A stretch of DNA of 64,000 bases from Podarcis muralis (taxonomy: Eukaryota), in contig NC_135659.1 of assembly GCF_964188315.1 (NCBI RefSeq), forward strand, positions 40,548,001-40,612,000, read 5' to 3'. The notes beneath the pieces are model-generated. The model was not told the origin of the DNA. It saw nothing but the letters and a program-made list of their open reading frames with translations, and ran no database searches. The position numbers and the translations under genes are program-made. This document shows positions 1 through 64,000 of the stretch, in pieces (the stretch's first letter is position 1; each line of letters starts with the position of its first letter).

Positions 1-693
1 TATGGTTTATAACCTGGGTGGGAGTTCATACAATTGTTTGTGAGGCTACATCAATGCCTATTTCCACTTGGGAAGAGATAAAATACCCATGTATTAAAGG
101 TATTTGTGGAACTGAAACTAGTCTCTTTGTATGTGAAAGATCTGTCTCATGTTCCCAGTTAGGAATGGGGTGTCCCAAATTTCTGTTAGTAACTGACATA
201 TTTTATCAGGAAATCTTTCTTTCTTGCCTGGAGGGGAAGATGTGTGTTGCATAGGGGTTTCTCATTTCCTGCGTGTCATTATACGGTAGAAACAGGTGCT
301 GCATCTTAAGATACTGCTCCTCTAATGGTGCAGACCAGCAAGTGCTTCTTGGACTGCACATCCCTGGAGCTTTAGAAATGCCGCAGAATGCTTCCCTTTA
401 TAAATCATTAGAAACTGGCAACCTGTGTTTCTGTTACAGCCACATGAATCACTCCAGGATCTTTCTGTGGCTGCAGGACTTTACATAAAACCTCTTACCT
501 GGGCTATTGTAATTGGTGAGGGGAATTTTGCTCATGGATAATAACAAACTCAAGCAGTAGTTTAAACATATGCGCATCACTGAACTTGGTTATTGTTTAG
601 ACACTGGCTGTCTCTAGACTTTTACTGTTGCTTCTTCCTTTCGTAGTTTCGTTGATCTAAAATCTCTGCTCTGTCACCCTGTGTGTGTAATAG

Positions 694-786
<93 letters not shown>

Positions 787-1008
787 TGAAATCTTTTGAG
801 TACTGCTTTTCAAAACGAAGTGGTAGTTGAATTCCTCATCTTAAAATGACACACCTCTCTCTCTCTCTACCTTAAATAAAAAAATCAGTCTGGTGATGCA
901 TATGCTTCTAAGTTAAACCTGCCTGAAATATGCCTTGCCTGCAGTTTCCCTCTCAATTAAAAATGCATTAAAGAGATTGAAGTATCTGTGCTCTTCCTAC
1001 ACCACTAA

Positions 1009-1260
<252 letters not shown>

Positions 1261-1425
1261 TAGGCTCAGTCAGTCTTGAAGTGAGTGGAAGCTTGCCTTC
1301 TGTCAACTTCAGTAATGTTTTGTGAACTGTTGTTCTAAGCACGTTTTTCAGATTATTCAAAAACGTATCCGGTGCATTTGGATGCCATCGTATTAACACA
1401 CCAATTTCATGACATTCTCTTATAA

Positions 1426-1656
<231 letters not shown>

Positions 1657-2646
1657 TAGAGTGTGTTGGCACTAATTTTCCAAAGAGATGCACTGAGAAT
1701 AGCCGGCATTGTCCATATCTCAATTAAAGCATCCATGACAGATGGCCATTCAACCTCTGCTTAAAAAGTCGAACTGCCCTTAATGTTATAATTGGGTTAA
1801 TATTAGAAGGACTAACTTGCCCACAGCATGGTACTGAATGCCATAACTTAATTGCGCACTGGTTGCATTTACATGCTCATATCTAGGCTTTGACTCTCTG
1901 CTTGCAGTACTTTGTTCCTCCTTTTGTGTGAGCAAACAGACAAGCCTGTTAACTATAGTTTTTCATTTTTTTCAATGCTATTGAACAGTAGAAACTAGGG
2001 TTCTGAAGCGATTGACTAGCCCATGATATGAAGGCAACTTTGAACTTGTTTGTGTTAAAAAAAAGTGTTGGAATAACTCTTCATGACGTGCAGCCCTGAA
2101 ATTTGGTATACATGGGTCCAAGAGGCCAAAATTACTGGTTTGGGGTTTTTTTTTGAAAATGTGATATTTATACACCCTTCTTGCAATATAGGGCACTCAA
2201 AGGACACCTCAAAATGGGCAGATTGTTTACACATTAACTAAGAATGATGTGCGTATATAGATCAAGATCCCTTGAATACTAGAAAAGTAAAAAAACAAGA
2301 TTTAGCAAGTTTCTCCCTAGAAACTAGAGGGCAATAAATGAATCTTTCAAGTGACTCAGGTAGTTCAAGACTGTTCGCACAGCTGAAATATGGCAGATAC
2401 ATAGAATGTAGATTGGAAGCGACCACATGGACCATATTCAACCTTCTGCAATGCAGGGGATTTTTTGCCCGATGTGGGGTTCGAACCCACACCCATTCCA
2501 TAGCTGCTTCCAGATTCTTTCCTTCCATGTATTTTCTCAATAGAAGTGGCTATTTCTATTAATAGTTCTGTTCTTACGTTAAAAGTGAGTCTCCTCAATG
2601 TACACTCCCCCCAAAAAAAGTAGTTTAAAAAGGAACTTGTATTTAA

Positions 2647-2940
<294 letters not shown>

Positions 2941-3214
2941 TAGCTCTCTTGTAGAAAGCGTGTAGGGCAAGTGGAGATGTCAGCCGAAGAACCTTTTCGT
3001 AATGCGCAGTAGAGTTTTACAAACAGAAGCCACGTTCTGAGTAGCCTAATTAAACCCCAGTGGGGTTTTGCAAAACCTCAGTCCACTGCTAAGAGCTTCC
3101 CTACAAAAAGATATTTCCTGCTGGAAGGCAGCCTCTTTTGAAACTTGGGGTGTGAAAGAAGGCATGTTTCCTAGCTCCAAGAATAACACAGGTGTCTCCC
3201 AACCAATCTTGCAG

Positions 3215-3365
3215 AAGGAGAGGTTTTATGAAGGGCATTTCACGCTTCCAGTCCCATCCTGCAAGGAGCTGGCTGACCTGATGAAGCAGTGCATGCACTA
3301 TGACCCCAGCCAGAGACCATTCTTCAGAGCAATCATGCGAGACATCAACAAGCTAGAAGAACAAA
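3215..3365 (+). CDS. JAK1: JAK1 coding exon ([50 protein letters not shown])
   Basis: gcag|AAG acceptor, AAA|gtaagt donor; end of JH2. Confidence 0.97.
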
Positions 3366-4135
3366 GTAAGTAATCTATTCTGCTTATTTCCCCTCTTCAT
3401 TGTCAGTTTTATTTTCTTTGCTCTGTGGGATACATGAACATTAATGAATTTGCAAACATCTTGATGGCAGTATAAAAAAGCCATATATAGTCCCCCGCAG
3501 GCACAGAAGGGATTTGCTGTTCAGAAAGTAAGATAGTTACCAAGATGGCTCTATACATAAAAATCTGCAACCCGACACTGTTTTGGATTGCCGTTGTCAT
3601 GGAATATTGTTTGTGTTACAGTAGTTATGGAAGCATCCAGGGTGACGTAAGGGTGGAGCTGTCAAACTCTGCCTCACCATCGGTTCCTGTGTATTAATGA
3701 TTATTTTGCCAGTGTTAATACCCCTCCCATAGCCCTTAGTATACACGGAGAGGTTGTGTGTAGTCTTCTTGCCCACACCTTGTGCTATGATTCTGCTTGC
3801 CTTGGTGAGAAGGTGCTTGGCTCTCGGCTAGGAATAAGACAAGGTTTACTATGAACATTCAGAATGGAGCGGGTGACTGCTAATCCCTGCCCTCAGATAT
3901 TGTCAGCTTCCCTCCCTCGTTTCTAAAGCAGTTGTCCATCTTCTGGGAAGATTTTCACTGGGGCCAATGATTTAGAGGAAGATACACAAATGTTAGGAAC
4001 CTGCAGTTTGAGAGAACATTCAGGAAGGTGATGGGGTCTGTTGAAATGCAGAGTAAACATATGTAAAAATAGATTTGAAAATTTAAAGGGTAAAAGTACT
4101 CATTTGTACCACACTAATATTCTTACCTGTGTCAG

Positions 4136-4230
4136 ATCCTGATATCGTCTCGGAGAAGAAGCCTAATGCAGAGATTGATCCTACCATATTTGAGAAACGC
4201 TTCTTGAAGCGCATTCGCGACTTAGGCGAG
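4136..4230 (+). CDS. JAK1: JAK1 coding exon ([32 protein letters not shown])
   Basis: gtcag|AT acceptor, GAG|gtatgt donor; JH2-JH1 linker and start of kinase domain; 95 bp. Confidence 0.96.
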
Positions 4231-5189
4231 GTATGTTTACTTCTATTGCTGCTGCTCAGTATTTTTTGAAGATTTGGCACTGAGGTGCTGTACAAGGTGC
4301 TCTTATTCCCCTTTTGCACCTGTAGTCATGGTGTGCTGAAACATAGGTGGCTTGTATTTTTGTTGTGATCATTCAGCATTGTGTTCCTTCTATTGTTTTT
4401 AGAGATGGGAATAACGTGTTAAGTCAGCCCATTTCTCTGTGCAGGGCAATGGATTTGTTCATATGTTTATAGAGCAAGTGAAGTGTGGAATATTCCCTTC
4501 TGACAGAAGTAAATATGCATAGGGCTCCAAAAGCAGCACAGAGTGCAAAGGGCAAGGTTTCTGAGTAGAGATATGCCTTAGCTCAAACCTACCTGGGAGT
4601 CCCACCTCCCTTGGTGTAAGTTCCAGGCCCCCGTTTTACTTGTAGCAAACACTTCAGTGAGAGAAAGTACCGCACACATGTTTTATAGACATTCTGTTTA
4701 TTGCTTGACATCTGTGGTAACTAACACCATCCAGAAGGCCACAACTCCCATCTGCCCCATCCAACATAGTCAGTCCAACGCCAGGTTAGCCACCCCTGGT
4801 TTTGTATGTTCAGTAGATATGTTCTGGTATTGCAAAGAGGGACTGAAACAGATACCCAGAAGCACCCAGTATGGAGTGGTTTTTGGTCCATAAGGGTTAA
4901 GCGATTGTCCCAAGAACCACAGATCCACTAAGCAATATTCAGAAGCAGATTCAAAAGTCTGTAAAAGAAACCTAGCAGGGATTTGGTTCCTATTCATTTT
5001 TCTTCTGTGGAACTTCTGAATAGTGGAGGTCACCCTGTTATTGCAGTGATGGCTGATCACAAATGCAGCCTATCACTGGGTATCATCGAAACATTCTCCT
5101 AGGTGAAGTAGCTGCCTGGTTTTCTCTTTCTTTTGCAAAGCAAGTGTGTGGTGGCTGACCATGGTTTTTTATTGTCTTTTTGAAATTAG

Positions 5190-5399
<210 letters not shown>

Positions 5400-5557
5400 T
5401 GAAAATGAAAATGTCATTGTGAATCATTCTTTTCCTTGGAACAGAAAGATTAGGAGGGATGGAAAGGTGTTAGGAAAACACTGGATGAAATGGACCATGG
5501 AAAATACTTAAAAAGTAATACTTGACCGCCCTGAGACCCCCAGGTATAGGGCAGTAT

Positions 5558-5560
<3 letters not shown>

Positions 5561-5614
<54 letters not shown>
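5561..5614. repeat. (AAT)18 microsatellite, probably the tail of an L2-type 3' end
   Basis: Perfect AAT run after CCGCCCTGAGACC...TATAGGGCAGTATATT. Confidence 0.95.
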
Positions 5615-5615
<1 letters not shown>

Positions 5616-5898
5616 TGGTCAAGGGTGTTGTGTATTGAATTTGCAGGCACAGAACAGTAGCAGAGCAGCCAGGAACTAATTAAGGGAGGTAGTGATTACT
5701 TTTAATTAGCTTCACCTGGGTGGGGTAGTCCTAGCCCAGGTGCCTATATATAGAAGCAGGGCTGGAGTTTTGTGTGTCTTTCTACTTGCTTGTTGCCATG
5801 AATAAAGATGTTACCATACCACCACTGGCTGGACTCACTATATAATAGGTGTTGACTCTGAAAATTGCTTGAGATAATTTTGGCTTTCTTGATCAAAG

Positions 5899-6023
5899 GT
5901 GGAAATGGAATTAAGCTAATCATGGAGTTTCTTCCTTCTGGAAGCCTAAAGGAATATCTTCCGCTAAACAAGAATAAAATCGGTCTGAAACAACAGTTGA
6001 AATACGCTGTACAAATCTGCAAG
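5899..6023 (+). CDS. JAK1: JAK1 coding exon ([42 protein letters not shown])
   Basis: aag|GT acceptor, AAG|gtaatg donor; hinge MEFLPSG; 125 bp. Confidence 0.96.
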
Positions 6024-6877
6024 GTAATGCTGTACATATTTTAATATCTAAGTTGTAGCAGTAGGTGTCTTGATGTTTAATTTTCATTCATGTGTTCAGA
6101 ATTGAAATATCTGTTTAAAATCATAATGCATGAATTTGGGGGGTGGGCTGTTAGCTTTTTTTAAAAAAATGATTTATTTAACATTTCCATTCCAGTTAAG
6201 GCCAGCCCTTCAGTTACAATAAAAATACAAGAACAACCAACTGAGCAAAAAAGTTAATAAAAGCTAATGGGACAGCAGCCATAAGCAGCTTGGATAAATG
6301 CAAAAAGTATTTAGGGGTTGCTTAAAAGGCAAGTTCCTGGGGGAGGGACAGAGTCCACAAGTGTGGGGGCACCAGTTATTGACCTTGGTGATGGCAGGAT
6401 ACAGGTCCCCTGAATCCGACTTTGGGGTTTAAGGAGCTTTAAGGTGTTTGTAAATGGTTCTTCATACAACCTGATACCAAACCATGTATATCCTTCACTT
6501 TATCTCTCCTCCCAGTTTCTTACCTTTAATCTGCCCCATGTTTTATGAGGTGAATGATTTCATTCATGAAAGTTGAAAACGATGTTGAAAATGATAATAC
6601 AGCCTTGTATTAAAGTGAGCTTTGTTGCTAATTTTCTCTCTGGCTAAATAATATGTAACCAAGCAGCAGCAGCAAAAAGAGAGGACTTTTTAGAAAAAGT
6701 AAAAAAGAGCCAAAGGCCTAGGGATTCTTCACACTGCCATGTGCTTTAGTTCCAAAACTCTAGCTGGTTCTGTAGGAGGTTCAGACTATGAGAACTGAAA
6801 AGCTTACCAAACAGAAGGATTGGGTGTACAAATTCTGAAGAAAATTGTTAGAGGTGCTTGAGGTAGAAAGCAATTAA

Positions 6878-7102
<225 letters not shown>

Positions 7103-7799
7103 TAAGGAAGAAAGAGATATATATATAGTGACAAGCTAGTAAGTTTTTGCTGCAAGAGATATTATTTTTAGCTGAAACTGCACTATGTGTCACTATGGAT
7201 TATCCTCATGGTAGGTGTTATCAATAAGTAATGGGAGGTTTTAACTTGATAATGATCACTTGACCATAAGAAAGGGTTCTTGTATTGCATTTTCTAGTTC
7301 AAGAGCAGTCTGACAGGTGGTGGCATGTACATGTCATGCATTTTATGCTTACATTTATGGTTAGGTATAGGAATTACTTGCAAAACTATAAAGTGCCTCG
7401 TAGTTGTCTTTGCCTGAAAACAGACATAGGCTGGATCTATATTGATCTGGAAAACACTCTTAAAAAAGTAGTATAAGCTCTCAATGTAATTTTACCTTGA
7501 CGATGGCTCACTGCTCTACAGCGCATTCTGGTGTCACATTTTTATAACACGTTTTTAATGTTTTAACTGACCAGTGTAGATTAGTCCTTACTTTGCTCTT
7601 TACAATCTTCTCCTACCTTTAATTATTTCAATATCTGTTTGTTTCTTCTTTGTTCAATTGATGCATAATACTTTTGTGTGAAGCATATGGAGCCATCTTA
7701 GCAGTTTCTGTTGCGACTGCAACATCACTATCCAGAATTCCACTATTTAATGATGCAAAGTGAGTTTTGGCTTTTGTGCCGCAGTTGTACCAAAAGTAA

Positions 7800-8036
<237 letters not shown>

Positions 8037-9087
8037 TAATCTTTAAAAGTCCCAGATTTCAGGGCAGTACCCTACATTTAGGGGAATGTTGTTCACTGTC
8101 TGAAAACGATCCCCACCCTCGAAGCACTTATGAAACTCCTAAGCTTAAGTTGGGATGAAATGAAAGGATGAACATAGACCTTTTATTTGATGAAAATGAT
8201 CAAACTTTAAATAGCTGGTCCCATAATTTCTGTTTGAAACTAGTTATTTATGTTCACATGAGAACCATTTCTACTTCTAGGTTGTCTAGGGATCTTAAGA
8301 AAGCAATTTGATATATAGCCAGTGCTTTTTTTCTAGACAAATAGGTGCCAGTACTCACCATGAAGTTGTTACAGTCAGTGCCACACTTAAGGGTATACAC
8401 TACCTGCACCTCTTTGAGTACCCCCTGAAGAAAAGCACTGGATATAGTCATTATAAAATTGGGTTACCAGTAGGCAAGTTCTTAAACTTCTCTTTGGGTG
8501 CCTTTGAAACTCTCCAAGCGCAGGCTCCCTGTACTTTAAAGTTGTGTTGAGCTTGACCTGAAGGACACACACCCTCTCTCTATTTTGGGAAATTTCACTT
8601 TTAGGGGTCCATCCTTTGCAAAGATGTGAAACTGTTCCTAAGGGGTTGGGCGTCCCAATCCTTGGTTAGCTAGACACAACAGGTCAACAAAGAGGGAAGG
8701 AGGGGTTCGTTCAATAAACTGAAGCCTGGGTTCTACCAGTTTCAGTCTCCCCAGGTTTTTGTAATCCACATTGGTCTCTACAGCAAAGCTGACTTGCTTG
8801 CTTTTGTTTGCATTCCATTTATCGTAACCCTCTGACCCAGTGCCCATGCTCCCTCCCTTCTACCTATGTACAACCCACCATTGCTGGTCTTTGGAATGGC
8901 AGCTGTGCAGGCATACATATCCCAACTATTCCCCCCACCGTAGTCCAAGGTTCTGCTACCTACCTTTGGGCCCTTGTCATCAAGCAGGCACCACTCCTAC
9001 CCTCTCCCTTGACTCTGGCACCCAGCCCAGCTATACCCTTTTACTAACAGAGAAATGAGATTAAATGTGGGTTTTCATAACTTGCAG

Positions 9088-9198
9088 GAATTCCTGAATA
9101 TGATTGGACCAACTCAAGGCCAGATGACAGTGACACGGCTTGTGCGGGTATTAGGAGAAGGCAAACGTTTGCCATGTCCTAAAAATTGCCCACCAGAG
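9088..9198 (+). CDS. JAK1: JAK1 coding exon ([37 protein letters not shown])
   Basis: gcag|GAA acceptor, GAG|gtaagg donor; 111 bp. Confidence 0.96.
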
Positions 9199-10160
9199 GT
9201 AAGGCATTAAGAATTATTATGCATCGTCTTGTATTGGGCAAATTCCCATCAGCTTAATGTTTAAAAGAGCTTTTTCCTGTGAATGCTCATAATCACAATT
9301 CGCTCACAGTTGGGATAGGTGATATTTTGTTTTTAGCTTCTTCTTTTTCTTTTTTAAACTTTTAACTGCCCCTGGAAATGCCATCCAATTTTCAATCACA
9401 TCTTTTATACTACCTGTACTCAGGTCAGTCAGGGCTATGCAGGCTGGATTTGTAGGTGCTCTCTCCCACTCATCTACTGACCTATTCCCATATTTTTTTG
9501 TTACCTACCTTGAACTTTTTTTGTCAGGAAAGAAAGAAGGAATATAAATATAAAAAGTGCTTGTATTTTATAGGATTTTATCGTAGAGATTACAACAAAA
9601 GCAGCAAGCATTATGGGCACAACCTGTTGGTCTGTAGGAAGGCATCCCAGGAGCCATAGGATGCTATAGACTCCTCTCTCGGCAGGCAGAGGAGCTTCAC
9701 CCCTAGAAGCTTCCTTGTGGATACCTCCATAGCTGGCAGTGCTCCTGCAGGTGGTAGAGAGGGCTTGTTCGGAGTGAATTGAGGGAAGCTTTGGAACGAC
9801 AGGATCTAAAGGTCTCTCATTTAGGCCCATAATATGGGGTGGGGGGAATGCCAGTCCCTGGGTCCGGCATATTCCCCCCCCCCCATCCTTCTAGTAGAGC
9901 GTTGAATGTGGTGATTCTTCAACCTAGAGTGTCTCCCTCATAATACGTGAGCTTTACTGATACCATGCATTGTATTAAACATTGGCTATTTCTGCTATTG
10001 TAGCCAATACTCTTGATAATCGAGCAACTTTTGCACTTCCTGACCCAGCCATTGGCTCATGTTTGTGTATATGCAGACACAAACGTAAATGTCCGAATCT
10101 TATTTAAGAATAAAGGCAATTTCAATGTGTAAGCTATAACATACCTTTTTCATTTATTAG

Positions 10161-10262
10161 GTTAACCAACTGATGGGGAAGTGTTGGGTTCAAGACCCAG
10201 GTGAGCGGACAAGCTTTCACAATCTGATTCAAGGATTTGAAGCACTTATCCAAAAAATGTAA
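10161..10262 (+). CDS. JAK1: JAK1 last coding exon ([33 protein letters not shown])
   Basis: ttag|GTT acceptor, TAA at 10260-10262; matches JAK1 C-terminus. Confidence 0.95.
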
Positions 10263-11575
10263 TCCATGCATTTTATACTTTCCACTTAAATGTTTTGAAA
10301 AGTGTACAAGGCCTTTTTATTACCTAGTGTAATTTTGTACTTTGGTAATGTTGTGTCTGAAAAGGGTTTTTCTGTTTGAGTAGCCAACACGCGAGTCCGA
10401 TAAGCAGCAGAGAACATTGCTGAGCATTTTGCCAGTTTATATATCTGTGCCAACAGGGTCTACCTGTAGGATCTCAGCTGCTGGGCCAAGTACTTTTGAG
10501 GGAGGAAAAAAAATATTTTAAGGCTACTGTTAAGTGATAGGTGCCTATACAAAGTTTGAATCATGTTGTATTAGAGAGCAAAATATGATTTCCAAACAGT
10601 GTAGTGGCTGTAATTACAGTACAAAATGTTAATCATGGCAGATAAACAGAAATGTTCCTGACAGCATTCAAAAATGAATATTAAGGAGGTGTGCTAGATA
10701 ACTTTGGTTGGAATCCAACACCAGTTTTGTCCTACACACAAAGGGACTTTGGATCTGTGCCACACGTCCCAAGCTACTTTTTGAGCTTGCATCAGCTCGC
10801 AAAAGCAGTTTGTGTTTAGCAAACCTGAAGTAACTCCTGTCATCCCAGCATTGTTTCTCCCTCTTGATATATATATTTGTAGCATTTGCTTTTAGTATAT
10901 TCATTAAAATCCAGACACCATTGGCACTTTGTCCTGGAGCATTCTGATCTAGTCCAACAAAATTTCTACATCACAGAAGTCAGTCCTTCTCTTTTAAAAG
11001 GAAAACTCTATAATCTTAGGGGTGCAAAAATAATGTAAGGGGAAAGACCACTGAAGCATGACAACATTTGGGGTTTTTATTGGGTAACAGATTGCAAGTG
11101 ACAATTAAGCAGAATAGTGAGTTTTGAAGACATAATTTCTCCAGTGAGGCTGAATGGTGCATGGATTTTAATGTGCACTCTGTAAATGAAGATATTACAA
11201 GAGATAACATGCCAACCAGGAGTAGGGGGATGGATGTACATTATTCCTGCATTGTGTACTTGCTATAAAAGAAGTAGGATTCAGTATGTTCTGCAACGAA
11301 GAGAGCCATGTACAAGCTCTGGGGCCAGAATGCATGCATTGCCTTACTCTGTGAATTTGCTTGTCTTAACAGATGGAAGACTAATCTTTTTCCTAAAGTC
11401 AGATATTGCTTTTCAGGAATTATTCAGAATTTGCAATAATGTAATGTGTAACAAATTAGAAATGCTATCAAGTAAGAACCCTCTTGCAAAATACTGCCTG
11501 TTTCCCCCCCACTGTACTCTGTATGCACTTTGTTATTCTTTATAAAAAAATAAAGATTTTATCAATTAATATTAA
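10263..11575 (+). other. JAK1: JAK1 3'UTR (end approximate)
   Basis: Follows the stop codon; AATAAA at 11549-11554. Confidence 0.65.
11549..11554 (+). terminator. Candidate JAK1 polyadenylation signal AATAAA
   Basis: Canonical hexamer about 1.3 kb after the stop codon. Confidence 0.65.
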
Positions 11576-13554
11576 TGCATTGCCTTCATTCGTAGCTGAG
11601 ACAACATTTCTCAAGGGGTGTTGGCTGTCTTGAGTGCACCTCTAAAGGTAAAGTCAAACTGTTGGGAGAATCACAGCACCAGCTATAACCTCACTGGTAC
11701 TGGCAGCCAGTTTGCTGTGAAAATCTGGGCCCTTACTGTGCAAATAGGTTGGTACATAAGTACAACGTGAATTAAATAGAGCAGCGCTTCTAGGTCACAG
11801 GTGAGGGGTAACCTATGGTGCCTGGAGGTTGCCCAGCCTGTCCTAGAAACTTAAAAATTCAAGCAATATGACCTCCAGTCATGTTAACAATACAACACAT
11901 ACACTTTAGGGGATCACTGACTTTTCAAGAAAAGAGTTGTCATGTACTAAGGTTACAAATATTCAACTGACTCAACAAATCAAGTTTTCAGAAAGGTAGC
12001 CCTGCTGATATTTGACATGGCTTGCTTTTTTATAGCACCATAAGTGTCTTTAAAATGTGCCACAAGACTATGCATTCATAGGACACAATTCCTCCCCTTT
12101 CTCAGCTTCACAACAGGCCTTTCCCCCTCCCCAACATTCACAATGTACCTTCAGGAGCACACAAAAAGCCACGCCAGCTTTATACTTCAGTGTAGCTTGC
12201 CAATTTATTTACAGAGAAATTGATTGCTCAGAAAAGATACATTCAATGTGAATAATACTAAACACAGAGAAGAAAAATCTCGCTATGACGTTCTGTTACT
12301 TCTGAATAATGTCTATTAGTTTTATATAACAGCCTCCTAATCAAGAAACTTGTAAACTGCACCTAACTTTAAATCTGACTGAATTTCAATCAGGCTTACC
12401 TTGATCTCTCTTCACTGGAGACAAGCTATGCTGCCTTCATTGATGTACATTTCTTCATAACCTCCCACTGCGGATTTTACCATTGCTAATGCTCGGCCTC
12501 ATGCATTTTAAATCTTACTTCAGAAACAAAAACCTGCAAATTGGGGTTACTATGGAAAATGGCAGCTGTATTGGTTATTTCAAACATGTTCCAAACAACA
12601 GGAAAGTAGCTTTCTGTGAATCTTTGTTAGAAATAAATTAAGAGCCAGCAAAAAGCATGAATACACCACATTCCACCCGGTTCCAGTGAACACAAATAAT
12701 TGCCATGGTTATAAAGTGCAAGAAAAGATACTGAAGAATTTCCAAGGTGGCAGTGATTAATCAAGAGTACTGTAGTATAGAAATAGGGTGTGGAGCAGAT
12801 AGATAGCAATGCATTCAGTTCCACTGGATACTAAATGGAAATTCACATTATTTCCCCCCCAAAGAAACCGATTAACAAGAAATAGACCTAGAAGCCTAAG
12901 ACTATAAATGCACAGCTACTATCAATTCTCTTCATGGAAATTTTGTCGTGCACACTTGGTATTGCCAGCAATCATTTATTTTAATGAAGTGCATTGATAT
13001 CTTCCTAGCGTACTTCCACTTTAGCAGCTACAACTGCTATTTTATTTTTTATTTTTAATCCAGAAAAGATCTGCCTACTTTGACTAGACTGTACTGCAAT
13101 GATTACACTCAACCTAACCATTGTCTGGGCTGTAATCCAATATGCAAGCCCCATTAAAGCCAATAAAGGAATATTGCTATCAGGATCAAACATGAATTTA
13201 ACATTGCAGCCAGGAATCTAAATCTTTGAAGGAGGAAAAACCCAGCACAATTGTTTCTTTAAGACTACCACTGCAACTTTCCCAGCAAAAACATTTCCTC
13301 TCACTGTTATTTTATTGCTTTGAGAGACATTCTCAAGGGGGCAAAGCTGCCATTTCTTTAAGAGCTTAAGGAATAACTTAATTGTCACTCAATGCATAGA
13401 AACTAGTCTGGAGGGTATCTGCCATTAGTAGCTCCCCACACATAAATTTACTAGATTGGTACATAGATTGGTTCTCCAATATCTACAATACATATTAAAA
13501 GTGAAAGGTAAGGATGACATGAATGTGGCTTTGACTCCAAGCAAGATGCTGATC

Positions 13555-13701
13555 TTAATAAACACGTTTTCTTTTAAGATACAATTCTGCATAATGTACT
13601 CCCGAGCCCTGAGTTTGCTGACCAACGTATTCCACTGGGCCATCTTCTGGAGTGGTGATGAGGTACGAAGAGCCCCGCTTTTCGTTTCTTATTGGTGTCA
13701 T
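13555..13701 (-). CDS. RAVER2: RAVER2 exon 12 (MTPIRNEKRGSSYLITTPEDGPVEYVGQQTQGSGVHYAELYLKRKRVY*)
   Basis: tttag|ATG acceptor on the minus strand; matches recalled RAVER2 C-terminus with basic NLS-like KRKRVY. Confidence 0.93.
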   Translation of the reverse strand: MTPIRNEKRGSSYLITTPEDGPVEYVGQQTQGSGVHYAELYLKRKRVY

Positions 13702-14145
13702 CTAAACATCATAAAAGTCCATTATTACAGCAATGTGTGTGCAGTTTTTGAAAGAATACTGAATTATCCTTTCTATAACCAAACTATACTGCTCTCTATG
13801 GATGACCAACACTAGATCTAGTTACGTAAATAAAATAAAATAAATGGACTAGGACAAACCATAAGGCTACTTGGAATGTTTTTCAATAGCAACAAAATGA
13901 AGTCAAAAGACTTTGTATAGCAGCCCTGACAAATTCTTAAGCTGCATTATGCGTTTTCTGAACACTAGGTGGCAGCACAAGACACCAACCTAGCAACATG
14001 TAGGTGCCAACAGATAAACAGACTAGTATGCAGAATTTTTCCAAATTGGTCTCTCTGCTTCGCTCTCTCTCTATATATATATAATATAAAAATTTGACTA
14101 CATTTCATATGTACATGAAGGAATTCTAGCTTATTTATTTATTGC

Positions 14146-14900
14146 TGTCAGGGGTTCAGGAGCAGAGGCGAGGGCAAGGGAGGAAACAGAGAGCGAGGGG
14201 GAGGAGTCCGAAGAAAGGATGAGTGATGACGACGACCCGAGATCTCCAAGTCTTTCCAGTGAATCGGAAGATTCACAGAAAGGGGCGCCAGTGGCCAGAG
14301 CTAAGGGGGGGCCTAGGGGGACACCCCAGGAGGAAGGGACCAGCGGGGGTTCAGAGGGCAGCAGTTGGAAATCGGGGCCAGCGTCCCCACCAGAGCGCAG
14401 TGGAGAGGAAGGACGTCAGGGATCGAGCCCTGGCAGCTCGCAGCAGGGAGGAGGGCATGAGTCAGGAGTGACCACGCCCCCATCGGGGAGCGAAGAAACG
14501 GTCAAGCGGAAAGTGGGAGGCTGGGCGCGCGCGCCAAGTTCAAATGCACGGGAAGGCGGCGCAGTAAGCAGCCCGGAAAGGGAGCCAGGTCCTAAAGCCC
14601 GACGCAAGGAGACAGGAGGGTCCGGGGGGTCAGCGTCAGAGGAGTCCCGGAGGGAGGAGACCACGGGGGGCAGAGGGACCCAGAGAAGGACGGTCAGGCG
14701 GAAAGGTGGAGCAGGGCTAGGATATTAAGTTGGTGTACGAGGGGCGGAGATTCAGACGGAGCTTCGCCGGTCTAGCCATAAGACGTAGAGTTGCACGCAG
14801 CAGCTTGGAAATGGAAACTGTAACTCAATAAAGACTTTTATAAAGCGAACGCTGGCTAGCGTGATCCTCTGTGAGCTGGGATCGGGGAGCAGCTCCGACA
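14146..14900 (+). mobile_element. Solo LTR (Gypsy/BEL-like) in RAVER2 intron 11
   Basis: TGTC...GACA termini; 5-bp TSD ATTGC (14141-14145, 14901-14905); AATAAA at 14827-14832; purine-rich U3-like region. Confidence 0.88.
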
Positions 14901-17900
14901 ATTGCACTTTCATCCTACTCATCCACTGCATTTGGAAAGCTGTACCTAACGAAATTTCTCATTTGCATACTATTTAAAAATACATGAGAATGCTGTAGTG
15001 TAATTTATCGGCTGCTTCAGGAATAAGCATGCCAATTCTTTCCTCTTACCTTCAGTGGGTTTTGAGGCGCCAGTGGCAAAATGCCTGGATGGAAGGACCC
15101 CTGGGTGGCAGCGTAATACGATGGCATGACTTGCAAGTAGCTACTGAAGTCCCCATACACGCCACTATCAGATTCCTACATGGAGAAAACACAGAAAGGG
15201 AAACACTATGGTTGCTGGCCACTGAACAGAAACGGAGACATATTTCCGGGAGAAACGATTAATCATAAATTCTGTGACAGAGGAGAGTATCAATGTGCAG
15301 GCAACCCCCAATTTGCGCAGGGGTTGCACTCATGATGTGTGCATGATGTGCGCAGAGGGTGCATAAGCCCCTTTGACCGTGCCTGCTTTTCCGGCCACTT
15401 CTGGGTCTCTGCAATGTGCACGTGTGCAGTCGCACCTCAAATGGACACACACAATTCTGTTGTTGCCTGTATTCAAAAGTAGTATAAGTTCCTTAAAGGC
15501 AAAGTATATCTGAGAATCCCCCTTTACTGTTTGGTGAGAGTATATTTTAATTTCTCAGACATCTGAGTCAGAAACATGGTCAGTACCAAACTTGGGAGAT
15601 GTTTTACCCCAAACACCAATAAAAACCAATTCATTCTGTTTTTCAGATGCTGTAACCTTTGCTACATCACCTTGTTAAAATGCTTCCCTAAAATCACAGG
15701 CATTTTGACAATGGTATTGAGATTTTGCTAGAGCCCAATGAACAATTTTCTTGATTTCCTGTGCCAAGATCAGCCAAGGAAAACTCAGGCAATTATAAAT
15801 GCAGAACATGAACATAAGAGGAATGCACCTCATTCCATTAAAGGAATGTTTCTACTACCAACAAATACCTATCCTATAAATACCCTGGATAATTTTCATT
15901 TACGAAAAGAATCCCGCAAAAAGGGAAATTCAGAATTCTATGGTTCACACTGCCTAGCCTATTATTTATTTTTTTCCTTTTAAGAAGGATAAGCTCAAGT
16001 TTGCAAAGAAAAAATAATAATTATTCAATTACTTCATGGCACACAGGTGTCCTGAAGATTCTGAAATATGCTTACTGAAAGAACTTCAGGGAGAAAATTA
16101 TAAGAAGTGCTATGTAATCTGTTACTTTGGTTGAATTTCAAAATCTATCCTTGTTTACTGACAACCTTGACACAGGCTGCTGGTGAAGCATACTGAATCA
16201 TCACCCACTTACCTCTGAGCCACCATTTTCTAATTCCCCTACTCTAGTTTGGATGGTATGGTATGCCTGGGCATATTGTTGATACCACTGCTGGACTGAA
16301 TCCTGCAAAAGACAAGGCAATTTTTAATTTATCAACTTCTGCAACTTCGCACCATGATTAATATGCTCGTTACGAGACATTAAAAGCACAAGCTTTGCAA
16401 AAACAAATACATATGCATGTTTTTGTTAATCTGGAATCAATCTGCTCCATCTGAATGCAAGAGAAAGTTAAGGTGGTGCTTTCTCTGCTCCCTCTAACTT
16501 ATTCTCTTTCATTTCCTATAACAAATCACTCAGCAATATTTTGTGTTTTTATATGTGCTTACCTAGTTGATTCCTTGATTTATCAGCTTTAGTCCCCCAA
16601 CAATATCTAACAGGTTTATAACTTTAAGGTTTTTCAGGAAGTACAGTACTGGAAAATGTTTAATACTCAGTGTCTTGAGATATTTTGACAATCATAATCC
16701 TATAATTTATGCAGTAATTTGCACAGCTACAGGAGAATTAATAGATTGGCTCCATCTATTAGGCACATCCTTTATTTTAGAAAGAAACCAATACAGTCCC
16801 TGTGACAAGTATTTCGATTTGTGGAAAACAGCTCAAAGCATGAGAAAATTCCTGCCAACCTATTCCAGCATCCTGTTCTCAGGACCTTACTTAGTGTAAC
16901 TGTTGTTGCAGTCATCCAAGTTTCTGCCTTTGCGTGCTTATCTATATTTCTCAAATGTAAAATCCTCTGTCTTGGCTGAAAGGTAACTTTGAGTATTACA
17001 GCAAATAATGCTTCTTGGCTAACAGGTTGTAATGTCTTTATAGACTTGGATGAGAATGTCAATGTGACACGAACTGACTTACACTCTGGCTTTTGAAAAT
17101 ATTTGCAAGACTAGCTGAAAACCAACCAGGCTGAAGTTGTCATGAGACCCATTTTTAATGACCTGTTGGCCTCTATTATGTAAACTGACTGTCCAGAAAA
17201 AAATAAAGAAGAGGATGAAAGGCCAACTAGAACTTGTGTAGGTTAGATAAATTGAGTTAAAACAGAAGACTAAATCCAAGTCTTGCCATGTGTTTAGCAA
17301 CATTCATCACAAGCTAAGGTAGAATTTACTTAGAATTGCTTGTTATGTCAATTTGTATATGAATAAATTTATCTTTTATTACATTTTCTTTTATAAATGC
17401 TGTATTTGGTGAATTAATCGTTAGTTTTGCTGCACCCTGGGCTTGCATAATCGATAACAAGCTAGTAGCTACAGTGTATTTATTTGAGGGAGGCTGGTCT
17501 GGTAAAAGCTAATTCAGCCCCATGTTCACAGAGAAAAAGGTGGCTTTCCCAGCAACATTCACAGTTCAGCACTTTCAGCATGGATTAAATAAATTATGAG
17601 AAATGCCAGTGAGAAACTTAATCAAACCAGCTGATTATCGAATGCTTTTAATTCTCTCTTTCAGGATTCAGTTGACTAAGCTGCTGTAGCAACTCAACTA
17701 GATCAACTTCCCCCAAGCCTTAAAACAGTGTTGTACATGTGTGTCTGCATGCCATAGCTACTTCTCATCAGTGTCAGAAACTTCCTGAGTGGAAAACAGT
17801 GCTGGTGATCCCTCTCGAGTTGTACTGGGTCTACAGGACATACTTTGCCATGTGGTTCCAGGTGCGCTATTAGCAGCACCTCACCAGTTTAGAACCATCT

Positions 17901-18434
17901 GCCTCGCTGTGCTTCCATATTAAATGGTGCTATTTGTTTCTACTCCCATTAAATGTATGAAAAGCTGCTGACAGCAGGATTGTCTGCCAGCAGAGACCTA
18001 CAGAATCCTGCTGTCAACAGTTTCCACAATTAGCACAGCGACACACACAAGGCAGAGCAGGCACTTTAGAAGAAAGCAAATTCACAAGAACTAAAAAAGT
18101 GGCAAAATGCAGACAGGTAATAGTTATACTTTCCCCCTCAATGTTCTATTCAAAACCGAGACATAAACCATTTTATTCAACTTTATCAGTTTCCTGCACA
18201 GAAAGGTTCATGACTCTATGAATAGTATTGCAAAGCTTATACCATCCCTTACATCATACAAAACATTTACCAGCTAGAAATCTGACTCACTGCCTGATGC
18301 TTTTAATGCATGATAATTTATGGGTCTCCTTAAATGCTCATCCGTCTATAACCAGTCATGCTTTTATAACAAACTCTGACCCAAACAATACACAGCGCCA
18401 CCAGCTGCAATGAAACCATATTCAAGCCACATAC

Positions 18435-18583
18435 CTGTGTGTAATCCTCATACTGCGGTGAATAGTTAAAATAGCTTTCCACCGGTTGTTGCGCTGTGGT
18501 TCCCTGAGCAGCTGCAGCACTGAGTGAGTTATTTGAAAGTCCGGCCTGCTGCTTAGTATTACTGGCTTTGCTGGCAATTGCTG
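18435..18583 (-). CDS. RAVER2: RAVER2 exon 11 (AIASKASNTKQQAGLSNNSLSAAAAQGTTAQQPVESYFNYSPQYEDYTQ)
   Basis: Tandem GAG/CAG/CAG acceptor (5' boundary uncertain by 3 nt), CAG|gtatgt donor; weak but colinear similarity to RAVER2 and correct phases. Confidence 0.8.
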
Positions 18584-19922
18584 CTGCTCAAAGAAGGGGA
18601 AAAAAAGCATTCTTACATGTCCTATAAGATCAAAAACAAGGCTTCATCTAAAACAGAATGTTCACCATCAATCCATAGCCCCAAAGGCCAAAGCTAGGCT
18701 GAAAAGGGAAGGAGTGATGTTGAGCACTTGGTTATCACCCTGATTGAAGATCTTATTCTTCATCGAAGTATAAGTTCCCATGAAATACTGGCAGTAATAC
18801 AGAACAGGGCAATTTTGCTGCCTAATCAATGGCTTCTCTCTTAATTAATATCAGAATCTAGGCCTCGATTGGAAGCCTCTCCCAACACTTGGGAAGAGAT
18901 ACACCAGGTGTTTAAGTCTGCATAAATCTTTTCTGTCTTTTCACTACTATTCTGCCTTCTATATATGCTTCTGTATCACCATGGAGCCCTAGGTTCCTGA
19001 TTAAAAGGGGTAGGCTGTAGTCATTTACTTAAAGTTATAACTGGGACTCACAGTTCCTCTGCTTCCGATATCTAGGGAGCATGACAGACAGATGGTAAGG
19101 CACCAGGCCAGATCAAATGCAGAGGCTCAGAGGCTTTTTGTAGAGGCGAAACAGGGGGTAAGGAGGACCCCACCTTCTGATTAGCTCCTGCAAATGCTCT
19201 CTTAAGGCTGTTTTCCCCTCAGCCAGGAACCTAGCTGGGAGAAAATGAGCTAAAAATGGCATAGAGCATTTGTGGTGAACAATCAGTGGAATACGCAAAG
19301 CACTAGGACTGCCAATTCTCACCATAAATGCCTCCCCACCTCTGCGCATTTGCACAAGGATGGAAACCCCCATGTTTGTCTCATAATGGGTAAGCTCTGG
19401 CCTTAGGGCTAAACTGCATATTATGTTGGAGCTTTGTTTTTGGTGCTTCCAAGTAAATCCTTTCTGTAAAAACAGCTATAGCGGACTCCCATTTTTAACT
19501 GGGACTATGGGCATTCAGTGAGGGTTGTCCCACTGTACCCTACCCTATTGCAGTTCTGAAACTCACACACACACATAGTTGCAATTAGCTACAGAGGCAA
19601 AACAGAATTAAATTAAGACACACATTTCCCCTTGCAACTCATGGAGCGGAGGCTTTGGTGTGCACAGAAAGGATTAAGATACAGGCCGCCACCTCACCCG
19701 TGTGCCTAATCCAAAGTGGGTGGGCCCTCCTGCCGCTTGGCAAGTCAACATAACATGTAGTATTTGGGCTTTCGTTATCAGCATTTTCTTGGCGTTAAAG
19801 AGGTGGAACACTGACTGTTATGTGCAATGCAACTTGTTCAAGACACACAGTTTAGTTGAGACTGTGGATGAGTTAGTTTGATCATATGAAATTAGATTAA
19901 GAAGGCAAAATCCAGTGAAGGT

Positions 19923-20166
19923 GAGTGGTGCATGCTCTAGTAATCTCCCGCTTGGATTACTGCAACGCACTCTACGTGGGGCTACCTTTGAAGGTGACCC
20001 AGAAACTACAATTAATCCAGAATGCGACTGGTGACTGGGAGTGGCCGCCGAGACCACATAACACGGTCCTGAAAGAACTACATTGGCTCCCAGTACGTTT
20101 CCGGGCACAATTCAAAGCGTTGGTGCTGACCTTTAAAGCCCTAAACAGCCTCGGCCCAGTATGCCT
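19923..20166 (+). mobile_element. L2-clade LINE ORF2 C-terminal fragment
   Basis: [33 protein letters not shown]...[13 protein letters not shown]. Confidence 0.85.
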
Positions 20167-20328
20167 GATAATTGTTTCTTGTAATGGTAATCTTCTTAAA
20201 ATGAAATATTTCTTTTTAAATAATTTGAAATACCGGGGTCGCTGGCATTATTTACAACTACAGTAACCACACTCCCCCTCCTGAGAAAACCCAAGGGTTG
20301 CCTTCAGAGGCACCCGTTACCTGCTTAC

Positions 20329-20440
20329 CTGAAAGACAGACTGAAGGCAGCACACTTGCCAAGTTCAAGTAGGGATTGGTACTCAGATGGATTTCCTTGG
20401 GAGGTTCTCCCAGCAGAGAGGTCTGGTTTTTTGAAGAACT
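20329..20440 (-). CDS. RAVER2: RAVER2 exon 10 ([37 protein letters not shown])
   Basis: ttcag acceptor, CAG|gtaagc donor; SLLGEPP PTB-interaction (PRI) motif. Confidence 0.95.
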
Positions 20441-20821
20441 CTGAAGTAAAAAGCGAATAAAATGTCGACACTTCTACTACAGGTTGAACAACATAAAAAA
20501 ACCCACACACATTTTGAACAGATATTGAAATTAAACATCCTATTAGGGAAATTTTACTTCTCATAACATAGACTCAAAGAGCTGAAGAGACTAAGGCTGC
20601 AATTCTATAATCCTATATAAGGAAGGAAACAGTAAATCAGCATTATGGGAATCAGCTGTTTAGGGTGGGTGCCTATGTGCAGAGATGAAGAAAGAAAATG
20701 GGTATAAAAATAAACAAAACCAAAAAAAAGGGTCCAAGAATGATATTCAGCTGTGCTATCCTGTTTGTGCAGTGGACTTCTGCTTCTATAAATGGGATTT
20801 AACCCTTCCTCTCTTCCTCAC

Positions 20822-21367
20822 CCTCCTTCATGGATCACTGCCTTGTCATGGGAGAAAAGCAATGACAAACCTAGACAGCATCTTAAAAAGCAGAAACATC
20901 ATCTTGCCGACAAAGGTCCGTATAGTAAAAGCTATGATTTCCCAGTAGTGATGTATGGAAGTGAGAGCTGGACCATAAAGAAGGCTGATCGCCGAAGAAT
21001 TGGTGCTTTTGAATTATGGTGCTGGAGGAGACTCTTTGAGAGTTCCATGGACTGCAAAAAGACCAAACCTATCCATTCTGAAGGAAATCAGCCCTGAGTG
21101 CTCACTGGAAGGACAGATCCTGAAGATGAGGCTCCAATACTTTGGCCACCTCATGAGAAGAGAATACTCCCTGGAAAAGACCCTGATGTTGGGAAAGATT
21201 GAGGGCACAAGGAGAAGGGGACAACAGAGGACGAGATGGTTGGATAGTGTTCTCGGAGCTACCAGCATGAGTTTGACCAAACTGCGGGAGGCAGTGGAAG
21301 ACAGGAGTGCCTGGTGTGCTCTGGTCCATGGGGTCACGAAGAGTCGGACATGACTAAACAACAACAA
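20822..21367 (+). mobile_element. BovB/RTE LINE derivative (3' end with (CAA)n tail plus short 5'-UTR-like piece)
   Basis: TNLDSILKSR..PVVMYGSESWTIKKA..FELWCWRR..KTLMLGKIEG..HGVTKSRT; 11-bp TSD CTCTTCCTCAC (20811-20821, 21368-21378). Confidence 0.92.
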
Positions 21368-22185
21368 CTCTTCCTCACTACATTATCCTCATTTATGTAT
21401 TCTCTGGTGTTGTTGGGAGGCACACCCAGAGCAGATGTGAGCAGGACATGGGAGAGGAGCAAGAGGAAGTTGCATTTCATTTACAGGCGCCATATTGAAT
21501 CCTGCCCCCAGTCTTAATTTTCATAAGTTGTGTACGCATAAGGCGTGAATGGATAAGAATTGCATGGCTCTTCCTCACTTTCCAGTCATTGTTTCTTGAA
21601 AGACAAAGGAAGAACCACAGGCCAGGTTTGTATCAACACAGCAAAAACATACATCTATTTACTCCTAGCGGATGCCTTGCAAACCACCACTTACATGGAA
21701 ATTATGTTAATGCAAAAAGGCTCCAGTTAAAAATGTGTTTCCAAAGTAACCTGCATTTATTCCTTGCCCAGGAATAAACACTCTTCTCTCTCCATAACAC
21801 TCTTGATATGACTAAAAGCAATTGAGATTTCAAGTCTTGGTTAAGATTTTATGGGGTTTTTTGGTGTTTTTGTTGTAGTTGTAGTTGAAAGAGACCCTGA
21901 GGGTCATCTAGTCAAACCTCCTGGAATGCAGGAATCACAACAAAAGCATCCATTATCAATAGCCATATTTATGCATTCATTTGTTCGTTCATTTATTTAA
22001 GCCTGTTTCAGATAATTGCAGTGCTGCACTGTGGTTAATACAGGCAGTGGAATTCAGTGCAATCAATGTAAAATGCTGATGATATCGTGACCTAACTCTT
22101 CTTAACTGCAGTTTAGAAAGCCCATTTAATTATCTCTGCACTGGTCCCAATGCACTGTTTTGAAATTTTAACTAAATATAATATA

Positions 22186-22543
22186 GGTAAAGGTACCACT
22201 GCCCGTACGGGCCAGTCGTGACCGACTCTGGGGTTGCGTGCTCATCTCGCTTAAGAGGCCGGGAGCCAGCGCTGTCTGGAGACACTTCCGGGTCACATGG
22301 CCAGCGTGACGAAGCTGCTCTGGCGAGCCAGCACCAGCGCAGCGCACGGAAACGCCGTTACCTTCCCGCTATAAAGCGGTACCTATTTATCTACTTGCAC
22401 TTAGGGGTGCTTTCAAACTGCTAGGTGGGCAGGAGCTGGGACCGAACGATGGGAGCTCACCCCGCCGCGGGGATTCGAACCGCCGACCATACGATCGGCA
22501 AGTCCTAGGCACTGAGGTTTTACCCACAGCGCCACCCGCGTCC
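22186..22543 (-). mobile_element. Sauria SINE, full length
   Basis: tRNA-derived head GGACGCGGGTGGCGCTGTGGG, B-box GGTTCGAATCC-like, ACCTTT-type tail; TSD AAATATAATATA. Confidence 0.9.
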
Positions 22544-22818
22544 AAAAATATAATATACTTTACATTATAAAAGAAACATTGATTATCTATACATCAGATT
22601 CTGCTGCATAATAAAACCCCCACATAGAATTATTACAAATATAAAATTTCAGCTGGGTAGTTATTATTAAACAGCACTAACATGTCATCTCCTGCAAGAA
22701 TAAGAGAAGTGGTTTTAAATTCATGTGAAATTAAGAATGAACAGTAATGGAAATATTACACTAACGTGTTATTTCCTATGGACTTTAACAACACCAACAC
22801 GCGAATGGAACTGCAATA

Positions 22819-23060
22819 CAGTCGTACTTGGGATCCCAAACATCTTGGTACTCAAGACTTTTCGGCTCTCAAATGCTGCAAACCCAGAAGTGAGTGTTCC
22901 AGTTTGCGAACATTCTTTGGAACCAGAACATCCAGTGGGGCTTCCGATTGGCTGCAGGAACTTCCTGCAAGCAATCAGAAGCCATGCTTTGGTTTCCAAA
23001 TGTTTTGGAATCCAAACAGACTTCCGGAACGCATTCCATTTGACTTCCAAGGTACGACTG
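22819..23060. mobile_element. Tc1/mariner (pogo/Tigger-like) MITE
   Basis: TA|CAGTCGTACTTGG ... CCAAGGTACGACTG|TA. Confidence 0.85.
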
Positions 23061-23199
23061 TACTGAACTTATAAAATTTATACACCTCTTGAATATAAAG
23101 AGAAGCAAAATAAAATCGAAGCAGTTTACAATGATAATAAAAAAAAGTTATCGTAAAAACACCCAAGTTTTAAAAACATTTTTTTTCAAAACTTCTTAC

Positions 23200-23465
23200 C
23201 CCCAAGCTTGAATCTGGGCTCTTTGCCTGGCCTTGTTGCTTGAGATGTCCTGCCCGTAGGCCTCCAGCAGCGACATTTGGTAAGCTTTGCAGGTAACCCT
23301 GGGACCCTGAGCCAGTGCCTTCTGTCAGTCCTACTGCGGTTGACAGCTTGTCCTGCGTGTTGTTTTGCCTTGGCACTGCTTGTCCAGATACATGCTGATT
23401 TGGAAAGAATGGCAACATGCCAATCCCTGTTGCAACCGGCGTTTGAGCTGCAGTCCGATTAGATA
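23200..23465 (-). CDS. RAVER2: RAVER2 exon 9 (SNRTAAQTPVATGIGMLPFFPNQHVSGQ...DSSLG)
   Basis: Branch-like CTAAT, pyrimidine tract, gcag acceptor; GGG|gtaaga donor; GMLPFFPNQH matches RAVER2. Confidence 0.9.
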
Positions 23466-24209
23466 CTGCGCAGCCAACCATAAATGGAAAAAAAGGAAGC
23501 TATATTAGGCAAGAATTATTACTAGAACATCATGCTCATGTTGCTTATTATGTGAAAAGCACTGAGAAATCTATTTAAATGATTGCAGCAGAAAAGATAA
23601 TTCTAGTGGCGGGCAAGGAAATACATTAAAACTCAAAAGACTCTCTAACTTTGCTATTTATACAACTGGTCTTACACCTTAACCGTTGCTAGCGACTGAA
23701 AAGGGGGATCTTGTGCTTTAAAATTTCACAGAGAAGAATTAAAAGAGGATGCCTTAGGCAAGAAAGCATTAGGACGAATCTTCTGTGGTGAAGGAGAAAG
23801 CTACGGCTCTTCATACCTTAAAAGATCTGAATTGTCAGTAATATGGGAGCCACCATCTGCTAACAAGAGGAACATAGACATAGACTCCTTCCAGAACTGC
23901 CATCACATACTGGCCATTCCAGCCCAGCAGTATGTCAGTCCACCTCCTCTTTATTACAGAGGAAACAATTTGGACCAGCCACGCTTTCCTTCAGGCCCTC
24001 CTGCCCCTGCCCCCGTTTCCTGTCCGTCCACCCCACCCCCGAGCCATGGGACTAGCCAAGAGGGGGCAGGGAGGGGCAGCTGCCACCCTGGATCAAGCAA
24101 AACAATAGAAATACTTAACTGACCAATCACGACAGTCCTGCCCACCCCCCCAAATCCTGGCTACGCCCATGCCCCCATTCCAAAGACATTCATAGTTCTG
24201 TAACTAAAC

Positions 24210-24882
24210 CAGTGTTTCCCAACCGGTGTTCCGCGGCACACTAGTGTGCCGCGAGACGTTGCCTGGTGTGCCGTGGGAGGGAGGCGGGCGAGTCGGGCGG
24301 CGGCGGCGAGGATCCGTGTCGAGCCGGGGGCGGCTCCGCGGTGGTGGTGCCGAGGTTTCTCTCTCCATTCTCCCCTCACGCACACACACACAGGAAATAA
24401 CACAGGATCAGCTGACAGGACCCGGCCAATGGGGCGGCGGCGGGGCAGCGCGCGCAAAAGGGAGGAGCGCGAGACAGCGGACGAGGAGGAGGCCGGCATG
24501 TCCGGGCAGCAGCAGCAACAACAGCAGCAGCAACTCCCGGCGACGGCTCCTCAAGCCCCGGGCAACCCTACTCCCTCACCGGCCTCGGCCGCCCTCCTGC
24601 TCCACCCGCCGCCGCCTCCCCCGCCGCCGCCGGCCACCTCGGCCCCGCCGCCGCCCCCTCCTCCGCCCGCTATCGCCGCCACCACCACAACAGCCGCCGC
24701 CGCCTCAGCTGGGCCCATGCCTGCCGGGAGCGGCGGCGGCAGCAGCAGCAGCAGCGCCCCGGCGCCCTTCCCTTCCGGCGTGACGCTGCGCGCTGACGTC
24801 ACGGGGCTGTAATGGTGATGTGCCTCGAGATTTTTTTCATCAAACAAGTGTGCCTTTGCCCAAAAAAGGTTGGGAAACACTG
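24210..24882 (+). mobile_element. Non-autonomous hAT (Charlie-like) Pack-TIR element, copy 1, carrying a RANBP9 5' fragment
   Basis: 15-bp TIR CAGTGTTTCCCAACC / GGTTGGGAAACACTG; 8-bp TSD AACTAAAC (24202-24209, 24883-24890); no transposase; GC-rich cargo. Confidence 0.95.
24498..24773 (+). pseudogene. RANBP9: Captured RANBP9 exon-1 coding fragment (MSGQQQQQQQQQL...SAALLLHPPPPPPPPPATSAPPPPPPPP...APAPFP); ORF open to 24812
   Basis: Motif order matches the recalled human RanBP9 N-terminus (MSGQ, polyQ-L, AAALLLHPPPPPPPAT, APFP). Confidence 0.85.
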
Positions 24883-25039
24883 AACTAAACAGGGTGTGAC
24901 AGAAGAAGTGGGAAATGCAAAACATGGAAGCCTCTTTAAGGAACATGGGTAGAATTGGAGGCGGAGCTTTCATTAAGACAATTTTTTTTAAAAATACATG
25001 GCGATACGCCCATTGTTTTTTCTGCTGCCTTCTTCCACA

Positions 25040-25148
25040 CATGCCAAGGTTGTGTGTTTGATCCCTGTATGGGACAACTGCATAGTTCTGCATTTGGTTT
25101 GGACTGGATGATACTCAGGGTCCCTTCTAACTCTGCAATTCTATGATT
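25040..25148 (+). mobile_element. SINE/CR1-tail fragment (related pieces near 2420-2490, 21885-21950, 48651-48735)
   Basis: GGACTGGATGATACTCAGGGTCCCTTCTAACTCT...ATTCTATGATT CR1-type 3' end. Confidence 0.7.
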
Positions 25149-25806
25149 ATTTAACTTTATCCTATAACAGGATTGCAGTCCCTCTACCAGGTATTTGAAA
25201 TCCACCATGGCAAACAACCATAGCTACCCATAAACTGTCTTTGTTAAACATTCTTGTTTCTAACACAGTTGCTAAAACAAAGCCAAGAGCATGCTATCTA
25301 AAGGGGCTGCTGTTCTTAATTATATATGCACTGTGGGAAATCCTTTTTTTAGCTCAAGGGCCACATTCCCTCATGGACAACCTTCCAGGGGCCACGTGCA
25401 AAAGTGGGCGGAGCAACAACTATGGCTCTTTACCATGGTTCAGTGGGCTGCATTGTACAACAGGCTACAGTCCTACCACATAAAAAGTCAGAGGTATCTG
25501 CATGCACCCACACCCCTCCACACAAACACTGTTCAATTCAGGCAAGCGAGAGCCATTTACACAGTTCAAAGACACATTCGAGGCAGAGAAAAGCACTTGC
25601 GCAACAGGTCCATTGAGGGTCATAACCCTGAAACAGAGGGCCACCCATGGCCAAGGAATGTGCCCTGGGAAAGAGTCCTGAAAGCCAAGACTGAAGGGCC
25701 TGGAAAGCTGCATTAGGCTTCCAGGACTGAGGTTCACCACCTGAGTCAGAAGCATATTTTTGAAGCGGGCGTTTGCTACTATAACAGCAATCAAAATGTT
25801 ACTTGC

Positions 25807-25918
25807 AATTGCGTGCTTCTCCGTGACTCCCCATGTCTGTGGTCACTGATGGCACAGCACCCATTCCTAACATTGTCTGAAGCAGCACACCTGGAGGCTC
25901 TCCAAGCAAGCCTGGTTT
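25807..25918 (-). CDS. RAVER2: RAVER2 exon 8 (KPGLLGEPPGVLLQTMLGMGAVPSVTTDMGSHGEARN), inferred GC donor
   Basis: ttgcag|AAA acceptor; GLLGEPP PRI motif; a phase-1 end fits only at T|gcaagt. Confidence 0.85.
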
Positions 25919-26177
25919 CTGCAAAGAAGTACAAAAGAATTGCATACGTTTAAGAGATGCCTTAGTAGACTTTGTTTCTTAGCCTTTCAAATGCAGGTAA
26001 TTTATTTGAGTATACTACTGGATTAACAGGAGACCAAAGAAACAAGGAAACATTTCGTGTGCGACAAGATAACATTCTCTAGGAGGAAGACTTCCCCACT
26101 TTTTATCTAATCCAGAATTACAGACTAAAGGAGATTAACTACAGGTTTATTATGGTCAGTCTAAGTTTTCAACTCAC

Positions 26178-26276
26178 ACTATTTGTCTGAATATTCTCAA
26201 TCTTCGCTAGTTGTGCCAGCTGTAAATTGGAAAGGTTCTGTAGCAGCAAACTAGATGCATTTCCAAGAACTGGTCC
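26178..26276 (-). CDS. RAVER2: RAVER2 exon 7 (GPVLGNASSLLLQNLSNLQLAQLAKIENIQTNS)
   Basis: acag|GGA acceptor, AGT|gtgagt donor; 99 bp, in frame. Confidence 0.9.
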
Positions 26277-27365
26277 CTGTCAGTTTAAAGTGGGAGGGGA
26301 GAAATGAGTTATATATGAAACCAGCATTATTCAGATACAGAAGAAGAAATATTTTCATATGTCTGTCAGAAAACTCTACAATCTCAGTTTAAAGAAAGGT
26401 AAATTCAAGGGCTACATTAATTAACTGCTTTTGTCAATTCACAATTCTGTTAAGAGGTTATTTAAAGTTACTCTATTATTCAGGATAGTCTCCATTATAA
26501 AGTGGAAGAACTATCTATTCCCTTCTTTTTTATACTACCTTAAGTCCCCTGCAGCAATCACTTTGAACCTCAAAGCATTTAATCTGCTCCCCCGCTCCCC
26601 TCAATGCTTGTTTCAATAGATGATATTGGACTTATACATTCTTCAAACCAAACAACTTTATCAAAAACACATTTGGAAGTAAACTGCAGTATAACACAGA
26701 TAAAGGGAGCTGCCAACTTTCTTCAACCAATTACATAAAAACAAAACCACTGGATTCTAAAGAAGCTGCAGCAATTTAAATTAGTCAGGAGTTAAGTATA
26801 AAAATAAATCTTTCAGCAATGATATCACAAGTATGGTGTTAAACAAAATATAGCTGATTATATGACAGTTTAATTAATCTTTCTGGGTCAAGTTTAATGA
26901 CTCATTTAAACCATAATTCTTCCGTTAAGTATAATCAGGGCATAATTCTGTTGCAAAGTAAAAGCACCTCCTTGTTTGGTCGTTGCATACCTAATCCAAG
27001 GCAGAATTCTCAAGGCTCATCATTCAGACTCTGACTACAGTCAAACATGCCTCCTCACTGTGATTTGAGGAAAGGCATTCCTGCTCCTTTGCAAAGCAGT
27101 TACATAATTGGCAAAGACCATAGAGATAAACACCAATGACATGTATTTGGGAAAGGGTTACTTTTTAAAATGCAACCATGCAACATGTTTCCAGTGATAC
27201 TTCCGGGGGGCGGGGAGCAATTTTATTTGGGTATAAATCAAAGTCCTACATAATAGCGGTAACAGCTAACACCTACACAACTTTAGCAGTTACACTTCCA
27301 AATGCAGAAGTGTGATTGACCCTCTGATCTGCCGAGTGTGAATCAACTGCATATCACGTTATACC

Positions 27366-27368
<3 letters not shown>

Positions 27369-27412
<44 letters not shown>
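27369..27412. repeat. (TC)n microsatellite
   Basis: Direct reading. Confidence 0.95.
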
Positions 27413-27414
<2 letters not shown>

Positions 27415-27515
27415 GGTTTAGAAAACAAACAAAAACAAACATCCTCATGCTTCAGCATATTTCTAGAAAAGTGAAGCAAGACTTATTCTCTTTAGATTCA
27501 TGTTGCCTTATAGAC

Positions 27516-28253
27516 CAGTGTTTCCCAACCTTTTTTGGGCAAAGGCACACTTGTTTGATGAAAAAAATATCGAGGCACACCACCATTACAGCCCCGTGAC
27601 GTCAGCGCGCAGCGTCACGCCGGGAGGGACGCACGAGCTCCTTCTCCTGCTCGTTCAGGGCCGGGTTGCCGCCGTGAGGGAAGGGCGCCGGGGCGCTGCT
27701 GCTGCTGCTGCCGCCGCCGCTCCCGGCAGGCATGGGCCCAGCTGAGGCGGCGGCGGCTGTTGTGGTGGTGGCGGCGATAGCGGGCGGAGGAGGGGGCGGC
27801 GGCGGGGCCGAGGTGGCCGGCGGCGGCGGGGGAGGCGGCGGCAGGTGGAGCAGGAGGGCGGCCGAGGCCGGTGAGGGAGTAGGGTTGCCCGGGGCTTGAG
27901 GAGCCGTCGCCGGGAGTTGCTGCTGCTGTTGTTGCTGCTACTGCCCGGACATGCCAGCCTCCTCCTCGTCCGCTGTCTCGCGCTCCTCCCTTTTGCGCGC
28001 GCTGCCCCGCCGCCGCCCCATTGGCCGGGTCCTGTCAGCTGATCCTGTGTTATTTCCTGTGTGTGTGTGTGAGGGGAGAATGGAGAGAGAAACCTCGGCA
28101 CCACCACCGCGGAGCCGCCCCCGGCTCGACGCGGATCCTTGCCGCCGCCGCCCCGCCTCTCGCCGCCCGACTCGCCCGCCTCCCTCCCATGGCACACCAG
28201 GCAAGGTCTCGCGGCACACTAGTGTGCCGCGGAACACCGGTTGGGAAACACTG
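27516..28253 (-). mobile_element. Non-autonomous hAT Pack-TIR element, copy 2 (inverted relative to copy 1)
   Basis: Same 15-bp TIRs; different 8-bp TSD TTATAGAC (27508-27515, 28254-28261); near-identical interior. Confidence 0.95.
27635..27952 (-). pseudogene. RANBP9: Captured RANBP9 exon-1 fragment, longer version ending APFPHGGNPALNEQEKEL; CAG>TAG stop at codon 5
   Basis: Manual translation gives PFPHGGNPALNEQEKEL versus recalled human PFPHGDSALNEQEKEL, a non-low-complexity match. Confidence 0.9.
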
Positions 28254-28625
28254 TTATAGACAGTCTGTTAAGAGAACAAGTTGGAGGCTTAGCATGTGTT
28301 TTCCTTTACCCATACAATAGAATTTTAAAGGGAAACACTATATTCGCTTTATAGTTTAGTCTTTACTTCTCCCTCCTCCAAACTTTAGAACAATCTGTCA
28401 TTGTGGGTCAAGTAAAAAATCCCAAGATTTCATGCTGTCTCAGACAGTTCAAAATGAGGGCAGGCTTTGAACATCTCCCTAACTGAAAGATGCTTTATTT
28501 TAACAGGTCCTTTTCTTTTTTCTGCTGTTTAATGAATAAATCAATGATATTTGGGCCTTTTCTCTCTCTTTTGAGAGTGCATTTAGGAAAGCAAGCATTA
28601 TTGTATTGCATTGTAAGATGATATA

Positions 28626-28901
28626 CCATATATACTCGAGTATAAGCCGACCAAAATATAAGCCGAGGCACCTAATTTTAGTACAAAAAACTGGGAAAAC
28701 TTATTGACTTGAGTATAAGCCGGTTCACCACACCACAAACCTGGTGGTGGTGGCAGCGGCGGAGGAAGAACAAGCAGCCTGAAAGGGCTCCTTTTGGGCT
28801 GCTCGTCCCTCCACGCCGCCATCCGCCTCACTTGAGTATAAGCCGAGGGGGGCTTTTTCAGCATAAAAAATGTGCTGAAAAAGTTGGCTTATACTCGAGT
28901 A
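28626..28901. mobile_element. TcMar (Tc2/pogo-like) MITE with truncated right TIR
   Basis: TA|CCATATATACTCGAGTATAAGCCG ... GGCTTATACTCGAGTA. Confidence 0.75.
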
Positions 28902-29007
28902 AGAATTCCAACGATATTTCAGCACTCCATTCTGAAGTGTGGATCATAAAATATATTATTTATTATTATATGAGAAGTCAATGAAAACAGGTGGTATTCA
29001 ACTAAAG

Positions 29008-29137
29008 CAGGCATAGGCAAACTCGACCCTCCAGATGTTTTGGGACTACGACTCTCATCATCCCTAGCTAACAGGACCAGTGGTCAGGGATGACAGGAGC
29101 TGTAGTCTCAAAACATCTGGAGAGCAGAGTTTGGGGG
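29008..29137. mobile_element. Small hairpin-type hAT MITE (relative near 31950-32070)
   Basis: CAGGCATAGGCAAACT end; internal inverted CCAGATGTTTTGGGACTAC / GTAGTCTCAAAACATCTGG. Confidence 0.7.
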
Positions 29138-29457
29138 GTAACTGAATTAAAGAGCTGCACGAGCAAAATTAAGATCCAGTTGCACAATGGAACTTACTTC
29201 CTTTCTTGTCCATGTGCCATCCCCAAATCTGTTCTGCTGGGTTGGGGAAAGCCCCGTAACAGATCTAGTGCGGATGGGGAGAATGTTCCACTGGACAAGG
29301 AGAAATATTTGCACTGAAGCAATGTTCCTCTTAATGCTATATTGACTACAGCCCTAGATTACAATTGACATTTTGCACTAGCTGCACATGAACTCTCACT
29401 GTGCATGTTGACTTAAATTACTTACTGAAAATATTTTATATCAGCTTATAGACATAC

Positions 29458-29543
29458 CTGATGAACATTGTTGAAATGCAAAAAGGCTGGGTTGATTGAT
29501 GGGTTTACAAGGTGGGGCACACTCATGGGAGCTCCAAGGACTG
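29458..29543 (-). CDS. RAVER2: RAVER2 exon 6 (AVLGAPMSVPHLVNPSINPAFLHFNNVHQ)
   Basis: AAG/CAG tandem acceptor, CAG|gtatgt donor; 86 bp. Confidence 0.92.
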
Positions 29544-30155
29544 CTTTAGAGTAAACAGATTGTCATATTTATTATAAATCCACAGCACTTAATGCCTGTA
29601 TATATAAACAGTATAAATAATTGCTTTAAAAGCCACAATTTCCTTGCTAATTTTTAATTGTTCTGCTAGATGTGTAAATAGCTAAGTCGTCATCATTTGC
29701 ACAAAATGCTAAATCATGGTTTTGTTGGAATGAACCCAAACAAAATCGAGGGCTCCTTTCCTCTCACATATTTAGTGTCCCAGGGAAGTTCAGCTTAGAA
29801 TCTCTGCTTGTTGTTGCATACAAACCAGAGATTATGGCCTGCCACAAACTCTGGTTAGTTAACAAGGCTACCTTCAAAAGCTACGTTTTGAACATGTCTT
29901 ATTTTGAAGTCTGTTTTAAACCAGAGATCTGGTTCACATGACACAAGCTAGGTGAAAAGTGAAACTCAACATTTGTAAAGTCTCATAGGCACAGGAGAGG
30001 GAAAGAGTGGAGCACCCAAGTTTAAAGCTTTGCTTAGGCTTGTCATTAGCTTTTGCACGTAGCAATAAGCCATTGCATTACTTGCAAATTGGGCCAATGA
30101 AACTTCTTCATATGCCTTACAGTTGCTTGCACTTCACACTGGATTTGCTTTGGTA

Positions 30156-30384
30156 CAGTCATACCTCGTGTTTCGTCTGCTTCATGTTGCGTCTTTTCGC
30201 GTTACGTCCTGCGGCAACCCGGAAGTACCGGAAGGGGTCACTTCCAGGTTTCGCTGCTTGCGCATGCGCAGAAGTGCCAAATCATGCCGTGCGCCTGCGC
30301 AGACGCAGCACCTCGAGTTGTGGACATTTCACGTTACGGACGGGCCTCCGGAACGGATCCCGTCCATAACACGAGGTACCACTG
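30156..30384. mobile_element. Tigger/pogo-like MITE
   Basis: TA|CAGTCATACCTCGTGTT ... AACACGAGGTACCACTG|TA. Confidence 0.85.
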
Positions 30385-31106
30385 TATTTAGAAGCATGCA
30401 GACAAAACTGACAATTCCTCTTAGGTGCGAATTTTCCTATCTCCCACAAACCATCCCCTCCCCCCTCAGATTTAATGACAATGTGAAGTCCTTGAATGCT
30501 GATAACAATGAACACGTCCTGGCAGTTTTTGTCCAGTTGGCCACAAAGAAGAAAACACACCAATTAGAGAATGATACAGTTTAGAGTTACTTCTGCTGGT
30601 GAAAGACTATGGAAGCCAACGCAGAATCTGAAAGGGGTGAAACAAAATCTCCTTTTTGATTCTTAAGAACTGTACAGTTGCATTTAATTATGCACCAGCC
30701 ATAGCTAATATAAAGGGAAAGCACACATGAGCTTTCGGAGGGAAAGCAGAGCAAGCCAACTTTGCACACTCTGCTTGGCACAGAAATGAGTTTTCACTTG
30801 AGCAGCACACAACACAGCTTGTGCTGCTACACAAAAAGCAAATATGCAGCAGTATGGCTATCGGGCTAATTCTTGATGTTCCAGTTTTGAAAACATATTA
30901 AAGCTAGAATTAGTGAAACACAGAAAAACAAACCCTGCTGAGCAAAGTATCACCAACGCTTTTGTGGGTATTCGGAAGAGTCAACCAGTATATCCCAAGG
31001 ATGATCCAGAAAGCATTTTTTACAAAGAAAAAGAAGAGGACAGGTTCTCTTACAGATCTGTAACTGGTTCAAGGAGTCAGAACACAGGAATAAATTGAGA
31101 GTTTCT

Positions 31107-31158
<52 letters not shown>
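31107..31158. repeat. (AGCA)13 microsatellite
   Basis: Direct reading; an (AGAT)/(AGAC) array follows near 31305-31366. Confidence 0.95.
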
Positions 31159-31159
<1 letters not shown>

Positions 31160-31329
31160 TGAGGTCTTCCAAGAATATGTGAATTAGGGCCAATGCAATG
31201 CAAGGATCACAAGAACGTGGCCCCAGAACCTGTTTTTGATACAGTAAGTCTGCATTCAAAAGCCTTTACTAAGGTGGAGACTTTTACCCACTTCAGATAT
31301 ACTGTAGATAGATATAGATAGATAGAGAC

Positions 31330-31366
<37 letters not shown>

Positions 31367-31385
31367 TATATTTAAAAAATCTTAC

Positions 31386-31512
31386 CAAGTTTATTAGAAC
31401 ATCCATGTAACTGGGGCTGCAACAACATTTGTAACATCGCTGGGGTATTTAAGCTTTTCATAATTTGCACTGCATTTGGTTCAGGAAGCAAACCTTTTCT
31501 GTTGTTCCTCAT
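31386..31512 (-). CDS. RAVER2: RAVER2 exon 5 (MRNNRKGLLPEPNAVQIMKSLNTPAMLQMLLQPQLHGCSNKL)
   Basis: caag|ATG acceptor, TTG|gtaaga donor; KGLLPEPN motif; 127 bp. Confidence 0.95.
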
Positions 31513-34500
31513 CTTGAATTATGAAGAAATAGGGGAAAAAATCAGATTCTCTCCCAAGATAGAAGAAAGTTCATTTTGTAAAGCAGAGTTGCTTGCATAT
31601 AGCTGTTGAACTTCAAGTAGCTTCTCAGTCACATGTAAGACTGAACACATTGAGGAACCTTTTGTAACTCTGACAGAGACTAGAGATGCTCCCATTTTCC
31701 CTTTTAGCCATTTAGATTTCAATTACTGCATATATGCTTATTAAGGGTAAGGATCTGTGGCTGCAAGGGGCATCACTTAATGAACATTTACAAATAGGCA
31801 ATCTTATTTTTTACTCTGGAGCTTCCAAGCAGTCATGATAAGAGACAGTAAGATGAGCAGGCTGTCTTAATTATATGCACTGTCAAAGCTAATAAAAAAA
31901 ATATTAACTGTAATCTCAGATAGTCTTTTACAAATAAGCCTCTCTCAAGCTCGGGTTCCCAAATGTTTTTGGACTACCACTCCCATCATCCCTGACTGCT
32001 GCCCCTGTTGCCTATGGATGATGGGAGTGGCAATCCAACAAAATATGGGAACCCAAAGTTGAGAAAGGCTGTGATAGATACTCAAAACTGGTCTAAGAAA
32101 ATATTTAACCAAAGACAAAACTACCTATGTATTATCACAATGAAAATATTCAAAGATAACATGAAGTCCCCTTAACTATTTCACTACTACTCTATAAAAA
32201 ACCCCCTACAATGTTGTTTATTGAAAATACATGTCAACCAATCAAATCACTAGATTATGTTACTCATATCTTTCTATATTTGCCAACACCACTGATATAG
32301 ACACTTTTTAACTTTTCCTTCCTTCCACATCACTGTACTGTACCTGTCTTTGTTAATTCAGTACTTTTCAACAGGGCCCATTTTATATTTAATCCTTAAC
32401 ACAAGGCATAACCTTAAACCACACCAAATCATTGGTCCATCTGACTTAGTATTATCTAATTTTAATTGGCAGCGGTTCTCCAGGGTTCTAGACAACCCTA
32501 TCTGGAGTTGCCAGAGATTAAAATTGGGACCATTTGGTATTAGAGAGCATTGAGTCATGTGACCTTAAACATTTACTTCCAAAGGAAGCAGGAACAATAC
32601 TTGTGCATTAGGCACAGTTCAATTAGCACCAATTTCCACAAAGTATGGAAGCATAATTCCAACACAACTTTGACACACACAACCCAACTGTGTGTATTTG
32701 ACTTCAAAAGATGTCTAATCTGTCTAAAATTTCAAGAAAACGAGCAGCCAATATTTGCCCAACCCCTCCCCTCTTCTGGAACTAAGACTAATACCGGATT
32801 TTACTAGAGAATATCTTTTATCAGCAAGACCACATGATCACTACCACCAATCTGAATTGCAGCTTAACACACTGCTTCTCTGCCACAGGCCATGGTCTCT
32901 CACAGTGAGAAGAGGTCCCAGTTTCAGATCAAGGTATTGAGCCTGACTGCCGGTGTGAAAGTGTTCCAGCTTGAGAAAGATGGGCGTGTAAAACCATGGT
33001 TCTTTTTTATTCAGTGCACATTTATCTATTGATATCATTTTATTTTGAAGGAGTCAATGTTTGTATGTGTGTAACTTCCTAGTGAACTCTTAACTGTTCC
33101 AACAAAATAGAGTCTTCATGAAAGGCCTAGTCACACAGCCAATTCTCCTCGTGAGAGGACTGTGAAATCAGAAACTGGAAAATTTCCAATTTTCCAATGG
33201 GTTACCAGTGGGTTACAAGAGCACACACATCCAAGAACAAAGGAGTTGAGATTTTAGCAGCCTGTTTCCCAGCATGCCAACATTCTAATAAAAAATAAAA
33301 CTCTGTTTTTCTGATTTTGAGGTATTATTGGGCTGTGCTTCAGTGGTTTCATATGCAAAATGGAATCCCAAGGTTCTTCGTTTGAAAAAAATCTGGCTGC
33401 CATCGTAGATGTAGGTGATATGCAAGGCTTTTGCATCAGGGTCCAGTATATGAGTGCCAAAGTTGCTTTGCCCTACATGGCATCTTGCTCTTCTTTTGTT
33501 TATCAAGCCATATTCTACTCCACATTACTCATTTCTGCTACCTATTGCTTTCATTCTTCCTTTCGATTGCCATGTCATACTGGGCATTGCCAGAAGATTA
33601 AAAATTGGGTGAGAGGGAAAAGAACATTATGTCCTAAGGAAGTTTGTGAGCCACTATTACATACGCAGTGGGAATTCATTCTGATCTAAGGCTGCATACA
33701 AAAATCACAACTTCCAGTAATACCTCCCTACCCAACATTCCGAGGAATAATCTCTTATGACAAGCAAGGCATCAAAGCCTCACTCCTCATCAAGCATGAA
33801 ATTAAGCCAACTCCACTATCCTGAAATTGTTGTATACTTCTCCGCTTTTTGGCCAGTACCATGCCTACTAGCACTGCCTGTTTTTAAAATGGCATAGCCA
33901 TTTTACGGAATTACGGAAGCAATTCTTTCCAAAATTGCTTAACTACAGTGCTCTGAAGCGTCAGACAAAACTCAATAACTACCCTCTCTGGTCTTTGTGT
34001 TTTTAAATACCAAAGAGTTTAGACAAAATTAGGTAGCTAGACCTAATCCAGCAAGGGAAACATTCTAGGGATATATACAGGTGCCTTTGTCTCAAATTTC
34101 AGGAGAGATTTTATTGGCTAGTAGTTCAGCAAAAAATTGCAGGAATCACCATATACACTAGTGATGCAAACAAGGTGGGAGAGAAAACCTGGGAAAACCA
34201 CAGTGTTTATATCTAAGAACAGTTTTATCAGGAGCCCAGTTAAGAAGTAAACCAAATTGTGACTTAGCAAGAATGAGGAGCTGTGTGAGTTTCCATGGAG
34301 AAAACCACAACCGCTTTACTCCTCCGCAACTTCTGTCGCTGCCATGCTACGCAGAACTAAGTAATGATTTGGTTTAGTTCTACACACAAATATGGGCTCC
34401 TGTGTTGTCTCACTCTCAACAAACCATGAGTCTTAACCAAGGTTTGTTCATGGCTTACTGCTCATCGTTCCTTTCTGGGAGACAAACTATGAGCACAAGT

Positions 34501-34787
34501 TTACACGTAATGCTAAGCCATAATTTTGGTAGCTAAGTAGCAAAGCAGCCATGATTTGTCACATGCTCGTTCATTCTTGCCAAGTCAAGAGTGGGTATCT
34601 GCATACTTGTTCGTTCTTGCTAAATCATGACTTGGGTCAGCACTATGTATGAACAAAGCCACTAATTGCCTACCATGCCCAAAGATACAGCCATCATATA
34701 AATATATAATTCAGTTTTTTATGTCCAGGGTCCTAAATGCATTTGTCACATGTTTTTCCTTTGTGGGGGTGTGGTAGAGTCTCTTAC

Positions 34788-34979
34788 CATGCGTTGTGCT
34801 GCTATAAGTGTAGCAAGAGTTCCACGCCCTGGAGCTCCCGGAGCACAATAAGATACATGCACTCTCTTCTCTCTGAAAGTCAAGCCATCTGTGCCTTGCT
34901 GGACTTCCTCTGCCTGCTCTGCTGTCTCATACTCAACGACTGCAAAGCCATCAACCGAGCTATCTTCATCCTGAGCAAG
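34788..34979 (-). CDS. RAVER2: RAVER2 exon 4 (RRM3: LAQDEDSSVDGFAVVEYETAEQAEEVQQ...LIAAQRM)
   Basis: ttcag acceptor, ATG|gtaaga donor; within ORF 34746..35003. Confidence 0.96.
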
Positions 34980-37431
34980 CTGAAGGGACATTTCACAACA
35001 CAATGAATGAAGTACATGCTCTCTATATCAGTTTCCAGACAGCACTATATCCTTCCACCTCAAGCACGAACCACCTGTGAAAAATACTAAGTAATGTGTT
35101 TCTAAGACCAGATTAACATTGCTGATCACTCCTCCCTCCAAACTAAATTTATACACAAATATTTTGCAGATGACAGCCACACAGAACTGTACTTGAATTA
35201 CTGCTGCCCTGTCATCTAATCTCATGAAGAACTTGAGCTATGAAATAAATTTGACAGTTATTTTATGGAGCATTAAGGGACGGAATTAAACTGGGGATTA
35301 TTTTGAAACCATGGGCACATTCCCCGCCCCCCCCCTTGCATTTCTTTCCTATGGGTGAGGAATACTAATTTTTTTCACGTACAGTTCTGCTGAAAAGTTT
35401 TGCATTTTAAATAATATGGAAAACTGCAGTGGCGACATCTGCAAAATTCAATGAAATTCTAGCTGGTGGTATATATTTAGTTTTGACACCTCAGTTATTG
35501 GCGGAGGTACAGGAAACCAACTGCTTTGCACACGTGCAAATGTTAGTTTCCTTGCTTCTTTGCAGGATTGCAGCAGTCTCCCGAAAACGAACCAGAAGCT
35601 GCCTTTTAAATAGCCATGTTACAAAAGCTGTTTGCGTTTCACTAGAGGTGAGAGTTATGCTGCACTAAAGGAGGAGGAGGAGGAGGAGGAGGGGAAAGAC
35701 CTTGATATGTGGCCAGAGGAAAGAATTTGGCACATGTACCCTTCTGGATCATCACCAACAACTTAAGACTTATTTCAGTAGCCTTTACTGTCACATAAGT
35801 ATTCCCTAGGAAGATATGGATGGCGTCAGTTTTATGTAATTATCGAATCGACTAGTGAAAAGCAGGGATTGTTTGTTGGATACAATGTCCAACCAGTGTT
35901 ACAAAGCTTAGTAATACTATTAACATATGTGTCAGGCAGTCTCTGACAATATGTTACAATAAAAATAGTAAAATCAATAAAAACTAGCTGCATTTCTATA
36001 GATCTTGAAGGTTCCACATTGAACTAATTTACTTGTAGCCCATTTTCAAAACACCTAAAACGATTTTGTCTCACAGGAAATATAGAGCTCATCAGGGCTT
36101 ATTTCATGCCAGCTGAAAGCTTCTGCCCTTTGATAAACATGCACCAGCTGTTTATTCTGTCTTATGGAATCACTCTGGAACAACATTAAAAACATAATAG
36201 GTATAATCAACTGGTGCAAACCCTATCAAAATGCATTGAAGGTTCATAATAAAACCATGCCTATCAACCAAAAATATCCTAAAATATATCCTTAAGCCAC
36301 AAAGGATGCTGTAAAAAAAACACCAAACCTCAACATATTTATATACTTAGACAATAATATTGTGACAGGTCAAACAGATAGGAAGCAGTGTACATTCTTC
36401 CAAAACTACATGTAAACAAAACTGGAATAATATTTAGAAAAAAATAACATCTGTGACTAAACAGCCCACAGCTGAAATGGACTAAGACAAACGTATCTCC
36501 AACATATATTAAGAGAAGGGGCTAGTGTAAATTAGTTTAAAAGGAAGAGGTAGGGAAGAAAGAAAAATATTAAATATAAGGATGTTTCTCAGTACACTGG
36601 AAATAACTATGAACACATGGAGCAGTCTTGTGGCATCTAGACCAGTATACTGATCACTGTGGTCTCAAGCAGAAGCCCTTCTAAGTTCTGGCTTTCAATA
36701 TATTTTTAACTGGAAATCCTGGAGCTTAAGTCTGGCACCTTCTCCATGCAAACATATACTCCACCCACTGACCTATAGTCCCCTCTCCAATACTATAAAC
36801 AAGCAGTATTAAATTGTCTAATCCCATTCACCCCTTCAAAACAAAGGTGATGTTCTTGCCCCTGTCTTTTCTAGTATCCAAAGCGATTGCAAACTTAAGT
36901 CTATGGGGGAGGGGGGACAGACAACAGAGAGTTTTCTGGAATCTTGAAAAATCTTGCAGCACAAATTTTCATGAATTAGAGACAACTTCATCAGATGTCT
37001 CAATTGCTTTCCTCAGTCGGTAGGTTATTTTTACCAATTTACAGTAAATGATTTCTAAATTCCAATTTGGGGTTCTAAAATATAACATTTTTATATGTGC
37101 TGAGGGAGCTTAATTCTGTTGCTTCCGACTCCCCTCCCGTGAAAGTTTAAAATGTTTCCAAGAGTTGCTTCCTAAAACAGAAATTCTTTAAATGCAAGGA
37201 AGTGGCCCAGATGGCCTTTTACATAATTTTCAGGTGACTAATGCGGGCCAGTCATACCCAGCCCTAATAAACCTTTATACTACTATTGGAGCTGTTACAA
37301 ACGTACTATAATCATTCACCAGCTTGAACATATTAAGCTAAAAATCAAACAAAGGAAAGTCCATGTAAGGTGAGTAGTCAAACCACACAGCCCCCAAAGA
37401 CAAGAGCTGTGGCTTTAAAACTCCTACATAC

Positions 37432-37901
37432 CTGATAAAACACAGGGTTATATTTCGATGAAAAAGTTTGCATCAGATCCTCTGCATCTGTGTAGTCTGT
37501 AGGGAGGTTTTCCACACAAAGGCACTTTGAATGTATGAGTTCTGGAGTTAACTGATTGACATCCATCCACTGAGCAAAAAGGGCATTCCCACCTACTTGT
37601 TTCCCTAGAAGGTCCAACCTAGCTTTAGCTGCAGAATCCTTTTTCATGTATTCCACAAAACCATAGCCCTTCGAATACCCAGTGATTTCACTATAAATCA
37701 AAAAGTGTCTTTCAACATTGCCATAGGGCCGCACCAACTCTTCAAACTCTTGCAATGTATAGGAGCGTGGTAAGTTGGTAATGCAGAGCAGGGCATCTGT
37801 TGGCTGAAGTTGCACTGAGATTTCTTTTCCTCGAAGGGAGTATTGGTGAAACAACCGTATTGCATTCTGAGCCTGCTCTCCATTCAGTAAAGTAACAAAA
37901 G
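37432..37901 (-). CDS. RAVER2: RAVER2 exon 3 (RRM1 end, RRM2, RRM3 start: [15 protein letters not shown]...[12 protein letters not shown]...YNPVFYQ)
   Basis: RNP1 KGYGFVEY; tttcag acceptor, CAG|gtatgt donor; 470 bp. Confidence 0.98.
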
Positions 37902-38509
37902 CTGAAAGACAGTAAAAACAGCAACAGATATTTACATAGTCTACCACAATTCATCTTCAGCAACAATGTTGGCTTGTTGGATGAGCCTCAGAGCAAGGAA
38001 AGTACCGGCATTTATTACAAAGTTAGTGGTTGACTTTTGTGATGCCCCAAGATCATGATAAAATAAAACAATGGATAGTGTAAAATGTAAATCAGGGCCT
38101 ATTGCTTTTTCTTCTTCTTCCTGAATTCTGAATCAAAGGGTTTGAGAATTCACGGTTACAGTTCTCTTCACTCACAGAAAGTGGATGTTCCACTCTTACA
38201 AATGTAAGTCATATCCACATTATATATTTAAAGCACACAACTTTCCCAAAGAATCCTAGTTTGTTAAGAATGCTAAGAATTACAGCTCTGCGAAAGATAA
38301 ACTACAGTTCCCAGGATTCATTTTGGGGAAGCCATGTCCATTTCTCCGTAATCCCCTATTTAAAAATATGAGGCCTTTTCTAAGGGTTCCCCAACCCTCC
38401 GGATGAGGCTTTTTAGGGGACTGTTGGAGAGGAAGATCCCCTTGCCACCACCCTAAACATAGATAGTTCCCAGTTCTATAATAATAATGTTTATATACTA
38501 ATCACAGTA

Positions 38510-38751
38510 CAGTGGTACCTCGGGTTACATACACTTCATGTTACATACGCTTCAGGTTACAGACTCCGCTAACCCAGAAATAGTACCTCGGGTTAAGAAC
38601 TTTGCTTCAGGATGAGAACGGAAATTGTGCTCCGGCGGCGTGGCAACAGCAGGAGGCCCCATTAGCTAAAGTGGTGCTTCAGGTTAAGAACAGTTTCAGG
38701 TTAAGAACAGACTTCCAGAACAAATTAAGTACTTAACCCAAGGTACCACCG
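38510..38751. mobile_element. Tigger/pogo-like MITE family A, copy 1
   Basis: TA|CAGTGGTACCTCGGGTTA ... AGGTACCACCG|TA; similar copies at 46268 and 55006. Confidence 0.9.
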
Positions 38752-39669
38752 TACAAGCAAGGCTTACTTAGAAAATATTCTTTGTCTTTACTATGTGAGG
38801 GAATACTTTAAATATTATTAGTAGTGTGGTCAATAGCTCAAAACAAACACACCTGTATAATGTTAAATAAAAACCAAGTAACATGGGATGTACCTATTAA
38901 TTCCATGCCCCCTTCTCCCCCACCATGTGCTTTGTCAAAAATTGCCATGATGTGTCTGTGGGGGTGACTGTGCTGCCTCATGCGCTGTAACCTTTTAGAG
39001 TTATTGCTGACATATCATATTTCAATAGAGCCTTTTCCTGAAATTCAATTCCAGGAAGCTCTGGTTGCACGATTATGGTTTAAAACAGAAAACATCTTTT
39101 ATTCCAGATTGCCTATTAATCATCTGCTTCTACTGAACACCGAAGCTCAAGTAGAAGTGAAACTGAGTGGAAAGATGATACCACTGAGAATCAGGAATGC
39201 TAACATTTTCTTTCAAGCCTGAATAATCAGAGGTTACACTATCCTCAAGTCTAAAAGGTTTACTAAATAAATTATAAGCATAGTGACACTTTTTTTTAAA
39301 AAGCAGGTTTAACTGAATCGTAGCTGGGACCATCTTATACTAATTAAGCACATAGATAGATAGATTAGAGTAAGTATTACTGTATCATTAAGGCTTTGGT
39401 CTAGATACCAGCTACGCAAAGCTTTCTTATAACTTGCAATGTTTTGTAATTGAAGGGAAACAGCTGTTTCCTCATAAAACATCTGTATTGCACAATTTGA
39501 CCAATCAGGATGTGTGATACCACCACCCTTATATATTCTGTTATTCATCTATAAATATTTTTTACATATATATATATATATATATTTGCTTTCGTAGATT
39601 TTCACGGGTACAGGAATGCAGGTTTTGGTGTCCTCGGGTATCTTCCCGTGTAAAAGTTGGGGTGTCTAG

Positions 39670-39707
39670 GCGACGTTTCGACGAGGTCTCACTCGTCATC
39701 TTCAGGC
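39670..39707 (-). ncRNA. Putative minimal hammerhead ribozyme (PLE pseudo-LTR), sense to RAVER2 pre-mRNA
   Basis: CUGAAGA-U-GACGAG(UGAGAC)CUCGUC-GAAA-CGUC core; stem I only about 2 bp. Confidence 0.65.
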
Positions 39708-39762
39708 AGGTGCTTTCGGCTTCTTGTTACTGGAACAGAGCAGGATCTCAGTGTTTGAGTTC

Positions 39763-41423
39763 CTATAAATACTGTTGAGGAGGTGTGGCCTCCAATGTTT
39801 TGGGCAGAGAGGAAGTTCCTAGGCTAGTGTGCCTTTTCTTCTTTTGTTCCTTAATTGCTTGAGGGATATCTTGAGTGATTTCTTGAGTGATATCCTGAGT
39901 ACCACTTAGGTGGGTCATTAGGTGTGGATTAGTTGCTAAAGCCTTTGTGTCTTGACCTCTTGAACTTTGTGAAGAGTTTTTCTGAGAAGATGGGTGTACT
40001 ACATTTAGTTGTGCTCTGGCTTGGCTTCGTGTATAGGGGCGAGCTGTGGTTTTGTGGCCTGTGCCAGCCAGATCTGTGTAGGGATTGCAGGGGGGTGCAG
40101 CATCCGGAGGTGCCACCATGGTTTGGCTACTGGATGGTGTCTGTAATTTATCTGTGGAGAGGGTCTGGGTTTGGGTCTGGTGTGGTTGATTGGTGATGGC
40201 GTTCTGTGTGCCTCTGGATCTGGTGTCAGTTTTTGTGGGGAGGGCTAATTTCCAGATGTCTGGCAAGCGGGATGTGTCGTCACGCTTGTTCATGTTGTGA
40301 GGGTGTTTCTCTATCTCGATGGCTTCCATGATTATTCTCTTGTGGTGATGTTCCATGTTAGAGAGCAATTTGGAATCTGCAAAATTAATTTCGTGTCCTG
40401 TTTCTTTCATGTGTTGGAAGAGAGAGGAAGTTTTTTCTTCTTTTTTGACGGCATTCTTGTGTTCTGCGATACGTGCATTTATTCGTCTGTTTGTTTGTCC
40501 AATGTACGTGGCTGGGCAGACTTTGCAGGGTATTTCATAGACCCCTTGGTTTTCCAACTGGATTTTATCCTTGGGGTTTCTGAGGATATTGGCTATTTTT
40601 TGGTTGGCGCAAAAGGCTGTTTTGATATTGTGTTTATGGAGGATTTTGCTAATTTTATCTGTAGTGCCCTTGATATAAGGAAGGAGGGCCATGCCATTGT
40701 TTTCTTCTGTGTCTTGGTTTTTGGGGGGTGTTTCTTTTTGGATTAGCTTCGTAACCCTGTTTTGCTGGTATCCATTGGCAATTAACACATTTGAGAGTTT
40801 CTGTAACTCAGTTGTCAAGTGGTCTTTGTCAGCCAGGCGTTTGGTTCTGGAGATGAGAGTCTTGGCTACGGAGTTTATTTGTGCAGGGTGGTGGTGTGAT
40901 TGTGCATGTAAGTAGCGGTTGGTGTGTGTTTTTTTCCGGTAGATAGTGTGTCCTAGGGAGCCATCAGGTTTTTTGTAGATTAGGACGTCAAGAAAGGGAA
41001 GTTGGTTGTTGGCTTCTATTTCCATAGTGAATTGTATTTTGGGGTGTAGGCTGTTGAGATGTGTGAGGAAGCTGTCCAGTTTTTCCTTCCCGTGTGGCCA
41101 AATTACAAAGGTGTCGTCAACATATCTGAGCCAAAGTTTGGGTTTGTGTTCTGACTTGTCTAAAGCATTGGTTTCAAAGTGTTCCATGTACAGGTTTGCG
41201 ATGACCGGTGAGAGGGGTGATCCCATAGGTGCTCCTTCTATCTGTTTGTATCTTTGTCCATTGTGGATGAAGTACGTGTTGGTTAGGCAGTGGTTGGTCA
41301 GGTCCAAGATGTATTCGGGGGGATTGTATTTGTTTTGAATGGCTGTCAAGGCTTCATTAATGGGCACTTGTGTGAAGAGAGATACAACATCGAAGCTCAC
41401 AAGTAGGTCATTGGGATGTAGGT
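39763..41423 (-). CDS. PLE polyprotein fragment (RT C-terminal part plus GIY-YIG endonuclease), no internal stops
   Basis: ORF track 39763..41523; the N-terminal ~33 aa of the track ORF read through the inversion junction. Confidence 0.88.
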
Positions 41424-42288
41424 AAAAATAAAATCCAGTTGGAAAACCAAGGGGTCTATGAAATACCCTGCAAAGTCTGCCCAGCCACGTACATTGGACA
41501 AACAAACAGACGAATAAATGCACGTATCGCAGAACACAAGAATGCCGTCAAAAAAGAAGAAAAAACTTCCTCTCTCTTCCAACACATGAAAGAAACAGGA
41601 CACGAAATTAATTTTGCAGATTCCAAATTGCTCTCTAACATGGAACATCACCACAAGAGAATAATCATGGAAGCCATCGAGATAGAGAAACACCCTCACA
41701 ACATGAACAAGCGTGACGACACATCCCGCTTGCCAGACATCTGGAAATTAGCCCTCCCCACAAAAACTGACACCAGATCCAGAGGCACACAGAACGCCAT
41801 CACCAATCAACCACACCAGACCCAAACCCAGACCCTCTCCACAGATAAATTACAGACACCATCCAGTAGCCAAACCATGGTGGCACCTCCGGATGCTGCA
41901 CCCCCCTGCAATCCCTACACAGATCTGGCTGGCACAGGCCACAAAACCACAGCTCGCCCCTATACACGAAGCCAAGCCAGAGCACAACTAAATGTAGTAC
42001 ACCCATCTTCTCAGAAAAACTCTTCACAAAGTTCAAGAGGTCAAGACACAAAGGCTTTAGCAACTAATCCACACCTAATGACCCACCTAAGTGGTACTCA
42101 GGATATCACTCAAGAAATCACTCAAGATATCCCTCAAGCAATTAAGGAACAAAAGAAGAAAAGGCACACTAGCCTAGGAACTTCCTCTCTGCCCAAAACA
42201 TTGGAGGCCACACCTCCTCAACAGTATTTATAGGAACTCAAACACTGAGATCCTGCTCTGTTCCAGTAACAAGAAGCCGAAAGCACCT

Positions 42289-42326
42289 GCCTGAAGATGA
42301 CGAGTGAGACCTCGTCGAAACGTCGC
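42289..42326 (+). ncRNA. Putative minimal hammerhead ribozyme, second copy
   Basis: Identical motif in the inverted arm. Confidence 0.65.
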
Positions 42327-42899
42327 CTAGACACCCCAACTTTTACACGGGAAGATACCCGAGGACACCAAAACCTGCATATATATATATATATATATAT
42401 GTACAATTCATATTCTAGAAAATATGGTAGCAATCAGTAGTGAAACTGAAACGAAGTAAGTGTGATGCTTATACACTACTAATTCCTATTTTGCTCAAAG
42501 GAATTATATTATGATGCCTACAAACTACAATACCATTAAGAAGTCTAACCACTGCATGGTGGGGGCAATTTACATTTTTGGGAGGCGACAGTAAGACCTT
42601 CCTATAAGCTGCCACCACCACTGCCCTGCCACCATTAGACTTAGGAGGCAAAGCTTCCACTGGTGACAATGGAAGCTTTTGATCTAAGCCGAATTGCCCC
42701 ATGGGGACAGGAGAAGGAGAGGCGCAAGAAAGGGAAGGAGAGAGCAAAAAGGGAGGGAGAGAAGAGGAGGAGGAAAGAGAGGTCTTTGTGTATATGTGAA
42801 TAGATTAACGCAATGAGTGGCAGGGAGAGAGTTGATGGTGAATGGGTAATGACTGATGCAGTGCAAGCTTGTGTGGGAGAGAGAAAGAAGAGAAAAAGA

Positions 42900-43130
42900 G
42901 TTGGGCAGAGGGCCTTCTCGGTGGTAGCACCCGCCGTCCCATCAGATGTCAAGGAAATGGACAACTATCTGACTTTTAGAAGACATCTGAAGACAGCCCT
43001 GTTTAGGGAAGTTTTTAATGTTTGATGTTTTATTGTGCTTTTAATATTCTGTTGGGAACCACCCAGAGTGGCTGGGGAAACCCAGCCAGATGGGCAGGGT
43101 ACAAATAATAAATTCTTATTCTTATTCTTA
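42900..43130 (+). mobile_element. L2 LINE 3' end with (ATTCTT)n tail
   Basis: RAFSVVAP...TFRRHLKTALFREVF followed by L2-type 3'UTR. Confidence 0.75.
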
Positions 43131-43746
43131 TTGGGGGTGGCTCCGGCTTTACCCACTTTGGCTCTGGCCTCACTCACTGCTGGTGTTTAGTCCTTGAGTT
43201 AAACAGGAAGGAAGGAAGCCCTGCTTTTCGTACTAAATACATTGAGTTGTTGAACGTGAATCTAAGACCAATGAAAGACTTCTGATTAAACCAAAGGAAA
43301 TTCAAGGCAGTTCTGATAAAATTGAAATAATTGAATCTGGCAACATTTCCGTACTCCTTGTACACAAAGAGGTTCCAATGCACACACCGAGTTCCCACGC
43401 AAACAATGGGATAACAGACATGGGGAGTGTCATCTTCAGAATCCTACAAAGCTCATTCATATAGCATTAAACTACAGCTTTGCATTATGTGTGAACAAGG
43501 GCATTGAAGTCACAGTTTAACTACATGTGTGTCTTATGGACTTAACTAGCTCTGTATGCAAAATCTTACACTCCTAGTTCTCTGCCATGGGCGTAAACTT
43601 TTTTTTGTGTGTGTATATATACACAAACACACACAGAGAGAGAGCTAGATAGATAAATACACACACACCACTTGTTTTTAACTGGGTTTTTAAGCTGTAA
43701 GCAATGTGTGGAAGGTGATTAATAAATAATACTTCTTGGTTCTTAC

Positions 43747-43813
43747 CTGTTCTTTTATTTTTGTCCACATAACAGTACTTCAATTCAAAGTCTTTTAATA
43801 AGTTATGGATTTC
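43747..43813 (-). CDS. RAVER2: RAVER2 exon 2 (EIHNLLKDFELKYCYVDKNKRT)
   Basis: cag|GAA acceptor, CAG|gtaaga donor; 67 bp. Confidence 0.96.
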
Positions 43814-45239
43814 CTGGGGAGGTGGCAAAAGAAAAAACAACACAATACATCAGAAGAAACTCAGTGCACTGAACATTTTTATTTTAACGTTAAGGTTTTC
43901 GAATTGTTCCAAATAAAGAATTACTCCATAGACATACTGCTATACAAAACATTAATTGGGAATCAATATGAGTGAGCACTCACTTCAACCACAAGCTCTG
44001 TCCTTTGAAAAGTGGAATTCCTAGAGTAGTTACTTCTTGCTTAATGAAAAAAAGAACTATAAAAGGCTGGCATACTGAGTTGCCAGATAAGGTTGATGTA
44101 GAACACTGTTAATAATGCAACTCAACGGTATTTATTCTGCATTGTACAGCAAAACTCCTTCTGTTTAAAATGATATCTCTTTCTGAGATAGATTGCCTTG
44201 TTCTTCACAGAAATGAAATATCAAAAATATTATTTTTGATCCAAACTTCAGTAGTCACATTTTATTGAAAGATACAGCATTTAACACCATGTCAATGAGT
44301 AGTCAGCAATGTCTAAAGTCATAGGGGAAAGTCTGCATGCTCCCAACATTTTATTGTGCGCTTCTACAACACACCAGAACTACATTCTGAAACTGTGCAT
44401 CTTAACATTGCAAACAAGGTCACAGAGAAGTATAATTAAAGAACACAATTATTTCCAGCATTTCAATGAACTTACACAGTACTACTCTTATAATGCATTT
44501 TCCCTCCTCTATAATTAGGCAATTCTGTGCACATCCCTGAGGAATTCAGCAGCTAGCACCTGTTTCACAGGTGCTAAATGCTTCTTATTTTTTTCCAAGA
44601 GGTGTTGCATCCTCTTCCTGTTGTGTACTGAAAAGGAACATGTGCTTCTCCTCTCTTGTCAATGACGTAGAAGGTGGGTTGGGGGGTCAATGGGAACTTT
44701 ATAGACTCACGAGAGGGACAATAAACTCAGAGATTTAGAGACAAGGCAATGTATATAGATACCATATTTGGGCTGGTAAAATCAAGATAGTTCCAGAAGG
44801 GACATGAGATTTTCCTCATTAAAGAAGAATATGCTGAGCCTGTTGGCATAACAGGCTTATTCCATAGTTAATGGTTGACTGTGAATGCACACCATTCTGG
44901 GCTGTTTTGCTTTCTCCCTGCAATTGCATAGGGGAAACTCACCACAACTCCTGGCTTAGTGCTATGCCTGAACCAGTATTTGCTCCCAATAAACCACAAT
45001 CTGTAAACTAAGGTTTGTTTTTACTATGGTTTATGAACTGAGTCATTTTGTGGAGGGGTAATACAGAAAGTAAAGTTCACAGAAAGTTTACTTCAAGAAA
45101 TGCAATGATGAGACAATGCTAAGATGTCTGAACTATATGACATTACAAAACTGTTAATCTGAGCTTTAAAAGAAAAGGAAAATAGGTGATTATAGCCACA
45201 ACAAACAGGGGCTGCAAAACTTCATGCTTAAGGAAAGTA

Positions 45240-46215
45240 CCGTATTTTTCGCTTTATAAGACGCACCTGACCATAAGACGCACCTAGTTTTTAGAGGAGG
45301 AAAACAAGAAAAAAAATATTCTGAACAAAACAGTGGATGTATGATTTTTGTGGTTCATGGTGTGGCCACAGACATGTGATTTGACGGTGAGATTGGGGTA
45401 GCCCAATGAAAAATCCTGAGAATCCATGTGGATCCGTGCTTTGTAACCACATTTTTGGGCCATTGCAGCCCCACGCAACAGTGGGTGCGGGGTTTTTTGG
45501 GTGCAGGCTTTAGCCATGGACATGCTATGTGATCTGATGGTGAATTTGGGGTGAGCCAATGCAAAAATCCTGAGGATCCGTGCAGATCCGTGCTTTGTAA
45601 CTATGTTTTTGCGCCATTGTGGCCCCACGCAACAGTGGGTGCGTGATTTTTTTGGTGCAGGCTGTAGCCATGGACATGCTATGTGATCTGATGGTGAATT
45701 TGGGGTGACCCAATGTAAAAATCCATGGGCTTTTACCTCCCCCCCTCCCAGGCAGCCTCCTTTATCGCTAGCGTCCCTTATCTCCCTCCCGGTCACTTGC
45801 CGATCAGCTGCTTCCTTTCAATCAACACCCCCTTCCCTCGTTTTCCTTAGTGTCTTTTCCTTAGCTGGAGCAGTTCTTTGCTCCTTCTTTTCTTCTAATT
45901 TCTCTTCTCATTGCTTTAGTCTTCCTGTCTCCTCTCCTTGCAAGTTCACTGTCTTTACTTTCCCCCTCCCAGGCAGCCTACTTTATTGCTAGCATCCCTT
46001 ATCTCCCTCCCAATCACTTGCAGATCAGCGGCTTTGTTTCAAGATCCACTTCCCTCTTTCAAAAAAGAAAAAGAAAAAAGAAAAAGGGCATGATCTGCTT
46101 TTTGCCCCTGGGCAATTCGGCTACAGGGACCACGCATTCACTCCATAAGACAGACAGACATTTCCCCTTACTTTTTAGGAAGAAAAAAGTGTGTCTTACG
46201 GAGCGAAAAATGCGG
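45240..46215. mobile_element. Non-autonomous TcMar (Tc2-like) element with internal ~153-bp tandem repeats
   Basis: TA|CCGTATTTTTCGCTTTATAAGAC ... GTCTTACGGAGCGAAAAATGCGG|TA. Confidence 0.8.
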
Positions 46216-46267
46216 TAGTTTAGAAGAGAAAGGAAAGGTGGAAAAAAGTAATGATGAAACAATAATA

Positions 46268-46493
46268 CAGTGGTACCTCGGGTTACAGACGCTTCAGGTT
46301 ACAGACTCCACTAACCCAGAAATAGTGCTTCAGGTTAAGAACTTTGCTTCAGGATGAAAACAGAAATCGTGCTCCGGCGACACGGCGGCAGCGGGAGGCC
46401 CCATTAGCTAAAGTGGTGCTTCAGGTTAAGAACAGTTTCAGGTTAAGAACAGACCTCCAGAACGAATTAAGTTCTTAACCCGAGATACCATTG
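46268..46493. mobile_element. Tigger/pogo-like MITE family A, copy 2
   Basis: Same TIRs and interior; TA TSD. Confidence 0.9.
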
Positions 46494-47346
46494 TAGTGGA
46501 ATCCCACAGCATAGGAAGAGATACATAGATATTGTTTATTATAAAAAGAATTAGGTCTACTTTGGGGGTGTAAACAAGCACTATTATTTAATTTATGAGT
46601 CTCTTCTTACAAAACAATTTACAACTAAAAACATTGGGTTGCATGCAGTGAAGTCATATAGCACAAGGACTTCATCCTGTGCATCCCCCCCCCCCCCATG
46701 CTTCACAGGGTTGTGTGGTGGGATGGAAGGCAGGACAGATTTGGGGGAGTTCACAGGAAAAGAAGAAAAGAAGTTCTCCAGCACAGGCAAAATTCCTTGT
46801 GCCAACTGGATACAACCATTATTAGTATTTGTTTTTTGTTTCTTTTGTTTTGGGTTTTTTTGCTACTTTTGTTACAGCTTCCAATAACAATCTATCCAAA
46901 TCATAATCTAATGCTACTTTCATATTCATTGCCCATTTATGTTGCACTGTTCAGTTTATTTTTATTTCAGTTTATAGTTGGCATATCTTCTCCTGGTGTA
47001 TCTAGTGTTCAAGGAGGGCCTGTATCAGAATTTCAACATGACTAGGAGTCGAACTGCACACTGCGGAACATTGTTTTCAATTAATGTGCAACTGGCTATG
47101 TCTCTTCCTTTTAAAAAGAGCATTTGGTATGGCCTCCCAATCTAGGTCAGGACTGCTGTGCGGGAGGAGAGTTTAACCATTTCCTGCTGGGCCATTTGCT
47201 ACCAGAAATCACCCCTGATGTGGCTATTTGCCCTTCAAATAGCACCTTTGGAACAATAATCAGTTTTGTATGGAGATTTTGATTTGGAAAAATATACAGG
47301 GGAGGCCTGTGCTACCCTCCCAGTCTACCCGCAGATTTTTCTAAAG

Positions 47347-47453
47347 CAGGTATGGCTTACCTGTGATGCTCCAGATGTTGTTGGACTGTATGACCATGAT
47401 TGATGGGAGATTAAGAACAACATCTGGAGGCCCCACAGGGTAGCCAGCCCTGG
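47347..47453. mobile_element. Small hAT MITE
   Basis: 8-bp TSD TTCTAAAG on both sides; CAGG...CCTG-like ends; internal inverted CCAGATGTTGTT / AACAACATCTGG. Confidence 0.7.
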
Positions 47454-50269
47454 TTCTAAAGAAAGACGTGGCAAATTTTACTTACTGATTAAATTTTTAT
47501 TCCATCTTTCCTCCCGAAACAACAAAACATAAAAGAACAATGCAAAAGTAATAAAATATCCTCACAGGTTAAAGAATTTCAAAGTTGCCAGGAACAGTAT
47601 CTTTCAGCCACCAATGGCTGGTTGAACAGAAATGTTCTTTAAATTCCACATGTTAATAATAACGTTAATTATGAGCAAGACAGATGTACCTCACCAGGGA
47701 GGGTACTCCCTAAAGACGGAACTGTGACCAAGAAGGCCCTTTTGTTGCATTAAAATGTTTTTAATGCAATGAGTACTTTTGGCCCTAATCAGACTGATTA
47801 TGATATATTTACACACTCACTCTGCCCTGCAGGACTCCAATGAAACTGAATTTGTTACAACACATCCTTCTACTCTACAAAGTGTCCTAGATCACAACAC
47901 ACTCCCACCTTGCCAATCTGCTAATACAATATACATAGCTTAGTGGGTAATAGGGGTTTGATCTGAATAGGATCAAGTGTATTCTTTTTAGTCAGATTGG
48001 ATACTAGTCTCTTATTTCATCGGTTAACAGCTGTCAAATGCTGTGTTAATAAAACATGATGCTGCTCCTCAAGCTATCTACATACACTGATAGTATGTTA
48101 TTGCTACTACTCAGCAATCCAATACATCTGCCTTATGGTGGGTTAAATGCAGGGGGGGGGGGGAGTTGTGACCAGAATGGAGAGTCTGACTGACATAGGG
48201 AGATGAGAGGAAGGCACATTTTGTTGGAGTCTTAAATCACCATCACTAAAGGGAAGGAATGGTCAGTACACGACCAACTTGTTATGTGTAAATATATATT
48301 TGATGTTTACAGAAGGTTGAAAGCATGCCTGAAACTCACACATGCATCTTCTGAAATTTGTCAGCACACATCATTCCCCTTGGAGTACCCATCAAATAAA
48401 AACAATCCCTAGCTGACACCTATAAAACAATATTTTTAAAAATGATTCACGCACTAAAATGATCGGCTAAGCCTGTCTCTATATATAGGAATTTGTTATG
48501 CTTTCTGGCAAGTAGTTCTGTACTTTAAACAATGGCCTAGCTAGCACGGCATGGCAAACCAAATTCGCAGCTGCTTTGCTCTTCCTCAGTCCTGTTTTAC
48601 TGCCACTCCATGCTGAGCTAGACCAGCATGTTACCTGACCACGGGCTTATAATAGAATCATAGAGTTGGAAGGGACCACAAGGGTCATCTATTTCAACCC
48701 CCTGCAATGCAGAACTCTTTTGCCCAATGTGGGGCTTCAGTTAATGGTTAGAAAGGGGAGAGCTTAAACCATGAGCCCAGTTTGGGCAACACGCTAAGTA
48801 AAATGTGGCTTAGCTCAGTGTACCACGGAATTAATAGAATTCCAGGAAGGAGCAAAGTGGCTTCTCTGCAGGGGGCTGTGTGATTCCCCAAATGCATAGT
48901 TTGGCTTACTGCATCATGCAAACCAGGCCAATATTCTACCACAGGAGTGGGGAGCCTCCAGTCCATGGATATAATTAGGCCCGACAGGGGTTCTAGTTAC
49001 CCATTAATCACACCCCCTTAACCCGCACAACTAATATCACTCCCAATTGTGCATTAGCAAGGAATGCTGATTGGTAGTGAGCGAGAGCCTGCTGGCATCA
49101 GCTGTACTACTGGGTTCTGCATGGGGAACTTGGCAGTGCAACTGACCCCTGCCCAAAGTGGGGCATGGGGAATTCCAGCAGGCTTGAAGCTGCCGCCTTT
49201 CAGCTGATAGGTGGCAACTCCAAGGTAGCTGACCAGCTGACAGGCAGCAGCTTCAGGCCTTGCTTAGCTTGGATTTTCTTTTGCAATACAGCTTGCCACT
49301 CTCCACAGGGAAGAATTGGCCAGCTGATTTCAGAGTGATGCCAGGTGGGTTGGGCAAAGAACCCGGGACTCAGGCTTCTGGTCAAACCCAGTTCCCCATT
49401 CCTGCTGTACAACCTGACAATGTTAGCACACTTATAAATAGGGCTGCTAGAGTCTGCCTCCTGACCTGTGAAGTGTTTCTTTGAGAACTCCAAATAAGAA
49501 AGAAGATTCAGGAATGCTATTTTCCAAAAGGAATGCATATTTTCACATATATCTTGGAAGCTAAATTAGTGTCTTGCTTGCAGTGCAACACTATTCAACA
49601 GTCACATTATTTATCATCCACGTGTATCCCACTATTCTTCCAAGAAGTCTAGGAATCAATGGAGCTACCTAATTTTTCACCCTCGTAGCAACCCTGTGAT
49701 CAAGGATGGTGAGGTAGGAAGTTCTCCAGGGTCACTCAATTAGCTCTGCAGCTGAGTGAGGATTTTATCCATGGTCACCCCAATTCAAACCCCATACTCT
49801 ACCCACACTCTGATCTCAGTTCTCATGTCAAATAGTACCTTCTTATTCACTACTGACAGCTAGATCACCAACCCGCTACTACAAAGTACTTTCTGTTAAG
49901 TTAATTTATAACCTTTGACTTTAAGAGAACGAAATCAGCTTAACTCCCAATACACCAGCTTAACTAGCGTGGGAAAAGGCCGATCGGTCTCTTTTAGCTT
50001 CTTGACAGCTAGCTGTGCTGCCCACATTATTACAAAGAGAGAAAGTAGATAGCTATAATAAGACTTTCTTACTATCCCATGCTACAACGAGAGGATCCCA
50101 TCTTTTTGTTTATTTCCTGCAAAGCTAAGCATAGCCTTTGGCCATTAGTTAGCGTATGTACTTCTTCAGCCTGCTAGTTAGACAGCATAAGAGGCACCAG
50201 CAAAATCATAACAGCATCCTTTATGAAAAGGAACCAGAATTAGAAGACTGCTCACTGCAATGCCAGCAG

Positions 50270-50640
50270 ATAAATAAAAGCTTGCACTGGCTGCCCATTT
50301 GCTATCAGGCCAGGTTCAAGGCCCTTAACAATTTGGGTCCAGGTTGCCAAAAGAAGTGACTAATCCCTTATACCCCTGCCCAATCACTGGGGTCTTCATG
50401 TGAGCCTCTGTTAGTGGTCCCCCATGGATCAGATGCATGGCTTATATCCACCAGGAGCCATATGTTCAGTGTTTTGTAGAACTCTCTTCCTGTTGAGGTC
50501 AGAGAGGCCCCCTCCCTCTTAAACATCCAGCACCTACTGAAGACTTTAAAAAAATAATTAGTGGGCATTTTAACAACTGAAATTCTTATTTTATAGCTTT
50601 AACTAACTTTTATCTTCATTGCACTGAGTTACTTGTACAC
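50270..50640 (+). mobile_element. Degraded L2 3' fragment
   Basis: LHWLPICYQARFKALNNLGPG and L2-type tail. Confidence 0.65.
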
Positions 50641-51989
50641 CACTTAGAGATTATTGTAGTTAAGTGGTACAGAATATACATTTTTAAAATAAAATAAATA
50701 AATACTACAATAAACAGGAAGTATAGTTCTGAGGCAAATGACTTTAACTATGAAAAACGCAGCTTGTGACACTAAGCAGAGATGCGAAGGTGCGCATGAA
50801 TGTTTTATCAACTACGACATTTTATATTTTCTAACCTATCATATAAAGTCCACTTTTGAATGTTAACTCATAAAAATGCTAAATCATAGTCAGATTTCTA
50901 ATGTACCAAGCAAGCTATGGTACTTTCAAGAGCTTATATGTTCTCACAATTTATTATTTCTAGGAAAAGGCAAATGAAGTCATGTTGAAGCAGCAGCAAA
51001 GATGAGTATCTGCTATTTTGCAGCTAGTTTGGGGGGGGGGAGGAAAGCTTGCTTTTTCATTAAAGGGACTTTTCTAATTGCAGCTGACTTTAAAAAATAT
51101 ATTCCAGAACTAAAAGCTATGCTTCCACAAGACTAAAGATTAACAGTTTCCCATTTTCAAATGCCAAGAAACAGAAGTATGTATCACTACAAAGCTACCA
51201 GAAAACATTTCCAAAACAAGTGCAAATGATAAAATATGGCAATTTGGTTTCAAATGCATATATAAGGCATCATTCTCTCAACTAGTGAGTGTTGGTGGCT
51301 CAGTGCCTATCAGTGTGAAACACTCCCTGCCTCCAAATAAAGTATCAGTTTCTACATAAATGGTCTCCATGTATCTAGAGGTTTCCCTAGAACAGATAAT
51401 CAGATGTCTGTAAAATTAAAAGTGTATATTTAAAAATAGACAGATAAGGATCTATGAGCTTCCAGGACTTACAGAATCTTGATAAAATCAAGTATAGAGA
51501 CACAATGTTGGAATAACTCAAGCGAGTCCATTGCAAGCCAGCAGAAAGGACTCCAGTCTAAGTGCCCTTTCCCATTGGCTAGTCCAATAGTGATATATGA
51601 GTTTCAGTTGATGTGGTCTGAGGATGTAGATAAGGCCATGGATCTTTGCACCACTTGGCTTACAAAGTCTAGCGGGATGGGTCAGGGAGGCTCCAAATGC
51701 CTCATTATAAGAAGGAACAGTTCTTCCCTACCTCAAGGAATGGAGGTGAATCCAATTCTAAAGAAACTTTCCCAGGAGCAATAAAATATAAACAACTAAA
51801 GGCTGGTGCAGGGCAGTCCAACTCTTCATACCAAGTGGGCCGCAAAAGTACTTCGACATGGAACCTGCAGGCCACACCACCGCCTTGTTGAGCAGGGGAA
51901 GTGAACGAAGTCAAAAGTTGGTGTTGGCGCGCGCGCGCGCACACACACACAGTCCTTGTGCTGCTTTCCCAAAGCTGGCTAAGTGCTGG

Positions 51990-53190
51990 GCTTTAGGAAA
52001 GAGGCACGAGGCTCTAGCAGGGTCACAGAGCCCTCTCAGCTCCTTCCCAAAGCTGGGGAAGCGCTAACTAGGTTTTGTGATGGAGGCTGGAGGTCTCTAG
52101 GACCTTGCCAGAGCCTCATGCCAGAGCCCCAAGCCCAGCGCTTCAATAACCCAGCTTCAGGAAGGCAGCATGAAGGCTGCAGAGGGTGTCAAATATTGCT
52201 GAGGGCTGCCAAAAGAGGTGGTGAGGGCTGCATGCGGCCTGGACTGCTCTGGGCTAGTGGCAAATGCTCCCTCCCTGGGCAACATCCTGGAGTGGCTGGT
52301 TGCTGAACTGATCCAGCTCATCTTGAAGAAACTGGTTTTCTGGATAAATTTCAATAGTGGAACAGACCTGGTTCTGGCACCAAGACCGCATTGGTCACCC
52401 TTTTGGATGACCTGTGCCAGGAAAATGACAGGAGGAACACAACCCCATCAGGTCTACTGGCCCTCTAGGTGACTTTCAGTACCATCATGCTTTGTGGTGG
52501 TTCTGCTCTTATTTGGGTGTTTGGTACCAGGTAGTGGTGCTGGGTGGATTTTTCAGCTTCAAGGAGCTTATCCTATGGGGTTTCACAGGAGCCAATTCTA
52601 TTCCTTGTGCTGTTTAATATCTACATGAAACTACTGAGAGGGACAATCTGTAGTTATGGAATGTGCTGTCACCAATATGCACATGGCACACAACCTTATT
52701 TGTCCTTTTCATCAGCTGTGATGGTGGCAGCAGGTGTTCTTGGCAGGTGCCTCAACATAGGAATGGACTGGATGAGAGCCAATATATTCAGGTGTAATCT
52801 AGACAAAATGGAGATACTGGTGGGTCATTTCTGAATCTATAACTGGGATTCAACCAGTTCTGGATGGGGTTGCACTTCCCCTGAAAGATGCAGCTCAAAG
52901 CTTGGGAGTACTGAAGGCACCTGTGGCCTCCATGGCATTGAATACAGTTCACCAGCTCTATCTTGGATGGCTATAACCTGGCATCAGGGATCTACAATCT
53001 GATCACCTCCTGCCTGTATTACTGTGCTATTTGATGGTCTTCCCCTGAGCAAGGTCTGGAAACATCTGCCAGTGGAACATTAAGCAGTGGTATTGCTTAA
53101 CTGAGACCTGGCATCTTGAGCATATTTACGCCAGTTTTTACTCACTTGCAGTGGCTGCCAGCACATTTCTGAACCCAATTCAAAGGTTCT
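51990..53190 (+). mobile_element. Degraded L2 LINE RT region
   Basis: Frameshifted motifs LSYGVSQ..ILFLVLFNIYMK, CHQYA..TQ.YLSF, NLDKMEIL, LQWLP. Confidence 0.7.
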
Positions 53191-55005
53191 GCAAGCTCAA
53201 CTTGTGTCCATTGTACAATATTTTTGGCACAATGTGGAGACATTTCTTCCCTCCCCCATGCTTTTCAGTAGTTTTATTTATCTTAACAGTCACCTGGTTT
53301 TAAGGGTTTTAGAGTTTTATTATTCTTTGCTAAAAGTTTTTAGTTGTTGCTTAGCGGATTTTTTATGTTGGTGATGTGGTATGGAGAATCTTCTATGTGT
53401 AAGTTTTGTAATACAGAGGGGTTTGGCTGTTCCACATTTTGGGGACGTAATTAGGTATTATATATTTTTGTATTTCTGAATCTATGTTTTCATAAGTCAC
53501 CTGGAAGGACCAGTGCAGATGACACAAAAATCCAGAAATGAATAATAATAAATAATTGATGAAGACTGGCTAATGGGCCAGTTAAACAAAGACAGAGGTC
53601 GTGTAAAGCAGGAACAAATGTTTGTTATTAGCTTATAAAGAATGAAACCCCAAACACTACAAGCTGAATCTATAGTTCCCTAAAGGAAAACTACATTCAA
53701 GTACAGTCCAATCCTATGCCTCATTACTTGAAGACCTACTGACCTAAACAGGACCTATACCTGCAACCCATGTACAAACATCCCACTCAGTAAGAGAAGT
53801 TTACATGTGAATGTCCTTCTGGATCAGAAACCATGTATGTAGATTAGACGCACCGTGGTACATATCCAGAGATAAATCATTAGTTCTGTCTTGAAACGTG
53901 GATTTCTACACGCATATGTCCAGTAATTGTCTTCTGCCAGTACTTTCTCACAATACCTTGCTGTGCTTAACTATCTCGGGCTTCATCCGTTTACATTTCG
54001 TTCACATACATGGCTAAAAAAATACAGTAAACAGCACTGAAGCACCATCTTTCACAAGAAACAGAAGGTTTAAGGAGAATAAAGTCTATTGCTTTTTAAA
54101 TTATCATCTAAATTATTCTTGTTCTGAGGCTGCAATATTTCCGAAAGCAAAATATATTTAGACACCATGTGTTTACTCCTATCTACGTGTAATCCAATAT
54201 TCCGATGGATACCCAAGAAAGCCTGGATAAAGAATGAGCTTAAAGAATACTCAGACAGCATGGCTAATGAAAATGAAAACATCTTGGCAGTGAAATCCTT
54301 TTTTGGTAACAATCCCTGCAATCCAATTGCAAGTTTCTATTACAAGGACTATTTGGACCACGAAGACATATGTCCTAAAATTACTTTTCAGCACAGCATA
54401 GCAGCTTGACTCCCTCTTAGGGAAAAACACTTGAACCTGTTTTCCTGTCAGAAAGTACATAATTTTAAGGAATATTTTAATCTATTGCAAGCAATTATTC
54501 TTACAGGACAAGGAGCAGCCTGAATACATATTTGCCATCCTCTATCTATGCTATGCGGCAAACTCGTTCAGACAGTGCAGTTCCTTATGTGGCCAAAACA
54601 GCACTGACCATGAACAAGGGAGAAGTATCAGCAGATTAGGGGAAGTATAGAAATGTTTTTAAAGTATATATATGGGGGACTGGGGAGACTCAGCAACCCA
54701 CCAAGAATGCTCAGCGAGCATGGAAAACTGAGTACTAGGGACAGAAAAGTTGAAGATAATGGAGCAGAAACTTCTGAAAGAAGCTCTAACTAGCTGGCTG
54801 GAACCTCAACAATGTGATATTTTGTTGAAGGTCTCACTTATTTTTAAACCAATTAAAAATCCTCAGAATGCTAATTGGAAAGCTGAAACCTAAAATGGCT
54901 TACAGTATGATTCTACGCATGTTTGCTTAAGCAGCAAGTCCCACTGAGTTCAATGGACCTTACTTCAAAGTAAGTTGCTGTGACATTTTTAAGGCCTTCC
55001 TTGTA

Positions 55006-55247
55006 CAGTGGTATCTCAGGTTACATACACTTCCGGTTACATACGCTTCAGGTTACAGACTCCGCTAACCCAGAAATAGTGCTTCAGGTTAAGAACATTG
55101 CTTCAGGATGAGAACAGAAATCGGGCTCCGGCGGCACGGCAGCAGCAGGAGGCCCCATTAGCTAAAGTGGTGCTTCAGGTTAAGAACAGTTTCAGGTTAA
55201 GTACGGACATCCGGAACGAATTAAGTACTTAACCTGAGATACCACTG
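55006..55247. mobile_element. Tigger/pogo-like MITE family A, copy 3
   Basis: TA|CAGTGGTATCTCAGGTTA ... GAGATACCACTG|TA. Confidence 0.9.
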
Positions 55248-57589
55248 TATCCATATATGATCAGCATTATGTGTAATATCCAATGTTAACCATACTCAGA
55301 TTTAAGTCAATTGATTTTTGGGTGGTCTTTTCAGGGAAAGAGTTAGTTAGATCTCACCCTGTAAGTTCCACTGAAACCAGAAAAATATGTACTTCTATCT
55401 GAGGTTGAAGGCAGACCATAGACAAGTTGCAAAAGCAGTTCTTTCCCATGGTGCACACATATATTTCTTTTGTCTCACTGTTACTCCTGGTAAAACAGAT
55501 TCTGAAAGTTCTTTTAAGTAGGGTGATGGTGGAAAGTGTATGGGGTTTACAATTGGCACATCTGTGATCTTAAAATCGGAATTGTCTATTGATGTCCACA
55601 TTGAGTTGAGCTTTTGTATTTTGAATGCCTCCTCATCCATGCATAGGGCAAAATAGGAACACAACAGGTTTCAATGGGTTTTTTTATCATATCCACTTCA
55701 CAGCAAATGAAAGGAACTGGCACAGTCTCTGCAAGAACTGTAAGATCTTAATCTGGTTTGATTTATGGCCTCGTTCTTAGTGTTCACCTTTCCTGTATTT
55801 TAACTTATTGCAAGTTGATATGAAACTTATTTTTAAAAAGCAATGAATACATTTAATAAAAAATAACAATAAATGGAACATTTTGCAGTCTATTATAAAG
55901 ATGCCAGACTTTAGAACTTTCTACTTGGTACTTGACAGAACAGAGTATTATTGTCTTCTTTTTATCACTCATTTTCATTATCCACAGACTCATTCAGCGA
56001 CATTTATTAGGTTGCTCATGATAGAATCTTTGCCTTTAACTTGCCAACGTCTTACTATTTTAACAGTAATGCATTTCATTAGAAGTGTGTCCCTACCACT
56101 AGTAAACATTTTATGCATATCAATACAGTGATTTTCTGGGGACTAATAGCCTCTTTAAAACTCAATTCTGTATAACCTACCTCCACCCACTAAAGCAAAG
56201 CACACAGAGATTGTCATTGAACAAGGCAACTTGTTCAGCATTCAGGAACATAACAGGAGCTAGAAAGTCCTGGTTAATTTGCATGTTTTATTGGATGATA
56301 TTGACCACTTATAACTGGATATGGCATGGGTTTATTATACTTTTATTCCAAAACAGTAAATGTTAGAGGAACTTGAGTCTGCCTTTGCAAAAACCTCTTA
56401 TCTTGAGTTGGAAATCTATGACAACTTAAAGCAATAAAATTTAATTCCAGTTCTACTTCTTTATTGTTTTCCCAAACTTTCCCCAATATTCAGATGCACC
56501 TGCGCAATCATGAAGACTACAAATCTGCTACTTAATGGAAAACAATAATTTCTAACAGTGCCCAAAAGGCTTAAAAAGATAACTCCAAAAACCTTCTGTT
56601 GGCTATCCATGTCTGTATCTTCTCATTGAACTACTGTACAACCTTTGCAACGGAACATAGCTATTCTACACAAGAGTTAGAAAAGCCAAGGGGGAAGAAA
56701 GAAAAACAGCTTCAGCTATCTATTCCAGTTGTGTCACTGATGATAGCAATGGGAAGCAATTTAGAATGTGTAAGTTCTTTAGTCAATAAAATAAAACTCT
56801 TACAAAACTTTCCTCCACCTACCCTACAGGCATATATTCTTGGTGAGTGAATATGAAAAATAAATAACAATGATGGTTTCAGCAACAGTAAAAGCAATAA
56901 ACAAATTGGGGAGGATGAGAACATACAAGTGCTTTTTCCAAAGGCAAAAACAAGGCACAGACAGGATGTTGAACAAAATCTCATCTGCTTTCCGAATAGG
57001 AGAACAAGAAGCAATGCCCATTTTGTTTTGCTTCTTTTCTCCTATTCTGGCTGCCTTTTGACTTTCTTTATTCAGGGATGGGAGTTCCTGCTGAGCTGCT
57101 GCTCATGCCACCAAGTGTAAAGTATAATCCCAACACAGGGCAACAAGCAAACTTCCTATCCACAGCACTGTATCCATTGCAATAAAGCGAAAGACAACTC
57201 CGCATGTTTTGCTGCTATGAAAGCGAGAGAGGAGTGTTCCTCCTTAACTCCCTCCAGCCCACAATCCCTCCTAGAACTTTCAAGACTTATGTTTCTGCAT
57301 GTGTTGCCTTTCAACCAATTATAGAGACGCCCCCTCTCTCCCACTATCTCAGGAGATGAATGACGATACCTACCCACCTGGGTCACTTATCATTATCTGC
57401 AAAGTTCTGGAATCTTATTATTCCCTACATTAAAGGGGGGGGACCCTCCCCCTTCTTCTTCCACTTTGGAGAGGATGTGCCTCTACAAGCCTCCCTCCCA
57501 GCCCAGTCACCTCCGTTATCCCTGGCAAGTTCTAAATTACCTCTTCCCTGCCTAGAGACGATGCACCTCCGGGCCATCTTTTCTCTCCC

Positions 57590-58640
57590 CACGGGTTCCC
57601 GTCACGCTCCTTGAGTGACCAACTCTGCGTGACCAAGCTCCTTCCACAGCTGCAACCCATTAACTCTCGGCTCCAGCCCCGGGGAAAGCGGGGGGCCCGT
57701 GGCTCATCCTCCTCCCCCCCCCCGCCGCCCCTCCGAGGGCTCTGCCCCGAGCGGCGCTCCCCACGCGCCGCGAGGGAAGGGGAGAAATGGGGGCGTTTCG
57801 CTCACCTGGCTGCTGCTCTCGGCGGGCAGGTTCCTCAGCAGGATCTTGCGCCTGTTGCTCAGCTCCCGCCTGGTTCCGCGCAGCCTGCGGGCGATCTCCT
57901 CGGGGGCCAGAGCGCGAGGCGTCCCCCCCGCCGCCGCGCCCTCCGACTCCCCCAGAGTCCCGGGCAGCTCGGCGCCGCTGGACCCCGACGATGCCGCCAT
58001 CTTGCCGGCCCGGACGCGAACGCAGCTCTCACACCGCCCGGGGGGTGGAGGCAGCGAGTGGGGGAAGAGAGCCAGTCGGGGCGGGCTGGGCTTGGGTCTG
58101 GGGCGGCGGCAGGGGGCGGGAGCCTGGGGAGGCGGGAGCTGGGCGCCACCCCGCGCGCAGGACCCGGCAGCCACGCTGCATACAAAGAGAGGAGAGGAGG
58201 ACGGTCTCGCCCGCCTCCGCCTTCCCCTCGCGCCCCCCGACATGCCCCCTAACCTCTGAAGTACATCACTGCACTCTTGCTGCCTCTGCTTCGCCTCAGA
58301 ATCACGCCCAACCACAGTCACAGCGCTGTTTGGCGTGGTTGGGTTTGGGGTTTTTTCGGTCGAAAGAAAATGATAACACACTTTTGCTAGGTTGCTTAAA
58401 GAACAAACGCCGTTGTTTTCGGAAACAGGCGCGGCTGCTCTTATTTGGAACTGCAGCGCTGCGAGCCGGGCGAGCACGACTAGCCAGCAAGGCTGCTCTC
58501 CTTTTCCCCTTTGCTAACCCTTTAATTAATAAATAGCCGGGTTTTCTACCTCGAGCAGCTGCGTAAGAGCGCGCGAAGTGGAAGGCAAAGGGCAATTCGC
58601 CAGCAGTCGAGATGCAACGGGGAGGTGGGGCGGGGGGAGC
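57590..58640. promoter_or_regulatory. RAVER2: CpG island / RAVER2 promoter and 5'UTR
   Basis: Very GC- and CpG-rich stretch spanning exon 1 and upstream sequence. Confidence 0.85.
57806..58000 (-). CDS. RAVER2: RAVER2 exon 1 coding part (MAASSGSSG...ELSNRRKILLRNLPAESSSQ)
   Basis: aagATGG start context; ELSNRRKIL..NLP start of RRM1; CAG|gtgagc donor. The 12 exons sum to 2022 nt (673 aa plus stop). Confidence 0.95.
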
Positions 58641-60835
58641 AGTGCCTGTTGCGCTGCATATGCAGCTCGCAGAAAACGGGACGAGTTGAAATGGAAGTGA
58701 GCTAGGCTACAGTCATATGCATACTTGTTTGGAAGTACGTCTCATTGAACTCCAAAAGACTTACTTCGAAGCAGGCAGGCATACAATGCACCGTTGGGCC
58801 AGAACGTGGTGTTACAATGGCACTCTAAAAGCCATTTCTCGTGCGCGTTAGGAGTCGTGAGAGCTTCTGGAGTTCCTCACAGGAAGGGCGGAGTGTGAAA
58901 AGCAAATAAAACTTAGTTGCCGTTAGGGATCTTTCTTTTCTGCTTTTGCTTTGTGCCTGTTTTCCTATGGGGGCATGGAGTTTGCATGAGCTTTCCAGAC
59001 CCTTACATTTAGCCACGTTTAACAGCCTCTGTAGAAAAAACTAGGGGCATAAAATGTGAAACAAATTTTATTGTTTTAGAAAGATGGACCTTTTGTATTT
59101 TGTTTAATGTTTCTTCATTTTTATTTTTTGCATTGCTCTGCTGCTTTGTTACTTGCTGCCCTGCGCTCCTTTGGGACAGGATACAAATTTATTAAAAAAT
59201 AAATATTATTGTCGTTTAAAATGGCTTTCTTGGTTAACTAAATAAAAATTTAAAAATCGCAAAAATATGTTAAAAAATCATAGGAAAAGGAGAAAGAAAC
59301 CAAACTGACCCAGAACACAAAGGACATAAAATCTTGTTTGGTTTCAACAGTCACCAGGTCAGCTGCATAAAAATAAAATAAACAGATGGGGTCACAATGA
59401 AGAAGAACTGTTGAGTAGAAAAATTCCACCCCGCCTTGTGACCCTCCCAGTTCTACTTCTGCCACCCACTAACAATGGAGGAACACAAAAGTCACTCTGC
59501 CAGTGCAGTACAAACATGTCCCTTGACAGAGGGCTTGCCAGTAGAGTAGCAGCCAAGCAAATGGCCCTGAAACTTGGTGTTTTGGTGTTGGGATCAGCCA
59601 GCCCAGGGTCTTAAAACCATCAAGCAACAAACATCAGGCCCAATCACTGCTTCAGCAGGCTTACTGCCTGGTCTGCTGCCCACCTTCTGCCTGAGCTACT
59701 AGACAAGGCAGGGCTGTGGATGTGACACCAGCCCCATTGATCTGTAAAGCCCCACTGATGGTGGGGGGAAGTTTGGATTCTGCCCTTTTCTGTTTCATGG
59801 TCTAAAAATACCAACAAAACAGTTCTATAGCAAAATCAATATTTCCCCCTCCTTTCAATTAACTTATTCATGAAAGTTAATAACTAAAATTAATGTTAAG
59901 GATTCCCTGTACTCTTGGCTCTATATGAGCAGCAGTTGTTAGCAGTATTTCCTGGGAAATCATTAGTCACACATTGCAGCTGACTCCTTTAGTTAAAGGT
60001 TGCTGAATCCTCCATATTGGAATTGCTATAAATAAACCTGATTGCGCTTTACTTAAATGGGCAATACAATCTATAATATCCCATCATAGACTGGTTGGTC
60101 CCACACTTAATTACCCCTTCACTTTCTACAGCTGCAAGTTGTATTTGGGCTGCATTTTTGTATTTCCAGTTGCACTAAACATTGCACATCAGTAAAGACC
60201 GACACCTATTTGCAGGCTTTGTCTGACAAACCGCACCATTCGATGGTCTGATCCTGTGATTGGCTGCATGAGCAAGCCAGTATTTAAAGTAAGTAAAACG
60301 TAGAATATGAGGTGTTGCACTGAAATGATTGGCTAACCCAGGATAGATGCACACTGTAGCTTAGTTGGTGCTCCTATGAGTTGATGGTGCTGCTGCTACT
60401 GCAAGTGTGGCATGCATGGTTTAAGTACTTCATGCAAAGTTTTTGCACAGAGCTGATAGATTTGGGCAGAGGGTAAATAGAACTGGTGACCATTTCCCTT
60501 TGCAATAACCTAATGTCACTTTGTCAGCACGTCTTGCGTCTCAGATATTTGCCAGTTTCCTTTTGCAGCGTGACTGCAGGTGACACTCAGCGTAACAGGA
60601 AAAACTTGCCCCACTTGCAAGTGCAGGACTCCGCTCCCTGCAGTTTACAACTGACCAATGACTTCACTTATTTATTTATGTAGTCAATTGATATATCACT
60701 TAGTTTTGATTGTCTCTAAGTGGTGTACAAGTAAAACAGTACAATAATGATAAATACCAGGAGCAAGACTGTAACAACATATCATAGGACTAGGACCATG
60801 AGGTCAAAACAGTTTCCCAACACTACTGTCTGGAC

Positions 60836-61116
60836 TAGGGGTAGGCCTTCTCAATCTGGCCTGCGGATGGTCCGGGAATCTGTGTGTTTTTACATGAGGA
60901 GAATGTGTCCTTTTATTTAAAATGCATCTCTGGGTTATTTGTGGGGCCTGTCTGGTGTTTTTACATGAGTAGAATGTGTGCTTTTATTTAAAATGCATCT
61001 CTGGGTTATTTGTGGGGCATAGGAATTTGTTAATTTTTTTTCTTCAAAATATAGTCCAGCCCACAACATGGTCTGAGGGACGGTGGCCCACCGCTGAAAA
61101 AAGTTGCTGACCCCTG
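60836..61116. mobile_element. hAT-Charlie-like MITE inserted into an L2 RT fragment (L2 on - strand to about 61250)
   Basis: TAGGGG...CCCCTG ends; near TSD GTCTGGAC / CTCTGGAC; internal ~74-bp direct duplication; flank translates HGILLDWLCGLGIG. Confidence 0.7.
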
Positions 61117-63145
61117 CTCTGGACGGAACCCTGTAGGCAGGAGTGAAGAAGCCACTGTAAAACAGTGCCCAATACCCAGCCCACAGAGCCAGTCCAGGAG
61201 GATACCATGCTTAAGGGTACCAAAAGCCACAAGAGACTGAGAAGCAGACGCACAGATGCATTACCTCTGTCGTACTCTCAACACAGGTAACCCATCAGGG
61301 TGACCAATTAGGGCACAAGTATCAGAAGTCTTCTGCTTCTGCTACTGCTCTCTCTTGTGCTATATTTGTATAAAAGCCAAGAGACTTTGAGATACTACCC
61401 ATCCATTCTGGGCAAGACAAATAGAAGTGCAGTTGAAATTATGTTCATCTCAGGACACAGTTGACTAAGAGATTTGAACGTATAAGAAAGCTACTTTAAG
61501 GGAAAAAATCTGTAATGTACTCACAACATATTAAGTTTGTAACCTGCTGGATCATTAAAATCTATGTTCGCGTGTATCCTGGGTCTTATTGTATAAACAC
61601 ACCTTATATAGCAACGTAACATCCTTCATCTTGTTAAATATGGGTTTGCAGTCGATTTAACAGCTAATGTTTTATAATTTTAAAACAGGGAGAATAAGCC
61701 ATTTTGTAAAACTAGTAGTTTAGTCTCCAGTGACCAAGTAAATATTTCTTTCCACCTTCTGTTAGCTGGTTTTACAATCTTTATGTAGGTATGGAAACGA
61801 CTTCTGTTAAGATTCCAAAATGTCATAAAAGGTAAAGTAAATAGTCATTAAAAAGAAGCAAAGAATGCAACAACACCTGCCCATTTCATGAGCTGCAAGT
61901 GCTTGTCTGGAGTGGTGAACTGCCATTAAATGGTTGAAGGACATTACTGTGATTCTACTGCTACTCAACAGAAATCTTCAAATGAATGGAAAACCAGAAG
62001 TGGTTCTTCTCTGGCTCAGATGATCTAGAATCATGGAGGATAAATTATTTGATTACTTCCCTGGAGTATGGTGACCAGTTTAAAAATGGACTGCAGAGAC
62101 TGAACTCTGTTCAATCATCTGAACTTCTTCTATAGCAGTTGGCAACCTAGTTGAATAAGGCAAGGATGGAGAAACACCGAGAGGGGGAAAGTGGCCATTT
62201 TCAGTAGGGCAAGCAGTGTGTGACACTGGAGGTGGGATGGCCTTTTAAAACAAGGTGTGAGTACAGTGAGAAGGGAGTTCAGAAAGGCTCTGTTGAGCTA
62301 GCTTGTTGGTGTTAGCTTCTATGTTGTACCCACTTTTGCTATTCCTCCTTGTTAAGCTGCTTGCTGCTGCTGCTGTTTTAAAAAACACTCAGTGCCCCTC
62401 CAACACCATTTATTCAAACTTATCACTCTTCCATTTCTCAGCTACCTCCTGTGAGAGGGATAAAGGATATAGAATCCTCCAATATTCTATAGTGCCTTTA
62501 CAGACTGTACTTCACTCCTGGTACCATGTGTTGTCTTCAACGTGAAGTTTCGGCTTCCACATAGTAAATTATTAACAGTCAAACACGCGTATACGGACAA
62601 CACCCACTGCCTGAATTTAATCTTCTCCGACTCCGACTGAACAAGCTGTCAGGCATGCTCTTAAAGATACAAGAGCATAGATCATCATGGGATGTGTGCA
62701 CAAAGGGGGCTGCAGAATAGGGAAAAGGATGGGGCAGGGCAATTTGGGGTAGTCTGTGTGCAAGAGAGAGTTGAGAAAAGCAAGGAGGAGGGCAAGGGGG
62801 GTGAATGTGATAATGGGGTTTGTATGCAAAGGGGGCTGCAGAAAAAGAAAGCGGGGAGGCATGGAAATGGGGGTGAAGATGAAAGCAGATGCATGAAAAT
62901 GTCTGCAGAATATATTCAGCTGGGTTATTGTATTGGGCCCAGTGTATTACACCCTTTTAGGGTGTAAAGAAGAATTGCTGTGCCTTGGTTTTCAAATTGC
63001 TAGGCTTTTGGCTTTGGCCCAGAAAATTGTAAGCACATGGGCTTTTTATAGACAACTACAGGAAGTCTAAGATCCATTTCAGCACATTTCTTTTCACTTG
63101 ATATATAATGATGAGCACCCTGTGAAACCCGGGTTTTCTGCATTA

Positions 63146-63499
63146 CAGTGGTGCCTCGCAAGACGAAATTAATTCATTCCGCGAGTTTTGTCGCCTTGCA
63201 ATTTTTTCGTCTTGCGAAGCACGGTGTCGGGAAAGTTTTGGAAAAGCTTCAAAAATGACCAAAGTCTTTAAAAACCTCAAAAAAGGCTACCACACCGCGT
63301 TCTATGAGTTGCTCCTCGAAGTCAAGTCGCAACTGTATTAACAGTGTTAAGAAAAAGGAAACAAACTTGCAAGACGTTTCTGTCTTGCGAAGCAAGCCCA
63401 TAGGGAAAATCGTCTTGCGAAGCAGCTCAAAAAACAAAAAACCCTTTCGTCTAGCGAGTTTTTTGTCTTGCGAGGCATTCGTCTTGCGAGGTACCACTG
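63146..63499. mobile_element. Tigger/pogo-like MITE
   Basis: TA|CAGTGGTGCCTCGCAAGACGAA ... CGTCTTGCGAGGTACCACTG|TA. Confidence 0.88.
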
Positions 63500-64000
63500 T
63501 ATAGCAATTGCTTTTAATTCCTGGGCTAAAGCAAATCTACACTGTGTGTCTAGAAAACTCTCTAGTCCAGAGTTTAATACCAGCACTCTAAATTTTCAGT
63601 GTATAAATATCTCTTTTTAATCAGCATGAAGTCTGGGGGGGAAATATTGTCTGCTATTGCTCATATGATGCCATAATCCATAGTAGGGCAACTTATTTAA
63701 CTGCAGAAAATAATGAGCAATATCTTGAGGTCTGCAGATTAATCAGGCTGAGTGCTGAGTAAGGGGCTTGCTCCTGAAACCATTAAGAGTGCATTATTAT
63801 TAAAATGGTGTGTGGAAGCACCCAGGCTCTTCTAGGTGCTGTGCAGATTTCAGATTACACTCAGGGACGACAGGATGAAGAAACAGGCAGAAGTCAACTA
63901 CTCAATTAAAAATAATAATAAAATCTAGCTATCTTCGAGATCTCAAGTAAAAAGAGAGAGGGGATAATTTAACAGTAGTGACACAAAGTTAAATCTAGTC

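What the first reader, a model, noticed from the sequence alone, without database searches (positions are those of the whole stretch)
24210..28253. Pack-hAT transposon that captured the 5' end of host gene RANBP9
Seen: two transposase-free elements with 15-bp TIRs (CAGTGTTTCCCAACC) and 8-bp TSDs. Their GC-rich interior encodes MSGQQQQQQQQQL...SAALLLHPPPPPPPPPATSAPPPPPPPP...APAPFP, extended in copy 2 to PFPHGGNPALNEQEKEL before an abrupt switch to transposon sequence. Established: hAT elements make 8-bp TSDs, and the recalled human RanBP9 N-terminus reads MSGQ..QQQQQQQQL..AAALLLHPPPPPPPAT..APFPHGDSALNEQEKELQRR. Inference: this is a gene-capturing DNA transposon (Pack-TIR, analogous to plant Pack-MULEs) carrying about 0.5 kb of RANBP9 upstream/5'UTR and exon 1. 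Such elements are seldom reported in vertebrates, and I do not know of this one being described.
Basis: partly seen in the sequence, partly recalled or inferred. Interest (0 to 1): 0.93.

Follow-up and report, generated by a model that had tools for sequence, protein, structure and literature searches.

The report
Amplified lizard hAT transposon carrying RANBP9 start
Two copies of a small cut-and-paste (hAT) transposon whose middle was copied from the start of the host gene RANBP9 sit in introns of a Raver-family gene; they belong to a family of hundreds to thousands of copies, an unusually successful gene-fragment carrier for a vertebrate.

Summary
There are two transposase-free elements: 24210-24882 on the + strand and 27516-28253 on the - strand. 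Both have identical 15-bp TIRs and perfect 8-bp TSDs that differ between the copies.

The interior from about -22 of the ATG to codon 105 is RANBP9 exon 1. Human RanBP9 is the best PDB hit. Three true squamate RANBP9 loci align up to the junction and then run on into the conserved KRRLKRLYPAV segment.

The element is not a rare Pack-TIR. By DNA word depth, the ATG-proximal cargo is roughly 1,000-6,000 times single copy, and the NEQEKEL segment roughly 60-450 times. At least 21 Podarcis muralis protein models carry pieces of the same family, some with the whole of exon 1.

Copy 2 is the older, longer deletion grade. Copy 1 is a further 52-nt deletion form, which appears to be the commonest.

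The 166-215 bp of GC-rich DNA upstream of the RANBP9 part could not be traced to RANBP9. Part of it is shared with relatives that have other GC-rich interiors.

The kind is known (Pack-TIR, Tan 2021; Helitron/NUBPL in bats). The scale is unusual. The scan noted this family before on other DNA of the same genome (12 notes, one follow-up with the same reading).

The parts
24202..24209 (.). Left target-site duplication of copy 1 (AACTAAAC); its twin is at 24883-24890.
24210..24882 (+). Copy 1, 673 bp. This is the short grade, lacking 52 nt of cargo/TE junction and 15 nt in the left GC-rich part. It is about 0.3-0.45% from the family majority.
24210..24278 (+). Transposon left end of copy 1: TIR 24210-24224, a 22-nt palindrome and three GTGTGCC/GGCACAC subterminal motifs. 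Cargo-free relatives turn A/T-rich after 24278.
   Evidence: (loose ends at 24278)
24279..24475 (+). GC-rich stretch of untraced origin. 24279-24312 is shared with relatives that have other GC-rich interiors. 24313-24475 holds a CCAAT box and GC boxes.
24476..24773 (+). RANBP9-derived part of copy 1: about 22 nt of 5'UTR plus codons 1-92.
24498..24812 (+). Open frame of 104 codons plus stop. It is the polyQ/polyP N-terminus of RANBP9 with a 12-residue tail read from transposon DNA. It has no Pfam domain.
24774..24882 (+). Transposon right end of copy 1: a perfect TGACGTCA site at 24794-24801, two (A/G)TGTGCC motifs and TIR 24868-24882.
24883..27515 (-). Host DNA between the inverted pair. It contains minus-strand Raver-family coding sequence: an ORF at 25802-25978 with a GLLGEPP motif, and RNA cover at about 25768-25931 and 26096-26259.
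27508..27515 (.). Target-site duplication of copy 2 (TTATAGAC); its twin is at 28254-28261.
27516..28253 (-). Copy 2, 738 bp, the longer and older grade. It is about 1.1% from the family majority, mostly by CpG transitions.
27516..27636 (-). Transposon right end of copy 2 (TIR 27516-27530). Relatives diverge from it at 27636, and a more distant set at 27588.
27637..27974 (-). RANBP9-derived part of copy 2: about 22 nt of 5'UTR plus codons 1-105, ending after EKEL inside exon 1. The junction carries 2 nt (TC) that fit both the gene and the transposon.
27938..27940 (-). Private TAG stop at codon 5 of copy 2. Every other copy sampled in three DNA runs and one RNA run reads CAG.
27975..28184 (-). 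GC-rich stretch of untraced origin in copy 2. 28136-28184 is shared with relatives having other GC-rich interiors. A subfamily lacks 28013-28093.
28185..28253 (-). Transposon left end of copy 2 (TIR 28239-28253).

Best explanation
These are two insertions of a non-autonomous hAT transposon family of a lacertid lizard, most likely Podarcis muralis or a very close relative. A hAT transposase made elsewhere in the genome would recognise the 15-bp TIRs and the subterminal GTGTGCC repeats, cut the element out and paste it in, making 8-bp duplications. Once, in an ancestor, host DNA was copied between the ends during gap repair or template switching. That DNA was the 5'UTR end and first coding exon of RANBP9; in the longest relatives it includes all of exon 1 and about 100 nt of intron 1. 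It sits next to a further GC-rich piece of untraced origin. Later internal deletions between short direct repeats (TC, then TCCCT) gave shorter grades that kept transposing. The family reached hundreds to thousands of copies and is shared with closely related species. Copy 2 is an older member of the grade that ends at EKEL. Copy 1 is a younger member of the 52-nt-shorter grade, which is the commonest. Both landed independently, in opposite orientation, in introns of a Raver-family (probably RAVER2) gene. Neither copy shows transcription of its own, and the carried frame is most likely a passenger, not a gene. Shown here: TIRs, TSDs, homology to RANBP9, the junctions, multicopy status and the deletion relationships. 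Inferred: trans-mobilisation by a hAT transposase, the capture mechanism, a single capture event, and the order of the grades.
For: TIRs and TSDs. The TIR differs by one base from the published Anolis hAT-N3_AC TIR (CAGTGGTTCCCAACCT). Both TSDs have the central TA and fit 5 of the 6 specified positions of that group's NYYTARRN target consensus (PMC3014272).

RANBP9 origin: the best PDB hits are human RanBP9, aligned to its residues 62-147. A Logan protein that is a true exon 1 matches at E 9e-18. Three TIR-free RANBP9 loci (L001, L004, Gekko kuhli L003) align at 73-74% nt from about -22 of the ATG to exactly the junction, then continue KRRLKRLYPAV...HYKG and a splice donor.

Multicopy status: word depth over the cargo is far above the single-copy flanks. 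At 27940 it is 308,687/41,729/12,680 against flank depths of 52/12.5/10. One 91-nt contig covering 27941-28028 has depth 2148 against 10. Runs with only 5-19 Mb of contigs still hold 67-80% of the cargo words, and runs labelled as three other organisms hold 63-80%.

At least 21 distinct P. muralis protein models carry pieces of the family. These include the left-end frame GGERRGGGGEDPRR and the TIR read as GWETL followed by different residues, which means different insertion sites.

Long forms exist in the window's own species. A contig runs from copy 2's cargo on into KRCLKWLYPA, and the loose end at 27636 translates to the tail of model P0131.

Private changes put copy 2 at about 1.1% and copy 1 at about 0.3-0.45% from the family majority.
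Against: The parental RANBP9 locus of the same genome could not be fetched, so the capture boundaries and the origin of 24279-24475 / 27975-28184 are not settled. Copy numbers rest on summed assembler word depth of Logan contigs, which the tool itself warns is not a copy number, and the three runs differ about five-fold. No autonomous hAT with this TIR was seen. No empty-site allele was seen in three individuals, so recent mobility of these two copies is not shown. A single capture is inferred from shared junctions, not from a tree.
Confidence: 0.88

Rival explanations
1. The cargo is composite. The RANBP9 piece was added to (or replaced part of) an element that already carried a piece of another CpG-island promoter, so the GC-rich DNA upstream of about -22 is not RANBP9's own promoter. 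This concerns only the origin of the upstream part and is compatible with the main explanation.
For: Relatives share 28136-28184 (element positions 70-118) and then continue with other GC-rich sequence, while cargo-free relatives turn A/T-rich already at position 69 (loose ends at 28136 and 24278). Nothing upstream of about -22 aligns to three true RANBP9 loci. An earlier follow-up in this scan reached this reading (s1-175884).
Against: RANBP9 upstream regions barely align even between gecko and the L001 species (score 31 against a null of 15), so non-alignment says little. A 23-nt exact match, inverted, links element positions 70-92 to the RANBP9 upstream region of L001. The stretch has a CCAAT box at a promoter-like distance from the ATG.
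Confidence: 0.45
2. Each copy arose on the spot by transposition-independent gap filling of a resident hAT element with RANBP9 DNA. This is the common route for single-copy animal Pack-TIRs.
For: Tan et al. 2021 found this to be the main origin of single-copy Pack-TIRs in animals.
Against: The two copies share identical cargo/transposon junctions but have different TSDs. The cargo is present at hundreds to thousands of times single-copy depth. Many P. muralis models show the same junctions next to different flanks.
Confidence: 0.02
3. The likeness to RANBP9 is a low-complexity accident (polyQ, polyP, polyA/S), and the interior is the transposon's own sequence.
For: Most of the 104 codons are low complexity. 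The PDB E-values are modest (0.002 and 0.03).
Against: The order of all blocks is conserved with true squamate exon 1 over the whole length (75% identity). The non-repetitive PFPHGG(D/N)PALNEQEKEL segment and the 5'UTR bases before the ATG match. Longer family members continue into the invariant 45-residue RANBP9/10 segment up to the exon end.
Confidence: 0.01
4. The carried frame is a young protein-coding gene family (a disordered polyQ/polyP protein) kept by selection.
For: Copy 1 keeps an intact 104-codon frame with its ATG in a good context. Ensembl built many protein models on family members.
Against: Copy 2 has a stop at codon 5 and two further amino-acid changes, all of them ordinary decay. 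The grades break the frame at different places and several models read it out of frame. There is no domain. No RNA read carries either copy's private bases at 24317, 27667 or 27940.
Confidence: 0.03

Closest known systems
Pack-TIR / Pack-hAT elements of animals (Tan et al. 2021, Nat Commun 12:4280, PMC8277862), e.g. Pack-hAT-N8_XT carrying the CAPSL 5'UTR in Xenopus tropicalis
   Same: A non-autonomous hAT with intact TIRs and 8-bp TSDs carries a fragment of the 5' end of a host gene. Separate insertions have different TSDs.
   Different: That survey found only four multicopy cases among 370, and its worked frog example has three copies. It found none in the one lizard scanned (anoCar2, where no hAT was annotated). 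Here depth points to hundreds to thousands of copies, with a series of nested deletion grades.
HelibatN3 Helitrons of vespertilionid bats carrying the NUBPL promoter, first six codons and splice donor (Grabundzija et al. 2016, PMC4778049; Thomas et al. 2014, PMC4224331)
   Same: In a vertebrate, a captured promoter-proximal gene fragment was amplified to very many copies. The long forms here also keep the exon-1 splice donor, so the same exon-trap effect is conceivable.
   Different: The transposon class and capture mechanism differ: rolling-circle read-through there, cut-and-paste hAT with TIRs and TSDs here. Promoter and exon-trap activity was shown experimentally for HelibatN3 and is untested here. 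The two copies in this window lack the splice donor.
Pack-MULEs and other Pack-TYPE elements of plants
   Same: TIR transposons whose interior is host gene fragments, often GC-rich 5' ends, sometimes stitched from more than one locus, and amplified by transposition.
   Different: The superfamily differs (Mutator: 9-11-bp TSDs and long TIRs), and so does the kingdom.
Lizard hAT MITE families of the SPIN / hAT-N3_AC group (Novick et al. 2011, PMC3014272)
   Same: The TIR is one base different from that of hAT-N3_AC. It shares 8-bp TSDs with a central TA, a size of 0.6-0.8 kb, and copy numbers in the hundreds to thousands.
   Different: None of the 4 terms searched in that paper (2 TIR strings, 'captured', 'host gene') turned up a host-derived interior; I did not read its full text. 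Those families were described in Anolis, not in lacertids.

Membership tests
hAT superfamily, non-autonomous element | 8-bp target-site duplication | tested here: met
   Both copies have perfect 8/8 duplications, AACTAAAC and TTATAGAC.
hAT superfamily, non-autonomous element | Short TIRs of the CAG(T/G)G... type as in described hAT families | tested here: met
   The 15-bp TIR is perfect in all four ends. It differs by one base from the hAT-N3_AC TIR listed in PMC3014272.
hAT superfamily, non-autonomous element | Target preference of the group (NYYTARRN / nTnnnnAn) | tested here: inconclusive
   Both TSDs have the central TA and fit 5 of the 6 specified positions. Two sites are too few to judge.
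hAT superfamily, non-autonomous element | An autonomous partner encoding a hAT transposase with the same ends | not testable with these tools
   The TIR occurs only in these two copies in the window, and the genome itself cannot be searched.
Pack-TIR (sensu Tan et al. 2021) | Interior between the TIRs derived from a non-transposon host locus | tested here: met
   There is homology to RANBP9 exon 1 of human, gecko and two other squamates, ending at the junction.
Pack-TIR (sensu Tan et al. 2021) | Parental copy identified unambiguously in the same genome | not testable with these tools
   Only orthologous loci of other species and P. muralis protein models could be fetched. One read laying loose end shows longer cargo, or the parent, in the same species.
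Pack-TIR (sensu Tan et al. 2021) | The same transposon exists without the captured piece | tested here: met
   Many contigs and RNA reads share the ends and turn to A/T-rich sequence at 24278 and 27636/27588. Only short loose ends were seen, not whole elements.
Pack-TIR, multicopy by transposition | Several copies with the same junctions but different TSDs and flanks | tested here: met
   There are two such copies here. P. muralis models have the TIR (GWETL) followed by D, T, I, V, L, C or A. Depth also supports this.
Helitron gene capture (HelibatN3-like) | No TIRs and no TSD; 5'-TC ... CTRR-3' ends with a 3' hairpin; insertion between A and T | tested here: not met
   The elements have TIRs and 8-bp TSDs.
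Processed retrocopy of RANBP9 | Intron-less mRNA copy with a poly(A) tail and no sequence beyond the transcript | tested here: not met
   There is no poly(A). The cargo stops inside exon 1. Long relatives include intron 1 sequence.

The most novel reading that the evidence does not exclude
The family is the largest Pack-TIR amplification yet seen in an animal. Its long forms spread a CpG-rich promoter-proximal module (5'UTR, ATG, whole first exon and splice donor of RANBP9) to hundreds of sites. Some of these act as alternative promoters or exon traps and have made lineage-specific chimeric transcripts in lacertid lizards. The inverted pair here could in addition pair in the Raver pre-mRNA and alter splicing or circularise the exons between them.
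Probability: 0.25. Interest if true: 0.78.

Novelty: new member of a known kind. Interest (0 to 1): 0.6.

Why it matters
Cut-and-paste transposons that pick up host gene pieces are well known in plants. In animals they were thought to be almost always single-copy by-products of repair. A hAT family that carried a gene's first exon and neighbouring GC-rich DNA to roughly a thousand sites in a vertebrate would be a natural experiment in promoter and exon dispersal, comparable with the bat Helitron/NUBPL case but by a different mechanism. It also matters for annotation. At least 21 'uncharacterized' or 'RANBP10' protein models of Podarcis muralis are in fact copies of this transposon. The family also inflates CpG-island and RANBP9-like hits across the genome.

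Tried and rejected
An exact look-up of the P. muralis model P0003 and of the copy-1 ORF found no contig. The length window of the word-indexed protein search excludes full-length RANBP9.
- The single exhaustive protein search returned only 4 hits, because most of the query is low complexity.
- L002, a Logan contig sharing 163 nt with the cargo, turns into unrelated CpG-rich DNA at a CCG run. I treated it as a probable assembly chimera and did not use it.
- Alignment of the GC-rich upstream part to three RANBP9 upstream regions gave only weak blocks (z 3.5-4.8 against simple shuffles) and one isolated 23-nt exact inverted match. The true loci barely align to one another at that distance, so this neither supports nor refutes a RANBP9 origin.
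- There was no Rfam family in 23000-29500 and no Pfam domain in the ORFs.
- No paper in the searchable library mentions this TIR or a RANBP9-carrying transposon.
- I looked for an empty-site allele in three individuals and found none among the listed joints. Junction contigs of both copies are present in all three.
- I considered local hopping as the cause of two copies 2.6 kb apart. They belong to different deletion grades and differ in age, so neither is the direct daughter of the other. With about 10^3 copies, a pair this close is expected for roughly 1% of copies by chance.
Full report
**What is there**

The 15-mer CAGTGTTTCCCAACC occurs four times in the window, as two inverted pairs. None of 100 shuffles gave four matches. 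These pairs bound two elements: 24210-24882 (673 bp, + orientation) and 27516-28253 (738 bp, - orientation). Each is flanked by a perfect 8-bp duplication: AACTAAAC for copy 1 and TTATAGAC for copy 2.

The copies align end to end with 10 substitutions (1.5%), a 15-nt indel in the left GC-rich part, and a 52-nt stretch present only in copy 2. Neither holds a transposase frame.

The ends carry a 22-nt palindrome and five (A/G)TGTGCC motifs within about 110 nt of the termini. GC content is 70% and CpG observed/expected is 0.9, against 42% and 0.36 for the window.

**Superfamily**

Two features are those of hAT: 8-bp TSDs and a short TIR beginning CAGTG. The published table of Anolis hAT families lists hAT-N3_AC with the TIR CAGTGGTTCCCAACCT, one base different from this one. 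It lists the SPIN/hAT-N group with the target consensus NYYTARRN. Both TSDs here have the central TA and fit five of the six specified positions (PMC3014272). An autonomous partner could not be looked for.

**The cargo is RANBP9**

- Copy 1 has an open 104-codon frame from 24498.
- Copy 2 has the same frame, extended by PFPHGGNPALNEQEKEL, but with a TAG at codon 5.
- Against all PDB sequences, the two best hits are human RanBP9. The alignment runs from residue 62 to 147 of the full-length chain and ends at the query's last residue.
- The word-indexed protein search found a 153-residue Logan protein at E 9e-18. It is a true exon 1: it continues KRRLKRLYPAVDEQ...HYKG, and its contig L001 then shows a gtgagg splice donor.
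- Two more true loci were fetched: L004 (a relative of the L001 species) and L003 from the Gekko kuhli assembly. All three lack the TIR. All three align to the element at 73-74% nucleotide identity, from about 22 nt before the ATG to element position 619, and no further.
- At that point the genes read GAGCTC-AAGCGG, whereas copy 2 reads GAGCTC-GTGCGT. The break therefore lies inside exon 1 after EKEL, with two bases (TC) that fit either side.

**It is a large family, not a rare element**

Contigs of three DNA runs of the same species were laid on 23800-28700. The single-copy stretch between the elements has word depths of 52, 12.5 and 10. Summed depths over the element are far higher.

| Place | Summed depth in X1 / X4 / X9 | Approx. 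multiple of single copy |
|---|---|---|
| Transposon ends | 65,000-490,000 across the runs | thousands |
| 27940, just after the ATG | 308,687 / 41,729 / 12,680 | about 1,300-5,900 |
| 27667, in the NEQEKEL segment | 23,271 / 776 / 1,400 | about 60-450 |

A single 91-nt contig covering 27941-28028 has depth 2148 against 10. The tool warns that summed depth is not a copy number, so I take only the order of magnitude.

Two further observations support this:
- Runs with only 5-19 Mb of contigs still hold 67-80% of the cargo's sampled words.
- Runs labelled as three other organisms hold 63-80%.

The family is therefore abundant and shared with close relatives.

**Evidence from Podarcis muralis protein models**

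A search with the P. muralis model P0003 and a cluster look-up gave at least 21 distinct UniProt entries of that species that contain RANBP9 exon-1 sequence.

Translation of the window copies in other frames shows that these are the same family:
- The models' GGERRGGGGEDPRR is the left GC-rich part of the element.
- ATTAAATPGDGSSSPGQPYSLTGLGRPPAPP is the polyQ region read one frame off.
- GWETL is the TIR itself. It is followed by D, T, I, V, L, C or A in different models, which means different insertion sites.

Several models carry exon 1 through to HYKG. After that they continue in one of three ways: directly into the TIR, into about 33 codons of intron read-through, or (P0131) into transposon interior that ends VRPSRCDAAR.

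In the window's own species, the loose end at 27636 translates to GEKIETYTFVRPSRRDAAR, the same tail. Another contig continues from copy 2's cargo into KRCLKWLYPA.

The simplest reading is one capture of the 5'UTR end, all of exon 1 and some intron, followed by nested internal deletions:
- Copy 2's grade lost everything from EKEL to the right subterminal region (TC microhomology).
- Copy 1's grade lost a further 52 nt between two TCCCT repeats.

By depth, the shorter grade is about ten times commoner.

**Age and state of the two copies**

Sites where a copy differs from all or nearly all other reads mark its private changes:
- Copy 2 has about eight (27569, 27667, 27940, 27956, 28140, 28190 and two seen only in the pairwise comparison), about 1.1%. 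Five are CpG transitions.
- Copy 1 has two or three, about 0.3-0.45%.

CpG sites in copy 2 have therefore decayed roughly ten times faster than other sites, as in methylated DNA. The high CpG content reflects youth, not protection. At about 1e-9 substitutions per site per year (my assumption), the copies are a few million years old.

Junction contigs of both insertions are present in all three individuals, and no empty site was listed. In the RNA run, none of the reads over 24317, 27667 and 27940 carries the private base of these copies. The RNA signal therefore comes from other family members.

**What is not settled**

The 166-215 bp between the transposon's left end and about -22 of the ATG is GC-rich, with a CCAAT box, but it aligns to none of the three RANBP9 upstream regions. 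Those regions hardly align between gecko and the other two, so this says little.

Cargo-free relatives leave the element at position 69. Other relatives share positions 70-118 and then continue with different GC-rich sequence. This fits the earlier follow-up's view that the cargo is stitched from two host pieces.

Against that, a 23-nt exact but inverted match links positions 70-92 to the RANBP9 upstream region of L001. I leave this at about even odds.

**Setting**

A minus-strand exon at 37441-37878 matches human Raver-1 RRMs at E 1e-57, with about two thirds of residues identical in the printed alignment. This fits the paralogue RAVER2 better than an orthologue of RAVER1. Two [SG]LLGEPP motifs lie in minus-strand frames at 20261-20473 and 25802-25978. 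That these are PTB-binding motifs of Raver proteins is my own knowledge.

The two elements thus sit in introns, in opposite orientation, 2,633 bp apart, around at least one coding exon. Whether the 670-nt inverted pair affects splicing was not tested.

**Comparison with what is known**

Tan et al. 2021 found 370 Pack-TIRs in 100 animal genomes, 208 of them hAT. Only four were multicopy (three in frog, one in alligator). They found none in the lizard, where hardly any TIR elements were annotated.

Bat Helitrons amplified captured promoters of 15 genes to 4,690 copies. The NUBPL-carrying HelibatN3 acts as an exon trap.

The present family is a new member of the Pack-TIR kind. Its copy number is unusual for a cut-and-paste element in an animal.

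No paper in the searchable library describes it. The scan itself has noted the family 12 times on other DNA of this genome. One follow-up reached the same reading; I used it as a lead and tested it independently.

Noticed in passing
window 24279-24301 and 28162-28184; L001 1219-1241: A 23-nt exact match (GCCGCCCGACTCGCCCGCCTCCC) links the element's left GC-rich part to the region about 300 nt upstream of the RANBP9 ATG in a distant squamate. It lies in the opposite orientation to the cargo's coding part, with no extension on either side.
   Followed up: partly
window 24794-24801 and 27597-27604: There is a perfect palindromic TGACGTCA (CRE/ATF-type site) in the transposon's own right subterminal region, so every family member carries it.
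   Followed up: no
window 37441-37878 (-), 20261-20473 (-), 25802-25978 (-): The host gene is a Raver-family gene on the minus strand. One large exon encodes the end of RRM1, RRM2 and the start of RRM3, with about two thirds of residues identical to human Raver-1. Two frames carry [SG]LLGEPP motifs.
   Followed up: partly
window 28013-28093: A subfamily of the element lacks these 81 nt. It is seen as a joint in DNA contigs (depth 3132 against 12.5 in X4) and in 25 RNA reads, so it is a DNA deletion variant and not splicing.
   Followed up: partly
window 23964-24200, 24948-25360 and 28556-28700: Other high-copy repeats abut the insertions, at about 150-200, 500-1,800 and 230-320 times single-copy depth. 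The one at 24948-25360 has a SINE-like tail ending ...CAATTCTATGATT.
   Followed up: no
window 27373-27412: A (CT)n microsatellite of about 40 nt lies 100 nt from copy 2.
   Followed up: no
window 29018-29133: There is an inverted repeat with 48-nt arms (81% complementary) 20 nt apart, which looks like a small foldback/MITE-type element.
   Followed up: no
L002 1-1751 (Logan ERR14042001): This contig begins with 163 nt of the cargo (with a 12-nt deletion) and switches at a CCG run into an unrelated CpG-island-like region with an ATG and a GTGAGT donor. It is either an assembly chimera or another rearranged family member.
   Followed up: partly
P. muralis UniProt entries (P0003, P0007, P0008, P0043, P0046, P0049, P0056, P0059, P0065, P0125-P0136): At least 21 Ensembl-derived protein models, named 'uncharacterized' or 'RANBP10', are translations of copies of this transposon family, some read through the TIR. 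They are annotation artefacts worth flagging.
   Followed up: yes
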